A DNA stretch of 64,000 nt from a virus: the IMG/VR virus record IMGVR_UViG_3300025425_000009, positions 1 through 64,000 of that record; one strand, 5' to 3'. Positions 1 to 64,000 of this stretch are shown piece by piece; positions within the stretch are counted from its first letter, which is position 1, and every line of letters starts with the position of its first letter. Position numbers and translations under genes: made by a program. The notes below the pieces were generated by a model. That model made no database searches, was not told the DNA's origin, and worked only from the letters and a program-made list of their open reading frames with translations.

Positions 1-247
1 AAACGGAGATTATGTGGTTATAACTCTCGGAAGACCTATAACCCTCGAAGATGTGATGGTGATGATGGATAAGGTCTTAAAAGAATACGCTTGGGAATAT
101 CTAATAAGTCCAGAGGGGGTATTTTGGAGGGACTGGGGAGAGGGGAGACACGAAGGTACTTCAAAGAAGTGGAAACTCAACACCCCCCTCGACCGACAGG
201 AAGAAATAACTATCGACTTCTTGCACGAGTTACTGGTAAATAGATAA
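1..247 (+). CDS. hypothetical protein, 5'-truncated; distant paralog of the next two genes
   Basis: LGRPITLEDV resembles the LGKPLTLQDIL motif of downstream ORFs. Confidence 0.6.
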   Translation, partial: NGDYVVITLGRPITLEDVMVMMDKVLKEYAWEYLISPEGVFWRDWGEGRHEGTSKKWKLNTPLDRQEEITIDFLHELLVNR

Positions 248-248
248 T

Positions 249-773
249 ATGAAAAATGCAAAGACGTTTCACGAGTCAATCAAGAAGCTTAGTGCAAACC
301 TAAGAAAAAAGAAGCGTATAGAGAGTGTTGCCTTGCAGAAGATTAAAAAGTTTAAAAAAAAAACTGATATGACACCACTTGAAACACTTATTGAAGAGAT
401 AAACAAAACACTAAATGCCTGCACTGACTGTGGGGGAGTAGGACAAGTAGAAAATAAAAACAACAGGATTGATTCAAATGGATTATCTGTTGCTGTTGAT
501 TGCACCACCTGCAAAGGCGATGGCTACGTGATTCAACTAGAGTTTGGATGTTTTGTAAAACCCCTCACCCTCCAAGACATACTCCTAGTGTTTGATGAAA
601 ATAAAGTCAGATGGGAGTCAACTTGGGAAAAAACTATAGAGATTACCCAGGAAGCAACTATGGGTTGCGGATGTTGTCACGAAGATGAGGTGACGCTCAC
701 CCTCGACCTCACCAAATTACCTCAAGAATGGGATGACAAGACAGTTGAGGCTGTTATTGAATTGATAAAGTAG
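249..773 (+). CDS. DnaJ-type CxxCxGxG zinc-finger protein (core probably starts at ATG 369)
   Basis: CTDCGGVG and CTTCKGDG motifs; paralogous to 777..1343. Confidence 0.65.
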   Translation: MKNAKTFHESIKKLSANLRKKKRIESVALQKIKKFKKKTDMTPLETLIEEINKTLNACTDCGGVGQVENKNNRIDSNGLSVAVDCTTCKGDGYVIQLEFGCFVKPLTLQDILLVFDENKVRWESTWEKTIEITQEATMGCGCCHEDEVTLTLDLTKLPQEWDDKTVEAVIELIK

Positions 774-1350
774 CGTATGAAATCACCACTACAAACCCTC
801 TCCCAAGAGGCAAACAAAAGAATAAATTGCTGTAAAAATTGTGATGGGGCAGGGCTTCAACCTTGGGTGCATCCAACATACAGAACGTCAGCTACGAAAG
901 ATATGTGCAAACCCTGCAAAGGCAAAGGCTACATGATTCCACTAGAGGAAGGGTGTGAGGTAGAATTGTATAAAGAGGTTGGATCAAATAGTCATGATTA
1001 TGATGTTGTAACCAACATTCAATATTCAAATGAGCAAGGCTTAATCTTAAAAAGATGTGGAGAGGTTGTCGAAGATAAAGACTTTATTGTCTGGGGAAAA
1101 CAAGCAGAAATAACAGATGATATAAACAAAAACCTCGGAAAACCCCTCACCCTCCAAGACATACTCCTAGCGTTGGGAGATGACTATGGCGTATATGGAG
1201 GAGGAGATGTATTTCAGTTTGATAGCTACACATCTGAAGGCGACCACTATATCTCTCGCACAGGGGTTATCCTCGACCTCACCAAGACACCCCAAGAATG
1301 GGATGACGAAACGATTGAGGCTATTATTAAATTAATAAAGTAGCGTATGG
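557..1350 (+). repeat. direct repeats shared by the tandem paralogs
   Basis: aaacccctcaccctccaagacatactcctag at ~558 and ~1140; cctcgacctcaccaa...caagaatgggatgac...ataaagtagcgtatg at ~701-779 and ~1271-1349. Confidence 0.9.
777..1343 (+). CDS. DnaJ-type zinc-finger protein, tandem paralog
   Basis: CKNCDGAG and CKPCKGKG; shares KPLTLQDILL and LDLTKxPQEWDD with the upstream gene. Confidence 0.75.
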   Translation: MKSPLQTLSQEANKRINCCKNCDGAGLQPWVHPTYRTSATKDMCKPCKGKGYMIPLEEGCEVELYKEVGSNSHDYDVVTNIQYSNEQGLILKRCGEVVEDKDFIVWGKQAEITDDINKNLGKPLTLQDILLALGDDYGVYGGGDVFQFDSYTSEGDHYISRTGVILDLTKTPQEWDDETIEAIIKLIK

Positions 1351-1628
1351 ATATTAAAGACACCAAAGAGTTGTTTGCAAGAGATGTTACCAAGATAACC
1401 CCTCTTCCCAAGAGTGAAGTAACACGAAGACTAGAAGCTCTCATCATCCAAGACCGTACTAAGCTTATCGAGGAGGTGATTGAGCGGTTTGAGGAGAAGA
1501 TCCTATCTTATTCACAGATTGACGATGAAGGTCACAGGAGTGTAAAAAGGTACAAACAGGGTCTTATAGATTCATTAGAAGAAGAAACAGCCTACTGGCA
1601 AGAAGCATTATCAAAGCTAAAGGAATAG
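1347..1628 (+). CDS. hypothetical protein
   Basis: tightly packed ORF; IERFEEKI motif shared with the next gene. Confidence 0.7.
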   Translation: MDIKDTKELFARDVTKITPLPKSEVTRRLEALIIQDRTKLIEEVIERFEEKILSYSQIDDEGHRSVKRYKQGLIDSLEEETAYWQEALSKLKE

Positions 1629-1631
1629 AAT

Positions 1632-1958
1632 ATGAAACACCTAATAGACATCTACAAAGCAAAAATAAAAAAACTGCAAGGCAAAGTTTGGATAGAACGA
1701 AGAGGACAATCTAGTCGATCAAAGACACACGTTTTTGACAAAGAGGTTGGTTTGCTCAACGAATACACCCTTGCCATCTGTGACAACGAGATCGAGCGGT
1801 TTGAGGAGGAAATAAGTGCCTACGAGAAAAATGAAATAGACTACGAGAACAATAAAAATAGTAAGTTGGTTGGAAAACCTAACTTTGGGTATGTCTACGC
1901 CCTTCATCTACAACTTACCTACTTGAAGGAACAGAGGGAGTTAATCGTTAAGGAATAA
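1632..1958 (+). CDS. hypothetical protein
   Basis: tightly packed ORF; IERFEEEI motif. Confidence 0.7.
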   Translation: MKHLIDIYKAKIKKLQGKVWIERRGQSSRSKTHVFDKEVGLLNEYTLAICDNEIERFEEEISAYEKNEIDYENNKNSKLVGKPNFGYVYALHLQLTYLKEQRELIVKE

Positions 1959-2251
1959 TCTATGAAAACAAACAATCAAAAAGCAGAAAAGATCAGAGAA
2001 CTAACGCTCGTCTATCTCAATGAACATGGTCTTATGGAGATAACAGATGATGATGAAACCACTTGCTACAAGACAGACATCGAGAAGATATTAGATGATC
2101 CTGAGGAATAGATATGAAAAAAACCTGGAAAGACGATGGATACGTACCAACACAGACCCAGCACCTACTAGGTCTTATGGCAGGAATGTTCTTGGTGTTT
2201 GGTCTGGTGCAATTGCTGGATTACTTATCAGACGTGTTAATGAAATAGAAT

Positions 2252-2518
2252 ATGAAACACTTAATAGAAGAACTAACATCCATAATAAAAAAGTACAACA
2301 AATGCAAAGACAACGACTTTGAAGGCATTGCCAAAATTGAAGGAGAAGATGGTATTTTTGAAACATGCCATAAGGTGTTTGCGCAAATCCCGAATGGTGC
2401 AGTTTTCCAGACAAAAGGGTTTGACAGCTGTGGGTACGACTTAAATTCCTGGGTGTTTACGTGGGTAGATGAAAAAAGAAACGTCGACGGTGTTATTCTT
2501 GATGTAGAAAACTGGTAA
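2252..2518 (+). CDS. hypothetical protein
   Basis: start context aatagaatATGAAACAC is identical to that of 1632. Confidence 0.7.
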   Translation: MKHLIEELTSIIKKYNKCKDNDFEGIAKIEGEDGIFETCHKVFAQIPNGAVFQTKGFDSCGYDLNSWVFTWVDEKRNVDGVILDVENW

Positions 2519-2689
2519 TATGAAACTAAAATACAGATTCTTTAACTGGCTTACAGACAAGAAAATAGAAATTACAGAGGCAAATAAATTAAAATTGCCA
2601 GAGATGACAAAGCGAGATAAAGAAATTCAAAGACTAGGAGGCATTCTTATACTTATCGGAGGGTTGATTATTCTACTAAGCACATAAAC

Positions 2690-2965
2690 ATGAAAACAAA
2701 CAAAATAAACACTACATTTATAACCACAGATGAGAATACACCTAAGAGCAGTTTTACACTTGAGAAAGACCCTTCTCAAGAAATAAACCCAAGCGACACC
2801 CTACAAAAAAACCAGATTATATTCCACTCATCTTTTCCAGGAGGACAGGAAGAAACTATAAGAATCTCTCAAGAAGGATTCTTTTATAAGGGAGAAAAGG
2901 TTGAGGATGTACACAACGTATATGAGAGGTTCAATGACTGGCTGAAAGGGGCAGAAAGAAGTTAA
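2690..2965 (+). CDS. hypothetical protein
   Basis: ORF in a co-directional gene array. Confidence 0.65.
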   Translation: MKTNKINTTFITTDENTPKSSFTLEKDPSQEINPSDTLQKNQIIFHSSFPGGQEETIRISQEGFFYKGEKVEDVHNVYERFNDWLKGAERS

Positions 2966-2985
2966 CCATTAAAGATGAAAATAGA

Positions 2986-3033
2986 GTTGTTAACACCTAG
3001 CCTATGTACACATGTGCAGAAGTGGGTTATAGT
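2986..3033 (+). promoter_or_regulatory. conserved phage promoter (box, TGTACA -35, TATAGT -10)
   Basis: GTTGTTAACA 2986, TGTACA 3005, 17-nt spacer, TATAGT 3028. Confidence 0.75.
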
Positions 3034-3081
3034 TAGCATAGGCAAAGACCAACACACATTATCAAGTTATACATATCAACA

Positions 3082-3402
3082 ATGTTATATTTTTACATGA
3101 TCGCAGGGACATTACTATCAGCCATTATTACTCACGTAGGGGTAACTGTGTACGTGTACGGACCGCTAAGGTCAGATAAAAAGTGGCTGTCAGAAGTGAC
3201 GTCGCTGTTTAACAAGAGCAGTGTCAACCCATACAACACGTCAATATTACAAACAGACAATTCATACGCAGTCAAGACTGGCTTTCTGTTCTGGCATGTA
3301 AACGGTGTTGGCACCTTTACAGTATGGAGTAAGACTGCCAAGATGCTCAAGGCCAGGTATACAGAGGAGTTCACTAATGCAAGTCATGCATGCAAGAAAT
3401 AG
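3082..3402 (+). CDS. hypothetical membrane protein
   Basis: hydrophobic N-terminus; directly after promoter. Confidence 0.6.
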   Translation: MLYFYMIAGTLLSAIITHVGVTVYVYGPLRSDKKWLSEVTSLFNKSSVNPYNTSILQTDNSYAVKTGFLFWHVNGVGTFTVWSKTAKMLKARYTEEFTNASHACKK

Positions 3403-3785
3403 ATGATACGACAAAAGGTGAATTAAGAAGCACATTGTCTGTGAACAAACAGAGTCATGCTAAACGGCGCGCAGCAAAAAGGCAAGATGCAAAGATAAGG
3501 TTATCACTATTGCTGGCTAACCATCTGAGTCTTGGTCAGGATGAGAAGGACTTGCTTAACAGGAGAAAACAGGAGCGAGCAAGGTCAAGAAGATTGCCTA
3601 CATCATACCTAATGAAATGCAGGGCAGAAAAGAAAGCTATCAGACAGGCCAAGAAGGCTGCACACCAGCAAATGTTCGAGCAACTCATGATTCTAAAAGG
3701 ATCTACTAAGAAGTATCGGGAAGGCAAGTCGTTGACGCCAAGCGAGATATTGCTTGCGTTCAGTAAGCACTGCCAAGGCAAATAG
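3390..3785 (+). CDS. basic hypothetical protein
   Basis: K/R-rich ORF in array. Confidence 0.55.
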   Translation: MQEIDDTTKGELRSTLSVNKQSHAKRRAAKRQDAKIRLSLLLANHLSLGQDEKDLLNRRKQERARSRRLPTSYLMKCRAEKKAIRQAKKAAHQQMFEQLMILKGSTKKYREGKSLTPSEILLAFSKHCQGK

Positions 3786-3832
3786 CGTAATACAGAGTAT
3801 ATCGTTATCAGTCAACACGCATAATTACGTGA

Positions 3833-4054
3833 ATGAAAAAATCAAGAAAACATAGACTTGTGGAACAAGCCATTGCTATCATGAAGGATGATGGGTTGGT
3901 TATAGACAGGGATTCAGTTCAGCAGTGGGTGATGGGACATGTTGTAAGAGGCACACACCATGCAGGAAAGTTTGGTGGATTATTTCCAGGGGATTTCTCC
4001 TCTTATTTTAGAGAATTTTATGAAGACATTGACAAAGACACTACTGACCAATAA
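3833..4054 (+). CDS. hypothetical protein
   Basis: ORF in array. Confidence 0.55.
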   Translation: MKKSRKHRLVEQAIAIMKDDGLVIDRDSVQQWVMGHVVRGTHHAGKFGGLFPGDFSSYFREFYEDIDKDTTDQ

Positions 4055-4331
4055 CGAGTTTGCTGACGCAGTAGGGCAGACCGTCTTCGGCAGAGGCTCT
4101 GCTGTCAGTGCAAGACATAAGATAAGAAAGCGTATGAGTTACAGGGCAAGAACTCGGTCTAATGCAGCAAGGCTGCAGAACATAGTCATAGCTGAAGACG
4201 CTATAGATGATGTTATCTGGAAGATGTACATTAGGGATAGGCTTGATAACGGTGTCACAACAGGGAGTGTGGCTCAGGAATCAAATCAGGAGTTGGCAGT
4301 GGTTAATGCCCGTCTCTTTAAGATAGTGTAA
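4020..4331 (+). CDS. hypothetical protein
   Basis: ATG at 4020; followed by terminator. Confidence 0.55.
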   Translation: MKTLTKTLLTNNEFADAVGQTVFGRGSAVSARHKIRKRMSYRARTRSNAARLQNIVIAEDAIDDVIWKMYIRDRLDNGVTTGSVAQESNQELAVVNARLFKIV

Positions 4332-4335
4332 GCAC

Positions 4336-4361
4336 AAGGCCCTGTTGTTCAGGCCTTTTTT
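4336..4361 (+). terminator. intrinsic terminator
   Basis: AAGGCC...GGCCTT hairpin plus T-run. Confidence 0.7.
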
Positions 4362-4489
4362 GCTAGGTATTTACTTTCTGTAGAGTTGTACTGTGATGTT
4401 AATATACCTTTACATAGTTGACCACTGTGATATTATATCTATATCAAGGAAGGAAATTAAATCTTGATGTTAACCATAAAATACACACT

Positions 4490-4714
4490 ATGAAATCAAC
4501 TTACAACGACTACTACTCAGACAATGCAGCAGCAGCAGCAGAAAACGTGACAACTACAGTGACCACTGATAATGATGGATCATACCAACGAGGTGCATCA
4601 TACATTGTAATTCTAAATGGTGTAAAGCACACACACCTCTTCAACGGACCCATTCTGCAGAGTCAAATCCGAGACTGTGAAGCACTTGTTGATTCATTCA
4701 GTAACAACAGCTAA
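4490..4714 (+). CDS. hypothetical protein
   Basis: ATG 4490 after AT-rich leader. Confidence 0.55.
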   Translation: MKSTYNDYYSDNAAAAAENVTTTVTTDNDGSYQRGASYIVILNGVKHTHLFNGPILQSQIRDCEALVDSFSNNS

Positions 4715-4850
4715 GATGGCTACATTTGAAGAGATGGCACTAGAGGCAATGTCAGATATAGGACTACCAGAGGACGAAGCAGAAATGTTACTTGAAGATT
4801 ATATAGAGGCATATGACTAGTTATGGTATTATATAGTATGACTACATGTA

Positions 4851-4897
4851 GTTGTTAACAGGCCAAAGGTGTACATAGTTGGTAATCTGTGTACAAT
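4851..4897 (+). promoter_or_regulatory. conserved phage promoter
   Basis: GTTGTTAACAGG 4851, TGTACA 4870, TACAAT 4892. Confidence 0.7.
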
Positions 4898-4904
4898 TAC
4901 ATTA

Positions 4905-5230
4905 GATGAAGAGATTGGCTCAGAGTGTAGATTCTAAGAACTTCAAAAAATGCGACGATTGCGGTTATTGCGGCCGTAACAATCAGAGGCATGACTGAAT
5001 GGAGAACCTACCCTCTAAACCAGACTTTTCACACAGCAGTATGCTCAGATCTGCACTTAACATGCACACTTCGGTATGTCACGTTACTTCCTTTCTTAAC
5101 TCCTTTGTTGGGTGCAGAATTGAGAATAGTGCTTGTCTCTTTCGGAGGCTGACCCACTCGTTAAATTGATATCAATGCCTTGCCTTGGCTGAGTGGTTCA
5201 GGTTTCGAAAGAGGTAAGTAATTATCTCAT
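4905..5230 (+). ncRNA. candidate ~320-nt structured ncRNA or 5' leader
   Basis: no ORF of 60 aa or more; nested stems 5009-5021/5201-5216, 5044-5062/5106-5124, 5149-5160/5190-5201. Confidence 0.55.
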
Positions 5231-5260
5231 AACAATATTATCTAATAAACAAGGCAAATT

Positions 5261-5716
5261 ATGGCAAAGAAAAAGAAAACCAGAACAGCACCGTTCGGTC
5301 TAATCATTGTAGTAGGGCTGGTGATAACAGGTGTAAGTATTTACCGCACTGCAACAACGACTCCTATAGTAAGAGAATCAAAGGAGGAGGTCCGGTCCAC
5401 AGTGGCTATCATTGTAGATGACACAGTTTCCGCATTTCAGGCACCAGACAAACGCAAAATGGATTCTATCCGTGACCGTGAGACGGTCAAGAGACAACAG
5501 GAGATAATTGTAATGGAGACATACCTCCTAGAAGAAAAGGAAGCCACAACGGAAGCCAAGGCTGCAGAACTTGCGGAAATAGAAGATGCAAGGGCTAAGG
5601 CAATAGCAGAGTTTGATGCTGAAGAAGCATCAGTTGTTAAAGCACATGACAACACACTTAGTAACATCGAATCACAATTGGAAAACGTCAGGGCTGACAA
5701 GTTGTCTTTTCTATAG
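5261..5716 (+). CDS. membrane-anchored coiled-coil protein
   Basis: basic N-terminus, TM helix FGLIIVVGLVITGVSIY, EA-rich coil. Confidence 0.8.
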   Translation: MAKKKKTRTAPFGLIIVVGLVITGVSIYRTATTTPIVRESKEEVRSTVAIIVDDTVSAFQAPDKRKMDSIRDRETVKRQQEIIVMETYLLEEKEATTEAKAAELAEIEDARAKAIAEFDAEEASVVKAHDNTLSNIESQLENVRADKLSFL

Positions 5717-5736
5717 CCCCATCAACTCGTAAAGTT

Positions 5737-6090
5737 GTGAACGCAATCAAGCAGAAGGAATCCACTGGTGGAATCAATTGCGGGAACGGGGCTTCTGGAG
5801 AGTATGGGTGTTTCCAATACACCTACTCCACGTGGGAGGGATACTCTAAAGAAGTGTTAGGCTATGTGCCAGTCCAGACGAAGGTTAATGAAGAGTATGT
5901 CATTGCTGTCAAGGTGCAGCAATGGCTAGAAGAAGGGCAGAGTGTACGATCTATAGCACTGAACTGGAACCAAGGTGAGTCGCATGGAGGAAAATGCATT
6001 AGTGGTGTAAACGAGCATGGCGTTGCATACGATTCCTGTGAATACATGGCAGCAGTTGTTGCGTATCACCAACAGAACAATCAATATTAA
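5737..6090 (+). CDS. lytic transglycosylase/lysozyme-like domain, possibly fused to the upstream ORF by -1 frameshift
   Basis: AIKQKES catalytic Glu, ASGEYGCFQY, STW, WNQG motifs. Confidence 0.7.
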   Translation: MNAIKQKESTGGINCGNGASGEYGCFQYTYSTWEGYSKEVLGYVPVQTKVNEEYVIAVKVQQWLEEGQSVRSIALNWNQGESHGGKCISGVNEHGVAYDSCEYMAAVVAYHQQNNQY

Positions 6091-6112
6091 CTTAACTTTA
6101 ACGAAACAAATT

Positions 6113-6310
6113 ATGGAAATCTTAATCATCGTGTACATATTATCAATCGTAGCAACTTGGCAAATCGCTAGGCACAACGGACGAAACTCAGGACTTGCAG
6201 TTGCGTTGTCTGTTGTCTTTGGGTGGATGGCAACCATCGGGTACATTATTGCAGGAAAGTCTTTTGCAAAAAAACTATCTGAGCAACAGCAACTTAACTC
6301 AATCAAATAA
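6113..6310 (+). CDS. small membrane protein
   Basis: two hydrophobic segments flanking ARHNGRN. Confidence 0.7.
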   Translation: MEILIIVYILSIVATWQIARHNGRNSGLAVALSVVFGWMATIGYIIAGKSFAKKLSEQQQLNSIK

Positions 6311-6316
6311 AACATC

Positions 6317-6631
6317 ATGATAGCGCAACAAGTGTTCGAAGTAGGACAGTCTGTAGAGTTCAAAACAATAACTAACCCCGAGACAGGTAGCCCCGAAATA
6401 ATCCAGGGTAAGATTGGTGCACATTTTGACAATGGTACAGTGTCACTTGTGTTAGAGTCAGGTGACATTATCATGGTGCATGAAGATAACTGTGTTGCCA
6501 CAGATGACTGTGGTGTATGCGGAGGGTCTGGTCACCTGATCATTCCTGCTAGGCAGGTTTACTCGAAAGAAAAAGGTGTGCATATACAAGAGGAGGCAGA
6601 TTACAAGTGTAAGAATTGCGACAATGGATAA
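6317..6631 (+). CDS. hypothetical protein with zinc finger
   Basis: CGVCGGSG...CKNC. Confidence 0.65.
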   Translation: MIAQQVFEVGQSVEFKTITNPETGSPEIIQGKIGAHFDNGTVSLVLESGDIIMVHEDNCVATDDCGVCGGSGHLIIPARQVYSKEKGVHIQEEADYKCKNCDNG

Positions 6632-7322
6632 AGAAACAAACATTTTCTTTTTTAAGACGTTGGTAGGTTCACAGGCACATGGGTTGGCTACCCCGGAAAG
6701 CGATAGAGACTACAGAGGTGTGTTTATTCAGCCTACAGGAGAGATACTATCACTAGGATCAAAGCCAAGAACAACATCTTGGTTTGAAGGCGATGAGGAC
6801 AACACATCTTGGGAGCTAGGCCACTTCCTCAACCTTGCAACAAAATGCAACCCTACAGTGCTTGAAGTGTTTTTCGCCCCAGTGGAAAGTGTCAACGCTG
6901 AACTCAACCAAGACTACAAAGAACTTATGGAGTTGTTCCCGCACCTATGGAACTCAAAAGGTGTCAAGGACGCTTTCATGGGTTACGGGTACAGCCAAAG
7001 AAAAAAACTTCTGGAAAACAAAGACAACAGGTCACACAAGTATGCATCAGCATATCTTAGAGTGCTGATTCAGGCTAAAGAACTACTGAGCACAGGACAG
7101 TTTAGGGTGGATTTCAGAGGGCACCCACAATATGAGTATATTAAATCAGTCAAGACACAGAACAGTGACAACGGATTTGACATTTCACTAGGTGCAATCA
7201 TAAACAAGTGTTCAGAGTTGGAGAAGGCAGTTGAAGATGCGTTTACTGCGAACCCTGCTAAAGAAACAGATGTAGCCAAGGCTAACGCATTTCTTTTAAA
7301 GGTACGTAAGAATCACATGTAG
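6624..7322 (+). CDS. DNA pol beta-superfamily nucleotidyltransferase (YcgL/RlaP-like)
   Basis: VGSQAHGLATPESDRDYRGVF (GS..DxD) and KCNPTVLE motifs. Confidence 0.85.
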   Translation: MDKETNIFFFKTLVGSQAHGLATPESDRDYRGVFIQPTGEILSLGSKPRTTSWFEGDEDNTSWELGHFLNLATKCNPTVLEVFFAPVESVNAELNQDYKELMELFPHLWNSKGVKDAFMGYGYSQRKKLLENKDNRSHKYASAYLRVLIQAKELLSTGQFRVDFRGHPQYEYIKSVKTQNSDNGFDISLGAIINKCSELEKAVEDAFTANPAKETDVAKANAFLLKVRKNHM

Positions 7323-7344
7323 ATTACAAACTAATGTTTCTGTG

Positions 7345-7581
7345 ATGCGTAAAAAAGAAATAACTATAGCAATACAAGATTATGTTGATGCAATGACAGC
7401 CAGATATGAGGCAAAAACATGCCTAGCCAACGCTGAAGTAGCAGATAAAAGAACACGACACATTCTTAGTCAGGCCAGACATTCCTTAAGAGGGTTGGAA
7501 CATGAACTCAACGAGTCATCTCTTACACCTGATTTAGTTTCATCGTTTGAAGTGCTTAAGAAGGTTGACTTGGAGGGGTAA
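7345..7581 (+). CDS. hypothetical protein
   Basis: ORF in array. Confidence 0.5.
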   Translation: MRKKEITIAIQDYVDAMTARYEAKTCLANAEVADKRTRHILSQARHSLRGLEHELNESSLTPDLVSSFEVLKKVDLEG

Positions 7582-7688
7582 AGCACATACACGTGTTCTC
7601 AAATGGGCCCCACAGGTACGCTATCAGTGTTGATAAGGAACTAATCATTAGTTGGCAAACTCCTTATACAGAGGTGGGTGCACAGCAC

Positions 7689-7735
7689 TTGTTAACAGGT
7701 TGGTAGTGTACAATTGTTGACAACTATAATACTAT
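7689..7735 (+). promoter_or_regulatory. conserved phage promoter
   Basis: TTGTTAACAGG 7689, TGTACA 7707, 17 nt, TACTAT 7730. Confidence 0.75.
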
Positions 7736-7767
7736 ATCACTATACTAATCATAACGAAAAACGAATC

Positions 7768-8196
7768 ATGCCAAAACAATCAATGTTCATGTTTGTTCCT
7801 GAAAAGCAACTAACGAGACAGTCAAAGGAGGCTATCAAGAAAAAACAATCGGTTACAGTAGATACCAAATCTGGTGTTCTAAGATTCTCTATGGCATATG
7901 TCAGAGAGGCAAACTTAGACAGGGCGTTTATTAAACTGTATGCAGATGTTAGCACAAAAACAATTGGATGGCGTAAGGTACAAGGAGACATAAGCAGGTT
8001 GTCAGACATGAAAGACCTTAGGCAACTCAAGGTATATAAGAACAAGAAGACTGGATGTGACGTACATTGCCAGATCGGTATATCAAGTTTACTCTCAGCA
8101 ATAAACGTCAAGCCTAAGCTGTTTAGCAGAATGGAAATAAAGCAATATAAGCCCGGTGCCCTCGAAGCAGCAATTACCTACGTAACACTTAAATAG
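7768..8196 (+). CDS. hypothetical protein
   Basis: ATG 7768 downstream of promoter. Confidence 0.7.
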   Translation: MPKQSMFMFVPEKQLTRQSKEAIKKKQSVTVDTKSGVLRFSMAYVREANLDRAFIKLYADVSTKTIGWRKVQGDISRLSDMKDLRQLKVYKNKKTGCDVHCQIGISSLLSAINVKPKLFSRMEIKQYKPGALEAAITYVTLK

Positions 8197-8199
8197 AAT

Positions 8200-8781
8200 A
8201 TGACAACAAAACTAACAAAGAAGGAAGCACACGAATTGTCTATAGTAGAATCAATTGACGAAGCAACTTCCACGTTGCCTGATGTTATTGAGACGGAGGA
8301 CGACCTGTTTGCAGCATCAGACCTTATTGTAAAGGTTAGAAGAACATTCGATGAAGTAGAAGCACGTAGAACTGCAAGAACTTCCCCAGCCAAAGAGACA
8401 ATTGATCTCATCAATGAAGACTTTAAGAAGTTCCTAGTCCCTTTGAAAGATGCGGAAGCAAAACTTAAGGCACTGATCCTGAAGTATGCTGATACTCGGA
8501 TAGAGTCAGACCTTATTACGTTAGCGGACGTGCGCAAGACAACAGGCGATGGAGAGTTAACTATCCCAATCGGTCTTAAATCAGTACCGAGTAATGGAGG
8601 TGAAATCAGGTTTAAGAAAGCGTTTTACGGTGAGGTCATAGACACTGTGTTACTCCCAGCAAAATATATGCAAGTGGACCAAAAAGCCATAGACAAACTC
8701 ATCAACGCCACAGACGGAGAGCATGAGATTCCTGGCGTGGTAATTCGTACAAAAGCTGGGTTGGCTATCTACAAAAAATAA
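8200..8781 (+). CDS. coiled-coil protein, Gam/Gp157-like
   Basis: long helical N-terminus; C-terminal LPAKYMQVDQKAI...IPGV motif. Confidence 0.55.
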   Translation: MTTKLTKKEAHELSIVESIDEATSTLPDVIETEDDLFAASDLIVKVRRTFDEVEARRTARTSPAKETIDLINEDFKKFLVPLKDAEAKLKALILKYADTRIESDLITLADVRKTTGDGELTIPIGLKSVPSNGGEIRFKKAFYGEVIDTVLLPAKYMQVDQKAIDKLINATDGEHEIPGVVIRTKAGLAIYKK

Positions 8782-9008
8782 TGGCTGCTTCTGAAACAGT
8801 GATTGGTCTTGTAATAGAGGCGCTGCCTAACACTCAGTTTATAGTGCAACTCAAGGATGCTACAGAGAAAAGATGCTATATAGGAGGTCGTATGAAAAGA
8901 AACAGAATTAGGGTAATGGTAGGAGATCATGTGGAGTATGTGCCAGACCATCAAGGCGAAAGCAACAGGATTATCAAGAGATTGTCAGGTAAGTCAGTAC
9001 TCAGATAA
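8781..9008 (+). CDS. infA: translation initiation factor IF-1 homolog
   Basis: GLVIEALPNTQFIVQL...YIGGRMKRNRIRVMVGDHV...RIIKR matches the IF-1 consensus. Confidence 0.9.
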   Translation: MAASETVIGLVIEALPNTQFIVQLKDATEKRCYIGGRMKRNRIRVMVGDHVEYVPDHQGESNRIIKRLSGKSVLR

Positions 9009-9009
9009 T

Positions 9010-9525
9010 ATGAAAAAATACACAATAGAAAGATCCTTAACATACTCTGAAGAAGAGAAAACAGTCGAAGTAGAAATTACCAAAGAAGAAGCAGAGTTAG
9101 CACTTGCTCACTATGCACAACCCGAAGGAAGATTTGTGCCAGAGGAGGGAGATGATTACTGTTATGTAGACAGTTATGGAGGTGTATCGTGCAATACTTG
9201 GGGAAATCATGGGTCAGACAAATGGCGACTCTCCCAAAGAAATGTCTTCCGAACAGATGAAGAAGCCGAAGACCACCGAGAGTACCTTCAAGCAGTAGCA
9301 GTGATTAAAGAAAGTGCGGAGTTCTGGACTCCCGACTGGAGTGATGAGAAGCAATACAAATGGCATGGAGTATACAATCACTTTAGTAAAATCCTTAGTT
9401 CTAGCAACGATAGTATTTTCCAACGTCCAAACACAATCTACTTCGAGACAACAGAAGCACTCGTAAAGTCCCAAGAAGAACACCTAGCAGAGTGGAAGAT
9501 TTATCTTAACGTAAAAATAATATGA
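9010..9525 (+). CDS. conserved phage hypothetical protein
   Basis: YCYVDSYG...NVFRTDEEAE...WTPDWS motifs typical of phage ORFs. Confidence 0.7.
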   Translation: MKKYTIERSLTYSEEEKTVEVEITKEEAELALAHYAQPEGRFVPEEGDDYCYVDSYGGVSCNTWGNHGSDKWRLSQRNVFRTDEEAEDHREYLQAVAVIKESAEFWTPDWSDEKQYKWHGVYNHFSKILSSSNDSIFQRPNTIYFETTEALVKSQEEHLAEWKIYLNVKII

Positions 9526-9710
9526 ATATCCTTATGACTACATTTATGAGTTTTATAGGAGGGGTTGTAACAATGCTGATTGTAATGTGGTGGGTAAGTC
9601 TCTGGATGTATTTAACAGCGACTGATAAGTTGCCAACTCCTATAGGGGTAGGAATCGCGTTTGGTGTTCCAATTGTGTGGGCGATCTCACTAATTGTTAT
9701 CTTGACATAA
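9522..9710 (+). CDS. small membrane protein
   Basis: two TM helices. Confidence 0.6.
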   Translation: MNILMTTFMSFIGGVVTMLIVMWWVSLWMYLTATDKLPTPIGVGIAFGVPIVWAISLIVILT

Positions 9711-9711
9711 T

Positions 9712-10779
9712 ATGCAGTCTCCTACTTACAAACAAATACTCCCTTACATAGAGAAAGGGCTTGTTAAGGAACGGTCACATCCCTGCAATCCTGCAATTAA
9801 GATATTTTGCTACACTGAAGAGTGTGTGTATTCCAAAGCCTGGGACGACATAACACTAGAATGCAGAGGGTTAATACTGAACACACTCACAGATGAGGTG
9901 ATGGCAAGACCGTTTCGTAAGTTCTTTAACTGGGGAGAACTTAGTGAAGATGAGCAGTCTCTGCTGTCCAAAGATAAACACTACTCAGTAGAAGAAAAAC
10001 TTGACGGGTCACTTGGCATCTTATACTGGTACAACGATAAACCTTGTATAGCAACCAAAGGGTCCTTTGACTCTGATCAATCTGTGTGGGCTACAGAATG
10101 GTTTAGACAGAACATCAACTATTCCTACATGCCTGGGAGAACAGAGCTGTTTGAGATAATATACCCGGAAAACAGGATTGTTGTGAACTACCCAGAGTCA
10201 GGACTGTCGCACCTTGCAACCATACAAAAAGACACAGGCAACACTGTCATATCAGAACCAATTGTAGGCTGCAAAACCAGAGCTCTATGTGATGTCTTAC
10301 CAATCGATGCGTTATGCAAACAGGACAAGGACAACGCTGAAGGGTATGTCCTTTACTTTCATGAAACCGGAACAAGAGTTAAGGTCAAATTCCCTAACTA
10401 TGTGGAGAAGCATATGCATGTAACAGGGCTGTCTACTAAGATGATATGGCGTGCCATGTGCAAGTACGATGGTGAGTTGATGAACGTACGTGTGGTTGAC
10501 ATACTCCATGACATACCTGACGAGTTGCATGACTGGGCTGACTCTGTGGTCAAAGACATATGCATGGATTATTATGTAGTGCTAAAAACGGTTATATCTG
10601 AGTTGGCACCTCATGAAAAAGTCATGGCTACCAAGTCTAGAAAAGACATTGCAGAAGTAGTAATGTCAACCACTTACCCAGGACTTGGATTCATGTGGGT
10701 TGACCTCAAAGCAAAGCAGCTTGACAAACAAATCATGAGAACGATAGAGCCGCACGGTAGCAAAACGTTTAAGTATTAA
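9712..10779 (+). CDS. T4 Rnl1-family RNA ligase
   Basis: ECRGLI, RPFRKFFNWGE, motif I EEKLDGSLG, LFEII, EGYV, RVKVK. Confidence 0.9.
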   Translation: MQSPTYKQILPYIEKGLVKERSHPCNPAIKIFCYTEECVYSKAWDDITLECRGLILNTLTDEVMARPFRKFFNWGELSEDEQSLLSKDKHYSVEEKLDGSLGILYWYNDKPCIATKGSFDSDQSVWATEWFRQNINYSYMPGRTELFEIIYPENRIVVNYPESGLSHLATIQKDTGNTVISEPIVGCKTRALCDVLPIDALCKQDKDNAEGYVLYFHETGTRVKVKFPNYVEKHMHVTGLSTKMIWRAMCKYDGELMNVRVVDILHDIPDELHDWADSVVKDICMDYYVVLKTVISELAPHEKVMATKSRKDIAEVVMSTTYPGLGFMWVDLKAKQLDKQIMRTIEPHGSKTFKY

Positions 10780-10789
10780 CATCATCATT

Positions 10790-10993
10790 ATGCAACAAAC
10801 ATCATCAACAAGCACAGGATTCCTTTCTATTTTATCAATTTTATTCATCGGTCTAAAACTCGGCGGTGTTATCACTTGGTCTTGGTGGTGGGTACTTGCT
10901 CCGTTATGGGGAGGGATGGCACTGCTGCTTGCCATAATTGCAGTTGTCATTGTTGTACTAGGAATTATTAGTGTTGTAAAGAAATCACGATAG
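10790..10993 (+). CDS. small membrane protein
   Basis: LKLGGVITWSWWWVLAPLW motif common in phages. Confidence 0.75.
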   Translation: MQQTSSTSTGFLSILSILFIGLKLGGVITWSWWWVLAPLWGGMALLLAIIAVVIVVLGIISVVKKSR

Positions 10994-11122
10994 TATGACA
11001 GACACAGACAAAGCAAGAAAGGTTGCTGCTATTATAGATCTCATCCACCCGTCCAACGAAGGTGATTGGGTAGAACATATAGACTGCTCCTACAGCGAAT
11101 TTATAGACTTAATAAACGAATT

Positions 11123-12040
11123 ATGGCAAAACTAGTAATGACAAAAGGGCTGCCTAGATCAGGTAAATCAACATGGGCAAAGGACTATGTGCTTCGGTCA
11201 GGCAACGCAGTAAGGGTGAACAAGGACGACCTACGTGCAATGCTCCATGCTGGTAAATGGAGTCAGCAAAATGAAAGACTGACCAGGCATGCAGAAAAAG
11301 CCATGGTGATAGCCATGCTTAACAAAGGCAAATCTGTGGTGGTAGATAACACCCATATGCCAGAAAAGTATGAGGTTGAATGGAAAGCTGTTGCAGAGGA
11401 GTGCGGTGCAACCTTTGCAATTGAGAGGTTTGACGAAGCCGACCTACGTGTTCTTGCCAAACGAGATTATAACAGTGATTCTAGAAGAGGTATCAACATT
11501 ATCACAGACACTGCTCTTGTGTTTGACAAGATACACTTCGAAGATGACAGCCTTATCATCTGTGACATAGACGGCACCATAGCAAACTGCGAGCATAGAC
11601 GAAAGTATGCCAGCGGTGATACAAAAAACTGGGACACATTCTTTAAGTTGGCACCACAAGACACACTGATAGCCAACACAGACCTCATGCTTAAGGAGTA
11701 TATGGCACAAGGAAAACATATTATGTTTGTGTCTGCCCGACCAGAGCACTGCAGGCAAGACACAGAAAGTTGGCTGTCAGACAACGGCTGGCTAAACAAG
11801 TTTTCTAAGTCTGCAGAACTTGCCAATGAATCAAAGGTGCAGCATCACTGCTACTTTGGACTGCTCATGAGAAGTGACGGCGACAGCAGGGACGACACTG
11901 TTGTTAAACAGCAAATTCTTGACAGGATGCTTAAAAAAGAGTGGATCCACACTGTGATAGATGATAGACCAAAGATAGTAAGGATGTGGCAGGACAATGG
12001 GGTGCCTGTCATAGATGTAGGAAATGGTATAGAATTCTAA
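11123..12040 (+). CDS. pseT: polynucleotide 5'-kinase/3'-phosphatase (T4 PseT/Pnkp-like)
   Basis: P-loop GLPRSGKST plus HAD motifs DIDGT, SAR and DDR. Confidence 0.9.
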   Translation: MAKLVMTKGLPRSGKSTWAKDYVLRSGNAVRVNKDDLRAMLHAGKWSQQNERLTRHAEKAMVIAMLNKGKSVVVDNTHMPEKYEVEWKAVAEECGATFAIERFDEADLRVLAKRDYNSDSRRGINIITDTALVFDKIHFEDDSLIICDIDGTIANCEHRRKYASGDTKNWDTFFKLAPQDTLIANTDLMLKEYMAQGKHIMFVSARPEHCRQDTESWLSDNGWLNKFSKSAELANESKVQHHCYFGLLMRSDGDSRDDTVVKQQILDRMLKKEWIHTVIDDRPKIVRMWQDNGVPVIDVGNGIEF

Positions 12041-12042
12041 TT

Positions 12043-13734
12043 ATGAAAGTTGAATTAGCAAGAACAAGACTAAAGGTGTCACTGCCATATAATGAGCACC
12101 TCGTTGCCATGATTGCCCAGGTGCCTGGTAGAACTTTTAACAAGAAGTCCAAGACATGGTCTGTACCAGTGGTACATGTTAAAGATGTTGTAGAAGCGCT
12201 TGGCCCATTCGGTTGCGAGTTTAGCGACAAGGTTGTGGAACTTTATAGAGATCAAGTCAAGTTCTTTCAAAAAATAACAAGACTAAAGGAAGGTAGATTC
12301 ACAGAAGTGGAGACCCAGCTTCTTGACAAAACAGACATTCCTATGTATGCATACCAACGAAGAGGTGCTGGGTTCATGTGTGCAGTAAATGGCCTGCTAG
12401 GTGACCAGCCTGGGTTAGGTAAAACAATACAAGTGATTGCAGGAACTCAACTTAAGCAATCAAAGAAGGTCCTTATTTTCTGCCCTAGCGTCATAAGATC
12501 AACATGGGAGGAGGAACTTCAAAAGTGGTCCCCTGACTCAACGTTTGTTGTGGTGAAAGGAAACCCTAAGCAAAGGCTTGCCCTTTACAAAACAGATGTC
12601 ACATACTATATATTGAACTATGAACTTGTTCTTAGGGATCTACCAATTCTCAAAAGCATGGAGTGGGACGACATCGTATGTGACGAATCAACAGTGCTAG
12701 CCAACCATACAGCAAAAACAACCAAAGCCATTAAGAAGCTAAAGCCTCTCCGTAAAACAGCAATGACAGGTACACCATTGAGTAATAAGCCAGACGATCT
12801 GTGGTCACCTATGGATTGGCTGCAGCCTGGCTTACTTGGGTCGTACCTTGAGTTTGTGGAGAAGTACTGTACCACAAACAGGTATGGATCAGTTGCTGGG
12901 TACAAGAATCTTGACAAGTTAAGCAAGATCATAGAACCATACATGCTCCGCAGACTTAAGTCCGAAGTGCTCAAGGATCTACCTCCTAAGATATACAAGA
13001 ATATTAGGGTAGACTTCACCTCTGAGGAAAGAAGAATGTACGACAACTTTGAGAACGCTCTAACTGATGAACTTAAGTTGCAAGGGGTGGACAATACAAG
13101 AAATCTTAACTCAGCGTTGGTTAAAATGACAAGACTTTCGCAGTTGGCAGATTCAGGTGAGCTTGTGACAGGTGAAAAGCATGGGTCTAAGCTAGACGGT
13201 CTGAAGTCGTTGCTTGCTATATTGTTGGAAGACCCTGATACAAAAACAATAATATTCACAGGGTATGCAGCGATGGCCAAAATACTGGAAAGGGAGCTAA
13301 CCAAGTACAACCCACTCTGTATTGCAGGTTATGTAAATGACGATGACAGAACAAAAAACAGGCACACATTTCAAGAAGACAACAAGCATCAGATCATGAT
13401 AATGACCTCAGCAGGTAACATGGGACTTAACCTCCAGCGTGCTTCAAGTGTAATTCACTATGATCTGCCATGGTCGATCTCAGGTGCCGAACAGAGGGAA
13501 GACAGGGCACATAGGAATGGGCAAACTGGATCTGTGGTTGTGTACAGGATGCTTGTAAAGGACACAATAGATGAGTACAAGCTGTTCAAACTGCAAGGCA
13601 AGAAAAACTACTCTGACACAGTCCTAGGTGACAAGGCAGTTGACACCTCAGGAAGTGAGGTTGACGTTGACTCACTGAACGCGGAGTCCTACATGGAGTG
13701 GTGTACAAAGGTAACCAAGCGTGATAATATATAA
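12043..13734 (+). CDS. SNF2-family helicase with N-terminal HARP-like domain
   Basis: DQPGLGKT, DEST, MTGTPLSN, GLNLQ, QREDRAHRNGQ. Confidence 0.9.
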   Translation: MKVELARTRLKVSLPYNEHLVAMIAQVPGRTFNKKSKTWSVPVVHVKDVVEALGPFGCEFSDKVVELYRDQVKFFQKITRLKEGRFTEVETQLLDKTDIPMYAYQRRGAGFMCAVNGLLGDQPGLGKTIQVIAGTQLKQSKKVLIFCPSVIRSTWEEELQKWSPDSTFVVVKGNPKQRLALYKTDVTYYILNYELVLRDLPILKSMEWDDIVCDESTVLANHTAKTTKAIKKLKPLRKTAMTGTPLSNKPDDLWSPMDWLQPGLLGSYLEFVEKYCTTNRYGSVAGYKNLDKLSKIIEPYMLRRLKSEVLKDLPPKIYKNIRVDFTSEERRMYDNFENALTDELKLQGVDNTRNLNSALVKMTRLSQLADSGELVTGEKHGSKLDGLKSLLAILLEDPDTKTIIFTGYAAMAKILERELTKYNPLCIAGYVNDDDRTKNRHTFQEDNKHQIMIMTSAGNMGLNLQRASSVIHYDLPWSISGAEQREDRAHRNGQTGSVVVYRMLVKDTIDEYKLFKLQGKKNYSDTVLGDKAVDTSGSEVDVDSLNAESYMEWCTKVTKRDNI

Positions 13735-13745
13735 CTACTTAAATC

Positions 13746-14165
13746 ATGATTAACTACACAACAATGACTGACTCATTAAGCGACAAGATGTTAGTTGAGG
13801 AGCTACAACTTGCCACAGTGCAAGGACGCAGAACACAGCGGTGGAAAGACATTCTACTAGAGATTAACGAATGTTTTGCTGCAGCGAAGGACAACAGAAG
13901 AAGCACACCTTTGGTTAGATCCAAGAATACAAAAAAAGATGCAGACCTAACTGTATCAGCCAGAGTGTTTTGGCTCCATGGTGTAGGGGAGGACGGCATC
14001 ATAACGCTGTTCAGATCTTACAAGACATGGCGAACATACATATCTAAAGAGTATGCACACATCTTCAAACCTACTGCGGTGGGGACAGGCCCAGGCAGAC
14101 GGTATTATCTAAAAACGTACAGCATTGCAGACTTCGTGTATCTATTCGAAACTAATCAACTTTAA
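13746..14165 (+). CDS. hypothetical protein
   Basis: ORF in replication block. Confidence 0.65.
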   Translation: MINYTTMTDSLSDKMLVEELQLATVQGRRTQRWKDILLEINECFAAAKDNRRSTPLVRSKNTKKDADLTVSARVFWLHGVGEDGIITLFRSYKTWRTYISKEYAHIFKPTAVGTGPGRRYYLKTYSIADFVYLFETNQL

Positions 14166-14168
14166 ACA

Positions 14169-14879
14169 ATGACTAAAGTCAAGGCATCACAACATCAAAT
14201 ACTGGCACTATCGGTTGACAAGGCAGAGTCAATAGAAATTGGTCTGGATCATGCAGTTGTTCTGCATTGGCTTAGGCAGGAGACAACTCTGTCTAAGTTA
14301 GTGAGTGAAGGCTCTAGTGTGCAGAACAGTCAGTGTATAGCAATAACACCTGAGATGGTTACACTCTTCTTTCCTATGTTTACTCCAGGCAGAACTCATG
14401 GGATATTACACAACCTTGCTCTCAAATTCAAAAAAATACATTTGGTTAAGTCTCACTCAAGGTTGTACGTATCCATGGCCAAGGACAAGCCTGCAGACTT
14501 TAAACCTGCAAAAAAGAAAACAGAGATAGTAGTAAAGGAGGATGTGACCTACACTACAGAAACCGGAGACAAGGTGACAGTGCCTGAAACCAAGTTTATA
14601 GCTACTATAATAGATGCGTTTAGCACCGTCAACCCTCGGTATGCAGACTTCTTCTCTAGGAAAGGTGAGCGTGAGTCAATATCAGTAATGTTAACTCAGT
14701 ACACAGCGGATAAGATACTACAAATGGTGTCTGTGCTGCCTACTACTAACAATATGCAGTGGGCACCTATTATTACAACCCCTAGGGAGTTGTATAACAA
14801 AGGCAACAAGCTTATAATATTCATGAATAGACTTAAGGCCGAGGAAGATGGAAAGGACACCATAGAGGTACTCCTATAA
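14169..14879 (+). CDS. hypothetical protein, possible replication initiator
   Basis: position upstream of primase-helicase; helical C-terminal domain. Confidence 0.5.
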   Translation: MTKVKASQHQILALSVDKAESIEIGLDHAVVLHWLRQETTLSKLVSEGSSVQNSQCIAITPEMVTLFFPMFTPGRTHGILHNLALKFKKIHLVKSHSRLYVSMAKDKPADFKPAKKKTEIVVKEDVTYTTETGDKVTVPETKFIATIIDAFSTVNPRYADFFSRKGERESISVMLTQYTADKILQMVSVLPTTNNMQWAPIITTPRELYNKGNKLIIFMNRLKAEEDGKDTIEVLL

Positions 14880-14880
14880 T

Positions 14881-15162
14881 ATGACATACTTACTTAAATC
14901 AACAATAGGCGTATCATTTCTGATTGACGAAGATGAGATAGCTTTGATCAGGTCAGCAAAAGATGATCACTTCATCTTCTTTAGAAACGGCGCTGTCAAG
15001 AAGAAGTTAGTAGGTACAATCACAGAGTATACATCACCTCAGGACCCAGTCCTTAGATTATCAACTGAAACAAAAGAACAATACGAAGTTCGGAAACGAG
15101 AAGCCAAACTGCCAGACATTTTCGAAAACAGTAGGAGTTCCAAAGTTCGTAACATCAACTAG
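14881..15162 (+). CDS. hypothetical protein
   Basis: tightly packed ORF. Confidence 0.65.
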   Translation: MTYLLKSTIGVSFLIDEDEIALIRSAKDDHFIFFRNGAVKKKLVGTITEYTSPQDPVLRLSTETKEQYEVRKREAKLPDIFENSRSSKVRNIN

Positions 15163-15163
15163 T

Positions 15164-16879
15164 ATGTCAAAGGTCAAAGAGTTCTTAGACAGTCAGGACG
15201 TAGATTACAAAACAGTACCAGGTGGGGAGTTGATTTTAGAAGTGTGTCCAGTGTGTGGCAAGGAAAACAAATTTTATGTAAACGCTGAAACAGGGCTACA
15301 TGATTGCAAGATATGCGGTCATAAAGGAAACCTGTTTAAGCTCAAATCTCTATATGGTGTGATAGAAGGTGTTAGTTCTGCTAGAGACCTGATAGGGTCG
15401 TCCTTTAAACCCATGGACATTGCAGTACTTGAATCCCTGGAAACAGCACTATGGGAAGACACACAGGCACTCAACTATCTAAGAGGCCGTGGGTTAACTG
15501 ATGCAACCATCAAGCATTTCAGGATTGGGTACGAACAAACTCTAGGCGGGCATTGGATTGCCATACCTCATATACAGGACGGTAAGCTGTGGAACGTTAA
15601 GTACAGGGAGTTTGTTGGCAAGAAGGCGTTTAGGCGTGTGCAAGGGCAGCCTACTGTCTTGTACAACATTGATGGTGTAGATTATAGTAAAGGCGGTCTT
15701 GTCGCTGCTGAAGGTGAATTTGATGTGATGGCTGCTTGGCAGATGGGCGTGACAAACACCGTAGGACTAACAGGAGGAGCTAAAACATTTAAACCAGAGT
15801 GGCTTAGTGTGTTTGCACAGTTTAACAAGGTGTACACATGTCTTGACTCTGATCAAACCGGGCAGGAAGGAGCAAAGAAGGTTGCTGAAATAATAGGGTT
15901 AAAGAAAACAAGGAATGTTGAGCTACCAACTAACGATATAAATGACTATCTCAATGATGCAACTACATCTCCTGCTGACTTTAAAAACCTGCTTGGGCAG
16001 GCTAAGCAATTTGAAATAGATTACATCGGTACATCTGCTGATATTGTAGGCCAACTAGATGATTGGTTCTCAGGGGAGGACACTGCACTTCGTGGTCTTG
16101 AGACAGGGCTTCCTCAATTTGATGCGTTAACAAAAGGACTCAAGGATCAAGACCTTATCATTCTGTCAGGGGATTCAGGTGTAGGTAAGACAACGCTGTG
16201 TCTTAACATCATTCATGAGATAATGGACAGAGGTAACGCTGCGTTTGGCTTCTTTCTTGAAGGGCAAATACCATATTACTTCACCCGTATGATTGGTGCA
16301 CCTCTTGGTCTAGAATACAATGAGTTAAACAACGACCCTGAAGTGTATGAAGACATAAAGAGTGCTGCAGCGGAACTACCACTGTACTACTACAGCGGGT
16401 CCCAAGGCGGGCTGACCCTGGACATAATAAAAGACATCATTCCGATGGTTGTAAGGCTTTACGATATCAAGGTCATCTTCATTGATAACCTCCAGAAACT
16501 TGTTCGTGGGTCAGACACAATGTATTACCAGCGGTTAGGAGATACTGTGTCAGCACTTAAAGATTTAAGTGTAGACAACAACATACCTATCGTTCTTATC
16601 TCTCACATCACTAAAATAGATGAGACCAAGAAGGTCATTACTATGCATGATGTGAAAGGGTCATCTACGATATATCAGGATGCTGACATATTCGCTATCT
16701 TCCAGGCAATCAAAGATGAGTTCTACTTGTCTATTGATAAAAACAGAATGGGGGAAGGAGGCATACACATACCAATGAACGCAGATAAGCGACTTGGCTT
16801 GTTTAAAGAGCTTGACGGGGAGGCAGTCAAAACAGAAGACATGGGCTCACAGGTGCCTAGGTCTAGGGCAGCCGATTAA
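15164..16879 (+). CDS. primase-helicase (T7 gp4/Twinkle-like)
   Basis: Zn finger CPVC...CKIC, TOPRIM EGEFD/DSD, SF4 Walker A GDSGVGKT, IDNLQ, DKNR. Confidence 0.92.
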   Translation: MSKVKEFLDSQDVDYKTVPGGELILEVCPVCGKENKFYVNAETGLHDCKICGHKGNLFKLKSLYGVIEGVSSARDLIGSSFKPMDIAVLESLETALWEDTQALNYLRGRGLTDATIKHFRIGYEQTLGGHWIAIPHIQDGKLWNVKYREFVGKKAFRRVQGQPTVLYNIDGVDYSKGGLVAAEGEFDVMAAWQMGVTNTVGLTGGAKTFKPEWLSVFAQFNKVYTCLDSDQTGQEGAKKVAEIIGLKKTRNVELPTNDINDYLNDATTSPADFKNLLGQAKQFEIDYIGTSADIVGQLDDWFSGEDTALRGLETGLPQFDALTKGLKDQDLIILSGDSGVGKTTLCLNIIHEIMDRGNAAFGFFLEGQIPYYFTRMIGAPLGLEYNELNNDPEVYEDIKSAAAELPLYYYSGSQGGLTLDIIKDIIPMVVRLYDIKVIFIDNLQKLVRGSDTMYYQRLGDTVSALKDLSVDNNIPIVLISHITKIDETKKVITMHDVKGSSTIYQDADIFAIFQAIKDEFYLSIDKNRMGEGGIHIPMNADKRLGLFKELDGEAVKTEDMGSQVPRSRAAD

Positions 16880-16885
16880 AAAAAA

Positions 16886-16932
16886 GTTGTTAACAGGCAG
16901 GCGTTGTACATTTGCACACAGGGTGATACTAT
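16886..16932 (+). promoter_or_regulatory. conserved phage promoter
   Basis: GTTGTTAACAGG 16886, TGTACA 16905, TACTAT 16927. Confidence 0.75.
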
Positions 16933-16959
16933 TATAGGATAATACTAACGAAAACGCGC

Positions 16960-17700
16960 ATGGCAAAAGACCCAACAACAACAACAACGCACACAGACTC
17001 AGTGTTCCTGACTCACAGTGGTAGCACAATGGCTGTTAAGGACGCGGTTAGTCAGAATGATTGCTGGTTTATACAAAAGGAGCGAAGGTGGGTGCTTACT
17101 CACAAAGCCATTCAGAAGATTGCGACGTTGGCAGGAATCAGTAAGAATTACGATGTGGAAGAGTCAGCTACAGTGCAACCGTCTTACAGAAATGAACTTG
17201 AGCACATTGTCAGGGTGACAATTAAGTGTAATTCTAAAAGAAAAGGCAAAGGTGCTGCAAAGGGGTGTGTTCATGATCAGTTTGAAAACACTCTTACAAA
17301 AACAGGAGAAGCAAACAAGGTTAACACTGCTGTCAAAGGTAGAGGGTACCTTAGGACTATGGCTGAGAAACGTGCTTACGACGTTGCTGTACTAGAGCAT
17401 GTTGGACTGTACGACACTACATTCTCAGAGGAAGAGTCAGAGTCAATGATGGGAGGCTCACCTGAAGAGCATAGATCTATTGTGCTAACCAACGTTCAGT
17501 TGGAGGCAGTCAAAACAGAGGTCAACGCGATTGTATCCTGTACCACAGATGATCAGTTAGCCAAGGCCGCAGCAGAGGTCAAGATTAAAAAGGAGTCCAA
17601 GATGTATTCTGACAGCCAGGTTAAGTTCCTGGACAAGCTGATAAACGACACCCAGCTTGGATTTATAAATGAGGCACCTCCTCAAGTAAAACCTTTTTAG
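16960..17700 (+). CDS. hypothetical protein, possible ssDNA-annealing recombinase
   Basis: MAEKRAYDVAVL motif; adjacent to PD-(D/E)xK exonuclease. Confidence 0.5.
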   Translation: MAKDPTTTTTHTDSVFLTHSGSTMAVKDAVSQNDCWFIQKERRWVLTHKAIQKIATLAGISKNYDVEESATVQPSYRNELEHIVRVTIKCNSKRKGKGAAKGCVHDQFENTLTKTGEANKVNTAVKGRGYLRTMAEKRAYDVAVLEHVGLYDTTFSEEESESMMGGSPEEHRSIVLTNVQLEAVKTEVNAIVSCTTDDQLAKAAAEVKIKKESKMYSDSQVKFLDKLINDTQLGFINEAPPQVKPF

Positions 17701-17701
17701 C

Positions 17702-18535
17702 ATGGAACGACCATTTAACTTAAAATTTGATGACACACTCACAGGACATGCGGAGTCATCATTTAAACTAGAAAGAATATCACCATCTATGATGGGTACC
17801 TACACATCATGTCCTCTTGCATTCTACTACGGGTACATAGCAAAGATAGAGATACCACAGTCCAGACTGCATTTGCTGTTTGGTAGTGCAATTCACTTAG
17901 CGTTAGAATACATGTACAACGATGGCAAGGACCCGCATGAAACATTTGCAGAGCACTTTAAAAGGGAGGATCTGGACCCTGAAGGGCAGTTATCCTTTTC
18001 GGAGTACTACATGCTAGGTGTAGAGATGGTAAAGAACTATGTAGATGCAAAGCCAGCCATAGATGCTGCTTACGGTTTAGACAAGGCAGACACTGAACTT
18101 AAGGTGAAGGAATTCATCACCCACCCAATCACAGGCAAGCAGTCTAGTGTCAAGTTCTCAGGAATCCTCGATGTGCTTACACACGGTCATAAGATTGTGG
18201 ATTACAAGACATCGAAGACTAAGTGGAAGACAAGTGAAGCCCGGTTTAAGCTCCAAAGCCGCATGTACAATCTTTGGTATTTGTCAAGGTTCGGCAAAAT
18301 TGCTGATGAGACAGTGTGGATCATTTTACTAAAGAAGTTTAAGAAAACATCAAGAGATGAGGTAATTCAGTTTCTGTCTTACAAGCCATCTATAGATGAC
18401 CTTGCCGCAACATTTGAGGAGATGGAAGCAATTGTTGAAAAGATTGAAACTGGCAACTTCGAAAGACCAACCAAAGGTCACCCACCGTATTGTGATTGTT
18501 ACAAATACGAAAGGTATCTAGGGATTACTAGTTAG
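17702..18535 (+). CDS. PD-(D/E)xK exonuclease (Cas4/AddB-like)
   Basis: SPS..CP, GSAIH, GILD, VDYKTS, Q...Y, terminal CDC. Confidence 0.85.
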   Translation: MERPFNLKFDDTLTGHAESSFKLERISPSMMGTYTSCPLAFYYGYIAKIEIPQSRLHLLFGSAIHLALEYMYNDGKDPHETFAEHFKREDLDPEGQLSFSEYYMLGVEMVKNYVDAKPAIDAAYGLDKADTELKVKEFITHPITGKQSSVKFSGILDVLTHGHKIVDYKTSKTKWKTSEARFKLQSRMYNLWYLSRFGKIADETVWIILLKKFKKTSRDEVIQFLSYKPSIDDLAATFEEMEAIVEKIETGNFERPTKGHPPYCDCYKYERYLGITS

Positions 18536-18544
18536 CACACACAC

Positions 18545-18760
18545 ATGGATAACATTCAAGCATTAACTGCACTGCTTTTAAAGCATGCACAAGAAGCACA
18601 AGATCTAGCAAATGAAGCAGAACGTAAAGGCAAAATGCCATACAGGATTGCTAAAGAGATTAGACGTAACGCAGGTGACTGTGGTAAAGTAGGTAAGGAA
18701 CTTAGACTAGTGACCCAGGCATATTTCAAAGCACAGAAGGAGGTACAGACAGAAGTGTAA
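18545..18760 (+). CDS. hypothetical protein
   Basis: ORF in array. Confidence 0.6.
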   Translation: MDNIQALTALLLKHAQEAQDLANEAERKGKMPYRIAKEIRRNAGDCGKVGKELRLVTQAYFKAQKEVQTEV

Positions 18761-18785
18761 TACTACCCACTAACTTATAATTATT

Positions 18786-19394
18786 ATGGCAGACGAAAAC
18801 AACCCATCACCGAACACAACTACTATTGAAGTTGCTTCAGTTGAGCACAAGGAAGGAGTTAGTCAAAAAAATGGACGGCCTTATGTTATTCACAGGATAA
18901 CAGATGCAAAGTCAGGACGGGACATGTCAACATTTGACGAGTTTGCGGCAAACCTTAAAATAGGAGACAAGCTTGATGTTATAGTAAGCCAGAACGGGCA
19001 GTACTGGAACTTCAACGATCCAAACAAGCCGGCATCGAAGTCTTACGGAGGTGGAGCAGCAGGAAGAACAGCAGGTGTTCTTAGCACAGCTCAGTCAGCC
19101 ACTGTTCATGCATTCCAGATAGCAGCAACACTGCTTGCACCAAAGTTTGCAGAGAAAGGAGCAAAGATATCAACAGACTTTCTAAAAGAACTAGCAGACC
19201 AGATCAAACCTATGATTGAAACAGTCACACCTCCTGCTGCACCTGTTGCACCTGCAGTACGACCTGTTGCAATTGTAGCACCTGCTGCAGCACCTGTTGC
19301 AACACAGCCTGCAGTTGCAGTTCCTACATCAACTGAAGACACAACCCCTGCAGTTGATTCATCATTTGCACAAGACGAAGACAAACCATTTTAG
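18786..19394 (+). CDS. probable single-stranded DNA-binding protein
   Basis: OB-like N-terminus, AP-rich linker, acidic tail ending DEDKPF. Confidence 0.6.
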   Translation: MADENNPSPNTTTIEVASVEHKEGVSQKNGRPYVIHRITDAKSGRDMSTFDEFAANLKIGDKLDVIVSQNGQYWNFNDPNKPASKSYGGGAAGRTAGVLSTAQSATVHAFQIAATLLAPKFAEKGAKISTDFLKELADQIKPMIETVTPPAAPVAPAVRPVAIVAPAAAPVATQPAVAVPTSTEDTTPAVDSSFAQDEDKPF

Positions 19395-19417
19395 CAAATA
19401 AGTAAAACGACTCCTCT

Positions 19418-19861
19418 ATGATGCACGTATTCCCAGCTACATTCATTACGCCTACAAACAGGGCGGGTGGTGTAAGAGTAATATTTGAAATTGATGATTC
19501 CAATAGGGAAAGCGCAGGTGAACTGATCAAGCTCCCTATGGGAAAAGAGATGTTGTTGGTTGCTTATGAAATCGGAGAAGACAGTGAGGACATCAGAAAG
19601 GCACATGTTAAGCCTGACTACGGCAAAAACCAATTCATGAAACAAGTTCATGCTATCATTGGTGATTACGCAGCCCAAACAGGTGTGGGAAAGGATAAAA
19701 TCAAGAACATTCTAAGATTAAAGTTGATAGCAAAAAACTATATCAAAGAATCAATGTCAGAAGCCAACGAACAAACAATGGCTACTGCTGTATATATCCT
19801 TAGAACACAGATGAACCCTTCCAGATTAGATTACACTGACTATCAGGATAACGAAACATAA
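19418..19861 (+). CDS. hypothetical protein
   Basis: ORF in array. Confidence 0.65.
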   Translation: MMHVFPATFITPTNRAGGVRVIFEIDDSNRESAGELIKLPMGKEMLLVAYEIGEDSEDIRKAHVKPDYGKNQFMKQVHAIIGDYAAQTGVGKDKIKNILRLKLIAKNYIKESMSEANEQTMATAVYILRTQMNPSRLDYTDYQDNET

Positions 19862-19867
19862 CACTCA

Positions 19868-20173
19868 ATGGTCACATTAAAAGACAGAACAACAGGAGAA
19901 GAGTATCCTCTTGAAGATGATAATATCCACAAGTACTGGAATGAGCAAACTGCCTACAAAGGTTCTGTGTTTGTCATTGAGCCTCACTTCGAGGTTGAAA
20001 AATACGACAAGTTTGCTATGCTAGTAAAAGATAACACAGAAGAGCCAGTATGGATTTGCTTCAATAGGGCAACAATCGAGAAGGAAAGTACAAGAGAGCA
20101 CATTACAGGATTGTTCAAGGACAACCCATTTTATCGGATTCATATATCAGATCATGACTCAAGACAAACTTAG
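19868..20173 (+). CDS. hypothetical protein
   Basis: ORF in array. Confidence 0.6.
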   Translation: MVTLKDRTTGEEYPLEDDNIHKYWNEQTAYKGSVFVIEPHFEVEKYDKFAMLVKDNTEEPVWICFNRATIEKESTREHITGLFKDNPFYRIHISDHDSRQT

Positions 20174-20564
20174 CCACATGCTCCAGTTACAGTCGGAGTT
20201 TCAAAAGAACTTCTACGACATTGCAACACTTGCTGATGCAGATAGAGTAAGACAAACAAAAGAGAACATGCTAGCACTACATAGGGAATTAGGTGAGGCA
20301 CTAAACGAGATGCCGTGGAAACACCACAGGGCAAACTCACAGTCCTATGATATTACAAAGGTGCAGGAAGAACTCATAGATTGTATTAAGTTCATGATGA
20401 ACATTTGTTTGCTGTGGGGACTTGATGCAGATACAATGTACTCCAAATTCGTTGAGAAAACACGTGTTGTGCAAACTCGGTATGACAAGGAGAAGGACAG
20501 GATACCGACTGCATTAGACAGTAACAGCACCAAGATGGGGTACAACACAGACCTCAAGAACTAA
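20154..20564 (+). CDS. all-alpha dimeric dUTPase/dCTPase (MazG superfamily)
   Basis: ELGEALNEMPWKH and EELIDCIKF motifs. Confidence 0.85.
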   Translation: MTQDKLSHMLQLQSEFQKNFYDIATLADADRVRQTKENMLALHRELGEALNEMPWKHHRANSQSYDITKVQEELIDCIKFMMNICLLWGLDADTMYSKFVEKTRVVQTRYDKEKDRIPTALDSNSTKMGYNTDLKN

Positions 20565-20565
20565 A

Positions 20566-20613
20566 GTTATTAACAGGCATACGGTGTACACTGTTGCACT
20601 TAGTGATTATAAT
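20566..20613 (+). promoter_or_regulatory. conserved phage promoter
   Basis: GTTATTAACAGG 20566, TGTACA 20585, 17 nt, TATAAT 20608. Confidence 0.8.
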
Positions 20614-20619
20614 AGACAT

Positions 20620-21534
20620 ATGACAAATCGACAAACTGATCAGCAGGAACTTCACAATAAAGAATCAGCCGTGGCGGAATCTGCGTTTAGAGAAATCTAC
20701 ACCAGGCTAAGCCACCTTGGTGTTGAAGTTGCCCCTCGCGGTTATAAGGTTCTGGAATGTGAGGACTTCTCATTCCTGCTACCTAAGTATGTCAGGTTTG
20801 CCAATTTCCAAGTACGAAAACTCAACCTAGATTACATCAAGGCTGAGTTTCTTTGGTATTTGAACGGCGACCCTGGTAACACCCGGATAGGCAAGTATGC
20901 ATCAACATGGAACCCACTCATCAATCCTGACGGAACAATCAACTCTAACTACGGGCAGTACATCTTCGGACAACAGGACCAGTTCGCAATAACAAGACAA
21001 ACCCTAAGGGATGACAAAGACTCAAGACGTGCTTCAATTGTTATTCTGTCTCAGGCCCACCTGGCTTCTGACACAAAGGATGTGCCTTGCACTTACTCTA
21101 TCAACTTTAGGATCAGGGATAACAAGCTAAACATGAGTATACGCATGAGATCCCAAGATGCAATATTCGGGTTTGGTAACGACACACCTTGTTTTAGTCT
21201 AGTACATGAGATGATGTACATGAGCCTTAAGGCGGATTATCCTGATCTTGAGCATGGATCATACCATCATACTGCTGATTCCTTCCATGTGTATGAACGT
21301 CATTTTGCCATGTTCCACGCCATCACTGCAGGTGGCCTAAGCAAGGCAAAGTATGAGCACATCGCAATTCCTAAGATATCCTCCCATGCGGAAGTTGAAT
21401 TCCTAAGAACAGGGGATTTCTCTCATATACCAGATGAGTATGAGTTTTCAAAGTGGCTAACATTTTTCGAGAACGAGAAGTACAAAGATGCGTTAGCTGA
21501 TCTAGGCAAGCCTACTAATATGACATTGTTCTAA
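20620..21534 (+). CDS. thymidylate synthase-fold enzyme, probable dCMP hydroxymethylase (T4 gp42-like)
   Basis: INSNYG, SRRA, PCT catalytic Cys, MRSQDAIFGFGND (Asp at the specificity position as in gp42 RSNDVVFGFRND), SFHVYERHF. Confidence 0.8.
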   Translation: MTNRQTDQQELHNKESAVAESAFREIYTRLSHLGVEVAPRGYKVLECEDFSFLLPKYVRFANFQVRKLNLDYIKAEFLWYLNGDPGNTRIGKYASTWNPLINPDGTINSNYGQYIFGQQDQFAITRQTLRDDKDSRRASIVILSQAHLASDTKDVPCTYSINFRIRDNKLNMSIRMRSQDAIFGFGNDTPCFSLVHEMMYMSLKADYPDLEHGSYHHTADSFHVYERHFAMFHAITAGGLSKAKYEHIAIPKISSHAEVEFLRTGDFSHIPDEYEFSKWLTFFENEKYKDALADLGKPTNMTLF

Positions 21535-21535
21535 T

Positions 21536-21760
21536 ATGAAGTACGTGATAACAGAGCACAAAGACTTCGCAATATTCAGTGAGGTAACAACACATAGTGA
21601 GATAGGACACACTCTTTTTGGAGCACCCACAAGTGCAGGATTCTGCCATTTTGATGACCTGTCAAAGACAATGCAATGCTACGGACAAAGTGTAAGCATA
21701 GGCATTGGCAGTAGACCTGACGACAGTGACTTCCTTACCAGCAAACTAACGGACAACTAA
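21536..21760 (+). CDS. hypothetical protein
   Basis: SAGFC...YGQSVSIGIGS motif common in phages. Confidence 0.7.
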   Translation: MKYVITEHKDFAIFSEVTTHSEIGHTLFGAPTSAGFCHFDDLSKTMQCYGQSVSIGIGSRPDDSDFLTSKLTDN

Positions 21761-21761
21761 C

Positions 21762-22523
21762 ATGATATACAAACTAGTGTTCATAGATACAGAGACGACT
21801 GGCCTTACTGACGATGTCAATGCCAGGCTACTGCAGGTAGCTTACACAGTAGGAACAAAACAGGTTGACGAAATGTACCTGCCTCCTGTGGAGATAGGTG
21901 CTGGAGCTATGGCAGTTCACAAGATCACTCCTCAGATGGTGGAGTCAAAGCCAGAGTTCAGAGGTTCACCAGAACACAAGGAGTTGGTTCGACTGTTTAA
22001 ACAAAAGAAGAACGTGTTTGTTGCACACAACGCTGCATTTGATGTTGAAATGATAGAGCGTGAAGGTGTGGATATTGTTTCAGTGTTGTGCACCAAGCGG
22101 TTGGCCCAGACGCTAATGCCGCTTGCTGAGCATGCCGCACTAGCAAATCACAAACTACAAACGTTAAGAGAGTATTTTGGTATTGAGCTTAAAGATGCAC
22201 GTGCCCATGATGCGTTAGGCGATGTGCTGGTCATGGTCGAGGTTTTCAAAGAACTATACAAGATAGCAAAGGGGAAAGCAAATGCCAAAGCAGTCACACT
22301 TGGCAGAGTAAAATACACAAAAGATGAAATCTTAGAAAGAATGATCGAATTGTCAAGTGGACCTGTCCCACCAGACAGCCCAATGCCTTTCGGTAAACAT
22401 GCAGGAACCTCCCTTAGAGATCTTGTAACAAACGAGCGCAGCTACTGTGAGTGGCTACTTAGAAACACAGATGACAGTGGAGGAGTTAACCCAACACTAA
22501 GGGCATTACTAAATCGAAACTAA
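21762..22523 (+). CDS. DEDDh 3'-5' exonuclease (ExoX-like)
   Basis: DTETTG, AHNAAFD, HDALGD; C-terminal MPFGKH...YCEWL domain. Confidence 0.9.
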   Translation: MIYKLVFIDTETTGLTDDVNARLLQVAYTVGTKQVDEMYLPPVEIGAGAMAVHKITPQMVESKPEFRGSPEHKELVRLFKQKKNVFVAHNAAFDVEMIEREGVDIVSVLCTKRLAQTLMPLAEHAALANHKLQTLREYFGIELKDARAHDALGDVLVMVEVFKELYKIAKGKANAKAVTLGRVKYTKDEILERMIELSSGPVPPDSPMPFGKHAGTSLRDLVTNERSYCEWLLRNTDDSGGVNPTLRALLNRN

Positions 22524-22527
22524 TATT

Positions 22528-25161
22528 ATGTCAAAACCAGATTACTCAAACATTAACGCACTGACCGCATGGGATGAAGGCAAGGACATTAAGATTGCTT
22601 GCAAAATCAAGGATGATAAAACAGGGAACTGGTCGCGTGGTGTCAAGACTATATCTGGGTTTGAATGGTACTTCGCCCTTAGCGCCAAGGATGTGGAAAA
22701 GAAGGTAGTCAAACTACTCATAAACAACTACTACGATAAAGGTGTGGTTGTGCGTATTGAGGATTACAAGGACGACTGGGTCAAGGTGTACTGCAACAAA
22801 GAATCAACTGATGTAAGGTACGGCACAGGTACAAGTTCCAACGTTAAGTATCTGATCCAGGACTTGAAAAGGGAAGGAGTTGTATTGTATGAGTCTGACC
22901 TTTCTATGTGGAAGCGATTCTGCATTGATAACAAAATTGATGTTGCAGGTAATCTTGATATACTTTACTTCGATATTGAGACAGATGACACCCATGACGG
23001 TATAGAGATTGGTGCACACACTATTCTTTCTTGGGCAGCTATGAACTCCAACGGTGATGAGTTCTTCTGGCTTAACGAGGAATCTACCGGAGGAGAACCT
23101 GGGCTGCTGAAAGGGTTCCTGAACCTAATGACAGATCATGACCTTATATCAGGTTGGAATTCAGGAGGGTTTGACCTACCTTATATACAAGGAAGGCTAG
23201 AGTTTCACAACATAGACCCAGGCGATATGTTCAAAAAGAAACTGCACATAGATCTTATGCAAAGATGTGCAAAGGTGTACAGCTATGAAATGTTTAACAT
23301 TGGCTTGAAAGGTTTCTCCTTGAATGAAGTGTCCAGGGTGTTCCTTGGCGCACAAAAGGTTGAGCATGAGGAAGGCATTATGGAGATGTATCTCAACAAC
23401 CCAGAACTCCTTGAAGAGTATAACAGACAAGATGTTAAGCTACTGTTTGACTTGGACAACAAACTCCTAATCACTGATTTGATGATCAAGGAGTGTCAGT
23501 GGACAGGTGCGTTCCTGGATAGGTTCTACATTGGCGAGTTGCTTGATAACTATATATTGAGACGTACTCATGAAATGGGGTTCTTCCAACACGCTAGGCC
23601 TGATTGGAATGAGAAACAGTCCTTAGACAACATCTCTATTCGTGGAGGGTTTGTTATGGCACCTGTACCAGGTGTTTATGATGGTGTTAGAGTATTCGAT
23701 TTCAAATCACTGTACCCGTCAATCATGGTGGGGTTCAATATAGGACGTGATTCACTCAACAAGGAACTGTCAGATCATGGGTTTGTAGCTATGTCACAGT
23801 TTCTTAGAACAGGCACTAAGGACGAGATCAAGGTTGAACTAGTTGATTTTGGCCAGTGGAAAGCATTCCTAGAATCAGAGAAAGCAAGGTTGGATCCTAA
23901 AGATGAGCACATACAAACAGCCAACAACGCATTCTTTTCCAAAAGTAAGATATCATTCGTCGGTGACCTTGTTCAGCACCTATTGAATCTTAGGGCAGAC
24001 TGGAAAGCACAGGCAAAAGGGATGGACAAAGATGATCCTGAGTATGTTAACATCCAGCAGTCACAAGGTATTGTGAAGGAGATGGCTAACTCTATGTATG
24101 GTATCACAGGTGACAAGGGTAGTCGCTACTTTGATCAGAGTGTTGCAGAGGCTATCACCTTGACAGGTCAGTTCCTCAACCGTTTGTCATCTCACTTTGC
24201 ACAGAGGCACGGGTACTCAACAATCTACGGAGATACTGACTCCATCTTTGTGCCTATCGCTAGTGATGAAGGTACAACCTCCTTAGTTGCGAAGGTAGAG
24301 GCTGATCTTAAGGAGTACTTGGAAAGTCATGTCGGTGTTACCAACAACATCATAGAACTTGAGTATGAAAAGAAGTTTAGCAGAATGATCATGCTAGATA
24401 AGAAGCGGTATGCTGGTAAGATGGTGCTGTACGATGGGTATGCTACTGATAAAATATTTTCACGCGGTACAGAGAACATCAAAAAGAACACAATTAGAAT
24501 CACCCGTGAAGCGTTGGTTGAGCTAATCCACTGGGTGGTTGATGATGATACTGACATTTCAGTAGCTAAGGCAAAGACGTGGGTTGAATCACTTATGAGT
24601 AAGATGCTTAACGATGATATAGATCCAGATGATCTTAACATGATTATCAAGGTGTCGAAACCACCATCTAAGTACAAATCAAAGCCACTCCACGTCAGGC
24701 TAGCAGAACGGCTGATCAATGCTGGTATGTTACCACCTATCATAGAAGGAAAGAGGTCGTGGGGTACAAGACTAGATTACATAGTGGTCAAAGATCCTGA
24801 GACAGGTAAACAAGAAGGTATACTTCGTGAAGAGTGGGCAGGTGTTTGGGACAGGCAATACTACTGGGAGGTGCAAGTGTACGCACCTATCAGGCGGTTC
24901 CTAGAGGTTGTGTTTCCTAGTGAGGACTGGGGGATCTACTCCATTGAGGAGCAGGACAAAATCAAGAGAAAGAAGGACAGGGAGGAATCGAAGATACTCA
25001 AGTTTATAGATCTAGAAGAAAAGAGAAAGACAAGGCATATCAAAAAAGCAGAGATGACTGCAAAGAAACAGAAGGCCCTTGAGGATAAGGAAAAGGCAAA
25101 GAATGAAAAGCGCCGTAACGCGATATTGGCCAAGATCAATAAGACCAAAGAGGCAAGCTAA
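22528..25161 (+). CDS. polB: family B DNA polymerase
   Basis: FDIET, DFKSLYPS, KEMANSMYG, YGDTDS, KKRY; K/E-rich C-terminal tail. Confidence 0.95.
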   Translation: MSKPDYSNINALTAWDEGKDIKIACKIKDDKTGNWSRGVKTISGFEWYFALSAKDVEKKVVKLLINNYYDKGVVVRIEDYKDDWVKVYCNKESTDVRYGTGTSSNVKYLIQDLKREGVVLYESDLSMWKRFCIDNKIDVAGNLDILYFDIETDDTHDGIEIGAHTILSWAAMNSNGDEFFWLNEESTGGEPGLLKGFLNLMTDHDLISGWNSGGFDLPYIQGRLEFHNIDPGDMFKKKLHIDLMQRCAKVYSYEMFNIGLKGFSLNEVSRVFLGAQKVEHEEGIMEMYLNNPELLEEYNRQDVKLLFDLDNKLLITDLMIKECQWTGAFLDRFYIGELLDNYILRRTHEMGFFQHARPDWNEKQSLDNISIRGGFVMAPVPGVYDGVRVFDFKSLYPSIMVGFNIGRDSLNKELSDHGFVAMSQFLRTGTKDEIKVELVDFGQWKAFLESEKARLDPKDEHIQTANNAFFSKSKISFVGDLVQHLLNLRADWKAQAKGMDKDDPEYVNIQQSQGIVKEMANSMYGITGDKGSRYFDQSVAEAITLTGQFLNRLSSHFAQRHGYSTIYGDTDSIFVPIASDEGTTSLVAKVEADLKEYLESHVGVTNNIIELEYEKKFSRMIMLDKKRYAGKMVLYDGYATDKIFSRGTENIKKNTIRITREALVELIHWVVDDDTDISVAKAKTWVESLMSKMLNDDIDPDDLNMIIKVSKPPSKYKSKPLHVRLAERLINAGMLPPIIEGKRSWGTRLDYIVVKDPETGKQEGILREEWAGVWDRQYYWEVQVYAPIRRFLEVVFPSEDWGIYSIEEQDKIKRKKDREESKILKFIDLEEKRKTRHIKKAEMTAKKQKALEDKEKAKNEKRRNAILAKINKTKEAS

Positions 25162-25162
25162 C

Positions 25163-25206
25163 TGTTAACAACTTCAGTGTACACATCGTAACTTAAGTAA
25201 TATAAT
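25163..25206 (+). promoter_or_regulatory. conserved phage promoter
   Basis: TGTTAACA 25163, TGTACA 25178, 17 nt, TATAAT 25201. Confidence 0.75.
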
Positions 25207-25212
25207 CAACAT

Positions 25213-25749
25213 ATGAAAGCAAACAAAACACAAACAATCATAATTATGGAAGGTGCAGACATGATGGGAAAGACAAGTATAGGTGCAGCACTGTCAAACA
25301 AGCTTGATGTTCCTATTGTCAAGATGACTCGTAGTGAGAAGTGGTTTGACCCTATGATAGACCTGATGTATGCAGGTGAAACCCACTGCCAGCTGGCTCA
25401 GCAAACAGGGTATGACTTTATCTACGATAGACTGTTTCCTAGTGAGTATGCATACAGTAGAGCGTACCAACGATCCACATCACATGAAAAGATAATTTCC
25501 ATTGATGCTCGTTATGCAAAGATGGGGGCACTTGTAGTTGTGTGTTTCAAGGATCCTAAAGCGTATCAAGAAGATGACAAAGGCATCATCGACGTTGCAA
25601 AATACAGTCAGCTTACAGAGTGGTACAAGGAATTCAAGAAACTGTCTAAGTGTGAAGTACTCATGCTTGACACAACAGAGGAAAACCTAGAGGACCAGTT
25701 AAAACAAATACAGGAGGCATTAGAAACAGCACAAGCTAAAGTAAAATAA
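25213..25749 (+). CDS. dNMP (thymidylate-like) kinase
   Basis: EGADMMGKTS P-loop; YDRLFPSEYAY. Confidence 0.85.
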   Translation: MKANKTQTIIIMEGADMMGKTSIGAALSNKLDVPIVKMTRSEKWFDPMIDLMYAGETHCQLAQQTGYDFIYDRLFPSEYAYSRAYQRSTSHEKIISIDARYAKMGALVVVCFKDPKAYQEDDKGIIDVAKYSQLTEWYKEFKKLSKCEVLMLDTTEENLEDQLKQIQEALETAQAKVK

Positions 25750-25751
25750 AT

Positions 25752-26474
25752 ATGAAGTCACTTCTCAACGATGATACAGCGCAGTATCTTAAAAAAATAG
25801 ATTATACAAGCACATGGAGTGTTGGCCATCATTACAGGTTCCTACTATTTGCTAATTACGTAGTTAAATCTGGTGCCAAGAAGGTGCTTGATGTAGGATT
25901 CGGAAAAAACATGCTGATTCATTATCTAATAGATGCTGGGTTTGATGGCGAGTATATTGCAGTGGACATCAATCAGGACTACATTGATGCAGGACAGCAG
26001 GAATGGGATTCTGAGATCAGTAAGAGGGATGGTTGTGAGTGCAGTGCACAATACGTGTTCGGGGAAACAGTAAACATGGAGGTCGACGTTGTTGTGCTTG
26101 GTGAGTTTGTGGAACACATCCCAAAGGACACAGTCAAAGACGTTCTTGCAGGGTACAGGAAGCAACTAACTGATGGTGGATCAGTTATTATTTCCACACC
26201 TAACAAGCATAACGGTGAACTAAACTGGCCGGACGATCATGAGGATGAGTTTGAGTTAGACGAACTCCTTGAGGTAGTAGCTGGGAGTGGCCTTGTATCT
26301 CACCAAGTTGTAGGGTATTGGAACAACACAGCAGGTGTCAAATCACACCTAACTAAGGAGCAGTTGGCTACGTACGAAAATGATGCTGCGTATCTACCAG
26401 CATCTTTACTAAACGTACAGCACTGTTTGTCATACCCACGGGATTCAAGGGCAGTAATTGTAATTGCAAAATAA
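25752..26474 (+). CDS. class I SAM-dependent methyltransferase
   Basis: VLDVGFG, AVDIN, EFVEHI, GGSVIISTPN. Confidence 0.85.
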   Translation: MKSLLNDDTAQYLKKIDYTSTWSVGHHYRFLLFANYVVKSGAKKVLDVGFGKNMLIHYLIDAGFDGEYIAVDINQDYIDAGQQEWDSEISKRDGCECSAQYVFGETVNMEVDVVVLGEFVEHIPKDTVKDVLAGYRKQLTDGGSVIISTPNKHNGELNWPDDHEDEFELDELLEVVAGSGLVSHQVVGYWNNTAGVKSHLTKEQLATYENDAAYLPASLLNVQHCLSYPRDSRAVIVIAK

Positions 26475-26475
26475 C

Positions 26476-26853
26476 ATGGGAATGCATTTTGATGTAGCAG
26501 TATACAGCAAGACAAAGTTTCGTGAATCACTCAAGGAAACACACAGTGATGACAATGCCAAGGTCGTCATGGCAGCTGTAGAAGCTGCGTCAGCAGGGGA
26601 TGACAGTGTGTTTGCACTTCTTGCATGTGAATACTGGGATGACTATAACCCAAGGTGGGAACTACCAAGACTCATACAGGCGTTGGCGATTGATGTGACA
26701 ACCTACGATGGTGTGGAGGAACTTGACAAATACAGCATAGGCACCAACCACCAAGCGTTCAACGCTGAGGAGTGGTACAGCGATAACACTGGTAAGTCGT
26801 TACCTGCTCATCCATACGACGATGACTATGATGATGATAAAGATATTAACTAA
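26476..26853 (+). CDS. acidic hypothetical protein
   Basis: ORF in array. Confidence 0.6.
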   Translation: MGMHFDVAVYSKTKFRESLKETHSDDNAKVVMAAVEAASAGDDSVFALLACEYWDDYNPRWELPRLIQALAIDVTTYDGVEELDKYSIGTNHQAFNAEEWYSDNTGKSLPAHPYDDDYDDDKDIN

Positions 26854-26862
26854 CTTATACTT

Positions 26863-27807
26863 ATGAAAATTGGAATCTACAAACCGTTCAAGAAAGTGTA
26901 CTTTCATGATGACAAAGAAGACAACGCAGCATGGAGTTTTGAGGTAACAACAGTTGCCAAGATATTAGCAAGGCAAGGGCACAAGGTCAGTATGTTGAGT
27001 GACACTGATCTTAGGGATGGCGCGTTTATTAACATAGACACATCTGGGCTGAATGAGATATATGACAGGATCATACTGTTCAGCGGTACATTTTCACTTG
27101 ATAAAGAAGGTGAAGGAATCATAGACATTCTAAAAGGACTTACTCCTCGCCTAGACTTCATGCTCACCGATCTTCGTCTTGTACCAGAGGATAAGTCAAA
27201 ATATGAGATGTTTGACACTATCTACACCCAGGCTACCAAGCCTATAGAGTCAATAGGCCACTTAGCAAAACAAAAGTATGGTGCTATCTCAGAGTTTATA
27301 CTTTACAAGCATGAATGGGACCTGTCGACTGAAGAAATGAATGCAAACAAGAGCACTACATTTTATTTCGGAGGCACTGAACGCGGTAGACTGGACGACT
27401 TCATTGAGTATGTGTGGAGACCGAACCATGTTATCACAACTAAAAGTGCGTTCTTTCAAACTGAAAACAGGGTTAACCGTCACGAATACATGAAACTGTT
27501 AGATGACACAAAGTACAGTATTGTTATTGCTGATGTTGATTACAACGAAAACAGCTTCATCACACCCAGACCTTACGAGTACTACATTCATGATATAGTA
27601 GCGTTTGTGGATTCCAAGTTTGATCCTGATGGTCACATCGTACCAGTCAACGACTGGTGTAGAGTGTCCAGCTTTAAAGAGATGCAGGTAAAAATAAATT
27701 ACCTTGAAGAGAATGAGGAAGAACGAATGCAGTTGCTAATGAAGCAGCGACTTGTAATAACCGATGAACACATCACTGGGTCTTATGTCTATGAAACCAT
27801 CAAATAA
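26863..27807 (+). CDS. DNA beta-glucosyltransferase (T4 BGT-like, GT-B fold)
   Basis: YDRIIL, LTDLRL, YFGGTERG, IADVDYNENSFITPRPYE, VDSKFD align with T4 BGT YDRLIV, FTDIRL, YGGSFR, IGDKNYNDNFITLRVWE, IDEEFD. Confidence 0.8.
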   Translation: MKIGIYKPFKKVYFHDDKEDNAAWSFEVTTVAKILARQGHKVSMLSDTDLRDGAFINIDTSGLNEIYDRIILFSGTFSLDKEGEGIIDILKGLTPRLDFMLTDLRLVPEDKSKYEMFDTIYTQATKPIESIGHLAKQKYGAISEFILYKHEWDLSTEEMNANKSTTFYFGGTERGRLDDFIEYVWRPNHVITTKSAFFQTENRVNRHEYMKLLDDTKYSIVIADVDYNENSFITPRPYEYYIHDIVAFVDSKFDPDGHIVPVNDWCRVSSFKEMQVKINYLEENEEERMQLLMKQRLVITDEHITGSYVYETIK

Positions 27808-28384
27808 GCAAGTATCACTTGACAGAGTACACTTGGCATATCACAAAAGATATGCTGTCACCTACCCTGACTTTGATCTTGGTTTTTTTAACGGGAACAG
27901 TATTCTGTTTGTGTCAGATGCACCTCTTAAGCAGAGTGTTACTAGGATAGTTAGTGTTCCTAACGAAGACACACTCAAGGCTGCTGACATTGATTCGAGC
28001 ACTCGTGTGCTTAACTCTAGTGTAGGTCACGTTATAAAAGGTGTGGCACCTGGGCAATGGGATACGATATCTTGCACAAGTGTTCACAAGACACAGGGCC
28101 ATGAAGACAGACCTGCCTTGAACTCAGAAAGAGGTGAGGAGTTTGAGATCCTTCTCAATCAGATCAAGTACCTACAGCCTAACCTGATTATTCTGCTAGG
28201 AGAGATAACAGGTCTTCGTTTCCACGTAGAAGAGTATTATGAACTTAGACTGTACGACGGAAAAAGTATAGTAATGATGATACCGGACGATCTGGAATCA
28301 GAAAAATCTATCCTTAGGGCTAAGCTAGCGGTCATGGACGCAAGCGAATACTATGCATTATCAGGTCTTAACAAAATTGTATGA
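27791..28384 (+). CDS. uracil-DNA glycosylase-like fold protein, degenerate
   Basis: ILFVSDAP and LLNQIKYLQPNLIILLG resemble family-4 UDG motifs, but catalytic GEAPG and HPS are altered. Confidence 0.45.
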   Translation: MKPSNKQVSLDRVHLAYHKRYAVTYPDFDLGFFNGNSILFVSDAPLKQSVTRIVSVPNEDTLKAADIDSSTRVLNSSVGHVIKGVAPGQWDTISCTSVHKTQGHEDRPALNSERGEEFEILLNQIKYLQPNLIILLGEITGLRFHVEEYYELRLYDGKSIVMMIPDDLESEKSILRAKLAVMDASEYYALSGLNKIV

Positions 28385-28686
28385 AATTAAGAAACCCATT
28401 CACTGCTGAAAATAGAGAGCTGTTCAGATATAAGTACGATTGTGATGTATGCGGAATGAGTGGAGTGGATGCACTCCATCATATTCTTGGAAGAGTGTCA
28501 AGCTCTCCACTTAACGCGTCAACTGTGCATAACCATAAATGCCATATCGGTAACTATGCACTGGACTCGTTTGACACACAGGCAAGGCTACTTAAAAACA
28601 CACTGCAGTATCTGTTACAGGAAGGGTATGTGCTGACACCAGCAGACGTTCAATTTCAGGCTGATTATGCACTGTACTATGCCTAA
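28381..28686 (+). CDS. HNH/NinG-like zinc-binding nuclease
   Basis: CDVCG...LHHILGR...HKCH. Confidence 0.6.
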   Translation: MKLRNPFTAENRELFRYKYDCDVCGMSGVDALHHILGRVSSSPLNASTVHNHKCHIGNYALDSFDTQARLLKNTLQYLLQEGYVLTPADVQFQADYALYYA

Positions 28687-29221
28687 CAATAAACACAGCA
28701 GTAAACTAAAGTTTGGGCTTCTTGCTGAGGACTACTTCCTTCAAGCTGCTGCAGCTCAACTCAAGGATCACTTTCCATGGGTTAGTGTTTTAGAGAGACG
28801 GTCTACAGCTGAGCGTTGTAGAGTTACAAAAGACACTTTCTCAGAAGTAGATGCCAAGATCACAGTGGACAGGTGCGGCAAGGCTCCGTACTCCACACTC
28901 ATGGATTTCAAGACAACGTCTGATCCAAAACATAAATACTCAAAACATAAAGCAGGCTGGTATGGAGGAACACTCCTTATGAGCCACGCTTGCCACAATG
29001 CAATGATACGTCGTGACAACTCAATGCTGTTTGTTCTATTCATGGGAGATGGCCACCCTGTGATAGAGGTGTTTGACTATTGCAAGTTGGAACAGTTTGG
29101 GCCAGAGATGATACAAGGTAATTCAAAACACAGGGTAGGGTTTTCAGATAATGCAAGAGTGGACCGCATGTATGTAAACACCACAGCAGAGTTTTTATCA
29201 ATATCTAAGATACTATTATGA
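28679..29221 (+). CDS. hypothetical protein, possible PD-(D/E)xK nuclease
   Basis: AE...VDAKI...DFKT pattern. Confidence 0.45.
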   Translation: MPNNKHSSKLKFGLLAEDYFLQAAAAQLKDHFPWVSVLERRSTAERCRVTKDTFSEVDAKITVDRCGKAPYSTLMDFKTTSDPKHKYSKHKAGWYGGTLLMSHACHNAMIRRDNSMLFVLFMGDGHPVIEVFDYCKLEQFGPEMIQGNSKHRVGFSDNARVDRMYVNTTAEFLSISKILL

Positions 29222-29451
29222 TTACAGTAAACGACCTGATAACAGTTCTAAAGACACTGCCTAAGACAGCAGTAGTTCTAGTAGACTCAGATCAAGAAGG
29301 TAACAACACCATGACCATGTACGGAGTTAGCACAGGGTTTGCAGATACAAGTGAGCATGGGAGTATAGATGTTTATTCAAAGGAAGACCTTGCTGACAAC
29401 GACATGAAGTCAGACGACCTCAGTGAGTGTGTTGTAATACTGCCAGGTTAG
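29218..29451 (+). CDS. hypothetical protein
   Basis: MTVxDLIxxLxxLP...DQEGN motif typical of phage ORFs. Confidence 0.7.
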   Translation: MITVNDLITVLKTLPKTAVVLVDSDQEGNNTMTMYGVSTGFADTSEHGSIDVYSKEDLADNDMKSDDLSECVVILPG

Positions 29452-29452
29452 T

Positions 29453-29890
29453 ATGACATATTCAGATAACAACACGGAGCAAAAGGTGGTGATGGTGTCA
29501 GGTGGGTTTGACCCTGTACATGTGGGGCATTTACGAATGTTTGAAGAAGCCAGCAGGCTAGGTACCTCATTGATTGTTGTGCTAAATTGTGATGACTGGT
29601 TGACAAGAAAGAAAGGGAAAGCATTCATGTCACAGACAGAAAGGAAGGAGCTAATAGAAGGGTTTCGGTGTGTTGACAGAGTAGAGATCCTGCAGTCAGA
29701 TCATGACCATGTGTGTGAGGCCCTTCGTAAATACAGACCAGATGTGTTTGCAAACGGAGGTGACAGAAAAAGTGATAACACTCCGGAGTACAGAGTGTGT
29801 GCCAGTCTCAAGATAGAGATGGCATTTGATGTAGGGCATGGAGGCAAGGTGCAGTCAAGTTCAGAGATGTTAAAGAATTACAATGGCTAA
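29453..29890 (+). CDS. HxGH cytidylyl/adenylyltransferase (TagD/RfaE-like)
   Basis: SGGFDPVHVGH, RKKG, NGGDR, KVQSSS. Confidence 0.9.
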   Translation: MTYSDNNTEQKVVMVSGGFDPVHVGHLRMFEEASRLGTSLIVVLNCDDWLTRKKGKAFMSQTERKELIEGFRCVDRVEILQSDHDHVCEALRKYRPDVFANGGDRKSDNTPEYRVCASLKIEMAFDVGHGGKVQSSSEMLKNYNG

Positions 29891-30371
29891 GCAATATCTA
29901 GGCATTGACGGAGGTCATGCTGGAGCACTAACTGTAATAGAAGGTGACTCTGTAGTTGAAAAGATTGTCATGCCTATTCAAAAAACATCTGCTAGCAGGA
30001 ATGAGTACAACTGCTTTGATATAATAACTTTTCTGAACAAGTACCCTGATGCCACAGTAGTGTTTGAAAAGGCACACGCTATGCCACAGCTTGGGTCTGT
30101 TCAGGCATTTAACTTCGGCAAGGGGTTTGGCATGATGATAGGTATCCTCACTGCCTTAAAAATGAAGTTTCATATTGTGCATGCAAAGACATGGCAATCT
30201 GAAATGTTCAAAGATCTACCTAAGCAAGACACAAAAGCTATGAGTTGCATGGTGGCACAGCGACTGTTTCCTAGCGAAGACTTTACTCCTACAGAGCGTA
30301 GCAACAAACTACATGACGGGTTTACTGACTCTGTGTTACTAGCTGAGTTTGGTAGACGCAGAAACTTATAA
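29883..30371 (+). CDS. RuvC-like Holliday junction resolvase
   Basis: LGIDGG, VFEK, FNFGKGFG, DGFTDSVLLA. Confidence 0.85.
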   Translation: MAKQYLGIDGGHAGALTVIEGDSVVEKIVMPIQKTSASRNEYNCFDIITFLNKYPDATVVFEKAHAMPQLGSVQAFNFGKGFGMMIGILTALKMKFHIVHAKTWQSEMFKDLPKQDTKAMSCMVAQRLFPSEDFTPTERSNKLHDGFTDSVLLAEFGRRRNL

Positions 30372-30386
30372 GTAATACCACACTAT

Positions 30387-30635
30387 ATGAGAACAGAACA
30401 TGACATAATCGTCTGCAAGACCTGCATGCACGGTAGGTTCAAAGGAACATATTGTAAGAATTGCAAGAGCACCAAGTCGTATTACGTAGCAGTAGCACTG
30501 ATGCGGTCGCATAGAATAGCAAACCCCAAAGATGCAGTAGGATCAGTAGCAGTAGGCATGGGAAAGGACTATGTGAAACGTGTGTACGGTGTGAAGCTAT
30601 CACTGTTTCGGCGGGTTCGGTATTTGCTAGGATAG
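30387..30635 (+). CDS. small zinc-finger protein
   Basis: CKTC...CKNC. Confidence 0.55.
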   Translation: MRTEHDIIVCKTCMHGRFKGTYCKNCKSTKSYYVAVALMRSHRIANPKDAVGSVAVGMGKDYVKRVYGVKLSLFRRVRYLLG

Positions 30636-30860
30636 TGTATAATTAACATAGGGCAAATGACTGCTCATTTCCACGATGAAACAAAAAAAGAAAACATCAA
30701 ATGAAACTAGAATACACAGACCAAGTGTCGCCTCTTCCTCAGGAAGAAAATATGTCAACAGAGGACCGATGTGGTTCTTCCACAAACGAGGAACTCACCC
30801 GAGATCCTTTGCAAACCATACTCCAGTTTGAGTACTGACTAACCTGCATACTGGTTCCAC

Positions 30861-30898
30861 ATGCTGCTAGCCTAACCCATAGGCTAGTGGCATTTTTT
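30861..30898 (+). terminator. intrinsic terminator
   Basis: ATGCTGCTAGCCTA/TAGGCTAGTGGCAT hairpin plus T-run. Confidence 0.85.
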
Positions 30899-30917
30899 CT
30901 TACACTGCCAAAAAAAA

Positions 30918-30965
30918 GTTGTTAACAGGTCCGGTATGTACAACTATTGGCAAGCGTGGTATTAT
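30918..30965 (+). promoter_or_regulatory. conserved phage promoter driving the Ro60 operon
   Basis: GTTGTTAACAGG 30918, TGTACA 30937, 17 nt, TATTAT 30960. Confidence 0.75.
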
Positions 30966-30995
30966 ATACTTAATTACAAAATAACGTTCTTACAT

Positions 30996-31280
30996 ATGCT
31001 TACACAAAAGAAAATCAAAGAAGTTGTACCTCAAGGCGAGTTAACTTCTGATCAAATCAGATGGATTTCAAAAAATGAAGAAGCGTTGCGTGAAGCCTTC
31101 TCATTGAAGTACCCTTCAGCAAGAAACCAGTTCAACCTGGAAGTGCCATCAAACATAAAGCCTGTTGAGAGGAGCTTGGTCGTTAACTCAGAAGGCAGAG
31201 TTATATTTTCTACATCCATGGCATATGTTTGCAACATCACTTCACAATCCCTTACAGCAATGGGATACCCACTTAACTAA
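30996..31280 (+). CDS. hypothetical protein co-transcribed with Ro60
   Basis: ATG 30996; ends 2 nt before the TROVE gene. Confidence 0.65.
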   Translation: MLTQKKIKEVVPQGELTSDQIRWISKNEEALREAFSLKYPSARNQFNLEVPSNIKPVERSLVVNSEGRVIFSTSMAYVCNITSQSLTAMGYPLN

Positions 31281-31282
31281 AC

Positions 31283-32752
31283 ATGACAAGATTTAACAAA
31301 CCACAGCAGAATACTACGGAAAACCATGAAGGGTCCACAGCATTCATGCATTCACCTGAATTGCAGCTGTATTCGTTGGTTGTGACTTGCATGGTCAGTG
31401 ATAAGTTTTACGAATCATCTGATGATCAACTGGTTCGACTAAGAGGTCTTCTACCTACAGTAGACCCTAAGTTTGCTGTACAACTTGCAATTTATGCTAG
31501 AGAAGAGATGCATCTAAGAACAATACCTCTTGTTCTAATGATAGAGCTAGCCAGGATCCACTCAGGTGACAACCTTGTTTCCCAAGGTGTTGGTAGAGTG
31601 ATTCAGAGGGTTGATGAAATAACAGAAATGCTTGCGTATTACTGTGCTGCTAACAACCGTAATGATGTTGCTCCGTTGTCTAAGCAAATTCAGAAGGGGT
31701 TACAGGTGGCGTTTAACAAGTTCAATCACTACCAGTTTGCCAAGTACAACAGGCCTGGTAAGGTGACACTTAAAGATGCACTGTTCATTGTTAGACCGAG
31801 CAGTGATACGTTCAAGCAGTCAGAAGTGTTTGCAATGATTGCATCAGGCACGCTTGGATCAGCAGACACATGGGAAACCTCTCTGTCCTCAGGGCTAGAT
31901 AAGAAAGAAGCATGGGAGGAGTTAATCATGAATGACAAGCTTGGTTACATGGCCATGATGAGAAACCTAAGAAACTTCGTACAGGCAGGCATCTCTAAGG
32001 ATGCACTAGTTAAGGTGTGCCAATTCATATCTGCTAAGGAACGGGTACTTGCGTCTAAGCAACTCCCATTTAGATTCTACTCAGCGTATAGAATGTTGAA
32101 AGAGGTGGAAGGTGACGGGGTGACGATGATCCTAGACTCTCTGAATAAGGCAGTCAAGCATTCAATAGCCAACATACCTTTTTTCAGTGAAACCGAAAGT
32201 GTCATGATTGCATGTGACGTATCTGCATCAATGATGGTGCCTCTGTCTGACAAGAGCGTAGTTGAGTATTACGATGTAGGTCTCCTTCTTGGGTCTTTAC
32301 TTCAGGCCAACTCCAACTTCGTCCAGACAGGACTGTTCGGAGATACATTCAAGGTGTACCCAATGGCATCCACCAACATACTGGAGAATGCTTGCCAGCT
32401 AAGAAGGTGTGAAGGCGATGTAGGTTACGCTACAAACGGTCACACTGTTATTGAGTATCTGACCCAGACAGGTAAGAGTGTTGACAAAGTCGTTATGTTT
32501 ACTGACTGTCAGATGACTGATTCATCATACGACGGACGTGCCCTTAGTGCAGCTTGGAACCAGTACAAAACACAACACCCTAACTCCAAATTATACATTT
32601 TCAACTTGTCAGGCTATGGCAAGGAAGTGTTCTCACAACATGCCAATGACATTTTTCAAGTGGCTGGTTGGAGTGAAAAAATATTTGATATGCTTCATTC
32701 GTTGGAATCAGGGGACTCAGTTATTTCAACAATTCAAAAAATTAGTATATAA
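31283..32752 (+). CDS. rsr: Ro60/Rsr TROVE-vWA RNA-binding protein
   Basis: NHEG, LAIYAREEMHLR, QFAKYNR, TWE, LGYMAMMRNLRN, LPFRFYSAY; vWA MIDAS DVSAS...TDCQ. Confidence 0.95.
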   Translation: MTRFNKPQQNTTENHEGSTAFMHSPELQLYSLVVTCMVSDKFYESSDDQLVRLRGLLPTVDPKFAVQLAIYAREEMHLRTIPLVLMIELARIHSGDNLVSQGVGRVIQRVDEITEMLAYYCAANNRNDVAPLSKQIQKGLQVAFNKFNHYQFAKYNRPGKVTLKDALFIVRPSSDTFKQSEVFAMIASGTLGSADTWETSLSSGLDKKEAWEELIMNDKLGYMAMMRNLRNFVQAGISKDALVKVCQFISAKERVLASKQLPFRFYSAYRMLKEVEGDGVTMILDSLNKAVKHSIANIPFFSETESVMIACDVSASMMVPLSDKSVVEYYDVGLLLGSLLQANSNFVQTGLFGDTFKVYPMASTNILENACQLRRCEGDVGYATNGHTVIEYLTQTGKSVDKVVMFTDCQMTDSSYDGRALSAAWNQYKTQHPNSKLYIFNLSGYGKEVFSQHANDIFQVAGWSEKIFDMLHSLESGDSVISTIQKISI

Positions 32753-32757
32753 TACTA

Positions 32758-32895
32758 GTACTAGGTGCTGTAGAAAACAGTTACTTCCACTTTAAGGACA
32801 AGGTCGGTGGTTCGATTCCACCTCAACACTTCGGTGTTGATAGCTCAATGGTAGAGCATGTATAACACACCTGTTTTCGCTTGTTGCCCTAGTAC
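32758..32895 (+). ncRNA. YrlA-type Y RNA with tRNA-like domain
   Basis: stems GTACTAGG/CCTAGTAC and GAAAACAG/CTGTTTTC enclose T-arm GGTGG-TTCGATT-CCACC, closed acceptor hairpin TCAACAC-TTCG-GTGTTGA and D-arm TAGCTCAATGGTAGAGC; starts 5 nt after the Ro60 stop. Confidence 0.9.
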
Positions 32896-32897
32896 AT

Positions 32898-32971
32898 ACC
32901 TTTATAGCTTAGTGGTAAAGCAGGCGGCTTTTAACCGTCCGACCTAAGTTCGATTCTTAGTGGGGGTACCA
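32898..32971 (+). tRNA. tRNA-Lys(UUU)
   Basis: cloverleaf; loop CTTTTAA; CCA encoded; three G-U pairs in acceptor stem. Confidence 0.8.
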
Positions 32972-32986
32972 GTTCTAAACAAACTG

Positions 32987-33200
32987 AGAGGAAGATGGTA
33001 GAGTGTTCCAAGTTGGAGTGGCGGAATTCATTAAAGACGCTTATAATCCTTGTCCTGATCCTCTAAGGTAAGTGGAGGACGCCCCCAAGCTGCATTGTAA
33101 GACTTGGAATTGGGAGACCGTGGAAGCAGTAGAATGCTCCGACGTGCAAAGGTGGAAGTCCTTTGCCTCCAACATAGAGCACAGTACTGCTGTTTCCTCT
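32987..33200 (+). ncRNA. tRNA-like RNA A with extended acceptor stem
   Basis: AGAGGAA/TTCCTCT, GTGTTC/GAGCAC, GTTGGAG/CTCCAAC; Leu-like D-arm TGGCGGAAT..AGACGC; T-like arm GCAAAGG-TGGAAGT-CCTTTGC. Confidence 0.7.
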
Positions 33201-33276
33201 GGACGGTTAGCCTAGTGGTTAAGGCACACAGCTTATACCTGTGCATACGAAGGTTCGATTCCTTCACCGTCTACCA
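33201..33276 (+). tRNA. tRNA-Ile(UAU)
   Basis: cloverleaf; loop CTTATAC; CCA encoded. Confidence 0.9.
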
Positions 33277-33294
33277 GTGTTACAACACTGAAAA

Positions 33295-33425
33295 GAAGTG
33301 TTCTTCATAGTGAGGTGGCGGACAGTGAGCCGTAATGGACTCGGACATAGGAATATCAAACCTTAGATGTCCTAGTTGTGATGATCCTGCAAGTCAAACC
33401 TTGCCCTCACTGTGAAGAACATTTC
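33295..33425 (+). ncRNA. tRNA-like RNA B with 21-bp terminal stem
   Basis: GAAGTGTTCTTCATAGTGAGG/CCTCACTGTGAAGAACATTTC; TGGCGG D-like arm; GCAAG-TCAAAC-CTTGC T-like arm. Confidence 0.7.
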
Positions 33426-33428
33426 AAG

Positions 33429-33638
33429 CATGACTATCTTTCGCGCCACATTAGCAGGTGAATGACTGAAGATACCAAACCTTAGTGGAGGCCACGTACG
33501 GGCACCGCGCTTTAACAGGAAGAGGGAGGATAGGCCACCGATTCCTGCTGTGATCCATCCACTGTCCTAGGTGGTGCATGGAAATAGACTTATGTCATGA
33601 GGGTGTAAACCCCTCGTGGTGCGCGAAAGGTAGTCATG
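33429..33638 (+). ncRNA. tRNA-like RNA C with 17+4-bp terminal stem
   Basis: CATGACTATCTTTCGCG/CGCGAAAGGTAGTCATG plus CCAC/GTGG; T-like arm GAGGG-TGTAAAC-CCCTC. Confidence 0.65.
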
Positions 33639-33646
33639 GCGAACAT

Positions 33647-33720
33647 AGGTCATTAACTCAGTGGTAGAGTGCCTGTCTTACATACAGGAAGCCCTCAGTT
33701 CAAATCTGAGATGACCTACC
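33647..33720 (+). tRNA. tRNA-Val(UAC)
   Basis: cloverleaf; loop CTTACAT. Confidence 0.9.
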
Positions 33721-33741
33721 GGTTCACTAGCAACTGAAAAC

Positions 33742-33815
33742 AGGCCTTTAGCATAATTGGAAGTGCAACACGGTTCTAACGTGTTAGATGTCAGTTCGAG
33801 TCTGGCAAGGCTTAC
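33742..33815 (+). tRNA. tRNA-Arg(UCU)
   Basis: cloverleaf; loop GTTCTAA. Confidence 0.85.
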
Positions 33816-33886
33816 CGCGGGGTGGAGAAACGGCATCTCGGTGGTCTCATAAACCACAGAACCCAGTTCAACTCTGGGCCCCGCGA
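33816..33886 (+). tRNA. tRNA-Met(CAU), initiator-like 5' end
   Basis: CGCGGGG/CCCCGCG acceptor; loop CTCATAA. Confidence 0.85.
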
Positions 33887-33906
33887 CAACGATAACAAAA
33901 CAAACA

Positions 33907-34479
33907 ATGATAATCTACACCAGGAAAAAAGAAATACAGTTTGCACAGACCTCAAGTGAAATAGAAGGAGAACTCTCTGAAAGTGCATGGCAGGACCATC
34001 TTGATGCGTGGGACTTCCTTAAGGAAACTGATACCGTGTCTTTGCATGATCTGTTAGAATGCCACTACGGGCTGCAAATACGGCTGAGACCTGACATTGC
34101 CGGTAAGTTTAGAACATGCAATGTTAGGGTCGGCTCCCACATAATGCCTCATTATGCCAGTGTTGTAGCAATGACACGCGCATGGCTGCGTAAGTGGACA
34201 GGCAGCAAGTTGCCTAAGACTGAGGAAGAGTGTAGGACTGCTCATATAGAGTTTGAGAATATACACCCCTTTGAAGATGGCAACGGTAGAGTAGGCCGGT
34301 GTATACTGAATTGGCACAGGCGTAAGCTAAACCTGCCGATTCTGATTATCCATGTAGGTGAAGAGCAGCAGGCATATTACGGCTGGTTCAAAGAGGCACA
34401 AAACAGTGATGCACTTTATAAAACACTAGGCAGTGACTGTGTCAGATCCTACACAAAGAAGTTTACCAAAAAGAGATAA
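33907..34479 (+). CDS. Fic-domain protein
   Basis: canonical HPFEDGNGRVGR; N-terminal SSEIEG inhibitory-type motif. Confidence 0.92.
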   Translation: MIIYTRKKEIQFAQTSSEIEGELSESAWQDHLDAWDFLKETDTVSLHDLLECHYGLQIRLRPDIAGKFRTCNVRVGSHIMPHYASVVAMTRAWLRKWTGSKLPKTEEECRTAHIEFENIHPFEDGNGRVGRCILNWHRRKLNLPILIIHVGEEQQAYYGWFKEAQNSDALYKTLGSDCVRSYTKKFTKKR

Positions 34480-34489
34480 CTCACACCAC

Positions 34490-34672
34490 ATGACCACAAA
34501 AGATAAATCTGTTGAACCAGAAGACAAGACAAACAGGGCAGGCCGAAGAGCAAGTGCAAAACAGCGTCGTGGAGTGGCTGAGCATAACCGCAAGTACAAA
34601 TTAGCTGTACACTTGAATGACGGTAGCACAGCAAAGCGAAAGAGATTACAAGCACTATGTAAAAACACGTAA
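34490..34672 (+). CDS. small basic protein
   Basis: NRAGRR motif; K/R-rich. Confidence 0.45.
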   Translation: MTTKDKSVEPEDKTNRAGRRASAKQRRGVAEHNRKYKLAVHLNDGSTAKRKRLQALCKNT

Positions 34673-34676
34673 GAAT

Positions 34677-35693
34677 ATGGCAAAGAAAGCAACAAGCAAA
34701 GGCACAATCTCAGATGCACTTGCAATACTGGAAAAGAAGCATGGTAAAGGTGCTGTTATGAAGTTGGCAAAAGGGGAACAGATCACCAAGGTTGAGCTGC
34801 TTCCTACAGGTATTTATTCTATCGACAAGGCACTAGGTGGAGGGTTTGCAAGAGGAAGAGTGGTAGAGCTGTACGGAAATGAAGGGTCCGGTAAGACTAC
34901 CCTTGCACTGCAGACCATCGCTAAAGCCCAGGCCGATGGACTTAAGGCTGCTTTCATAGATGTGGAACACGCGTTCAGTCTGCAATATGCCAGATCTTTA
35001 GGAGTTGACCTAGAAGAGTTGTATTTTTCACAGCCTAAGTCAGCAGAGATGGCGATGGACATTGCCAAGACACTTGCCCAAACAGGCGAGTTTGCTGTGG
35101 TGGTAGTTGACTCAGTGGCAGCATTAACACCTGACACAGAGTTTGATGGAGAGATAGGTAAGGCACAGATAGGGCACCTTGCTAGATTCATGTCGGCTGC
35201 ACTAAGGCAGATTGTTGGTGAGTTCCACAAGACAGGCACATCACTTATTTTTATCAACCAGCTCAGAATGAAAATTGGTGTAATGTTCGGAAACCCTGAG
35301 ACAACACCTGGTGGAAATGCACTAAAGTATTATGCATCACAGCGACTTGCTATACGTAAGTCTACAAAGATAGATAATAAGGAAGGTGTCACCATAGGGT
35401 ACAACGCACTCATTAGAGTAGAGAAAAACAAGATAGCGCTACCTAACATTAAAGCAACTGTGCCTGTGACAAATGGTAAAGGGTTTGACAAGGTTGCTGA
35501 CATGTTCCAGGTTGCGGAATTACTTAATGTCATAACTAAGGAGAAGGCGTCCTACTTTTTCAATGGTGAGAAACTTGGAGTGTACGAGGTAAACGCAAAA
35601 CAGGCACTGTACGACAGTCTAGACATATACACAGCAATAGAAGAAGCAGTCATAGCGTTAAACAACCCTGATGAAAGCGCTAACATAGTATAG
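34677..35693 (+). CDS. recA: RecA recombinase
   Basis: GNEGSGKTT, FIDVEHA, VDSVAAL, INQLRMKIGVMFGNPETTPGGNALKYYAS. Confidence 0.97.
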   Translation: MAKKATSKGTISDALAILEKKHGKGAVMKLAKGEQITKVELLPTGIYSIDKALGGGFARGRVVELYGNEGSGKTTLALQTIAKAQADGLKAAFIDVEHAFSLQYARSLGVDLEELYFSQPKSAEMAMDIAKTLAQTGEFAVVVVDSVAALTPDTEFDGEIGKAQIGHLARFMSAALRQIVGEFHKTGTSLIFINQLRMKIGVMFGNPETTPGGNALKYYASQRLAIRKSTKIDNKEGVTIGYNALIRVEKNKIALPNIKATVPVTNGKGFDKVADMFQVAELLNVITKEKASYFFNGEKLGVYEVNAKQALYDSLDIYTAIEEAVIALNNPDESANIV

Positions 35694-35695
35694 CA

Positions 35696-36214
35696 ATGAA
35701 AACAACAGAAGAATTTAAAGATGAGTTTCCGAAGACTTACAAGGAGATTAGATCTGCAGAGTTAAGAAAACAGCAAAGCAACAAGGCAGACACTGAGTGT
35801 TCCCATCGATGCTGGATTAAGAAGTGTAGTTTTTGCTCAGTGATCATGGAGTCAGACAGCCAGGTAAACTACAAATGCGGGGAGGATGTTAAAACGGAGT
35901 TTAGTGTACTGACAGGCATAGTGACAAACTTCAATGTATCTGAGAAACTACAAAACCGCAGGATCGGCCAGAGAACTAAGTTATATTGGGTCTACTCCCC
36001 TGTGAATGATGAGATTGGACTTAGATGTTATGAGAATGTGTCAATACAACACACTCAAATAATTGCTGCATACTCATCATCTGAGTTAGTGGCAAAACTA
36101 CGTAGGTTACCTGTAGAAATCATGACAGATGAGGTCTACCTTTATATAGGACAGAACGCGTTTGACCCTAACCGACTTGCTAGGCTATATCTTAAACTAA
36201 CAGCAGTACAGTAA
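35696..36214 (+). CDS. hypothetical protein
   Basis: CSH...CSFC zinc motif; ORF in array. Confidence 0.65.
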   Translation: MKTTEEFKDEFPKTYKEIRSAELRKQQSNKADTECSHRCWIKKCSFCSVIMESDSQVNYKCGEDVKTEFSVLTGIVTNFNVSEKLQNRRIGQRTKLYWVYSPVNDEIGLRCYENVSIQHTQIIAAYSSSELVAKLRRLPVEIMTDEVYLYIGQNAFDPNRLARLYLKLTAVQ

Positions 36215-36309
36215 AGGTCACCTCAACAACATTCACGAGGCCCAGCCTGCACCTTAGGCGGGTGTGGCACAGGAAAGGGTTAGAATATACCTCTACTGCA
36301 CATAACAAC

Positions 36310-36356
36310 GTTGTTAACATGTCACAATGTGCATCTCCAAGAGAACGTGGTATAAT
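36310..36356 (+). promoter_or_regulatory. conserved phage promoter driving the second tRNA cluster
   Basis: GTTGTTAACA 36310, TGTGCA 36328, 17 nt, TATAAT 36351. Confidence 0.75.
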
Positions 36357-36376
36357 AGTTATATCTTGGAGGAAAT

Positions 36377-36448
36377 TGACCTGTAGCCAAGTGGTAAGGC
36401 AAGGGATTGTTACTCCCTGTACCGCAGGTTCGAATCCTGCCGGGTCAG
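36377..36448 (+). tRNA. tRNA-Asn(GUU)
   Basis: cloverleaf; loop TTGTTAC. Confidence 0.9.
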
Positions 36449-36543
36449 CAAGGTTAAATCTCATAGATTCGCTTATTGAAAGTAAGTGTATTGTAAATAC
36501 ACCGACCTATGAGTACCTATGCAACACACTAGTGTGTCTGCTA

Positions 36544-36719
36544 AGACGGTGCTGTAGACAACAGTTACTTCTACATCTTCAGAAAAAACAATAATGCATA
36601 GCATGCTAAACTTCGGTTTACATGCATAATGAGTGTAGGTTAAGCCTGCGCCTTCTCTGGTAAAGCAGAGTCGTACTAGAGTATTCACTCTTATCACTGT
36701 TGTCGATTGTTGCCCGTTT
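36544..36719 (+). ncRNA. second Y RNA with non-tRNA effector domain
   Basis: GGTGCTGTAGACAACAGTTACTTC...CTGTTGTCGATTGTTGCCC matches the ends of Y RNA 1 with a compensatory base-pair change. Confidence 0.85.
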
Positions 36720-36723
36720 GATT

Positions 36724-36797
36724 GCTCTGTTAGTTCAATAGGAGAACGCTACCTTGTCACGGTAGTAACGTCGGAGCGTAACCGTCACAGAGCGCCA
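36724..36797 (+). tRNA. tRNA-Asp(GUC)
   Basis: cloverleaf; loop TTGTCAC; atypical T-loop AGCGTAA; CCA encoded. Confidence 0.85.
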
Positions 36798-36840
36798 AGG
36801 GAGTCAACACTCCTACAGCGCAGTTAACAAACAAACAAGC

Positions 36841-37071
36841 ATGATTAAACAATTAAAAAATGATGATGCTGCACTTATCAAAGAGATTGGGATTAAATCA
36901 TTGTCCAGAGTTGTAGGGTACAATGAGAATGGGGAGCCCGTTGAGTTAGTGTACGTAAAACATTCAGATACAGGATACGAGTGGCATGTAGGAGGGGAAT
37001 ATCAGAGTGATGCATCACTAAGGTCAGTAGAGAAATATGCACACAGGCTGAATCATTGCCTATTGGTCTAG
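36841..37071 (+). CDS. hypothetical protein
   Basis: ATG after A-rich leader; 3' end overlaps tRNA-Gln. Confidence 0.55.
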   Translation: MIKQLKNDDAALIKEIGIKSLSRVVGYNENGEPVELVYVKHSDTGYEWHVGGEYQSDASLRSVEKYAHRLNHCLLV

Positions 37072-37127
37072 TGGTATGACACCTGCCTTTGAAGCAGGAG
37101 AGCGAGGATCGTTACCTTGATAGGCAG
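37057..37127 (+). tRNA. tRNA-Gln(UUG)
   Basis: cloverleaf; loop CTTTGAA; T-loop ATCGTTA. Confidence 0.85.
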
Positions 37128-37143
37128 CAGGCTATACATTTAT

Positions 37144-37218
37144 GGGCGATTGGTGATAATAGTAGCACATCCGCCTTGCACGCGGAAGGCGACGGAGCGT
37201 AACCGTCATTGTCCACCA
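37144..37218 (+). tRNA. tRNA-Ala(UGC)
   Basis: loop CTTGCAC; G3-U70; T-loop AGCGTAA; CCA encoded. Confidence 0.88.
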
Positions 37219-37219
37219 A

Positions 37220-37306
37220 GGAGAGATGGCAGAGTGGTTTATCGCACTGGTCTTGAAAACCAGCAAGTCTTCTTAGGCTTCAGAGGTTCGAATCCTCTTC
37301 TCTCCG
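37220..37306 (+). tRNA. tRNA-Ser(UGA)
   Basis: loop CTTGAAA; long variable arm; G73. Confidence 0.92.
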
Positions 37307-37310
37307 CATT

Positions 37311-37385
37311 GCAGGTATCGTATAGGGGTTATTACGACTGATTTCCAATCAGTTCACGCAGGTTCGAATCCTGCTACCTGCACCA
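37311..37385 (+). tRNA. tRNA-Gly(UCC)
   Basis: loop TTTCCAA; CCA encoded. Confidence 0.9.
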
Positions 37386-37436
37386 GACAACGCAAAGTGT
37401 GCCTACTCACTACAAGGCTCTTGCTTGTTTGACCAT

Positions 37437-37510
37437 ACTCATGTAGCCCAAATGGTAGAGGCAACGGTTTTAGGGACCGTTCAGTGAAAGTTCGAATCTT
37501 TTCATGAGTA
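37437..37510 (+). tRNA. tRNA-Leu(UAG), short variable region
   Basis: loop TTTAGGG; Leu-type D-arm. Confidence 0.85.
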
Positions 37511-37538
37511 CTAGATAGCGATAAGCAATGCACGTATT

Positions 37539-38009
37539 ATGAAAATACAAGGTCCTGTCACACTGTCAGAAATGCAACATGCTATAGCACTAACAAATTC
37601 CATGCTTGCTGCGTCTCGGTTATTGGACATGAAATACTCTACCTTTGTACGTACGGCAACAGCGTTCGGCGTGTACAAGCCCAATCAAGGCAACAAAGGG
37701 CACCAGACCTACAACAAGGCTGAGAGGTATGAACTAGGCGCTGTTAAGAACTCCAACATGAGAACACAAGAGCTTAAATCGCTGTTACTCCTTCTGGGAA
37801 TAAAGGAGTATTGCTGTGAAGGTTGCAGAAGTGCAGACTGGCTAGGCAGTAGACTGGTGATGGAACTGCACCATGTCAACGGAGACAACACTGATAACAG
37901 AATAGAAAACCTGCAAATGCTATGCCCTAACTGTCACAGCCAGACAGACACTTGGCGGGTGCCTAAGCAGGTGCTAAAGAAAAGAAGAGAACGCACAATG
38001 AATAAGTGA
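37539..38009 (+). CDS. HNH homing endonuclease
   Basis: CEGC...ELHHVNGDNTDNRIENLQMLCPNCHSQT. Confidence 0.92.
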   Translation: MKIQGPVTLSEMQHAIALTNSMLAASRLLDMKYSTFVRTATAFGVYKPNQGNKGHQTYNKAERYELGAVKNSNMRTQELKSLLLLLGIKEYCCEGCRSADWLGSRLVMELHHVNGDNTDNRIENLQMLCPNCHSQTDTWRVPKQVLKKRRERTMNK

Positions 38010-38080
38010 TGGAACGGTATACATAGAGAGCTTAAACCTCTCGGACTTCGGTCATGTGGGTTCGACTCCCGCCTTATTCA
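38000..38080 (+). tRNA. tRNA-Leu(UAA)
   Basis: loop CTTAAAC; variable arm GAC-TTCG-GTC. Confidence 0.88.
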
Positions 38081-38108
38081 CACGGTTCCTCACCAGAACT
38101 AACCTTAT

Positions 38109-38179
38109 CAGGGCAAAATATAATGGTAGTATACTCGGTTTGGATCCGAGAAGATCAAGTTCGATTCTTGGTGCCCTGA
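38109..38179 (+). tRNA. tRNA-Pro(UGG)
   Basis: CAGGGCA/TGCCCTG acceptor; loop TTTGGAT. Confidence 0.82.
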
Positions 38180-38265
38180 CATGTATTTTGCATATGCAAT
38201 GTTTAACTTAATTAAGCTGGCAGTAAAGTGGGCAATCCCTTCCTTGTAGAAGGTGCCTACACTCT

Positions 38266-38339
38266 CCGCTTGTGGTGCAAATGGTAGACACAAACCGTTC
38301 AAAATGGTTACAGTGCGAGTTCGAATCTCGTCAAGCGGA
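38266..38339 (+). tRNA. tRNA-Leu(CAA), short variable region
   Basis: CCGCTTG/CAAGCGG acceptor; loop TTCAAAA. Confidence 0.85.
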
Positions 38340-38387
38340 CATGCGTATGATATAATTAAGATATTATTAACCAATCAAAATTCATAT

Positions 38388-38819
38388 ATGAAATATCTTT
38401 TTGAAGAAGCACAAGTTGTAGCATCAGTGCTACCAGTCGCACAAACATCAGCTGCTGTAAATGGCGCTGCTGTTAACGTATCTGAGTTCGGAGACGGACT
38501 ATGCATCGTCACTGTAGGCGCTGCACTTGGAGGACCTACTGGTCAGTCTGTAGTTGGAAAACTACAGGAATCAGTAAACGGTTCAGATGGGTGGGCTGAC
38601 ATTTCTGGAGCTGTAACGGTTGCTATCACAGCAGACAACAAAACTGCAGAAATCAAGCTAACACGACAAACTCGTGTTGCAAGTAAGAGGTTTGTTCGGG
38701 CTGTCATTACACCTGCTCTTACAGCAGGGACAGCTCCTACTATTCCAGTTTCTGCTGTGTTTGTTCTTGGGTCAGCACCTACAAGTGCAGGATTCACGAA
38801 CAGTACAACTGCTAACTAG
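38388..38819 (+). CDS. capsid cement/decoration-like beta-sandwich protein
   Basis: NGAAVN...KLQES..G..WADISGA...KRFVRAV pattern typical of genes that follow major capsid genes. Confidence 0.6.
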   Translation: MKYLFEEAQVVASVLPVAQTSAAVNGAAVNVSEFGDGLCIVTVGAALGGPTGQSVVGKLQESVNGSDGWADISGAVTVAITADNKTAEIKLTRQTRVASKRFVRAVITPALTAGTAPTIPVSAVFVLGSAPTSAGFTNSTTAN

Positions 38820-38832
38820 TTAGTACCAGATT

Positions 38833-38858
38833 AAGCACGGCACCATGTCGTGTTTTTT
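38833..38858 (+). terminator. intrinsic terminator
   Basis: AAGCACGGCA/TGTCGTGTTT hairpin plus T-run. Confidence 0.7.
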
Positions 38859-38862
38859 CCTG

Positions 38863-38907
38863 CCTGTTTATAAGTAGGTGTACACAGTGACACAGTAGTG
38901 GTATTAT
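38863..38907 (+). promoter_or_regulatory. phage promoter with inverted box
   Basis: CCTGTTTATAA (reverse complement TTATAAACAGG), TGTACA 38879, 17 nt, TATTAT 38902. Confidence 0.65.
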
Positions 38908-38934
38908 ATACATATACAAATATAACGTAACAAT

Positions 38935-39504
38935 ATGCAAACATTCGTACACTCCCCAGATGTCCACACAATTGTAAAGCAACTAGATAAAAAGAGGTTG
39001 TTCAAACAGACAGTAGAAACATTTCAGCTTATGAAAGCCATAGCAGGTCTCTACGCCAAAAGAGATGATGCAGGCACTGTAATTAAAGATGGGTGGAGCT
39101 CACACCCTGCAGCCAATATGTGGCGAGGTCATACCTATGCACTTCTATGTTACCAGGAGTTGTGTGTTAATGAGTGTATTGCACGAGGCATCAACTATTC
39201 AAGCCCTAATGTGTACGAAAAAACCAAAGCTGTATATGACGAGTATTTAACAGGCGGTGACCTTAACCCTCCAGCTTGGTGGGGTGATGAAAGAGTGCAT
39301 GGCACACACCGTGCTAACCTACTACGCAAAGACTTAGAAGACAGAGAAAAGCAGTTAGCAAAAGGCAAAGATCATGTGTTGCAATACCACAGCTTTGGCT
39401 GGTCTGAAAAACCGTATAACATTGATGGCACTCAAACTGAGTATATATGGCCAGTAGACAAGACTGGGCAAATGTCATTCTACTCTGTTGAACGAAAAAA
39501 ATAG
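38935..39504 (+). CDS. pyrimidine-dimer DNA glycosylase-like protein (DenV/MSMEG_6728 family)
   Basis: MQTF, LDKKRLFKQTVE, GWSSHPAANMWRGH, PAWWGD, HRANLLRKD. Confidence 0.85.
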   Translation: MQTFVHSPDVHTIVKQLDKKRLFKQTVETFQLMKAIAGLYAKRDDAGTVIKDGWSSHPAANMWRGHTYALLCYQELCVNECIARGINYSSPNVYEKTKAVYDEYLTGGDLNPPAWWGDERVHGTHRANLLRKDLEDREKQLAKGKDHVLQYHSFGWSEKPYNIDGTQTEYIWPVDKTGQMSFYSVERKK

Positions 39505-39514
39505 CACTTACAGA

Positions 39515-39560
39515 GTTGTTAACAGGCCATGTTGTACAATGCTCTAAAATAGGTTATAGT
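39515..39560 (+). promoter_or_regulatory. conserved phage promoter
   Basis: GTTGTTAACAGG 39515, TGTACA 39533, TATAGT 39555. Confidence 0.75.
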
Positions 39561-39734
39561 TATATAGGTAGAGGGGTAGTTTATTCAAAGGGTCTGCTCC
39601 TTTACGTTCGAGTATTTTTTTCAAGCTGACTTTGTGAGCAGTCAGCAACTCTCTAGTCTTTTGATTTAGAGTTTCATCTTATGCAGTAGTGGGTCATCAA
39701 TACCAACACGTAGTCCCACTCTCTAGTGGGAACC

Positions 39735-39805
39735 GCCGCTGTAGTTCAATGGTAGAACAGCCTTCTTGTAAGGGGCATATGAAGGTTCGATTCCTTCCGG
39801 CGGCT
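39735..39805 (+). tRNA. tRNA-Thr(UGU)
   Basis: cloverleaf; loop CTTGTAA. Confidence 0.9.
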
Positions 39806-39806
39806 C

Positions 39807-40277
39807 ATGGAAACAACAAACAACTTAAACGAAGTTATAAAAAAATTACAAGAGCCAACCCACTGGTACACAGAGGTGTGGTACTTCGTTATATACACCA
39901 TTCCTCGTATTAGCAGTGACACTTATCACAGTGTCCGGTATGCATGCCAAAGAGTAACACAAGGGTATGACGACAGAATGATGTTTAGTCATTCCTACTT
40001 CCATGCTGAGATGATGGTGCGAGTACTAGACGATTTTATTAACAACTCAATAGGCTACCCTGGGATGTCGGACGACATTAAATGCAACACTCCAGAGGAG
40101 TGGATAAAGACACTAAAGATAATGAGGGCAGGCTTTCAGTCTGTGCTGGACCTAGAAGATGATCCGTTTTCAACTATGTCATCTGAAGAGTGTTCGGCAA
40201 GCCAAGCAGAACTTAGGAAAAGATTCAAACAAGGAATGAAGTTGTATACAACATACTATGAGCACCTTTGGGACTAG
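39807..40277 (+). CDS. conserved phage hypothetical protein
   Basis: QRVTQGYDD...GYP...EEW...M..GF...YYEHLWD. Confidence 0.75.
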   Translation: METTNNLNEVIKKLQEPTHWYTEVWYFVIYTIPRISSDTYHSVRYACQRVTQGYDDRMMFSHSYFHAEMMVRVLDDFINNSIGYPGMSDDIKCNTPEEWIKTLKIMRAGFQSVLDLEDDPFSTMSSEECSASQAELRKRFKQGMKLYTTYYEHLWD

Positions 40278-40328
40278 TCAGTAGTGGGTTATGATATTAT
40301 ATCTATAAGCAGAGTAGGTTACCTACAT

Positions 40329-40404
40329 ATGCGCACATGTTCCAAGGATGGCGAGTTCGGCTCCAAACTGAACTGGGAGGGTTCGATTCCTTCTGCGTAT
40401 GCCA
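40329..40404 (+). tRNA. tRNA-Trp(CCA)
   Basis: ATGCGCA/TGCGTAT acceptor; loop CTCCAAA; CCA encoded. Confidence 0.85.
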
Positions 40405-40556
40405 TGACAGTCTGCCTGTCTTAGACGGATCTCCTCGCCGTTGAACAGAGTGACAACAGCCGTGCCTTCTGTAGGTGCGTCTTCAAAACACTGAGTATAA
40501 ATCGACAATGGTGTGTAACAGCATCGTTTTTATACACTAACGAATATGACCCACCT

Positions 40557-41531
40557 ATGCTAATTGGACACACAGATGAAACTTCATACAGCCTTTACCC
40601 AAGTCAACACCCATGGGCAAGAGAGCTATACGACCAAGCAGTAGCGAACACGTGGTTCCCCCACGAAATTCCTTTGAAAGAGGATCTTATTGATTTTGAA
40701 AATATGACAGTTGACGAGCGTCATGCAATAGAGTTCATAATGTCTTTCTTCAACCCAGCAGAACTCATTGTAAACAGAACACTTGCTCTAGGAGTATACC
40801 CATACCTTACAGCACCTGAGTGTCATCTGTACCTTGCAAAACAAATGTGGGAAGAAGCGAACCACTGCGTTTCATTCGAATATGTTCTTGAAACATTTCC
40901 GTTTGATCGTGAAAAGATCTATGGCCACCACAACAACGTACCAGAAATGATAGCTAAAGAAGCTTACCTGAAACGTTATCTAGACCCTGTGATTGGTGAC
41001 GGAGTTGACATCACCACAGTTGAAGGAAAGCAGGCGTTCATACGTAACCTTGTTGCAATCAACATAGTTACAGAAGGTATCTGGTTTTACTCAGGATTCA
41101 TGGTAATGCTCTCATTCCGTCAGCGAAACAAGCTTCGAAACTTTGGATCAATGATTAACTGGGTACTTCGAGATGAAAGTCTTCACCTCAAGTTTGGAAT
41201 GACACTCATTCTTACAGTGCTTGATGAAAACAAGGACATTGTGACAGACGAGTTTGCAGAAGAAATTCAAGCAATGATTGTGGAAGGAGTGGAACTTGAA
41301 ACTGCGTACAACAAGGTACTGTTTCCAAACGGTATTCTAGGACTCAATGCAGACTATGTAAACCAGTACGTAAAGTATGTAGCGGATCGTAGATTCGAAG
41401 AACTCGGGTTTGAACCACACTACAACGTGACTAACCCTGCAAAGTGGATGACTACCTCTACAGATGTGTATGAACTAGTTAACTTCTTTGAACAGCAAAA
41501 TACCTCGTATGAGGTAAACGCTAAGGCGTAA
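40557..41531 (+). CDS. nrdB: ribonucleotide reductase beta subunit, class Ic-type
   Basis: ferritin-like EEANH, EGIWFYSGF, RDESLH, NFFE; first ligand Glu (NPAE) and Phe at the radical-Tyr position (HCVSF). Confidence 0.9.
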   Translation: MLIGHTDETSYSLYPSQHPWARELYDQAVANTWFPHEIPLKEDLIDFENMTVDERHAIEFIMSFFNPAELIVNRTLALGVYPYLTAPECHLYLAKQMWEEANHCVSFEYVLETFPFDREKIYGHHNNVPEMIAKEAYLKRYLDPVIGDGVDITTVEGKQAFIRNLVAINIVTEGIWFYSGFMVMLSFRQRNKLRNFGSMINWVLRDESLHLKFGMTLILTVLDENKDIVTDEFAEEIQAMIVEGVELETAYNKVLFPNGILGLNADYVNQYVKYVADRRFEELGFEPHYNVTNPAKWMTTSTDVYELVNFFEQQNTSYEVNAKA

Positions 41532-41563
41532 CGGTTCACTGGCAACTGACAGGTTGCCGACAT

Positions 41564-41635
41564 GGAGGCATAGTGTAACGGACAACATGTAGGTCTTCGA
41601 AACCTGAGATCCTGGTTCGAATCCAGGTGCCTCCA
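41564..41635 (+). tRNA. tRNA-Arg(UCG)
   Basis: cloverleaf; loop CTTCGAA. Confidence 0.88.
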
Positions 41636-41682
41636 CCTGACGTAATGTTATAATAACTATCTTAGCAAGTAACTTATTCTAT

Positions 41683-41823
41683 ATGCCAGAAGAACTTACA
41701 CAGGAACAAATTGAGCAGAACAAGGAGGAATCTCTTAGAAATAGAGCAGCCGCTGACAAGCAGGCTGAGGAGTTCGGTCATAACGATCCCAGCACAGACT
41801 TTGTTTGTGACAGCTGCCAATAG
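41683..41823 (+). CDS. 46-aa acidic peptide ending CDSCQ (resembles the RNR alpha C-terminal tail)
   Basis: manual translation MPEELTQEQIEQNKEESLRNRAAADKQAEEFGHNDPSTDFVCDSCQ; TGTTATAAT upstream. Confidence 0.7.
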   Translation: MPEELTQEQIEQNKEESLRNRAAADKQAEEFGHNDPSTDFVCDSCQ

Positions 41824-41833
41824 GCAGTTACCT

Positions 41834-41917
41834 GCTAGCATGGCATGAGTGGTCAATGGCACTGGGCTGTAAACTCAGCGACTTCGGTCTACGCAGGTTC
41901 GAATCCTGCTGCTAGCA
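41834..41917 (+). tRNA. tRNA-Tyr(GUA)
   Basis: loop CTGTAAA; long variable arm. Confidence 0.92.
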
Positions 41918-41923
41918 CAACAT

Positions 41924-41998
41924 GGTGGGTATAGTGTAATGGTCGCACTTCAGATTGTGATTCTGACAGTTCGGGATCATTCCCCGATTCCCACCCCA
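41924..41998 (+). tRNA. tRNA-His(GUG)
   Basis: G-1/C73; loop TTGTGAT; T-loop ATCATTC; CCA encoded. Confidence 0.85.
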
Positions 41999-41999
41999 T

Positions 42000-42071
42000 G
42001 GCGCCGTGGTAAAATGGTTAATACGCAGGATTTTCATTCCTGAGTTCGCAGTTCAATTCTGCGTGGCGTCA
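42000..42071 (+). tRNA. tRNA-Glu(UUC)
   Basis: cloverleaf; loop TTTTCAT. Confidence 0.88.
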
Positions 42072-42587
42072 CAACATAAGAGCTGAACACATAGGTAATA
42101 AAAAAGGCCCAACTCGCTAAGAAGGGCTCTTTGTGTTATCAGAATGTTACCACTACAACGCCTACACCAATTAGGAGCATGCATATAGCACCGTAATACA
42201 TTTCTGAAAAGGTTAACAAGATGATAGAGCAAACACATAATATAACTAATCCAAGTTCCATGGGTCTCTTCCCTTGGGGATGTTAGTTGTGGCGTCTGCA
42301 CGGTCTACGTTGACAGTGTCATCTTCGGTGTTGACAAGCTCTGGATAGAGAGTGTCCTCTTTACTAGTGATGTCTTGTTCAAAACTAGACTTGCGGGGTG
42401 TCATATCTTTTATGTCCATATCATTAGTTATTATATACTAGACACAATGGTATATAATAAACATAGGAGAGTACGCTCTTCAGTGCCGACTCAGGTCCGC
42501 TACCGAATTGGCAAACAACGTGAGTCTTGAATTGACCCACATAACCTGTAGAAAGGAGACAATATCTGATTCTTAACTGAATCCCAT

Positions 42588-42633
42588 AAAGAACCATTTG
42601 CCGCTGGGTATAGCATTGATGGTTCTTTTTTTT
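42588..42633 (+). terminator. intrinsic terminator, possibly bidirectional
   Basis: AAAGAACCAT/ATGGTTCTTT hairpin plus T-run. Confidence 0.7.
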
Positions 42634-42639
42634 GAGAGA

Positions 42640-42685
42640 GTTGTTAACAGGTATCAGTTTACACAATGCCTATCTTTGTTATAAT
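42640..42685 (+). promoter_or_regulatory. conserved phage promoter
   Basis: GTTGTTAACAGG 42640, TTTACA 42658, TATAAT 42680. Confidence 0.75.
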
Positions 42686-43004
42686 AGGAAAGGAAGCCAT
42701 GGACATATATGCACTACCAGAGATACAAGACGAAGACGTCAAAGAGCTAATTGAGTCAGACGTTCACAAAGGTGACTACCACAGTCTAGCGTTACTATGA
42801 TACCGCGACTAACCTATGCTGAAAGAAAGGCACTCCAACTTGCAAATTGTGCAAGAAACAACCACAAAATACTCGGTGGAAAGTGCTTGGAGTGTGACCT
42901 TAGATTCATAAAGCCCAAGAAGCAAACAACGACCCTACCTAAGGGTAACTCCTCAGGAGTCCAGGAGTCTCGTTGAAATACACGAGGCTTCTTTTTTTCT
43001 GGTT

Positions 43005-43265
43005 ATGAAAACCAACAACTTATCAATCTATCGTACTATCATGACAAGACAGCAAACAATGTGGGCATGGGTGGACAAATCAGACACCAACAGCAAAGGT
43101 ATCATTTTCGTAGATGAAACAAAACTGGCGGTTAGCAAGATGCGTGCATCAGTAGTTGCAAAACTGAAAGCAGCTGACACACCAGGTGGAAAAGATACAC
43201 AGGAGATGAGGACACTTTGTAAATCTTCAGTTATTCAAAAAGTCACAGTAACCTACACAACATAA
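43005..43265 (+). CDS. hypothetical protein
   Basis: ORF in array. Confidence 0.55.
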   Translation: MKTNNLSIYRTIMTRQQTMWAWVDKSDTNSKGIIFVDETKLAVSKMRASVVAKLKAADTPGGKDTQEMRTLCKSSVIQKVTVTYTT

Positions 43266-43266
43266 T

Positions 43267-43461
43267 ATGTTCGGATCTATATTGCATGAGTTGTACAAAA
43301 GAAAGATATTGCTTGCTTCAGACACACAAACCACGGAAGACAAGGCTTTGCAGATAATAGAAGAGCTAACATCGGACAAGCGAGTTGACACACTAGCTGC
43401 CATAACCATGGTAGAATCACTTGTTTCGTCCATGCGAGTGCCTCATGGCAGCAACAAATAA
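43267..43461 (+). CDS. hypothetical protein
   Basis: ORF in array. Confidence 0.5.
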   Translation: MFGSILHELYKRKILLASDTQTTEDKALQIIEELTSDKRVDTLAAITMVESLVSSMRVPHGSNK

Positions 43462-43487
43462 CAGTTTATACAGTAACTAACCTTTAC

Positions 43488-43874
43488 ATGATTTTCAAAA
43501 GAAACAACGACCTAGTGCAGTCCTTAGAAGATACCAAATTGCATGTTATACAACTACAGCGCGATATTGCTTCTCTTAGTCATGACCGTGCAATAGAGTT
43601 GAAGGACCTTCATGCATCTCATAAACGAGAAGTGGACAGACTAATGTTTGAAGCTGAGTTTGCAGATAACACTGAAATCAAAGAACTTAGGAAAACCTTT
43701 ACTGAACTTGACAAGGCTTACGGAATCCTAACCAAGGAAAACGACATGCATAAACAAATACTTGAATTAGACGCAGACATCATAGATGTTAAGACTTTGA
43801 TTTCTGAGCTAATGGCTAAACTCCCTACAGTTAACATTTCAGGTCTGCTTGCTCAACCAGCAGATAAGAAATAA
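43488..43874 (+). CDS. coiled-coil hypothetical protein
   Basis: heptad-like; LMAKLPTVNI C-terminus. Confidence 0.7.
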   Translation: MIFKRNNDLVQSLEDTKLHVIQLQRDIASLSHDRAIELKDLHASHKREVDRLMFEAEFADNTEIKELRKTFTELDKAYGILTKENDMHKQILELDADIIDVKTLISELMAKLPTVNISGLLAQPADKK

Positions 43875-43877
43875 CGC

Positions 43878-44297
43878 ATGTCTATGTATTCAGAGGATTG
43901 CACACAGTCTGCATGGAGAGCTGCAAGGTCACTTGCAGATCAATACCAAGACTGGGAAATACGCTCACTCGAAAATACTGGTCTCATGAACCGAGGTGTG
44001 GCTGTTGTTAGAGTAATGCTCATAAACAAGATGGCCGACACGCATACCTACTTGACCATGTCTACAGGTGTTGCAAGGTGTCTTGAAGAAATGTTGGACC
44101 ATGAACCTACTGCTTCTTATCAAACTCCTCCATACATGTGCATTGACACCACTGGCTTGCGTGGAAATGTAGGTATTACTTCCGATGACCACACCCGATT
44201 CCACATGACAAGGCAGCCAGTTGACGATACTGTGGATAGATACAAAGCAAGTCTTAGGAAAGTTACATCATATCGTAACAGCCAGAATAAGTTATAA
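43878..44297 (+). CDS. hypothetical protein
   Basis: ORF in array. Confidence 0.6.
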   Translation: MSMYSEDCTQSAWRAARSLADQYQDWEIRSLENTGLMNRGVAVVRVMLINKMADTHTYLTMSTGVARCLEEMLDHEPTASYQTPPYMCIDTTGLRGNVGITSDDHTRFHMTRQPVDDTVDRYKASLRKVTSYRNSQNKL

Positions 44298-44460
44298 TTA
44301 TGAAAGACGTGCTAAACTTTTACCTCGATAAAGACGCCCATCTCATTCTGGAAACAGAGGATGACTTCTTTAGACAAGGTGGTTGCCAGTCTTCCAGAAC
44401 CTGGGAGCCAGTCGACGAAGATCAAGTTGACAAGAAGGAACCTGAATAAGGTTCCAACTT

Positions 44461-44531
44461 GCTCCTGTAGCTCAATGGTAGAGCGTCCGTTTGAAGCACG
44501 GAAGACAACAGTTCGATTCTGTTCAAGAGCG
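44461..44531 (+). tRNA. tRNA-Phe(GAA)
   Basis: loop TTGAAGC; one C-A mismatch in acceptor stem. Confidence 0.85.
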
Positions 44532-44550
44532 CTAATGTTATAATCACACT

Positions 44551-44778
44551 ATGATAACAATATACACAACGCCAACATGCAAGTACTCAGACAAAGTCAG
44601 AAGGCTGTTGGAGGATGCAGGCAAGGACTACAAGATATGTAACGTGCTCATGGATCCTGCAGCGAGGGACCACTTAATAGACAAAACAGGTGAGGTGTTT
44701 GCACCAACCATAGAAGTAGACGGACAGTTCTTAGTAGGCTTCATTAAGTCAGATGTACAACGCATGCTAAATGTGTAA
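44551..44778 (+). CDS. glutaredoxin/NrdH-like protein with CxxS site
   Basis: IYTTPTCKYS, APTIEVDG, VGF. Confidence 0.85.
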   Translation: MITIYTTPTCKYSDKVRRLLEDAGKDYKICNVLMDPAARDHLIDKTGEVFAPTIEVDGQFLVGFIKSDVQRMLNV

Positions 44779-44833
44779 CCTCATTGTGAGGCAGAACTAC
44801 ATACACGAGTTACACAAGCAATAGTGGCGTAAT

Positions 44834-44877
44834 AAAAAAGGTCTAGACGGTAATAATACTATCTAGATCCTTTTTTT
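44834..44877. terminator. bidirectional terminator between the convergent genome arms
   Basis: A-run, GGTCTAGA/TCTAGATCC hairpin, T-run. Confidence 0.8.
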
Positions 44878-44888
44878 ATCTCTGAGGG

Positions 44889-45377
44889 TTATCCACAGAG
44901 TCCTTGTTCATACGGCTTGTGTGACCATCCTCCTCCAAGACCATGCAGTTTTGAAGCGTTCCAGTCAGCAGTTCCGTATTTGCTCAGAACCCACATTGTG
45001 AGTTCTATGTTATCGTTGGCATTGAGTTTCTGGCGTGAATGACCATGGCCCCAATACATACTCGAATAACTTGCCCATGTTGAATCGATATATTGATACA
45101 CTCCTCCTGCGGAGGATGTGCTGTTTCTTGCATCTGCCTTGAAATTACTTTCTGCACATGCAATATTCAACGCTAGACTTTGATCGACATTATGCTCAAT
45201 GGCATATAGTCTGACACGGTCGTGATTTGTAAGATCAACATCTAGTGCGTCAGCAAGTTCTACTATATCCAGCGGCTGCTCTAATAGAGCAAGCATAGAT
45301 TCGACTTCAAACTTAACCTCAGGTTCATTAGATGCATGGGCTATCAGAGCGATACCCATTAAAGTCCATACAATCAC
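44889..45377 (-). CDS. lytic transglycosylase (SLT-like) with N-terminal signal/anchor
   Basis: IACAESNF, SSAGGVYQY, STW, WNAS. Confidence 0.85.
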   Translation of the reverse strand: MIVWTLMGIALIAHASNEPEVKFEVESMLALLEQPLDIVELADALDVDLTNHDRVRLYAIEHNVDQSLALNIACAESNFKADARNSTSSAGGVYQYIDSTWASYSSMYWGHGHSRQKLNANDNIELTMWVLSKYGTADWNASKLHGLGGGWSHKPYEQGLCG

Positions 45378-45425
45378 TATTGTGAATATTAGTTTGTTGG
45401 AAATACACTTTGGTAAATGATAATC

Positions 45426-45740
45426 TTATCCGTGTGTCTTGGCTGATATGCCGACGGAGTTAAACGCTTTAGCGACAGTAGGAATAACAAGTGGCTGTAG
45501 GATCATTTTGTATGATGCTACCGCTACTGTTGCAGCAGTCAAAAATGACTGTCCGAAATCCTGCCATGAGACGAATTGAAACCCGTCTTGTATCAGAACT
45601 GCCACGACTACTGTAATAACTGCTGTACCTGCTCTTCGTGCAGAAGATGCACCAAGCGCTGGAATTAAAGCAAGAATACCTGACACCACTGCAGCTGCCA
45701 TTCCGGCTACTTCAGGGGTCAATAGAGATGGTTCAATCAT
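45426..45740 (-). CDS. holin-like membrane protein
   Basis: three hydrophobic helices in lysis cassette. Confidence 0.55.
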   Translation of the reverse strand: MIEPSLLTPEVAGMAAAVVSGILALIPALGASSARRAGTAVITVVVAVLIQDGFQFVSWQDFGQSFLTAATVAVASYKMILQPLVIPTVAKAFNSVGISAKTHG

Positions 45741-45888
45741 AACGTACTTTGTTTAAGTGAATAATAACACCCATGATTGATTATAACAAACATGAGTGAG
45801 ATTGACAACAGATGCACAATAGAGGAGCGGTAAGAAAACAAACAAACAACCACTCCTCTGCTCTGCACCCGTTGCAGGTGCTCCTGTT

Positions 45889-47745
45889 TTACTTCTTGTG
45901 CTGTCTAACCTTTGCCCATATGAAGCCGTCGTTGCTTACAACATGGTCTGTTATTGTAACAGTGTCCCCTTGATACAGCACTGAAATAGGTGAGTTAGCT
46001 AACGAAGGGTCCTGCCTAAAGTTAACGTTGGTGTCAAGTACTGCTGTGTTACCTGGCTGGAAAGATGGGTTATCTATGGTCGCAAACTGTAGACCGTCGA
46101 CTCTACCAAGTGCCATGTACCCTTCTGTTGGTTCAGACTGTGCAGGTGTGTCTTCAAATGAAAATCCAAAGTGTTCCATAATAGGAGCGATAGGTGAGAA
46201 TATAGCTATCCTATCAGATCCAGCAAATATCTGACCAACTGGTTGCCTTTTGGTGTTTACTACAAGTGAGGAAGAGTCTCCTCCTGCAGTGAAGTAACTT
46301 CCGTCATTTGCAACAAGCACCTGATTTACAAATTTTCCAGTTAGACGTTCTCCTGTAGTTTTGTCGATTCCGTAGCCGACTGAAATTGTCACACCTGTTG
46401 CAACCACCTTGGACGTTTGTGTTCCTGTGGTTCTACCTGATTTGATAACAGTGTCTCCTGTCTTTGCTACAGCAGGAGTAGGGATTATATCGCCAAGTTT
46501 GTTTTGTGTAAGTGCTTGGTACGGCACTGTAAGTTTTACAAGTGCAGTGTCAAACCTGTTTGCTGTTGCTCCATCTAAATGCAGCATCTCACCTTCGGTG
46601 CATTGGCCTATCACATCTTTTCTTTTGTCACCTCCATCTAATACGGAAGGCTGAATGATGTTGTCACCTAGCTTTGCTCCTTTCCAGTGAGGAAACGCAC
46701 AGTGTGTGTTTTGTAAAGCATAAGCATCTCCGTCTTTGAACACTATTGCTCCAAGTGTACATGCTGTTCCTTTGTGCCACACTGCAGAGGTGCCTCCTTT
46801 GACTGGTCTGTGTCTATCACCGTGCACAGCCATGCCCATTGAAGTAACGTCCCCTACAACAATTACATCTGTTCTCACTCCACGTATCTTCCTTGGTATT
46901 ACATCTTCTGCACTAAGGGCAGAGATGGTATCTTTTACGCTAACCAACACAACAATTCCGTCCTTGCCTTCACCATTTTTTGGGCCAACTCCTACACCAA
47001 CCACATTCTGTTTTGTAAGTAGTTCATCTTCCACTTGCTCCTTAACTGCTGTAGGATCTGCACCTCTGAATAAGTTGAACATAGATTTTAGTAAGTTTAT
47101 AAACATAACGAATAAGTGAGTTGTCTCAGGCTCTTCAGGTGCCGGAGTCTCTATGTCCCATTCAGGTTGGGGTATACCAAGGAGATTACATATACCATTG
47201 GCAATTCCTATGGCAGCCTTCCTGTGCCCTCCTTCAGTCTGTAGAGTAAGCCAGTCTGACTTGTTTGTCATATAACAAGTCTCAACAAGAACAGATCGTA
47301 CATTGACCTGGTTGATCCAAGCTAGACTTCCTACATATGAGAGTGATTGATCTTTCGGTCCTCTGTCTCTAATACCTAATGAACTTGCAATTTCAGATGA
47401 CATCACCTTGGCAATGTTCTTTGATATTTGACTTGAGCCATGATAAGCTTCAACTCCACTGACATCACTGTTTGAATTTGCGTTTAGATGTATGTCCACT
47501 GCAATACCGTCGTTTAAGTTCGGTGCTACTAAGTCAGCCCAAGCTATGGACTGTGAAAGTGTCAGATTGTCTGGTACAAAGTGAGGTGTCACACCTGCTA
47601 GTTCAAGCAAAGGAATGAGTTCATCTCTAATTAGCATTGCTTCGTCAGCTTCTTGGAATGTAGCGTATGTCACTACTTTACCAGGGTCGTGGTCATGATG
47701 ACCAGCATTTATAATTACAACTTTTTTTGTTTTCTTTAAATACAT
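45889..47745 (-). CDS. endolysin: Amidase_3 + trypsin-like serine protease + SH3b
   Basis: INAGH...E...DIHLNA...VLVETCYMTN; GVGVG..TDV prodomain; TLG, NTH, FDTAL, KSGRTTG, GGDSSS; VNFRQDP...WAKV. Confidence 0.85.
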   Translation of the reverse strand: MYLKKTKKVVIINAGHHDHDPGKVVTYATFQEADEAMLIRDELIPLLELAGVTPHFVPDNLTLSQSIAWADLVAPNLNDGIAVDIHLNANSNSDVSGVEAYHGSSQISKNIAKVMSSEIASSLGIRDRGPKDQSLSYVGSLAWINQVNVRSVLVETCYMTNKSDWLTLQTEGGHRKAAIGIANGICNLLGIPQPEWDIETPAPEEPETTHLFVMFINLLKSMFNLFRGADPTAVKEQVEDELLTKQNVVGVGVGPKNGEGKDGIVVLVSVKDTISALSAEDVIPRKIRGVRTDVIVVGDVTSMGMAVHGDRHRPVKGGTSAVWHKGTACTLGAIVFKDGDAYALQNTHCAFPHWKGAKLGDNIIQPSVLDGGDKRKDVIGQCTEGEMLHLDGATANRFDTALVKLTVPYQALTQNKLGDIIPTPAVAKTGDTVIKSGRTTGTQTSKVVATGVTISVGYGIDKTTGERLTGKFVNQVLVANDGSYFTAGGDSSSLVVNTKRQPVGQIFAGSDRIAIFSPIAPIMEHFGFSFEDTPAQSEPTEGYMALGRVDGLQFATIDNPSFQPGNTAVLDTNVNFRQDPSLANSPISVLYQGDTVTITDHVVSNDGFIWAKVRQHKK

Positions 47746-47754
47746 ATTGAAAAA

Positions 47755-48141
47755 TTAGTTATTAGACACTGTTCTAGGTGTTGGTGCATCGCACACTGAT
47801 GTAAACCCTGTAAGACTGCCAGTAAACACTGCATGGGTCTCTATCTGTGGGTCGCTGTGGCTACGGAAATAAAAAAGAGGTATGCCTTGTACGTTAGGTG
47901 TACCTCTTGTTGCAGCGGTGTTGGAATACACAGAAGACCCGTGGTCAGTCGTATTTCCAGCAACTACTGCTTCAGCTGATCTGTACACACTGTAAATCTG
48001 GTTGAACCCGAATGACACAACTGTCAGTATTACAAACATTGCAACAGCTGCACCAATTAGCTCAGGCAAATGAGTTGCCTTCTTAATAGATATGACAGCG
48101 TCACAGTGAAATGTTTTTATGGTGTGTTTAAGTTTCTTCAT
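47755..48141 (-). CDS. membrane protein in lysis region
   Basis: single TM helix. Confidence 0.6.
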   Translation of the reverse strand: MKKLKHTIKTFHCDAVISIKKATHLPELIGAAVAMFVILTVVSFGFNQIYSVYRSAEAVVAGNTTDHGSSVYSNTAATRGTPNVQGIPLFYFRSHSDPQIETHAVFTGSLTGFTSVCDAPTPRTVSNN

Positions 48142-48143
48142 TG

Positions 48144-48464
48144 CTATTTTCGTTTATTAAGTCTGTTAGTAAGAAACTCCAACCCTGCAAGTGATAAGGT
48201 GTTGAGTCCAGTCATTCCTAGGAACGCTCCAATCGCTGAAAATAAAATGACAGCGTCAGGGTTTTGAAAAAACAACTTCGATGCCATTCCGAACACTCCG
48301 CCTGAAAAGGTAGCAATCACAAATCTTGCAAAGTAGTCTAGTTTTGTAAACTTTGCCCCTGTGTCTTTTGCCACCTGCCATTGACTTGTGGCATGGGCAA
48401 TTGCGCCGAAGATGACTACAACTGTTACCATTATTGTGCTGTATATTTCTGGTGAGATTTTCAT
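48144..48464 (-). CDS. holin (LydA-like)
   Basis: three TM helices, GVFG/IGAFLG, basic C-terminus. Confidence 0.7.
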   Translation of the reverse strand: MKISPEIYSTIMVTVVVIFGAIAHATSQWQVAKDTGAKFTKLDYFARFVIATFSGGVFGMASKLFFQNPDAVILFSAIGAFLGMTGLNTLSLAGLEFLTNRLNKRK

Positions 48465-48590
48465 AATGTTGGGTTACCTGTACATACTTACTCCGTTCAA
48501 TCTTCTGCTGTTAATACGTTTTAGTAAATTGCTTGTTATACAAGGGTCGCTCCATTTTCTTTTTTTGGAAACACGAGAAGTGTTTTTGGT

Positions 48591-49721
48591 TTATTCATCA
48601 GCAGGTGTTAGCGCAATAGTAAATGAAGTGCTAGATTCATTACTTCCTCCTGAGTTCTGGGTAAATTCTCCAGGGTTTCTTAGTTGACCCGCAGATTCTG
48701 GATCCCATCTTGCCGATGCAAAGGTAGCAACAACAACATTCCCACCAAGCGAGTTTCTAAATATGTTGTTAGTATACCCAGAAGGGGTTGTAGAAATCAC
48801 AGCAGAATTTGTGTCATTTGAACCTGCACCAAGTGCAAAAATATACGAACCACTCAGTCCTGGTTCATCAATTTCGTTTGGGTTGATGTGATTACTATTT
48901 GTAAGTGCATTTCCAACAGTAGGCGAAGCGATAGGATTGCTCGGGTTTACCCCCCTCATAACGTAAGCAATGATTGCATAACTTCCTGTTGAAGTGACCT
49001 CAACTGAAGTATCAGGAGTTCCCCCCATTACCTTATAAAACACAGCAGAACAAGAATCACGAGTGTCGTTAGCTTCTCTCTGTTCATCTAGTTGTGTAAA
49101 GCCTGAAGTTACAAGTGAGATAGTCTGGGTTATGTCAGTCGATGATACTAATATCATAACAACATCATTTTCAATAGCTGATGTCCCAATTCCACCTGTT
49201 AGTGAAGTTAGACTAATTGTGGCGCTAGTTCCTCCTGCCTGAGAAGCTGAGCCAACAAACTTAATTGATTTGTTTATATACATATATCTTTCCCAAGAAA
49301 GAGAATAACCTCCTGCTGTTAAACGAGTTATAGTAAACGTATATACATAGTCCTTATCTAAAGTTGTAGGTTTTGCATTAACATACAGAAAGTTATCATT
49401 ATCGGTGTATGTTTCATCATTTACCATCTTTAAAGAAATTGTGATTTCTGAACCTGCTGGCATATTTAAAGGCGTAGCAATAGACACTCCATCATCCTGT
49501 GCTGTAGCTTCGTATTTTCCAAAAAGAGCAAAGTTAGGTGCAATTTCCGAAGAATAAGAAACACTTGTGCTTATGTTATATATTTGCAAAAACGCGTTTG
49601 CTATCTGTCCATTATCTTCAAGTTTAGGCACTCTCCCTTCATCATTTGCAGGTGTTGCATCACGCTCTGACTCATCTATGAAGTCTGTGGCTACAATTTG
49701 TTCTCCGTTAGTGATAGGCAT
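48591..49721 (-). CDS. tail fiber/receptor-binding protein
   Basis: end of tail module; DEGRVPKLE N-terminus; S/T/G-rich beta C-terminal domain. Confidence 0.65.
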   Translation of the reverse strand: MPITNGEQIVATDFIDESERDATPANDEGRVPKLEDNGQIANAFLQIYNISTSVSYSSEIAPNFALFGKYEATAQDDGVSIATPLNMPAGSEITISLKMVNDETYTDNDNFLYVNAKPTTLDKDYVYTFTITRLTAGGYSLSWERYMYINKSIKFVGSASQAGGTSATISLTSLTGGIGTSAIENDVVMILVSSTDITQTISLVTSGFTQLDEQREANDTRDSCSAVFYKVMGGTPDTSVEVTSTGSYAIIAYVMRGVNPSNPIASPTVGNALTNSNHINPNEIDEPGLSGSYIFALGAGSNDTNSAVISTTPSGYTNNIFRNSLGGNVVVATFASARWDPESAGQLRNPGEFTQNSGGSNESSTSFTIALTPADE

Positions 49722-49725
49722 AATA

Positions 49726-50220
49726 TTATTGTTTACTGATTACATACTCGATAGTGGTGTTCTCATTTGTTCCTTTGGTATAGACACTACCAAATAGTGC
49801 CCTGCTAAATATTTGGCCGGTTCCAAGGCCAGATCCTCCATTCATGAATGTTCCTACCTCGTAGTAGTCATCATCTGCTAAGTCTCCTGTAGCAAAGAAA
49901 AATCTCAAGGTAAGTGCTGAGCCTGACACAACTCCTGTGACCTTTGCTGAACGTGCAACTCCTGCGCCAAGATCTGTATCAGAAACAGCAGGTGCTGTGT
50001 CGTCAGTTCCGATATCCAAGTGTGAGATATTCAAAGGATACGTACTGACATTATTGAGATGATCTATAATTACGTTAAACCCGGTGTCTGTTCCATTCAT
50101 TACCAGATTCTTCTGGTAAGGAGTAGTTGAAATGACCTCACCTGTTACAGAGCTGGTTTTGATAAGACGGAACTTACCTTTTAGTCCCAGTGTATCCTTT
50201 TGTTGAGTATTGCTTTTCAT
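49726..50220 (-). CDS. tail tip/baseplate structural protein
   Basis: LKGKFRL...NLVMNG...IGTDDTAPAVSDTDL...EVGTF; start at ATG 50220. Confidence 0.7.
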   Translation of the reverse strand: MKSNTQQKDTLGLKGKFRLIKTSSVTGEVISTTPYQKNLVMNGTDTGFNVIIDHLNNVSTYPLNISHLDIGTDDTAPAVSDTDLGAGVARSAKVTGVVSGSALTLRFFFATGDLADDDYYEVGTFMNGGSGLGTGQIFSRALFGSVYTKGTNENTTIEYVISKQ

Positions 50221-50239
50221 ATTGTTTATTATATAACAC

Positions 50240-51652
50240 TTAAGCCCATGCAGTGAAGCCCCAGACTGCATCTGCGTCCCCATAGTCGTAAGGACCAGTG
50301 GTAAATGAGCCAGTCGGTGCCACGTCAACAAGAGCAAACTCATCTTTGAGTTGTCTGATCCGTTCTATGAACTCATCTTGCTCAATTCTAATCTGATCAC
50401 TTGGGTTTGTAACAAGAAGTCTTGCAAGAATATCACCTATGCCTATGTCCTGGGCAGTAACACAACTTACTGTGTTAGTAAGCTCATCTGTGTCAGGAGT
50501 TCTAAGAACACTTGCTATACGTTGGATCTTGTATGACTGGTTCATATTTCTGATGTCAGATTGTATGTTGATGGTGTCACCTGTCACAAGGCCACTCCTG
50601 TAAGTGACAAAGTCAGCAGTCTTCTCTGGGTCAGAGTACTGTGCCAACTCCACATCTGCACGAAGTCCTGCAGTTGACAAGTCCTTGATGTTTACGTCAA
50701 CAACTACACTTTGAAATAATCCGTGGGTTCCTACACTCTCCTCATTTCGCTTTTGCACAATCAACGGATACTGAGGGTACTCTGTCACTGTAATATTTGC
50801 AGTTCCACTCGCAGGAACGGAAGCAAAGTTTAGTGACTTCTCATTATAGTTCCAGTAACAATCAGACCCTTCAGGATCAATATTTTCAATCCCTACAGTC
50901 TGTGTTACTCCTCCAAGAACAACCACAGGCTTATTTGCAAACTTAGTAGCAAGAGGAAAAACATCTTTTGTTGCATCCCCTGAAAGATACTCAATTCTTA
51001 GCACTGTACTGGTAAGCAGTCCTCCTCGAACAATTACCTCGTTTCTTAACTGATGGGTGTCTTCTCTTAACAGCAAGGAGTCAATCACATAGTTGTTTGA
51101 CGTGTCACTGAGGTCAAACACACTACTGACAGTACCGACCCTAAGGAAGTGCACGTCTTTGTCGTAATCCACATACCAGTCATACCCTGACACAAGCTCT
51201 GTAAGCTTCTGTATACACCTTGACACAGTAAGATAGTTGAAAGACACTGAGTCAATAACCTCTGGTGCACTAACGTTTGCAACTGTGAATCCTGATGTGA
51301 ACGTTGATATCAAGTCAGCAATGATGTCCTCCACAGAAGTAACTGTGTATGTTTTTGACACCAGCTGTCTATCAAGAGAATACGAGTAGTCCTTACATGT
51401 ACATCTTACGTATTCAAGTTGCCCTTGCATCTCTTCTTCTATTTCAACTATGAATCCACCGAACTCTTTAGTACTCCCTACAGTAAGAACAACTTCAGAA
51501 CCTGCCACAGGTTTGTATGACTGACCTTCAAATACTTGTACAAGAAAGGAAAGTGTATCCGTTGCCTTGGTAAGAACCTGTTCACGCCGCAAAGACCGCC
51601 AATCCACAAGACTGCTTTTGTTTGATCCTGCAATTGTAAGGGTAGTTGCCAT
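50240..51652 (-). CDS. tail hub/minor tail protein
   Basis: immediately after tape measure; FGGFI, WYVDYDKDVHF, NEVIVRGG. Confidence 0.75.
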   Translation of the reverse strand: MATTLTIAGSNKSSLVDWRSLRREQVLTKATDTLSFLVQVFEGQSYKPVAGSEVVLTVGSTKEFGGFIVEIEEEMQGQLEYVRCTCKDYSYSLDRQLVSKTYTVTSVEDIIADLISTFTSGFTVANVSAPEVIDSVSFNYLTVSRCIQKLTELVSGYDWYVDYDKDVHFLRVGTVSSVFDLSDTSNNYVIDSLLLREDTHQLRNEVIVRGGLLTSTVLRIEYLSGDATKDVFPLATKFANKPVVVLGGVTQTVGIENIDPEGSDCYWNYNEKSLNFASVPASGTANITVTEYPQYPLIVQKRNEESVGTHGLFQSVVVDVNIKDLSTAGLRADVELAQYSDPEKTADFVTYRSGLVTGDTINIQSDIRNMNQSYKIQRIASVLRTPDTDELTNTVSCVTAQDIGIGDILARLLVTNPSDQIRIEQDEFIERIRQLKDEFALVDVAPTGSFTTGPYDYGDADAVWGFTAWA

Positions 51653-51653
51653 G

Positions 51654-54074
51654 CTAGATTCTTGCGTTACGTTTAAAGTTTTGTATTATCTGATCTCCAA
51701 TCTTTTCTGCCACATTGTTATCTAGGTATGTGCCTCCGTTCATGTTGATTATCACCTGCCTGGTTCCTCCGATCTGGTCGTTAGCAGTGATCTGCCCTGA
51801 AGAAGATGGACTGAACAGTTCAGGTCCTTGTTCTCCTACAAGGTATGTGCTACCTCTTGAAACAGGCCCTCCTGCTGCTCTTGCACCATCTATGCCAAAT
51901 CGAGAGGATCTAGAAGACCCACCACTGCGTATATTAGAAAGAGTGGAGTTTATATCCCTAACGTAGTCTACATACATCTGACGTGACTCTTGTTGCCAGT
52001 TGTGAAGGCCAGACTTTTCAGCTGCTAGCCTATCCCTGAATGCTTCCCCTTTCTTGGCTTCAGCCTGCAACTTGGCAAGTGTTTCAGAGTCTGTTAGTGC
52101 TAGCACCTGGTTATGCTCTTCATGAAGGTTTTTCATCTTAGTAAGACGTTCCACTTGTTCAGTAAGATATTCAGTCTTGATCAAGTTTAACTTTGTCTTG
52201 TGATCTTGTGCCATCTGCTCAATCTCATTCAGTCTAAGGTACCTACGTCGCTCTGCCACCTCGTCTTCAATGTTAAGTTCAAGATCCTTGTATGATTCGA
52301 TTAGCTCTTTCTGTTCATCGAGTTGATTTTCCAGTTTCCGCACCTCAGCTCCGCTGTCATCATCCTTTCTGGCTTTTCTTATCTCACTCTCAAGTTCTTT
52401 CTGCTTGTTTAAAGCAGCAGCAACCTTGTTAACCACACCTCCTTCGAAGCTGGCTTGCTCTTCACCTACACTTTTCTGGAAATCAGCTGTTGCTTCAGAA
52501 ATCTCGTTGTAAGCATCTTTGATTTCCCCTCTGATCTCTTTAACTGAGTCTACTAGAGTGTTAAAGTATTCATCCACTTCATCTGCGTTATCCTTAGCAG
52601 CTACAGCAGTGCCTGCCAGTGATGTGTTAATCTCGTCTGTTGCACTAGCCATTGCACTTGCACTGTCCTCAGCAGATGTTCCTATTTTACTTGCCTCGTA
52701 AGCAATTTCACCGATCTCATCCTTTGCCTCGTTCTTCATTGTATCAAACGCCTCTATCGTAGAGTCCGCTATTACATTAGCCATGCCTGGTATTTTTTCA
52801 AACAGTGCGTCAAGTCCTATCAGCACTCCTTGTATTGCAGAGAAAAACGCTATCTTAATTTGTTTCCATACTACAACAAACGCTTTACCGAACCCTCCTA
52901 CAACATCCTTGAGTTCTACAAACTTAACGATTAGGAATGTTGCAGCTACAATGAGTGCCCCTATTCCTGTTGCCATGATTGCTCCTCGCACAGTCCTAAG
53001 TGATACCACAAACGCCTTTGTTGCGGCTGACTGTCTGAGTGTTGCTGCAGTCATTGCATTCTTAACTGTCGTGAAGCTTTTAGTAACAGACACGTTTAGG
53101 AGCATTATCTTCTTAAGGCCGGTTAAGGCTTTACTAAAGTACCCAACGGACAGTATGATATTAGGAAGGATAAAACTCAATGGAAGCAGTACTGCCAGCA
53201 TTGCTGTTAACGCAAGACTAGCAAGACCAATTACTGCAGTGAGTCTTGGGTTTTCCTTGATCCATTGACTAATGTTAAGGATGATTGGCACCATTATGTT
53301 AAGGACACTTTCAAGGATCGGTACAAACACAGTTCCTAGGTTTTCACCTAGCTCCTTCATTCGTGCAAGCAGCTCTCTTTGCTTGTTAGCTGCTCCTTCT
53401 GATGTCCTAGCATAATCGCCTATAGCATTCTTAGATTGTGAGAATGCAATTTCCAACGTGGCAATGGCTTTCTTTTCTCGTTCTGTTTCATTTATGAATC
53501 TACCAGCAACTTCCAATGCCTTTACCTTTGCCTTAACATCTTCTTCAAGTATGGCAATTCCCAGCATTTTAATCGAGTCTCGTTCACCAAGCAACGCCTT
53601 TGTCAACGCTATACTGGCTCGTTCAGCACCTCCTTCGATGTTGGTGAATGATGCAAGGTCAACCGCAAGCTTGTTGGTTTTTTCAGCAAGATCTAGTGCA
53701 GAGGCTCCACTAAGACCGAACCCAGTAAGCATATCACCAGTTGATGATAGCAAATCCTTAGCACTAGATTCTGCCATACCAAAGTTATTTCTAAGATCCT
53801 GTGCCACACTCTCAGCCTGGTCACTAACATCTCCGAATACAACATCAAACTTGTTAAAGGTTTCTTGGGCATCAACCGCAGATTGAGTGGCTTTATACAG
53901 ACCAACACCTATGGCACCGAATGCCACAGCGCCAACAACACCGGCTGTTCGCATAGCCCGTGTGGTTGCTTCCATCTTCTTTTGTGTTGTTTCAATGTCA
54001 CCGTAGATTGCCTTGAAACCTTTTTCTGTCTTGTTGACGAGATCAACAATTAGATTTAGTCTTTTGTCTGCCAT
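51654..54074 (-). CDS. tape measure protein
   Basis: long helical A-rich protein; LAVDLASF; RAAGGPV...VGEQGPELF C-terminus. Confidence 0.9.
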   Translation of the reverse strand: MADKRLNLIVDLVNKTEKGFKAIYGDIETTQKKMEATTRAMRTAGVVGAVAFGAIGVGLYKATQSAVDAQETFNKFDVVFGDVSDQAESVAQDLRNNFGMAESSAKDLLSSTGDMLTGFGLSGASALDLAEKTNKLAVDLASFTNIEGGAERASIALTKALLGERDSIKMLGIAILEEDVKAKVKALEVAGRFINETEREKKAIATLEIAFSQSKNAIGDYARTSEGAANKQRELLARMKELGENLGTVFVPILESVLNIMVPIILNISQWIKENPRLTAVIGLASLALTAMLAVLLPLSFILPNIILSVGYFSKALTGLKKIMLLNVSVTKSFTTVKNAMTAATLRQSAATKAFVVSLRTVRGAIMATGIGALIVAATFLIVKFVELKDVVGGFGKAFVVVWKQIKIAFFSAIQGVLIGLDALFEKIPGMANVIADSTIEAFDTMKNEAKDEIGEIAYEASKIGTSAEDSASAMASATDEINTSLAGTAVAAKDNADEVDEYFNTLVDSVKEIRGEIKDAYNEISEATADFQKSVGEEQASFEGGVVNKVAAALNKQKELESEIRKARKDDDSGAEVRKLENQLDEQKELIESYKDLELNIEDEVAERRRYLRLNEIEQMAQDHKTKLNLIKTEYLTEQVERLTKMKNLHEEHNQVLALTDSETLAKLQAEAKKGEAFRDRLAAEKSGLHNWQQESRQMYVDYVRDINSTLSNIRSGGSSRSSRFGIDGARAAGGPVSRGSTYLVGEQGPELFSPSSSGQITANDQIGGTRQVIINMNGGTYLDNNVAEKIGDQIIQNFKRNARI

Positions 54075-54082
54075 ATGTTATG

Positions 54083-54255
54083 TTAGCTACGCTGTTGTTG
54101 CGATCTCTTCCAAGCCTTGACTTTTTCCTTTTGCTCCTGAACCAGATATGCATGCACAGCTTCTGTAAAGAAAGTAGGCTGGCCTATATAATCATAATAA
54201 GTCCAACCCATTTCTCTACATATCACAATTACATCTGTGTTATCTAATTTTTTTT
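54083..54255 (-). CDS. tail assembly chaperone gpT-like segment (-1 frameshift extension)
   Basis: -1 frame after the A9 run reads KKLDNTDVIVICREMGWTYYDYIGQP...RS*. Confidence 0.75.
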
Positions 54256-54564
54256 TGCTAGGTCCTGAAGTTGTTCAACTATCCATTGGTAGTCGTCGTT
54301 TCTCATGTCCAGCACAAGATCAACGATCCCTTCTGTGACATCACCTACAGACAGCACCTGTTTTTCTATAAGTCTGTGTGTTGACGCCTGAATTGCTGTT
54401 ACACTTAGTCCTCCTACCTTCGCATCCTTGCCTGTTCCTTCTAGTGACATTGCCTCAAGAAGAGGAGCTTGGCAGTATTCTGATTCCCGTCCTGTTAGGT
54501 ATGTGTACACCTTTACTTTCTGCTTAGATGCAGGAGTGGTAAGTACTGTTGTTTCTCTTTCCAT
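54244..54564 (-). CDS. tail assembly chaperone gpG-like
   Basis: between tail tube and tape measure; ends AKKN at slippery A AAA AAA. Confidence 0.8.
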   Translation of the reverse strand: MERETTVLTTPASKQKVKVYTYLTGRESEYCQAPLLEAMSLEGTGKDAKVGGLSVTAIQASTHRLIEKQVLSVGDVTEGIVDLVLDMRNDDYQWIVEQLQDLAKKN

Positions 54565-54584
54565 ATGTTTGTTTTGTTAGTTGG

Positions 54585-55586
54585 TTAAGCAGCGTTGTAA
54601 TTGCCAGTATCATTGATGATAGTAACACTGATTGCTGATGCTTCTGTATCATCGTAGTGTGCGTTGAAGTCTATTGACTCAGTTACTATGTCATCTATAG
54701 GTCGATCTGGAGAGTATCCGTCAAACGACACTTTAGGTAGGTCAATCACGATTCTTGGCTTTAGTGCTGATGTACCAATTACTGATAGATCAGATCGAAC
54801 CATGTCAATCCGCATTGCCTTGTATGTACCTGCCTTAAATAGGTCGTAGTAGTCAGCAGGATCATTGAAGTCTGCAGTAAACGAACCAGAGATTTCACTG
54901 ATCAAAGTAAAGATGTCTGCAGGTGTTTTACTACCAATACATTGTTTATCTCTAGCTGAGTTTGACACTGTTAATGCCAGTTCGTTAATACATACTCCTG
55001 TTGCAGCGTCTAGATCTCCGACTTCTGCAGCAAACTTAACAGTTACGTCATGATTCCTGAACAGAAAATCTTCATCAGCGTCAAATGCTGGTGTGTAGTC
55101 TGACTCCTCTGTTTCCACAGTAGCCATGAATGATGCTGTAGCGTTAACCACATCATCAAGAGGTGTTCTGATTTCAAGTGAGTTAACTACGCCAAGTGCG
55201 TAAGAATAGTCTTGGTTACCTTTTTGTGATAGTCCAAGTGTAAGTGATGGATTTTGTGGTCCAGTAGTCTGCCTTGTAAATACGTGAGTAGTTGCAGCAT
55301 CTGCAGTTGTTGATGAAACTGTACCTAGAAGACTCTTTAGGATGTAACCTATTGATGTGCTTCTAAGGTTGAACTCTAGATCACCTTCTGCAAATGTTTT
55401 TACAATTTCAGAGCCTTGGCTTGAAATACCTGATCCTCGAGTTTCACGGATTAGTGTTTTTTCTACCACCGTTGTAATACCTGTTGGTGTTCTTGCAGGA
55501 ATCCACGATTGTGGAGCCACCTTCGTTCCTCGGGTTCCCTCAACACCGAGTCCTAATTGTACTTGTTCTCCCATTACGTATGCCAT
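54585..55586 (-). CDS. major tail tube protein
   Basis: GLGVEGTRGT, EGDLEF, PSLTL; position in tail module. Confidence 0.85.
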   Translation of the reverse strand: MAYVMGEQVQLGLGVEGTRGTKVAPQSWIPARTPTGITTVVEKTLIRETRGSGISSQGSEIVKTFAEGDLEFNLRSTSIGYILKSLLGTVSSTTADAATTHVFTRQTTGPQNPSLTLGLSQKGNQDYSYALGVVNSLEIRTPLDDVVNATASFMATVETEESDYTPAFDADEDFLFRNHDVTVKFAAEVGDLDAATGVCINELALTVSNSARDKQCIGSKTPADIFTLISEISGSFTADFNDPADYYDLFKAGTYKAMRIDMVRSDLSVIGTSALKPRIVIDLPKVSFDGYSPDRPIDDIVTESIDFNAHYDDTEASAISVTIINDTGNYNAA

Positions 55587-55588
55587 AA

Positions 55589-55801
55589 TTAAGATTTGTT
55601 AGATTTTGATTGATAATCCTTGAGTTTCTGTGTAGCTTCTTCAAGTGTGTCCGCAACAAAATTAAGACCATCAGCAGGAAAGAAGAATCTTCGTCCGGTT
55701 GCCTTTGTTGGTGTAGTTGTTGGGACGTCTTTAGTTTTCAGTGAATCTGAACTTTTGAAGTCTGTGTTTCCGATTTGCTTATTGTTATATTTGTCTTGCA
55801 T
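55589..55801 (-). CDS. hypothetical protein
   Basis: FFFP...ADTLEEA motif; TATAAT-like element upstream. Confidence 0.6.
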   Translation of the reverse strand: MQDKYNNKQIGNTDFKSSDSLKTKDVPTTTPTKATGRRFFFPADGLNFVADTLEEATQKLKDYQSKSNKS

Positions 55802-55912
55802 AATTGAGTTGTTATCAAAAAAAGGCGACCCCGCATTAGTGTTTGCGGAGAAGCCCTCATTTAAGCGGTCACCACTTTTAATATGTTAATTATAACATAC
55901 TGGTGCACTCTG

Positions 55913-56362
55913 CTACGTATTTTGGTTAGAGACGAACACCACACACCGTAAGTTGATTTCTGCTACCCTAAAGACACCAGCATCCCTTTCCTCGTATGCC
56001 CATATGGATGGTAGAGGTTCAACTATTATGTCAGTCATTCCAGACACACCATCCAGTGACCCCCTATTGCTGAACATATGCATGACTTCCCAATATGCCT
56101 TACCCATGTTCTTTTCTACGTCTTCTGCAGCGTCAGGATCATTCATCGGTATGTAAAGCATGACCTGAAATACAAAGGTCATCCTATCTACCTTACTTGA
56201 GTTATACAGAGCTTCGTTGGAGGATATGCTTACTACAGCGGATGGGCTACCTTGAAATACAGACGGCTGGTGGAAGAATGCTTCCTGTATTGAGGTCTCG
56301 TCAGCCTCAATCTTGTCAAGTATTGCCTGTCGCAGGTTGTTGAATTGGTTGATGTCGTACAT
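55913..56362 (-). CDS. tail terminator/completion protein
   Basis: synteny and size. Confidence 0.6.
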   Translation of the reverse strand: MYDINQFNNLRQAILDKIEADETSIQEAFFHQPSVFQGSPSAVVSISSNEALYNSSKVDRMTFVFQVMLYIPMNDPDAAEDVEKNMGKAYWEVMHMFSNRGSLDGVSGMTDIIVEPLPSIWAYEERDAGVFRVAEINLRCVVFVSNQNT

Positions 56363-56365
56363 GAT

Positions 56366-56824
56366 CTATAATTTATCAATAATGTTGTCCATTGCCTTTT
56401 TTAACTGGGTGTTAGCGTAGCTTTCACTACCTTCAACTGCATTAGTGAAGAACGGCTGTGCTTTGGTACCAGGGTGGTTGACCCGCTTAGCAAAGATCCA
56501 ACGCCCGTCTTTTTGGAATGCGAGCATCTTCTTTCTACGAGGTACAATCACGTGAGGTCTCGTGCCTTGGTCCACAAACACACCGTAGGAGGAGTTTACC
56601 ATAACCTTAAAACCGTTCCCACCGTGCGGCCTGTATTGAATGCTCTGTCTTAGACTTCCACCTCCTGCATATTTTCCTACCGGTGCAGCCTTGATGGCAT
56701 CTGAAGTTACTTTAATTGCAACCTTCTCTAGTGCGTGCCCATACTCCTTTGCAGCAATCGTAGGAGCCTTACGAAAGATCTTTTCGAGTAGGTCACCGTT
56801 CTCTATATGCAGGCTTACTTCCAT
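56366..56824 (-). CDS. HK97 gp10-like neck/tail component
   Basis: APV...LRQSI...YGVFVDQGT...HPGTKAQPFF. Confidence 0.85.
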   Translation of the reverse strand: MEVSLHIENGDLLEKIFRKAPTIAAKEYGHALEKVAIKVTSDAIKAAPVGKYAGGGSLRQSIQYRPHGGNGFKVMVNSSYGVFVDQGTRPHVIVPRRKKMLAFQKDGRWIFAKRVNHPGTKAQPFFTNAVEGSESYANTQLKKAMDNIIDKL

Positions 56825-57135
56825 GCCCGTATACTTAGTTCCATGTGTGGGTTGCGGCTAAACGTGTATGACTCCACTCCACCGACTCTGTATTCGTCTG
56901 TGCCATCTACTGTGACTCTATCACCTTCCTTAATGTCTGCAACTGGGCAAACCATTAGCCAGCTTTTACCGAATCCGTCTTGTATGTCTTGAATAACTGA
57001 TGCATCAACAGGCTGGACATGACAAGGAAACGATTCAAGTAATGCACCGAACGTTTTCTTGATAGTTGACCCTTCCACAAACCCTTCTCGGGCAGTAGTG
57101 GCTGTCTGGTTGTACATCTTGTTGATTCCACCCAT
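56815..57135 (-). CDS. head closure/head-tail adaptor
   Basis: PCHVQP, DIKEGDRV; synteny. Confidence 0.7.
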   Translation of the reverse strand: MGGINKMYNQTATTAREGFVEGSTIKKTFGALLESFPCHVQPVDASVIQDIQDGFGKSWLMVCPVADIKEGDRVTVDGTDEYRVGGVESYTFSRNPHMELSIRAWK

Positions 57136-57136
57136 G

Positions 57137-57700
57137 TTAACGTAGTCTTCGATAGCTTTTAATAGTTGCCATTGCTCCTACAAAGTCCCTTCGCTTGTCT
57201 TCCGATATAAATGTTACACTGTAACGACCTATGCTTTCACTCCTAACCTCACCGTCTGTAAAGTTAGTTGACGAGTTAACCACTCCAGCTACCAGTATGG
57301 ATACAGCAACCGTTATGTTCGTAGGTAGTGTAACATAGGCCCCTTTGAGGCCGGTGACTGAAATGTTTTGCATGTCCTTTGGAAATGGTACTACTCTTGT
57401 AAGTTTCCAGGTGTATGGCTTGTTAGTTGGGTAGAAAAAGATGTCAGTTAGATATGACGTCTCACCTATCAGCACCTCAGTGATGGTGGCAAAATCATCA
57501 ATCATTAGCGAATCCTGTCCTGACCCATCGTACTTAAGTGTGGTCTCAGCGTCATCTGCAAGTAGCTGACGGTCGGCTAGTCGGTCTACCTCATCTTCTA
57601 CTGATGCAATCCAGATATCAAGCTGGTCATTGAAAGATGCATCGATATCTGTCTGCATGTATGCTTCGACATCTGCTTTTGTTGTGTATCCTCGTGCCAT
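57137..57700 (-). CDS. head-tail connector (gp6/gp15-like)
   Basis: YTTKADVEAY...SESIGRYSVTF. Confidence 0.8.
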   Translation of the reverse strand: MARGYTTKADVEAYMQTDIDASFNDQLDIWIASVEDEVDRLADRQLLADDAETTLKYDGSGQDSLMIDDFATITEVLIGETSYLTDIFFYPTNKPYTWKLTRVVPFPKDMQNISVTGLKGAYVTLPTNITVAVSILVAGVVNSSTNFTDGEVRSESIGRYSVTFISEDKRRDFVGAMATIKSYRRLR

Positions 57701-57712
57701 AGTAAGTTATTG

Positions 57713-58000
57713 TTATTTTACCTTTGCAAGTGCAACTAGGATCTGCCCAGTTACTAGGTTGCTCGCGTCAGGTGCTGCTTCACATGCTTCTTTAGCTAGT
57801 GCTAGGTCAGCCTCGTCAATGTCAACTTCATCCTGTGTAGCAAACTTCTGCCCAAGTGTAAAGCACTTGACTTTGTCATCGTGCCTGAAGTTAGATAGGA
57901 ACGCTGCTACTAGTGAACCCAGTGTGATTACTGTTCCATCTTCTGAACGAACAGGTTGTCCTGAGTAAGTAAGGATTGGTGATGCTGTATTGATTTTCAT
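57713..58000 (-). CDS. hypothetical protein
   Basis: ORF in structural module. Confidence 0.65.
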   Translation of the reverse strand: MKINTASPILTYSGQPVRSEDGTVITLGSLVAAFLSNFRHDDKVKCFTLGQKFATQDEVDIDEADLALAKEACEAAPDASNLVTGQILVALAKVK

Positions 58001-58050
58001 AATAGTGTGTTTGTTATTATTGTCCTTGTTAATGATTCTATTATAACATA

Positions 58051-58377
58051 CTAAGCCCAGACACTTGCCGATGAGAAGTCCACTATGATTTTATACTTCA
58101 CAGTACCTGCAATGTTTGTTGCAATAAGTAAGTCACCGTCGTTGCCTAGTCCTGACCCGTCAGACACCCATAGCACAGAAGCACCTACTGCAGGTTTTGC
58201 AGGGTCACCACTGGTAGATAGGATAGGCAACACTTCTGCTACCCTAAGTAGATCTTCTCTTTTTTGTTTCCGCGTTACCAGCGATGAGTTTACACTGACA
58301 CACACAAACTCGTCTTGACTAGACACGTCTGCGTCAGCGATGTACCCCAACTCTGATATTTTCTTTGATTCCGCCAT
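58051..58377 (-). CDS. putative virion structural protein
   Basis: KKISEL N-terminal motif. Confidence 0.55.
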   Translation of the reverse strand: MAESKKISELGYIADADVSSQDEFVCVSVNSSLVTRKQKREDLLRVAEVLPILSTSGDPAKPAVGASVLWVSDGSGLGNDGDLLIATNIAGTVKYKIIVDFSSASVWA

Positions 58378-58378
58378 A

Positions 58379-58699
58379 TTATAGTGTTATATCACCTCCT
58401 GTTTCTAGTAATAGTGTTTCTCCTGTCTCTACAAGCAGTTCTGGACAATATACAGGCCTCTTAAGCAACGTCACCCTTCTAACAAGTGAAGAAGGTTGTG
58501 CTGTCAGAGGTGTGGTCTGTTTTTCAAGAAAGGATGATTGTGCTGTAACTACTGAGTCTTTTCTGTATAAGTAAGTGTTATCACAGTCAGACGTACCTAT
58601 GTAGTATGACATACCTAGTATGCTAAAACCACTGTTACTAATACGTCTCAGGTTAGTTGTTGCGTATGCAGTTGTTCCGAATGATGCTGCTCCGAACAT
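58379..58699 (-). CDS. putative virion structural protein
   Basis: MFGAASFG..AYA start; LLLETGG end. Confidence 0.55.
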   Translation of the reverse strand: MFGAASFGTTAYATTNLRRISNSGFSILGMSYYIGTSDCDNTYLYRKDSVVTAQSSFLEKQTTPLTAQPSSLVRRVTLLKRPVYCPELLVETGETLLLETGGDITL

Positions 58700-58755
58700 G
58701 TGATAGTTGATTAGTTAATAGCCGCCCTCCTTGTTTGCTGCCTCTTAAGACAGAG

Positions 58756-58956
58756 TTACTTCTTAAACCTCCAGAAGTGGACCATCAGTGTGGAAAAGAA
58801 TCCAATCATGATGGTAAACCCTACAACAGGATCGTCAGTTAGGAACGTGTGGAACCACTCTGATATTGTTGCGCCTTCCCCTAGCGACAGCACAGTGTCC
58901 ACTCCAAAGATCAATGCAATTACACCAAGTATTGTTGTGCCTGTGTATTTTTTCAT
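58756..58956 (-). CDS. small membrane protein
   Basis: two TM helices; TISE motif. Confidence 0.6.
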   Translation of the reverse strand: MKKYTGTTILGVIALIFGVDTVLSLGEGATISEWFHTFLTDDPVVGFTIMIGFFSTLMVHFWRFKK

Positions 58957-58958
58957 AC

Positions 58959-59249
58959 CTATTCCATAAGTGCGTCAAACGCTTCAGCCGTCTCCTTCAC
59001 TGCTGAATTCTTTGCTTGCTTTAGGAAGGCCTCTTTTGCTCGTTGCTTGAACGCTCTTTTTTCTTCTGTTCGGATATGATCTTCTGGAAGAACTGGGTTG
59101 TCAATAAGTTCAATTGTCCCATCTTCTGCACTTACATCTTGCACCTTTGCACTATACCCGTAAGCGTGTGTTGCAAGTATTGTCAATCCTCCTGCGTCAA
59201 TAAATGCCTGCGGTACATCGAAGTCTATGCTCATTTTTACTGTTTCCAT
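58959..59249 (-). CDS. hypothetical protein
   Basis: follows the fiber gene. Confidence 0.6.
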   Translation of the reverse strand: METVKMSIDFDVPQAFIDAGGLTILATHAYGYSAKVQDVSAEDGTIELIDNPVLPEDHIRTEEKRAFKQRAKEAFLKQAKNSAVKETAEAFDALME

Positions 59250-59273
59250 AATTTTATTAGTTAGTTAGTAGGA

Positions 59274-61424
59274 TTATACGAAAGCTATTTCGTGTTCTGA
59301 TCCAGCACCATCTTGAAAGTAGAGTTTATTGTCAGTCTTGGTGTAGATTTTTCCATAGTTAGTGTCAGCGGTTGGTGTGGCTCTTTCTTTTAGGGTAAGA
59401 AGCCCTGATTCAATAGATAGACCATCCATATTCGCTGTGGGAGTAAGTCCGATTCCTACATTTCCATCAGCGTTAATTCTCATTCTTTCTAACCTGTCTG
59501 TTACAAATCCTAGAGTATTAGAACCAATTCCTCCTGGTACGTATAAACCAACCTCAGAGCTACTTGTTTTGTCTAAAGTTAGTGAAGGAGAAACAGCCGT
59601 TCCTGCATTTGTCGTAATTAACCTATCCATTGATACTCCCGAGTTACTCGCACTTAGAACTTCGGTATCATTTGGAGATGCTAAGTGGAATCCTCCTGAG
59701 TTATCCACATACATCTTGTATGTGGAAGCTTCATTGTATCCATCGAGGAATAAAACTGGTCCTGCTCCATAAGTAGAATCTACCCCTATAGAGATTTGAC
59801 CAGTGTAAGAAGCATTAGTTTGTGGATTTGCTGAAAAGGCGTACTTTGGACTGTCCGTCCCAATCCCTACTTTTCCACTATCCAAAACAGTAACTAAGTC
59901 AGAACCTGTAGAGTCGAGAAGAGAGAACACTTCACCAGTGGTTGTTCCATCGCCTTTGATTTGGAGTTTTGCGGATGGGGTGGTTGTGTTGATTCCGACG
60001 TTCCCCGTGTCACCCTCAACAACTAATTTATTTGTATCAATAGTAAAATCATTTCCAGCAGAGCCTCCTATTGAGATGTCTAATCCTGTGGCACTTGTTA
60101 TATCGTTACCATTCACATCCAAGTCACCTCCAAGAAGTAACGCTCCTGTCATTGTTCCTCCTGCTAAATTAAGTTTTGCGTCCAAGAGAGTATCTAACCC
60201 AAGGTTTGATATAGCGGTAGTCGCATTAGATATATCAGAAAGATCATTACTTGCCATCAACGCTCCTGCTGAGGTAACATTTGCGGTATCTGTTACGTCT
60301 GCATTGTCTTCAACTCCAGTGGCCTGTGATGAGCTATCTGCTAGATCCAGAGAAGTGTTTACACTTGCATCCAGTTTTGTTTCGTCTATTGAACCGGCAA
60401 GCATATCGTTAGTAACCTTCCCTGTGCCAATTGTAAGCGCGCCTGACCCTGTAACGTCCCCTGTGTGAGTTGCGTTTGTTACTTTTGCGGTGTTTGCAGC
60501 TACATCACTGTTGTTGCCTACCTCTGTATCAAAGTCTGATACCTGTGAGCTTGCAATGGTGATAGCTCCTTCCTGGTTGGTAACATCAGATTCTGTAACA
60601 GTGTAGCCTGTGATATATCCAGCACCGTTTGTTATTGCGTTGTTGTTAAGAGATATGTTTGCTGTACCATCGAATGCTACTCCTGCAATCTCTCTAGGTG
60701 TGTTTAGCGCTGTAGCAGTGCCTGCATTTCCTGTAATGTTGGTCTGATCACCTGTGTTTGTTCCTGATGTGTTGCCTACAACTACCTTTTCAGCGTTAGT
60801 TACGTAGTTATCATCTGCACCAAGAGCAGGAGCGTAGTCGCTTGCATCAGTAGTAGCTGCAGTGCCTAATCCTAGAACAACTCTAGCAGATGATGCATCT
60901 GCTGCAGCAGCAAGTGACCTACCAGCAGCTGTGATTGTCCCTTTGACAGTATCATCTGAGGCGTTGCCATAGTAATACTGATCTTCAGCTAGTACGGACC
61001 CTCCTGCGGCATCCGAGATGGCTTGAAGGCCATCGTCATGTGCCTGGACAGTAACATTTATGTCATCTGCTACCAAAGCAGTTGTTACAATTGTGTCAAT
61101 CTCGTCGTACGTCTTCTTAGTGAAGGACAGAACAACCTTATATGCCTTGCCTGCAACGTTCTTATCTGACGCAGTGGTGTCTTCTTGGCCACGTGTAACG
61201 GTAAGAGTGTCACCTGATATGGCTGTAACCCTGACAATCTCTTTGTTTGGGTCATCTACTGCGTTCACGTAGTCAGTTGCGTTCCACCATGTAAGGTTAA
61301 ACGCACCATCAGTTGATACATCAGGGAATACGGACGCTTCTCCAGTTACAAGTGTTATCGATGTTGCACCACTTGTGTACACTGTAGATAGAGTCGCTAT
61401 AGCAAAGTTTTTGATTGGGTCCAT
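59274..61424 (-). CDS. fiber-like virion protein
   Basis: EIVRVTA..TLTVTRGQE, LGLGTAAT, repeated GNVGIGT motifs. Confidence 0.75.
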   Translation of the reverse strand: MDPIKNFAIATLSTVYTSGATSITLVTGEASVFPDVSTDGAFNLTWWNATDYVNAVDDPNKEIVRVTAISGDTLTVTRGQEDTTASDKNVAGKAYKVVLSFTKKTYDEIDTIVTTALVADDINVTVQAHDDGLQAISDAAGGSVLAEDQYYYGNASDDTVKGTITAAGRSLAAAADASSARVVLGLGTAATTDASDYAPALGADDNYVTNAEKVVVGNTSGTNTGDQTNITGNAGTATALNTPREIAGVAFDGTANISLNNNAITNGAGYITGYTVTESDVTNQEGAITIASSQVSDFDTEVGNNSDVAANTAKVTNATHTGDVTGSGALTIGTGKVTNDMLAGSIDETKLDASVNTSLDLADSSSQATGVEDNADVTDTANVTSAGALMASNDLSDISNATTAISNLGLDTLLDAKLNLAGGTMTGALLLGGDLDVNGNDITSATGLDISIGGSAGNDFTIDTNKLVVEGDTGNVGINTTTPSAKLQIKGDGTTTGEVFSLLDSTGSDLVTVLDSGKVGIGTDSPKYAFSANPQTNASYTGQISIGVDSTYGAGPVLFLDGYNEASTYKMYVDNSGGFHLASPNDTEVLSASNSGVSMDRLITTNAGTAVSPSLTLDKTSSSEVGLYVPGGIGSNTLGFVTDRLERMRINADGNVGIGLTPTANMDGLSIESGLLTLKERATPTADTNYGKIYTKTDNKLYFQDGAGSEHEIAFV

Positions 61425-61429
61425 ATTGA

Positions 61430-61855
61430 TTATGTGTTGATTAGCGGCAAATTACGGTCCTCTGTGGTTACTAGATTTCCGTCTGGTAGTATGAAGTTGT
61501 AGAGTGGTGTTCCATTCACTGTTTTACCAAAACAGTACACATTAAGTTTTTGTTCTGCAGGTGTACCTACAGACATTGCAATTCTTCGAGTAAAGACAAT
61601 CGGTAGTGCATCCTCCCCCATGTGCATTACATATTGTCGAGTGGGGTCTGCATTACAAGACATAACTAATGTCTTAATAGATGCAGCGTCCACTTCCCGT
61701 ATGCTATGAAACTTAGCCTTGCCTGGCTCATACTCAGTTGGTTCAAACTGATATGTCACAGTGCCATCATGTAGCATTGCAGCCCATGACCAGGTTTCCA
61801 AGGCAACCTCAACTTCTTTGCCGTCCTTAGTAAATATGTATTTTGTTTCTTGCAT
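61430..61855 (-). CDS. hypothetical protein
   Basis: ORF in structural module. Confidence 0.65.
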   Translation of the reverse strand: MQETKYIFTKDGKEVEVALETWSWAAMLHDGTVTYQFEPTEYEPGKAKFHSIREVDAASIKTLVMSCNADPTRQYVMHMGEDALPIVFTRRIAMSVGTPAEQKLNVYCFGKTVNGTPLYNFILPDGNLVTTEDRNLPLINT

Positions 61856-61873
61856 AGTTGGTTAAGTAAACTG

Positions 61874-62377
61874 CTAAGTTAGTTCGTCGTATTGATAGTT
61901 CAACACTGAGACCGACCCAGCGGTGTCATCTTTGTTTGTTTGTAGCTGATGCACAAAATAATCAGATGACCCTGGGCTCATGAATGCTCCTACTAGTGAT
62001 CCTCCTATTCCTAGGTTAGGACCAGCAGGTTCTGTTGAAGCCATTGGCTGTGTTGCCACGGAAGATTTACGATCAGTAGGTTGTGCATAAGATGCTGACC
62101 CTACATAAGATCTTTCACGTGCATTTGACAAATGAACTGCTGACCCTCCTAGTGTTCCTGTTCTCCACACCTTAAGGTTGTCAATCTTAAATACAGCGTG
62201 CATGGATACAACCCTTATCTTTTGCCACTTCTCAAAGGTGTTCGTCCCTGATGTTACTGGATAAGCTACTGGGTCTAACCCAGATGCATCAATGCTTCCC
62301 ATATTTGTGTTAACAATGTTAGTGGTTACCGTTTCACCTGCCCCGTTTGATTCGTCAATTTCTATTGTTGCTGCCAT
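61874..62377 (-). CDS. putative virion structural protein
   Basis: beta-rich; ends YQYDE; follows capsid gene. Confidence 0.6.
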   Translation of the reverse strand: MAATIEIDESNGAGETVTTNIVNTNMGSIDASGLDPVAYPVTSGTNTFEKWQKIRVVSMHAVFKIDNLKVWRTGTLGGSAVHLSNARERSYVGSASYAQPTDRKSSVATQPMASTEPAGPNLGIGGSLVGAFMSPGSSDYFVHQLQTNKDDTAGSVSVLNYQYDELT

Positions 62378-62467
62378 ATTGAAACGATCTGTTACAAATA
62401 ATCAGAGAGATTGTCTTAATCCTCACTCCAACCCTCCTACTAGAGAAGAGCTAGGTCAAGCTTAAAA

Positions 62468-63775
62468 TTAAGCTGCTACAGTTGATAGTACACATACTGC
62501 AGTTGGTAGTGCAAGTACGAATCCAACTCGTTCAACAATTCGAACTGCGACCATGTCTTGCTGTGCAAGGTTGATTGATCCACTGTTCGCAACGTTGTTT
62601 ACAGTTGCCTGGTCAAGTAGTTTCACACGAAGTTGTTGTTTGTCTCCGAAGATAGCTGCTTTTTTCAGGTTACCGAACATGATGAACGGTTTAGAATTAC
62701 CTGTTACCGTAACAAGTGGACATGCATCCGATAGGACGATGTCATATCCCCACATTGTTGGTAGTGTGTTTGGTCCTGTAGGTGGTGCGATGATGAACAT
62801 TCCAGTTCCGTCTCCTTCTCGAAGAGCTCGAATCTTAGAATATACTCCTCGGTGCATGTAGAATTTTGATCCTGCAAGTGCACCTGTTGGTTGTGCGTCT
62901 GTAAGTGACAGAAGGTTTTCTGCAGTTACAGCAGCTGGGTCAGTTCCAGCAATTCGAACGTCGTTGACGTTACCATTGTTGAAGATACCAGTCCACACTG
63001 ATCCGTCTCCATTGAAGAATTGTTCATCTTCTTCCTTAGCTACTGCTTCTGCGAATAGTTCCGCAACAAGTTCAGTAAGGTTAAGATTAGCATCTTCGAT
63101 GATTTCCTCTGTCATTGGCACGATTGCCGCCAGTTTTTTCAGAGTTTGTGTTACCACACCGAACGTTGGAGCAGTTGATTGTTTCTCACCTGCTTCATCG
63201 GTCCATGACACAGCAACTGATGTTGCAAGTGATGGAATTTTTCGTTCGTTCCCTTCTCCTGAGAAAGGTAGGTATCGCATTTCTTGTCGAGCTAGACCGT
63301 ATTGGTCTTCAGCAACTCGTAGGATTTCTGATCGAAGTTCCTCTGGAATAAGGTAACCTCCAGCAGCATTTGAAAGACCTGATACAGCTTTAAGTGCAAC
63401 GTGGTCATTTGAAAATAGTGCCTTCATGAATCCACGTGTTGAATCTTCAGCAGTTTTAGCAACCGGTACGGCTGTATCAATTGCTCGTTGTCGTTGCGCT
63501 TCAACTCCGTCAAGGAATTTGTTTGCAATTTGCTCAGATGCCGCATCAATTCGGTCTTGAATTGCTTTGGTTAGAAGTGCATCCACTCCTTTTTCATCTA
63601 CAGCGTCTTCAGCAGGTACTTCAGCAGGTGCTTCTTCAGCAGCAACGTCAGCAGCTTCGACAGCAGTGTTTTGATCTTCAGAAAGGATGTCCTTGTTTGC
63701 AACAAGTACACTCTTTTCTGCTGCAGTGATAGTTTCACCAGCAGCAATTTTCTTAAGAATGTCAGTAATGTTCAT
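62468..63775 (-). CDS. HK97-fold major capsid protein
   Basis: GGYLIPEE, WTDEA, KKLAAIVPMTEE, FFNGDG, FGNLK, RIVERVG. Confidence 0.95.
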   Translation of the reverse strand: MNITDILKKIAAGETITAAEKSVLVANKDILSEDQNTAVEAADVAAEEAPAEVPAEDAVDEKGVDALLTKAIQDRIDAASEQIANKFLDGVEAQRQRAIDTAVPVAKTAEDSTRGFMKALFSNDHVALKAVSGLSNAAGGYLIPEELRSEILRVAEDQYGLARQEMRYLPFSGEGNERKIPSLATSVAVSWTDEAGEKQSTAPTFGVVTQTLKKLAAIVPMTEEIIEDANLNLTELVAELFAEAVAKEEDEQFFNGDGSVWTGIFNNGNVNDVRIAGTDPAAVTAENLLSLTDAQPTGALAGSKFYMHRGVYSKIRALREGDGTGMFIIAPPTGPNTLPTMWGYDIVLSDACPLVTVTGNSKPFIMFGNLKKAAIFGDKQQLRVKLLDQATVNNVANSGSINLAQQDMVAVRIVERVGFVLALPTAVCVLSTVAA

Positions 63776-63797
63776 AGTAATGTTTGATTAGAATAAA

Positions 63798-64000
63798 TTA
63801 GTTCCGTTTTTCGGCAAGCAATGCTCTGATTGCTTTGTTGATAGCCTTGGCTTTAGAAGGTGATTCCGTAGGAATTGACATGGTTATAGCCGGTGTTTTC
63901 ACCTGAATGAACTTAGCAGCGTCTTCCTTGTAATCCTCGTCCTCCTCTTCCTCGTCCTTGCCCTCTTCATCAGCTCCTGCCAGGATTCCTTCAAGTGTAT
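63798..64000 (-). CDS. C-terminal fragment of upstream head gene, probably prohead protease
   Basis: open frame ending ...AINKAIRALLAEKRN*; position upstream of the capsid gene. Confidence 0.55.
   Translation of the reverse strand, partial: TLEGILAGADEEGKDEEEEDEDYKEDAAKFIQVKTPAITMSIPTESPSKAKAINKAIRALLAEKRN

What the first reader, a model, noticed from the sequence alone, without database searches (positions are those of the whole stretch)
31283..36719. Phage Ro60 with two Y RNAs: one Ro-binding stem, two different effector domains
Seen: a full TROVE-vWA gene is followed 5 nt later by an RNA (32758-32895) whose terminal stem encloses a permuted tRNA mimic in the order T-arm, UUCG-closed acceptor stem, D-arm. 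A second RNA (36544-36719) carries the same ends, GGUGCUGUAGA(A/C)AACAGUUACUUC...CUGUU(U/G)UCG(C/A)UUGUUGCCC, with a compensatory A-U to C-G change. Established: bacterial Rsr/Ro60 binds Y RNAs, YrlA RNAs have this tRNA-like module, and Y RNAs can tether Ro to effectors such as PNPase. Inference: the phage builds two Ro RNPs with swappable RNA modules, for RNA quality control or counter-defence during infection.
Basis: partly seen in the sequence, partly recalled or inferred. Interest (0 to 1): 0.9.

Follow-up and report, generated by a model that had tools for sequence, protein, structure and literature searches.

The report
Phage Ro60 with two Y RNAs
A salt-lake phage carries a gene for the ring-shaped RNA-binding protein Ro60 plus two small "Y" RNAs that share one Ro60-docking stem but have different inner parts; the feature is real, but it is a further example of a kind already described in bacteria and phages.

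Summary
ORF 31283-32752 is a full Ro60 (TROVE plus vWA domains, MIDAS motif present). RNA1 (core 32764-32889) is a YrlA-type tRNA-mimic Y RNA. RNA2 (core 36548-36715) has the same paired ends, one A-U to C-G compensatory swap, and a 125-nt non-tRNA interior that matches nothing searched.

A covariance model built from 24 relatives finds exactly these two elements in the 75.7-kb phage record. It also finds 2-10 such RNAs beside Ro60 in most related viral, metagenomic and named Bacteroidota loci. Across 82 of them the stem pairs covary strongly.

A syntenic relative, L047, keeps a Y RNA at RNA2's position just before tRNA-Asp, with a co-varied stem and an unalignable interior. Both window RNAs end 8 nt before a tRNA. 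This 6-12 nt spacing recurs elsewhere and suggests maturation with the tRNA array.

Chen et al. 2014 reported YrlA next to Ro60 in 254 bacteria and 22 phages, with at least two Y RNAs in each species studied. Thermus phage phiLo Ro60 binds two phage-encoded Y-like RNAs (2025). This is therefore a new member of a known kind. Binding, expression and function remain inferred.

The parts
31283..32752 (+). Ro60/Rsr ortholog, 489 aa (TROVE ring plus vWA domain with MIDAS DVSAS)
   Evidence: Pfam and PHROG matches. Aligns with solved phiLo Ro60. Best relatives are about 50% identical, and the best bacterial relatives are nearly all titled Bacteroidota.
32726..32753 (+). Promoter-like site (TCAACA, 16 nt, TATAAT) ending about 7 nt before the RNA1 leader
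   Evidence: One of the two 10/12 matches in the scanned region, but the number of such sites in the region is not above chance. Weak evidence.
32757..32896 (+). RNA1 with its extended basal stem (GUACUAG / CUAGUAC flanks)
   Evidence: The minimum-free-energy fold pairs the flanks; z-score -3.85.
32764..32889 (+). RNA1 core: YrlA-type Y RNA
   Evidence: Rfam YrlA 36.6 bits. Family model R1 scores 107.5 bits, E 2e-24; RNA1 was one of the 24 training sequences.
32764..32787 (+). RNA1 5' strand of the putative Ro60-docking stem (GGUGCUGUAG, 7 nt, UUACUUC)
   Evidence: Conserved block in alignment A2. Present in two copies in the window.
32787..32797 (+). Short anticodon-arm-like hairpin (CC, ACUUUAA, GG)
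   Evidence: Read from the sequence. The family consensus is CGA, CUnnUAA, UCG.
32806..32822 (+). T-arm mimic (GGUGG, UUCGAUU, CCACC)
   Evidence: YrlA alignment. This helix is 97% paired and covaries across 82 sequences.
32823..32840 (+). Acceptor-stem mimic: 7 bp closed by UUCG
   Evidence: All 7 pairs show changes on both sides within the family.
32841..32858 (+). D-arm mimic (UAGCUCAAUGGUAGAGCA)
32871..32889 (+). RNA1 3' strand of the docking stem (CUGUUUU, CGCUUGUUGCCC)
32898..32971 (+). tRNA-Lys(UUU), 8 nt after the RNA1 core
   Evidence: ARAGORN and Rfam. Spacing analysis.
36544..36719 (+). RNA2 with its extended basal stem
   Evidence: The minimum-free-energy fold pairs AGACGG with CCGUUU; z-score -3.35.
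36548..36715 (+). RNA2 core: second Y RNA
   Evidence: R1 scores 36.9 bits, E 4.6e-7, through the two stem strands only; RNA2 was not in the training set. The positional ortholog is L047:10630-10757.
36572..36696 (+). RNA2 interior: A-rich linker plus four hairpins, the first closed by UUCG; not tRNA-like
   Evidence: Fold. No Rfam match. No sequence relative in about 1.1 Mb of Ro60 loci.
36724..36794 (+). tRNA-Asp(GUC) with an atypical T loop, 8 nt after the RNA2 core
   Evidence: Rfam tRNA 50.7 bits; not called by ARAGORN. L047 has tRNA-Asp(GTC) at the matching place.

Best explanation
This is a phage-borne Ro60/Y-RNA system of the type found next to Ro60 in Bacteroidota chromosomes, probably captured from that lineage.

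The phage encodes a complete Ro60 ring protein and two Y RNAs. Both RNAs pair their 5' and 3' ends into the same conserved bulged stem: 5' GGUG-YY-GUAG, 7 nt, UUACUUC, and 3' the 7-nt complement followed by UCG-N-UUGUU-N-CCC. I infer that this stem is the Ro60 docking site.

RNA1 carries a circularly permuted tRNA mimic (anticodon-like hairpin, T-arm, 7-bp acceptor-like hairpin, D-arm) and is therefore a YrlA-type Y RNA. RNA2 carries an unrelated 125-nt interior made of an A-rich linker and four hairpins.

Both genes lie in the phage's tRNA array, each 8 nt upstream of a tRNA. I infer that they are transcribed with the tRNAs and released by tRNA-processing enzymes, with RNase P cutting at the 5' end of the downstream tRNA.

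By analogy with Deinococcus, Salmonella and phage phiLo, each RNA would gate the Ro60 ring and tether it to a different partner. The candidates are tRNA-recognising enzymes or PNPase for RNA1, and an unknown partner for RNA2. The result would be two Ro60 particles that act on structured or damaged RNA during infection.

Shown here: the gene, the two RNAs, their family membership by covariance model, stem covariation, synteny and spacing. Inferred: binding, processing, partners and purpose.
For: - **Ro60 gene.** It is full length with both domains.
- **RNA1.** It matches Rfam YrlA over the whole model in the correct arm order. It aligns with 23 relatives from Ro60 loci, with invariant blocks on both stem strands.
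- **Family model.** R1 finds exactly two elements in the whole 75,657-bp record. The third hit is a tandem-tRNA artefact.
- **Spread of the family.** R1 finds 61 elements in 27 viral Ro60 loci, 307 in 80 metagenomic Ro60 loci, and 79 in 20 named Bacteroidota isolates. All listed hits lie on the Ro60 strand.
- **Covariation.** On 82 aligned elements, 94.8% of cells are paired against 66.5% when shuffled. 23 of 24 pairs have changes on both sides. The covariation score is 0.44, against 0.13 shuffled and 0.04-0.07 with slid partners. The three stem helices are 92-99% paired.
- **Synteny.** L047 encodes Ro60 at 51% identity, Fic at 55%, RecA at 58% and a 172-aa protein at 48%. It has a Y RNA 7 nt before tRNA-Asp(GTC). 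Its stem differs from RNA2 by compensatory changes and its interior is unalignable.
- **Spacing.** The Y-to-tRNA gap is 8 nt for both window RNAs and 6-12 nt in 20 of 26 adjacent cases among 232 elements.
- **Published precedent.** At least two Y RNAs per species, one of them tRNA-like, encoded within 4 kb of Ro60 on the same strand (PMC4201824). Phage phiLo Ro60 binds two phage-encoded Y-like RNAs and assembles with host PNPase (PMC12135203).
Against: - There is no expression or binding data for this phage. No RNA run holds the stretch (which is no evidence either way).
- RNA1 scores below the Rfam YrlA gathering score (36.6 against 69).
- The published bacterial motif GNCGAA(N0-1)G is not present as such. 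The nearest block here is GCUGUAG, or GYCGUAG in the family, so which nucleotides contact Ro60 is unknown.
- R1 was trained on a set that includes RNA1, whose stem is almost identical to RNA2's. RNA2's score is therefore not fully independent.
- The A4 alignment was fitted to the model, which inflates the paired percentages.
- RNA2's interior is not conserved even in the one syntenic relative, so nothing here shows that the interior has a specific partner.
Confidence: 0.8

Rival explanations
1. RNA2 is a decaying duplicate. A copy of the RNA1 stem survives around drifted or inserted sequence, and the element has no function of its own.
For: The interior has no relative anywhere searched. It cannot be aligned even with its positional ortholog in L047. 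The two stems in the window are nearly identical, which could reflect recent duplication.
Against: The one stem difference inside the helix is compensatory. A Y RNA sits at the same place, just before tRNA-Asp, in a phage whose proteins are only 48-58% identical. Its stem is re-paired by several double changes, which implies long-term selection on the stem. Both interiors fold far better than shuffles, with z-scores of -3.35 and -4.49. Relatives routinely carry several non-tRNA Y RNAs.
Confidence: 0.07
2. The phage RNAs act mainly on the host rather than on the phage protein. Because their stem matches the Bacteroidota consensus, they could soak up or retarget the host's own Ro60. Alternatively, RNA1's tRNA mimic could be the working part, for example as a decoy or sensor for host tRNA-targeting nucleases, with Ro60 only stabilising it.
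For: The stem consensus is shared with chromosomal loci of named Bacteroidota. The genome also carries about 21 tRNAs, a T4 Rnl1-type RNA ligase, PNKP and RlaP. This is a tRNA supply and repair kit of the kind phages use against anticodon nucleases.
Against: The phage brings its own complete Ro60, and the L047 relative keeps Ro60, YrlA and the second Y RNA together. That argues for a cognate protein-RNA unit. The tRNA mimic has no full anticodon arm. Nothing was tested directly.
Confidence: 0.1
3. The two elements are processing or punctuation structures of the tRNA operon, that is, leader hairpins that guide RNase P or RNase Z or act as transcript boundaries. On this view they are not Ro60 ligands.
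For: Both lie 8 nt before a tRNA, and this tight spacing recurs.
Against: Most elements of the same family sit next to Ro60 with no tRNA within 60 nt; only 26 of 232 have one downstream. In the whole phage record the family occurs only near Ro60. The other roughly 19 tRNAs of this phage have no such leader.
Confidence: 0.03

Closest known systems
Bacterial Rsr with YrlA and YrlB (Salmonella Typhimurium, Mycobacterium smegmatis) and Deinococcus Rsr with Yrn1 and Yrn2 (PMC4201824)
   Same: A Ro60 ortholog with at least two Y RNAs encoded within 4 kb on the same strand. One RNA carries a T-arm, acceptor-like and D-arm tRNA mimic enclosed by the Ro60-binding stem. Like M. smegmatis YrlA, RNA1 has a 7-bp acceptor-like stem.
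   Different: This one is encoded by a phage. It scores below the Rfam YrlA threshold. The conserved stem block reads G-Y-Y-GUAG rather than GNCGAA(N0-1)G. [quoted passage not shown] The genes sit in a tRNA array rather than beside rtcBA.
Thermus phage phiLo Ro60 with Yrl1 and Yrl2 (PMC12135203; PDB 9KOP, 9L5Y)
   Same: A phage-encoded Ro60 plus two phage-encoded Y-like RNAs. It is the only solved structure that the window protein hits by sequence (E 3e-24). That paper proposes use of host PNPase and counter-defence.
   Different: Protein identity is only about 26%. The phiLo RNAs lie upstream of the gene and were picked by a CGAA motif. For phiLo, binding and complexes are shown experimentally. 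Here nothing is.
Mycobacteriophage Ro60 with YrlA; 22 phages listed in PMC4201824
   Same: Phages that carry Ro60 with an adjacent YrlA-type RNA.
   Different: A different host phylum and a different stem consensus. I could not read that paper's supplementary tables, so I do not know how many of those phages have a second Y RNA.
   Same: The same stem consensus, the same YrlA-type interior, and proteins 46-49% identical.
   Different: The bacteria carry tandem arrays of 2-9 Y RNAs directly after the gene. The phage has two, 3.7 kb apart, separated by tRNAs and by the Fic and RecA genes.

Membership tests
Ro60 / Rsr protein | TROVE (HEAT-repeat ring) domain | tested here: met
   Pfam PF05731, 5.5e-29. 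PHROG 850, 3.5e-48.
Ro60 / Rsr protein | C-terminal vWA domain with a MIDAS DxSxS motif | tested here: met
   PF25045, 1.1e-6, 29.1 bits against a cut-off of 27.7. DVSAS aligns with DVSGS of phiLo Ro60.
Ro60 / Rsr protein | Full length, alignable end to end with a solved Ro60 | tested here: met
   Residues 9-481 align with residues 18-489 of 9L5Y.
YrlA (Rfam RF02553) | Score at or above the curated gathering score | tested here: not met
   36.6 bits against 69, with a significant E-value of 1.6e-5 over 4.4 kb. None of 12 related viral loci reached the gathering score either, although they clearly carry the same RNA. The model does not cover this clade well.
YrlA (Rfam RF02553) | tRNA-like module in the order T-arm, acceptor-like hairpin, D-arm, enclosed by a terminal stem | tested here: met
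   Full-model alignment. Covarying helices in 24 and 82 sequences.
YrlA (Rfam RF02553) | Encoded within 4 kb of the Ro60 gene on the same strand (criterion of PMC4201824) | tested here: met
   RNA1 starts 5-12 nt after the stop codon.
YrlA (Rfam RF02553) | GNCGAA(N0-1)G motif near the 5' end | tested here: inconclusive
   The motif is not present as written. The nearest block is GCUGUAG (family GYCGUAG). Under the Rfam alignment the motif position holds ACAGUUAC.
Y RNA in general (applied to RNA2) | 5' and 3' ends pair into a conserved stem shared with the cognate Y RNAs | tested here: met
   There is one compensatory pair relative to RNA1, and there are several relative to L047.
Y RNA in general (applied to RNA2) | Encoded near Ro60 on the same strand | tested here: met
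   3.8 kb downstream on the same strand, and the only other family hit in the 75.7-kb record.
Y RNA in general (both RNAs) | Bound by Ro60 and dependent on it for stable accumulation | not testable with these tools
   Needs an electrophoretic mobility-shift assay, RNA immunoprecipitation or Northern blots. No RNA run was listed.
Metazoan Y RNA (Rfam RF00019) | Match to the covariance model | tested here: not met
   No hit for either RNA at E up to 10 on short stretches.

The most novel reading that the evidence does not exclude
Y RNAs of this clade may be a cassette system: a fixed Ro60-docking stem that carries fast-changing interiors. RNA2 and its L047 counterpart keep their position and stem while their interiors have diverged beyond alignment. 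RNA2 would then be a new adaptor class that recruits a partner other than PNPase or tRNA enzymes, for example a host defence or RNA-repair factor. The fast turnover would reflect a phage-host arms race. The fixed 6-12 nt gap to the next tRNA would make RNase P the enzyme that sets the Y RNA's 3' tail.
Probability: 0.2. Interest if true: 0.65.

Novelty: new member of a known kind. Interest (0 to 1): 0.35.

Why it matters
This is a clean, compact example of a complete Ro60 system in a phage: one protein and two RNAs in a 75.7-kb genome. The same genome also carries about 21 tRNAs, an Rnl1-type RNA ligase, PNKP and RlaP. That makes it a convenient model for asking what Ro60 particles do during infection and what a non-tRNA Y RNA interior recruits.

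The comparative by-products may be more useful than the window itself:
- The curated YrlA model misses the Bacteroidota-type family.
- Loci of that clade carry arrays of up to about ten Y RNAs with one stem and many different interiors.
- Y RNAs and tRNAs are often packed 3-12 nt apart, which points to shared processing.

None of this changes the current picture of Ro60 biology. It extends that picture.

Tried and rejected
- **Megablast of the 5.5-kb region against phage records:** no match.
- **Single-protein scan of viral contigs:** no relative.
- **Exact stem pattern in viral contigs:** 16 hits, all chance matches inside coding sequence.
- **BLAST of RNA2's interior against all fetched loci:** only 12-16 nt chance matches.
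- **Scan of viral contigs with the phage-specific 172-aa neighbour protein, to find more syntenic relatives:** none. L047 remains the only one, so RNA2's interior could not be tested for covariation.
- **Rfam at a permissive threshold on RNA2:** nothing.
- **Sequencing runs:** no RNA holder listed.
- **Contigs of four salt-lake DNA runs laid on the region:** identical to the window over both RNAs, so they give no natural variation to read.
- **Regex detection of Y RNAs:** gave false positives, for example window 55135 and 57092. I replaced it with the covariance model.
- **ORFs overlapping RNA2** (36473-36697 minus strand, 36262-36594 plus strand): no PHROG family. The plus-strand ORF also overlaps tRNA-Asn.
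- **The stretch 36450-36547 before RNA2:** folds no better than about 5% of shuffles (z -1.87). I do not claim it as an RNA.
- **Permuted Y/tRNA forms:** none found in the window.
- **Two review papers and the supplement of PMC4201824:** not held.

Full report
**What is there**

The window is the first 64 kb of a 75,657-bp IMG/VR virus record that CheckV rates as complete. GC content is about 43%. The same sequence is held by several salt-lake metagenome runs.

ORF 31283-32752 on the + strand encodes a 489-aa protein with a TROVE domain and the Ro60-type vWA domain. It belongs to PHROG 850. It aligns almost end to end with the solved Ro60 of Thermus phage phiLo, and the MIDAS motif is present as DVSAS.

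Ro60 genes occur in 98 phage records of the INPHARED set, all below 60% identity to this protein; the listed ones are at most 40%, and about 32% over the full length. The nearest proteins in the large protein database are about 50% identical. In a scan of one genome per species, all but one of the 80 best relatives are titled as Bacteroidota: Cytophagales, Chitinophagales, Flavobacteriales and Sphingobacteriales. One is titled Williamsia sp.

**RNA1**

Five nucleotides after the stop codon a structured element begins. The Rfam YrlA model aligns to 32774-32880 over its whole length, in this order:
- T-arm, 32806-32822
- 7-bp hairpin closed by UUCG, 32823-32840
- D-arm, 32841-32858

The score is 36.6 bits, below the curated 69, but E is 1.6e-5 over 4.4 kb. 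The ends pair, and the flanking GUACUAG and CUAGUAC extend the stem (z -3.85).

**RNA2**

The 24-nt 5' block and the 19-nt 3' block of RNA1 each recur exactly once, at 36548 and 36697. Chance expectation is 0.00 and 0.02. Inside the helix the only difference is A to C on one strand and U to G on the other, which is compensatory. The third difference lies at a position that varies freely in the family.

RNA2 folds with its ends paired around a 125-nt interior: an A-rich linker and four hairpins, the first closed by UUCG (z -3.35). The interior has no T or D loop, no Rfam match, and no sequence relative in any locus I fetched. The ORFs that overlap it have no family, and one of them runs through tRNA-Asn.

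**Relatives and the family model**

An alignment of the 25 nearest Ro60 proteins (A1) retrieved 27 viral loci, 80 metagenomic loci and 80 genomic loci. Reading the DNA next to the viral Ro60 genes showed many elements with the same ends: 5' GGUG-YY-GUAG, 7 nt, UUACUUC, then a 7-nt complement followed by UCG-N-UUGUU-N-CCC at the 3' end.

Twenty-four tRNA-mimic examples, including RNA1, align well (A2). The consensus fold has 24 pairs, and 19 of them show double changes.

The covariance model R1 built from A2 gave these results:

| Search space | Result |
|---|---|
| Window, RNA1 | 107.5 bits |
| Window, RNA2 | 36.9 bits, E 4.6e-7, through the stem strands alone |
| Whole phage record | no other real hit; the third hit joins the T-arm of one tRNA to the D-arm of the next |
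| 27 viral Ro60 loci | 61 elements |
| 80 metagenomic Ro60 loci | 307 elements |
| 20 named Bacteroidota isolates | 79 elements, 2-9 per locus |

All listed hits lie on the Ro60 strand.

On 82 aligned elements:
- 94.8% of cells are paired, against 66.5% when shuffled.
- 23 of 24 pairs have changes on both sides.
- The covariation score is 0.44, against 0.13 shuffled and 0.04-0.07 with slid partners.
- The three helices of the terminal stem are 92-99% paired.

Two caveats apply. RNA1 is in the training set, and its stem is nearly the same as RNA2's. The alignment was also fitted to the model.

**A syntenic relative**

L047 is a 23-kb metagenome contig that shares the gene order with the window: Ro60, Y RNAs and tRNAs, Fic, RecA, a 172/200-aa protein, Y RNA, tRNA-Asp. 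Protein identities are 51, 55, 58 and 48%.

L047 has a 55-nt mini Y RNA, a YrlA-type RNA, and a third Y RNA at 10630-10757. That third RNA ends 7 nt before tRNA-Asp(GTC). The window's RNA2 ends 8 nt before a tRNA that Rfam calls at 50.7 bits, with anticodon GUC.

The stem strands and the first flanking bases align. The helix is re-paired by several double changes (ACAACAG/CUGUUGU against AAAAGGG/CCCUUUU). The interiors do not align, yet both fold well. This is the best evidence that RNA2 is a maintained element and not a chance copy. It also shows that selection acts on the stem and the position rather than on the interior sequence.

**Placement among tRNAs**

Both window RNAs end 8 nt before a tRNA. 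Among 232 model hits in 81 loci, 26 have a tRNA within 60 nt downstream, and in 20 of those the gap is 6-12 nt. Where a tRNA precedes a Y RNA, the gap is 3-8 nt in 9 of 13 cases.

I take this as a sign of co-transcription and release by tRNA-processing enzymes. That is an inference. A promoter-like site, one of the two best 10/12 matches in the region, ends at 32753 just before RNA1, but such sites are not enriched in the region.

**How it most likely works**

Published work supplies the mechanism:
- Y RNAs bind the outer face of the Ro60 ring through their terminal stem.
- They can tether Ro60 to PNPase.
- The authors proposed that the other Y RNAs widen the range of Ro60 complexes (PMC4201824).
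- Phage phiLo Ro60 binds two phage-encoded Y-like RNAs and forms complexes with host PNPase (PMC12135203).

The window fits this scheme: one docking stem, two interiors, hence two particles.

The same genome also encodes RlaP (6576-7322), a T4 Rnl1-type RNA ligase (9712-10779) and PNKP (11066-12040), plus about 21 tRNAs. A role in keeping the translation apparatus working during infection is therefore plausible. It is unproven.

RNA1's 7-bp acceptor-like stem is the feature that allowed RNase P cleavage of M. smegmatis YrlA (PMC4201824), so the same may happen here.

**Comparison with the known, and verdict**

Everything that defines a Ro60/Y-RNA locus and that I could test is met. The exceptions are the Rfam threshold and the literal GNCGAA(N0-1)G motif, and both seem to reflect a clade the model was not built on. 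Binding could not be tested.

Phage Ro60 with YrlA has been known since 2014, and a phage Ro60 with two Y-like RNAs since 2025. This is therefore a new member of a known kind. The unassigned interior of RNA2 and its fast divergence are the only open points.

Interest is 0.35. Earlier notes of this scan cover the same stretch and its neighbours. I used them as leads only.

Noticed in passing
L024:7643-7769 and L032:about 7745-7860: Circularly permuted relatives of YrlA. Each is a tRNA-shaped gene with an open acceptor stem, a D-arm and a T-arm, in which the anticodon arm is replaced by the Ro60-docking stem closed by a 4-5 nt loop. Rfam calls the L024 one a 127-nt tRNA at 47.4 bits.
   Followed up: partly
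L019-L045, L046-L125, L126-L205: Ro60 loci of this clade, viral and bacterial, carry arrays of 2 to about 10 Y RNAs. They share one stem and have very different interiors: mini forms of about 55 nt, tRNA mimics, and forms of 220 nt or more. The curated Rfam YrlA model reaches its threshold on none of the 12 viral loci tested.
   Followed up: partly
window 32988-33638: Three structured non-coding stretches lie between tRNAs. They have long closing stems and tRNA-like D-arm sequence, for example GUGGCGGAAUU. Two of them share AU-N-YCAAACCUUAG. They have no Rfam match and no hit with the Y RNA model.
   Followed up: no
window 36724-36794: A tRNA-Asp(GUC) with an atypical T arm (GGAGCGUAACC in place of GGUUCGAAUCC, with one mismatched pair). 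Rfam finds it at 50.7 bits and ARAGORN misses it.
   Followed up: partly
window 33907-34479; L047:8037-8570: A Fic-domain protein with the canonical HPFEDGNGRVGR motif lies between the two Y RNAs. It is conserved in the syntenic relative at 55% identity. No link to Ro60 has been shown.
   Followed up: partly
window 6576-7322, 9712-10779, 11066-12040: An RNA repair set in the same phage: an RlaP nucleotidyltransferase, a T4 Rnl1-type RNA ligase, and a polynucleotide kinase-phosphatase.
   Followed up: partly
L022:8990-9222: A long Y RNA whose interior contains CCUAAGGUAGCGUAAUUC. From memory this resembles a conserved 23S rRNA segment. I did not check it against any rRNA sequence.
   Followed up: no
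L039:8569-8796 and L054:7981-8202: Two homologous Y RNAs of about 225 nt. Each has a degenerate tRNA mimic plus extra hairpins with GAUUCGUC loops, and each ends about 8 nt before a tRNA.
   Followed up: partly

What the first reader, a model, noticed from the sequence alone, without database searches (positions are those of the whole stretch)
36544..36719. Second Y RNA has a non-tRNA effector domain I do not recognise
Seen: between the Ro-stem strands lie an A-rich linker, a GCAUG-UAAAC-UUCG-GUUUA-CAUGC hairpin, and a GAGUG/CACUC-closed junction with small hairpins (UAGG/CCUG, CUCUG/CAGAG). There is no T- or D-loop consensus. It lies 3.8 kb from Ro60 inside a separately promoted tRNA operon, 4 nt before tRNA-Asp, so tRNA processing could release it. 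Inference: a new Y RNA class recruiting a different partner.
Basis: partly seen in the sequence, partly recalled or inferred. Interest (0 to 1): 0.8.

Follow-up and report, generated by a model that had tools for sequence, protein, structure and literature searches.

The report
Second phage Y RNA, variable insert
This is a real second partner RNA (Y RNA) for the phage's Ro60 protein, sitting inside a tRNA operon, but its unusual middle part is not shared even by the closest related phage, so it is an ordinary variable-insert Y RNA and not a new class.

Summary
Window 36541-36723 is a genuine Y RNA. A covariance model built only from 56 Y RNAs of other loci hits it full-length (47.4 bits, E 5e-11). 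The only other hit in the whole 75.7-kb phage genome is Y RNA 1, next to Ro60 (101 bits). The interior has no T- or D-arm and no Rfam match. It is predicted to fold as an A-rich linker plus four side-by-side hairpins.

The interpretation, a new Y RNA class recruiting a different partner, is not supported. The one syntenic relative I could fetch (L164, Ro60 50% identical) has its own Y RNA 2 at the same position: after the same promoter motif and 3 nt before tRNA-Asp. Its Ro-binding stem is kept through four double compensatory changes. Its interior is unalignable (85 vs 125 nt). A model of the window's interior finds nothing in 160 Ro60 loci (2 Mb).

Arrays of Y RNAs with one shared handle and different inserts are the rule in these loci. 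They are known from the literature (YrlB, Yrn2, phiLo Yrl1/2), and this scan has reported them on other DNA. Verdict: new member of a known kind, modest interest.

The parts
31283..32752 (+). Ro60 (TROVE + vWA) gene, the presumed protein partner
   Evidence: Pfam TROVE 5.5e-29 and vWA_Ro60 1.1e-6. Nearest relatives are about 50-52% identical, many named from Bacteroidota.
32757..32897 (+). Y RNA 1, tRNA-like (T-arm, UUCG hairpin, D-arm); 3 nt before tRNA-Lys
   Evidence: R1 101.3 bits, E 6e-26. Sub-threshold Rfam YrlA, 36.6 bits against a gathering score of 69. 81% identical to L164 Y RNA 1, with compensatory changes.
36310..36356 (+). Promoter-like block of the tRNA-Asn / Y RNA 2 / tRNA-Asp operon: GTTGTTAACA, a TGTGCA box, then TGGTATAAT (extended -10)
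   Evidence: The motif recurs 7 times on the + strand and stands at the orthologous place in L164. Promoter function is inferred, not shown.
36377..36449 (+). tRNA-Asn(GTT), first gene of the operon
   Evidence: ARAGORN; Rfam 67.2 bits.
36450..36543 (+). 94-nt spacer with hairpins between tRNA-Asn and Y RNA 2; absent in L164
   Evidence: Fold z -1.8, not significant. Weak DUF3800-I resemblance, 26 bits against a gathering score of 44. Status unknown.
36545..36571 (+). Y RNA 2 handle, 5' strand: basal stem GACGG, GCUGUAG motif, upper stem, then UUACUUC
   Evidence: Matches the family consensus (A4). 93% identical to Y RNA 1. Pair probabilities 0.83-1.0.
36572..36600 (+). A-rich, mostly single-stranded linker
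   Evidence: Only a weak 4-bp hairpin in the full-length MFE and unpaired when the interior is folded alone. An A-rich linker after UUACUUC is a family-wide feature in the R1 consensus.
36601..36625 (+). Hairpin H1: 10 bp with one bulged C, UUCG tetraloop
   Evidence: z -4.5 on its own.
36633..36651 (+). Hairpin H2: GUGUAGGU/GCCUGCGC, 3-nt loop
   Evidence: Pair probabilities 0.87-1.0. Prediction only.
36655..36670 (+). Hairpin H3: CUCUG/CAGAG, 6-nt loop
   Evidence: Pair probabilities 0.94-0.97. Prediction only.
36678..36691 (+).
   Evidence: Pair probabilities 0.83-0.96, against about 0 for GAGUG/CACUC. Prediction only.
36696..36719 (+). Y RNA 2 handle, 3' strand: upper stem, UCGAUUGUUGCC, basal stem
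   Evidence: The 15-nt TCGATTGTTGCCCGT is identical in L164 Y RNA 2. Matches the family consensus.
36724..36794 (+). tRNA-Asp(GTC) with an unusual T-loop (AGCGUAA); its 5' end would set the Y RNA 2 3' end after RNase P cleavage
   Evidence: Rfam tRNA 50.7 bits; missed by ARAGORN; cloverleaf fold. RNase P cleavage is inferred.
36841..37071 (+). 76-aa ORF conserved after tRNA-Asp in both phages (synteny marker)
   Evidence: 37% identical to the L164 ORF in the same position.

Best explanation
Window 36541-36723 encodes a genuine second Y RNA of this salt-lake phage. Its paired 5' and 3' ends form the conserved handle, which carries the GNYGUAG and UUACUUC motifs and which Ro60 is expected to bind.

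The handle encloses a lineage-specific insert: an A-rich linker and about four hairpins. This insert evolves fast and is not tRNA-like.

The gene is transcribed from a phage promoter of the same motif class as the Ro60 operon, within a tRNA-Asn / Y RNA 2 / tRNA-Asp precursor. RNase P cutting at the tRNA-Asp 5' end would leave Y RNA 2 with a 4-nt 3' tail.

Its likely role is the one known for non-tRNA-like second Y RNAs. It occupies or gates Ro60, or it offers an alternative tether. It does not define a conserved new effector class.

Shown: handle homology, paralogy with Y RNA 1, orthology by synteny, and lack of conservation of the insert. Inferred: Ro60 binding, the promoter, the processing steps and the function.
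For: 1. Model R1, built from 56 Y RNAs of other loci, hits Y RNA 2 full-length at 47.4 bits, E 5e-11. In the whole 75.7-kb genome it otherwise hits only Y RNA 1.
2. The family handle shows double compensatory changes at 22 of 25 predicted pairs.
3. L164 has the same gene order: Ro60, Y RNAs and tRNAs, Fic, RecA, promoter motif, Y RNA 2, tRNA-Asp, small ORF, tRNA-Gln. Its Y RNA 2 scores 47.6 bits. Between the two orthologs the stem keeps every pair, with 4 double changes.
4. Both window Y RNAs carry U at the third position of GNYGUAG. This variant occurs in 24 of 288 catalogued Y RNAs and tends to be shared by the paralogs of one locus (L117 4, L096 2, L130 2, L222 2). That fits co-evolution with one Ro60.
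5. The insert is structured beyond shuffles: z -2.2 here, H1 alone -4.5, L164 insert -3.9.
6. 25 of 288 catalogued Y RNAs lie 0-40 nt upstream of a tRNA, most of them 1-11 nt.
7. The literature reports at least two Y RNAs per species, only one of them tRNA-like (PMC4201824). Phage phiLo Ro60 binds two Yrl RNAs (PMC12135203).
Against: - There is no expression or binding data. No RNA run is listed for this phage.
- Only one ortholog could be fetched, so insert conservation is judged on two sequences.
- The 5' end is undefined. A 94-nt spacer separates tRNA-Asn from the handle.
- The adjacent tRNA-Asp has an aberrant T-loop, which could weaken RNase P recognition.
- The gene lies 3.8 kb from Ro60, further than the 2 kb typical of described cases.
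Confidence: 0.8

Rival explanations
1. One reading: the insert is a dedicated effector domain that recruits a partner different from that of Y RNA 1. This would be a new functional Y RNA class.
For: The insert is structured (z -2.2; UUCG hairpin z -4.5). It is unlike any Rfam family. It differs from the single long hairpin described for YrlB/Yrn2 (PMC4201824). A Y RNA 2 has been kept at this position in two phages whose Ro60 is only 50% identical, so some function is retained. Other loci do carry conserved, specific inserts such as the 23S-like one, so payload-type inserts exist in this family.
Against: The ortholog's insert is 85 nt against 125 nt, with a different number of hairpins and no alignable helices. 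Model R2 of the insert finds no relative in 2 Mb of Ro60 loci. One sequence with no conserved relatives does not make a class.
Confidence: 0.12
2. Y RNA 2 is a decaying duplicate of Y RNA 1: a former tRNA-like module eroded into arbitrary hairpins, with little or no function.
For: The R1 alignment lays H2, H3 and the H4 region over the T-arm, middle hairpin and D-arm positions of the tRNA-like consensus, with H1 as an insertion. The insert is free to vary between orthologs.
Against: Both handle strands match the family consensus and keep pairing through compensatory changes across a deep split. The gene keeps its promoter and its tRNA-adjacent place in both phages. The rare U variant is shared with Y RNA 1. 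The hairpins remain stable, with tetraloops.
Confidence: 0.06
3. The element is a Ro60-independent structured leader or spacer that only helps processing or stability of the tRNA precursor.
For: It lies between two tRNAs and 4 nt from tRNA-Asp. Other structured spacers exist nearby, such as 36450-36543.
Against: The handle carries the sequence motifs specific to Y RNAs found next to Ro60 genes in 110 of the 161 sequences scanned, the 160 Ro60 loci plus this window. In the genome it occurs only here and at Y RNA 1.
Confidence: 0.02

Closest known systems
YrlB (Salmonella, M. smegmatis) and Yrn2 (D. radiodurans): second, non-YrlA Y RNAs (Chen et al. 2014, PMC4201824)
   Same: A second Ro60-associated RNA encoded near rsr on the same strand. 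It shares the Ro-binding stem and motif with the tRNA-like Y RNA and carries a different interior. The authors proposed that such RNAs widen the range of Ro60 complexes.
   Different: [quoted passage not shown] This one is predicted to have a linker plus four hairpins. It lies 3.8 kb from Ro60, inside a tRNA operon.
YrlA (Rfam RF02553)
   Same: The same kind of terminal handle. Y RNA 1 of this phage is a sub-threshold YrlA match (36.6 bits).
   Different: Y RNA 2 lacks the T-arm and D-arm module that defines YrlA. It gives no Rfam match even at E up to 10.
Thermus phage phiLo Yrl1 and Yrl2 with phage Ro60 (PMC12135203)
   Same: A phage-encoded Ro60 with two Y-like RNAs of different interiors. 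Both bind the phage Ro60 in vitro and form complexes with host PNPase.
   Different: The phiLo RNAs lie upstream of Ro60 and carry a CGAA motif. Here the motif is GCUGUAG and the RNAs are joined to tRNA genes.
Metazoan Y RNAs (Y1, Y3, Y4, Y5)
   Same: A conserved Ro-binding stem formed by the two ends. Variable internal loop domains differ between paralogs and evolve faster than the stem.
   Different: No sequence homology was tested here. Metazoan Y RNAs are Pol III transcripts with La-binding tails, not tRNA-operon products.

Membership tests
Bacterial/phage Y RNA (Ro60 handle family) | 5' and 3' ends pair into a stem carrying the conserved Ro-binding motif (GNCGAA-like; GNYGUAG in this clade) and its 3'-strand counterpart | tested here: met
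   R1, built from 56 foreign Y RNAs, scores 47.4 bits, E 5e-11, model positions 1-136. Covariation of the handle is shown.
Bacterial/phage Y RNA (Ro60 handle family) | Encoded near a Ro60 ortholog on the same strand | tested here: met
   Same strand, 3.8 kb downstream. This is further than the 2 kb of the described cases (PMC4201824). The same spacing is kept in L164.
Bacterial/phage Y RNA (Ro60 handle family) | Physically bound and stabilised by Ro60 | not testable with these tools
   Needs RIP, EMSA or a Ro60 deletion.
YrlA (RF02553) | tRNA-like module with T-arm and D-arm between the stem strands | tested here: not met
   No Rfam hit at E up to 10 in 36450-36800 apart from the neighbouring tRNA. 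No GGUUCGAAUCC-like T-arm within 2 mismatches.
YrlB/Yrn2-type second Y RNA | [quoted passage not shown] | tested here: not met
   The predicted interior is a linker plus four separate hairpins. Prediction only.
Proposed new Y RNA class with its own effector domain | Interior conserved in sequence or structure across homologs | tested here: not met
   The syntenic ortholog's interior is unalignable, 85 vs 125 nt. Model R2 of the interior finds no hit in 160 Ro60 loci. Only one ortholog was available.

The most novel reading that the evidence does not exclude
The Y RNA handle could be a modular display platform whose inserts are swappable payloads, each aimed at a different protein or RNA target. 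On this reading the hairpin cluster of Y RNA 2 would dock a specific phage or host factor other than the partner of the tRNA-like Y RNA 1. Its rapid turnover between phages would then reflect adaptation to different hosts and not neutrality. The 23S-rRNA-like insert seen in other loci would be another payload of the same system.
Probability: 0.12. Interest if true: 0.65.

Novelty: new member of a known kind. Interest (0 to 1): 0.3.

Why it matters
It adds a clean example of a phage that wires both of its Y RNAs directly to tRNA genes, so that tRNA processing enzymes would release them. It also shows that selection holds the Ro60-binding handle while the insert is free to change. This cautions against naming new Y RNA classes from a single sequence. 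The broader catalogue made here is probably the more useful lead. It has 288 candidate Y RNAs, found in 110 of the 161 sequences scanned (160 Ro60 loci plus this window). Most loci carry several, and some carry a 23S-rRNA-like insert.

Tried and rejected
**Searches for close relatives that found nothing**
- Phage database, blastn distant and near.
- IMG/VR by Ro60 peptide patterns.
- IMG/VR by the exact 5'-strand pattern: one chance hit inside a coding region (L003).
- IMG/VR by a Y RNA 2-specific handle pattern.
- IMG/VR by the small ORF downstream of tRNA-Asp.
- Metagenome scan with the single Ro60 protein.
- RecA relatives in IMG/VR are all at or below 50% identity and were not used further.

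The Logan and ENA contigs encoding the nearest Ro60 proteins (P0002-P0016, 50-52% identity) could therefore not be fetched.

**Sequencing runs.** Six salt-lake DNA runs hold the stretch, and no RNA holder is listed. Contigs laid from four runs are identical over Y RNA 2, so there is no natural variation to use.

**Insert model R2.** The only non-self hit is L187:5408-5493 (E 0.037). It lies in coding-like DNA without handle strands and was rejected as chance.

**rRNA or tRNA mimicry by the window insert.** No match in E. coli genomes and no Rfam rRNA hit.

**First duplex-based scan for handles.** Too noisy. It was replaced by a motif-anchored scan and by model R1.

It was evaluated against the MFE fold and is disfavoured by the energy model, with pair probability about 0. 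My explicit energy for that structure (-40.5 vs -52.9 kcal/mol) contains an indexing slip in the H1 hairpin and should not be quoted.

Full report
**Setting.** The window is the first 64 kb of a 75,657-bp IMG/VR virus record that CheckV rates complete. The same phage, letter for letter over this region, is present in several salt-lake metagenomes from 2017-2018. ORF 31283-32752 is a Ro60 ortholog, with Pfam TROVE 5.5e-29 and the Ro60 vWA domain. Its nearest relatives among 5.8 billion proteins are only 50-52% identical, and many named ones are from Bacteroidota. The region holds 20 tRNAs by ARAGORN plus two found only by Rfam.

**The observation.** Directly after Ro60 lies Y RNA 1 (about 32757-32897). 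It is a sub-threshold Rfam YrlA match (36.6 bits, E about 1e-6 locally) with a T-arm, a UUCG hairpin and a D-arm. The reported element at 36544-36719 shares both stem strands with Y RNA 1. The 5' strands are 27 nt at 93% identity. The 3' strand is also shared, and one A-U to C-G compensatory change separates the two. The region gives no Rfam hit besides the neighbouring tRNA, even at E up to 10.

**An independent test of 'Y RNA'.**
- I collected 160 Ro60 loci: 80 viral and 80 metagenomic.
- A motif-anchored scan found 288 candidate Y RNAs with the same handle, in 110 of the 161 sequences scanned (the 160 loci plus this window). Of those 110, 85 have two or more and 57 have three or more.
- I aligned 56 tRNA-like members from other loci (A4).
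- RNAalifold recovers the handle and the T-arm. At 22 of 25 predicted pairs some sequence keeps the pair after changing both sides.
- The covariance model built from this alignment (R1) contains no window sequence.
- With filters off, R1 hits Y RNA 1 at 101.3 bits (E 6e-26) and the reported element at 47.4 bits (E 5e-11), across the full model length.
- The remaining R1 hits in the window, and in the whole genome, are partial matches that fall on tRNA genes. None is a third Y RNA.
- So the element is a Y RNA by its handle, and the phage has exactly two.

**The interior.**
- Folding gives an A-rich linker followed by four hairpins: H1 36601-36625 (UUCG loop), H2 36633-36651, H3 36655-36670 and H4 36678-36691.
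- The whole RNA has z -3.7, the interior alone -2.2, and H1 alone -4.5.
- The proposed GAGUG/CACUC closing helix has essentially zero probability in the ensemble. H2 and H4 use those bases instead.
- These are predictions. No covariation is available to decide between the folds.

**The ortholog test.** L164 is a 23-kb metagenome contig whose Ro60 is 50% identical. It is a syntenic relative with the order Ro60, Y RNAs and tRNAs, a Fic-domain protein, RecA, ORFs, Y RNA 2, tRNA-Asp 3 nt later, a small conserved ORF, then tRNA-Gln. R1 finds three Y RNAs there. One is at this position, scoring 47.6 bits.
- Y RNA 1 is well conserved between the two phages: 81% identity, with compensatory changes in the T-stem and in the middle hairpin, whose loop changes from UUCG to GCAA.
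- Y RNA 2 keeps every handle pair, four of them through double changes. Fifteen nucleotides of its 3' strand are identical.
- Its interior is 85 nt against 125 nt. It has two GCAA-capped hairpins in place of four hairpins, and no helix can be aligned.
- A covariance model of the window's interior (R2) finds nothing in the 160 loci, about 2 Mb, except itself. One rejected chance hit lies in coding-like DNA.
- Both interiors are nevertheless more stable than shuffles.

**Signs that Y RNA 2 is functional and not a dead copy.**
- The handle has been kept under pairing constraint across a deep split.
- The gene sits behind a promoter-like motif: GTTGTTAACA, a TGTRCA box, 17 nt, then (TG)nTATAAT. 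This motif recurs seven times on the + strand, including before the Ro60 operon, and it stands at the same place in L164.
- Both window Y RNAs carry U at the third position of the GNYGUAG motif. The variant occurs in 24 of 288 catalogued RNAs and tends to be shared by all paralogs of one locus. This is what co-evolution with one Ro60 would give, although gene conversion would give the same pattern.

**Processing.** Both Y RNAs of the window, and at least two of the three in L164, end 3-4 nt before a tRNA. Across the catalogue, 25 of 288 lie within 40 nt upstream of a tRNA, most of them 1-11 nt. RNase P cleavage at the tRNA 5' end would therefore create the Y RNA 3' end. This is inference. In the window the 5' side is less clear. 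A tRNA-Asn and a 94-nt spacer lie between the promoter and the handle, whereas in L164 the handle follows the promoter directly. The window's tRNA-Asp has an odd T-loop (AGCGUAA) and is missed by ARAGORN.

**Comparison with what is known.**
- Chen et al. [quoted passage not shown] The others (YrlB, Yrn2) share the Ro-binding motif but have other interiors. The authors suggested that these allow Ro60 to form complexes with more components.
- Thermus phage phiLo Ro60 binds two different Yrl RNAs (PMC12135203).
- Earlier reports of this scan describe several phage Ro60 loci with arrays of RNAs on one handle with different inserts.
- The present element is a further member of that kind. It is not YrlA, because it lacks the tRNA module. 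It does not match the 'long hairpin with small pyrimidine-rich loop' description of YrlB/Yrn2. It cannot be called a class of its own, because its insert has no conserved relative.

**Mechanism, with odds.**
- About 0.8: a Ro60-bound second Y RNA whose handle is the functional constant and whose insert is lineage-specific. It would act as a gate on Ro60 or as an alternative tether. The A-rich single-stranded linker is the kind of element an S1/KH-type nuclease domain could hold. That last point is my inference from the RYPER model cited in PMC4201824.
- About 0.12: the insert recruits a specific, different partner.
- About 0.06: a decaying copy.
- About 0.02: a Ro60-independent spacer.

Noticed in passing
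L229:10811-11037, L232:9545-9787, L087:8983-9230: Three Y RNAs with the normal Ro60 handle (R1 43.7-53.8 bits) share a conserved insert of about 100 nt. It begins with a copy of a 23S rRNA segment (GUAACUAUAACGGUCCUAAGGUAGCG...). BLAST against E. coli matches 23S rRNA at 87-94% identity over 34-45 nt. This could be an rRNA-mimicking Y RNA. It is of interest because Rsr takes part in 23S rRNA maturation (PMC4201824). A four-term full-text search listed only general Y RNA papers by title and abstract; I did not open them for this.
   Followed up: partly
window 2986, 4851, 16886, 30918, 36310, 39515, 42640 (+ strand); L164 4244, 11559, 15072: A recurrent promoter-like motif: GTTGTTAACA, about 8 nt, TGTRCA, about 17 nt, then a TATAAT-like box. 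The exact 10-mer occurs 8 times in the window (7 on + and 1 on -, the - copy without the downstream boxes). It is conserved at orthologous spots in L164. Likely one temporal class of phage promoters, shared by the Ro60 operon and the Y RNA 2 operon.
   Followed up: partly
window 36724-36794 and 37144-37215: Two tRNAs are seen only by Rfam (50.7 and 42.5 bits) and missed by ARAGORN. The first is the only tRNA-Asp found in the window. It has a non-canonical T-loop (AGCGUAA) and a mismatch in the T-stem, whereas the L164 ortholog is canonical.
   Followed up: partly
window 36450-36543: A 94-nt spacer with several hairpins lies between tRNA-Asn and Y RNA 2 and is absent from L164. It shows a weak, sub-threshold resemblance to DUF3800-I RNA (26 bits against a gathering score of 44). 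Its fold z is only -1.8. Unexplained.
   Followed up: partly
catalogue of 288 Y RNA candidates from loci L084-L243 and the window: The rare U at the third position of the GNYGUAG handle motif is locus-specific: all four Y RNAs of L117, two each in L096, L130 and L222, and both in the window. This suggests that handles co-evolve with their own Ro60, or that paralogs undergo gene conversion.
   Followed up: partly
L132:10564-10801 and L168:8976-9208: Orthologous long Y RNA inserts (about 180 nt) are built from several hairpins with GAUUCGUC or GAGUUCGAACUC loops, resembling repeated T-arm-like hairpins. In L168 the RNA ends 3 nt before tRNA-Glu.
   Followed up: no
window 33907-34479 and 34617-35693; L164 9037-9570 and 9530-10630: A Fic/DOC-domain protein and a RecA homolog lie between Ro60 and Y RNA 2 in both phages. 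Any link of the Fic protein to the Ro60 system was not examined.
   Followed up: no
L164:8501-8570: The related phage has a third, short Y RNA (R1 58.2 bits) that ends just before tRNA-His. It has no counterpart in the window phage, which has exactly two.
   Followed up: no
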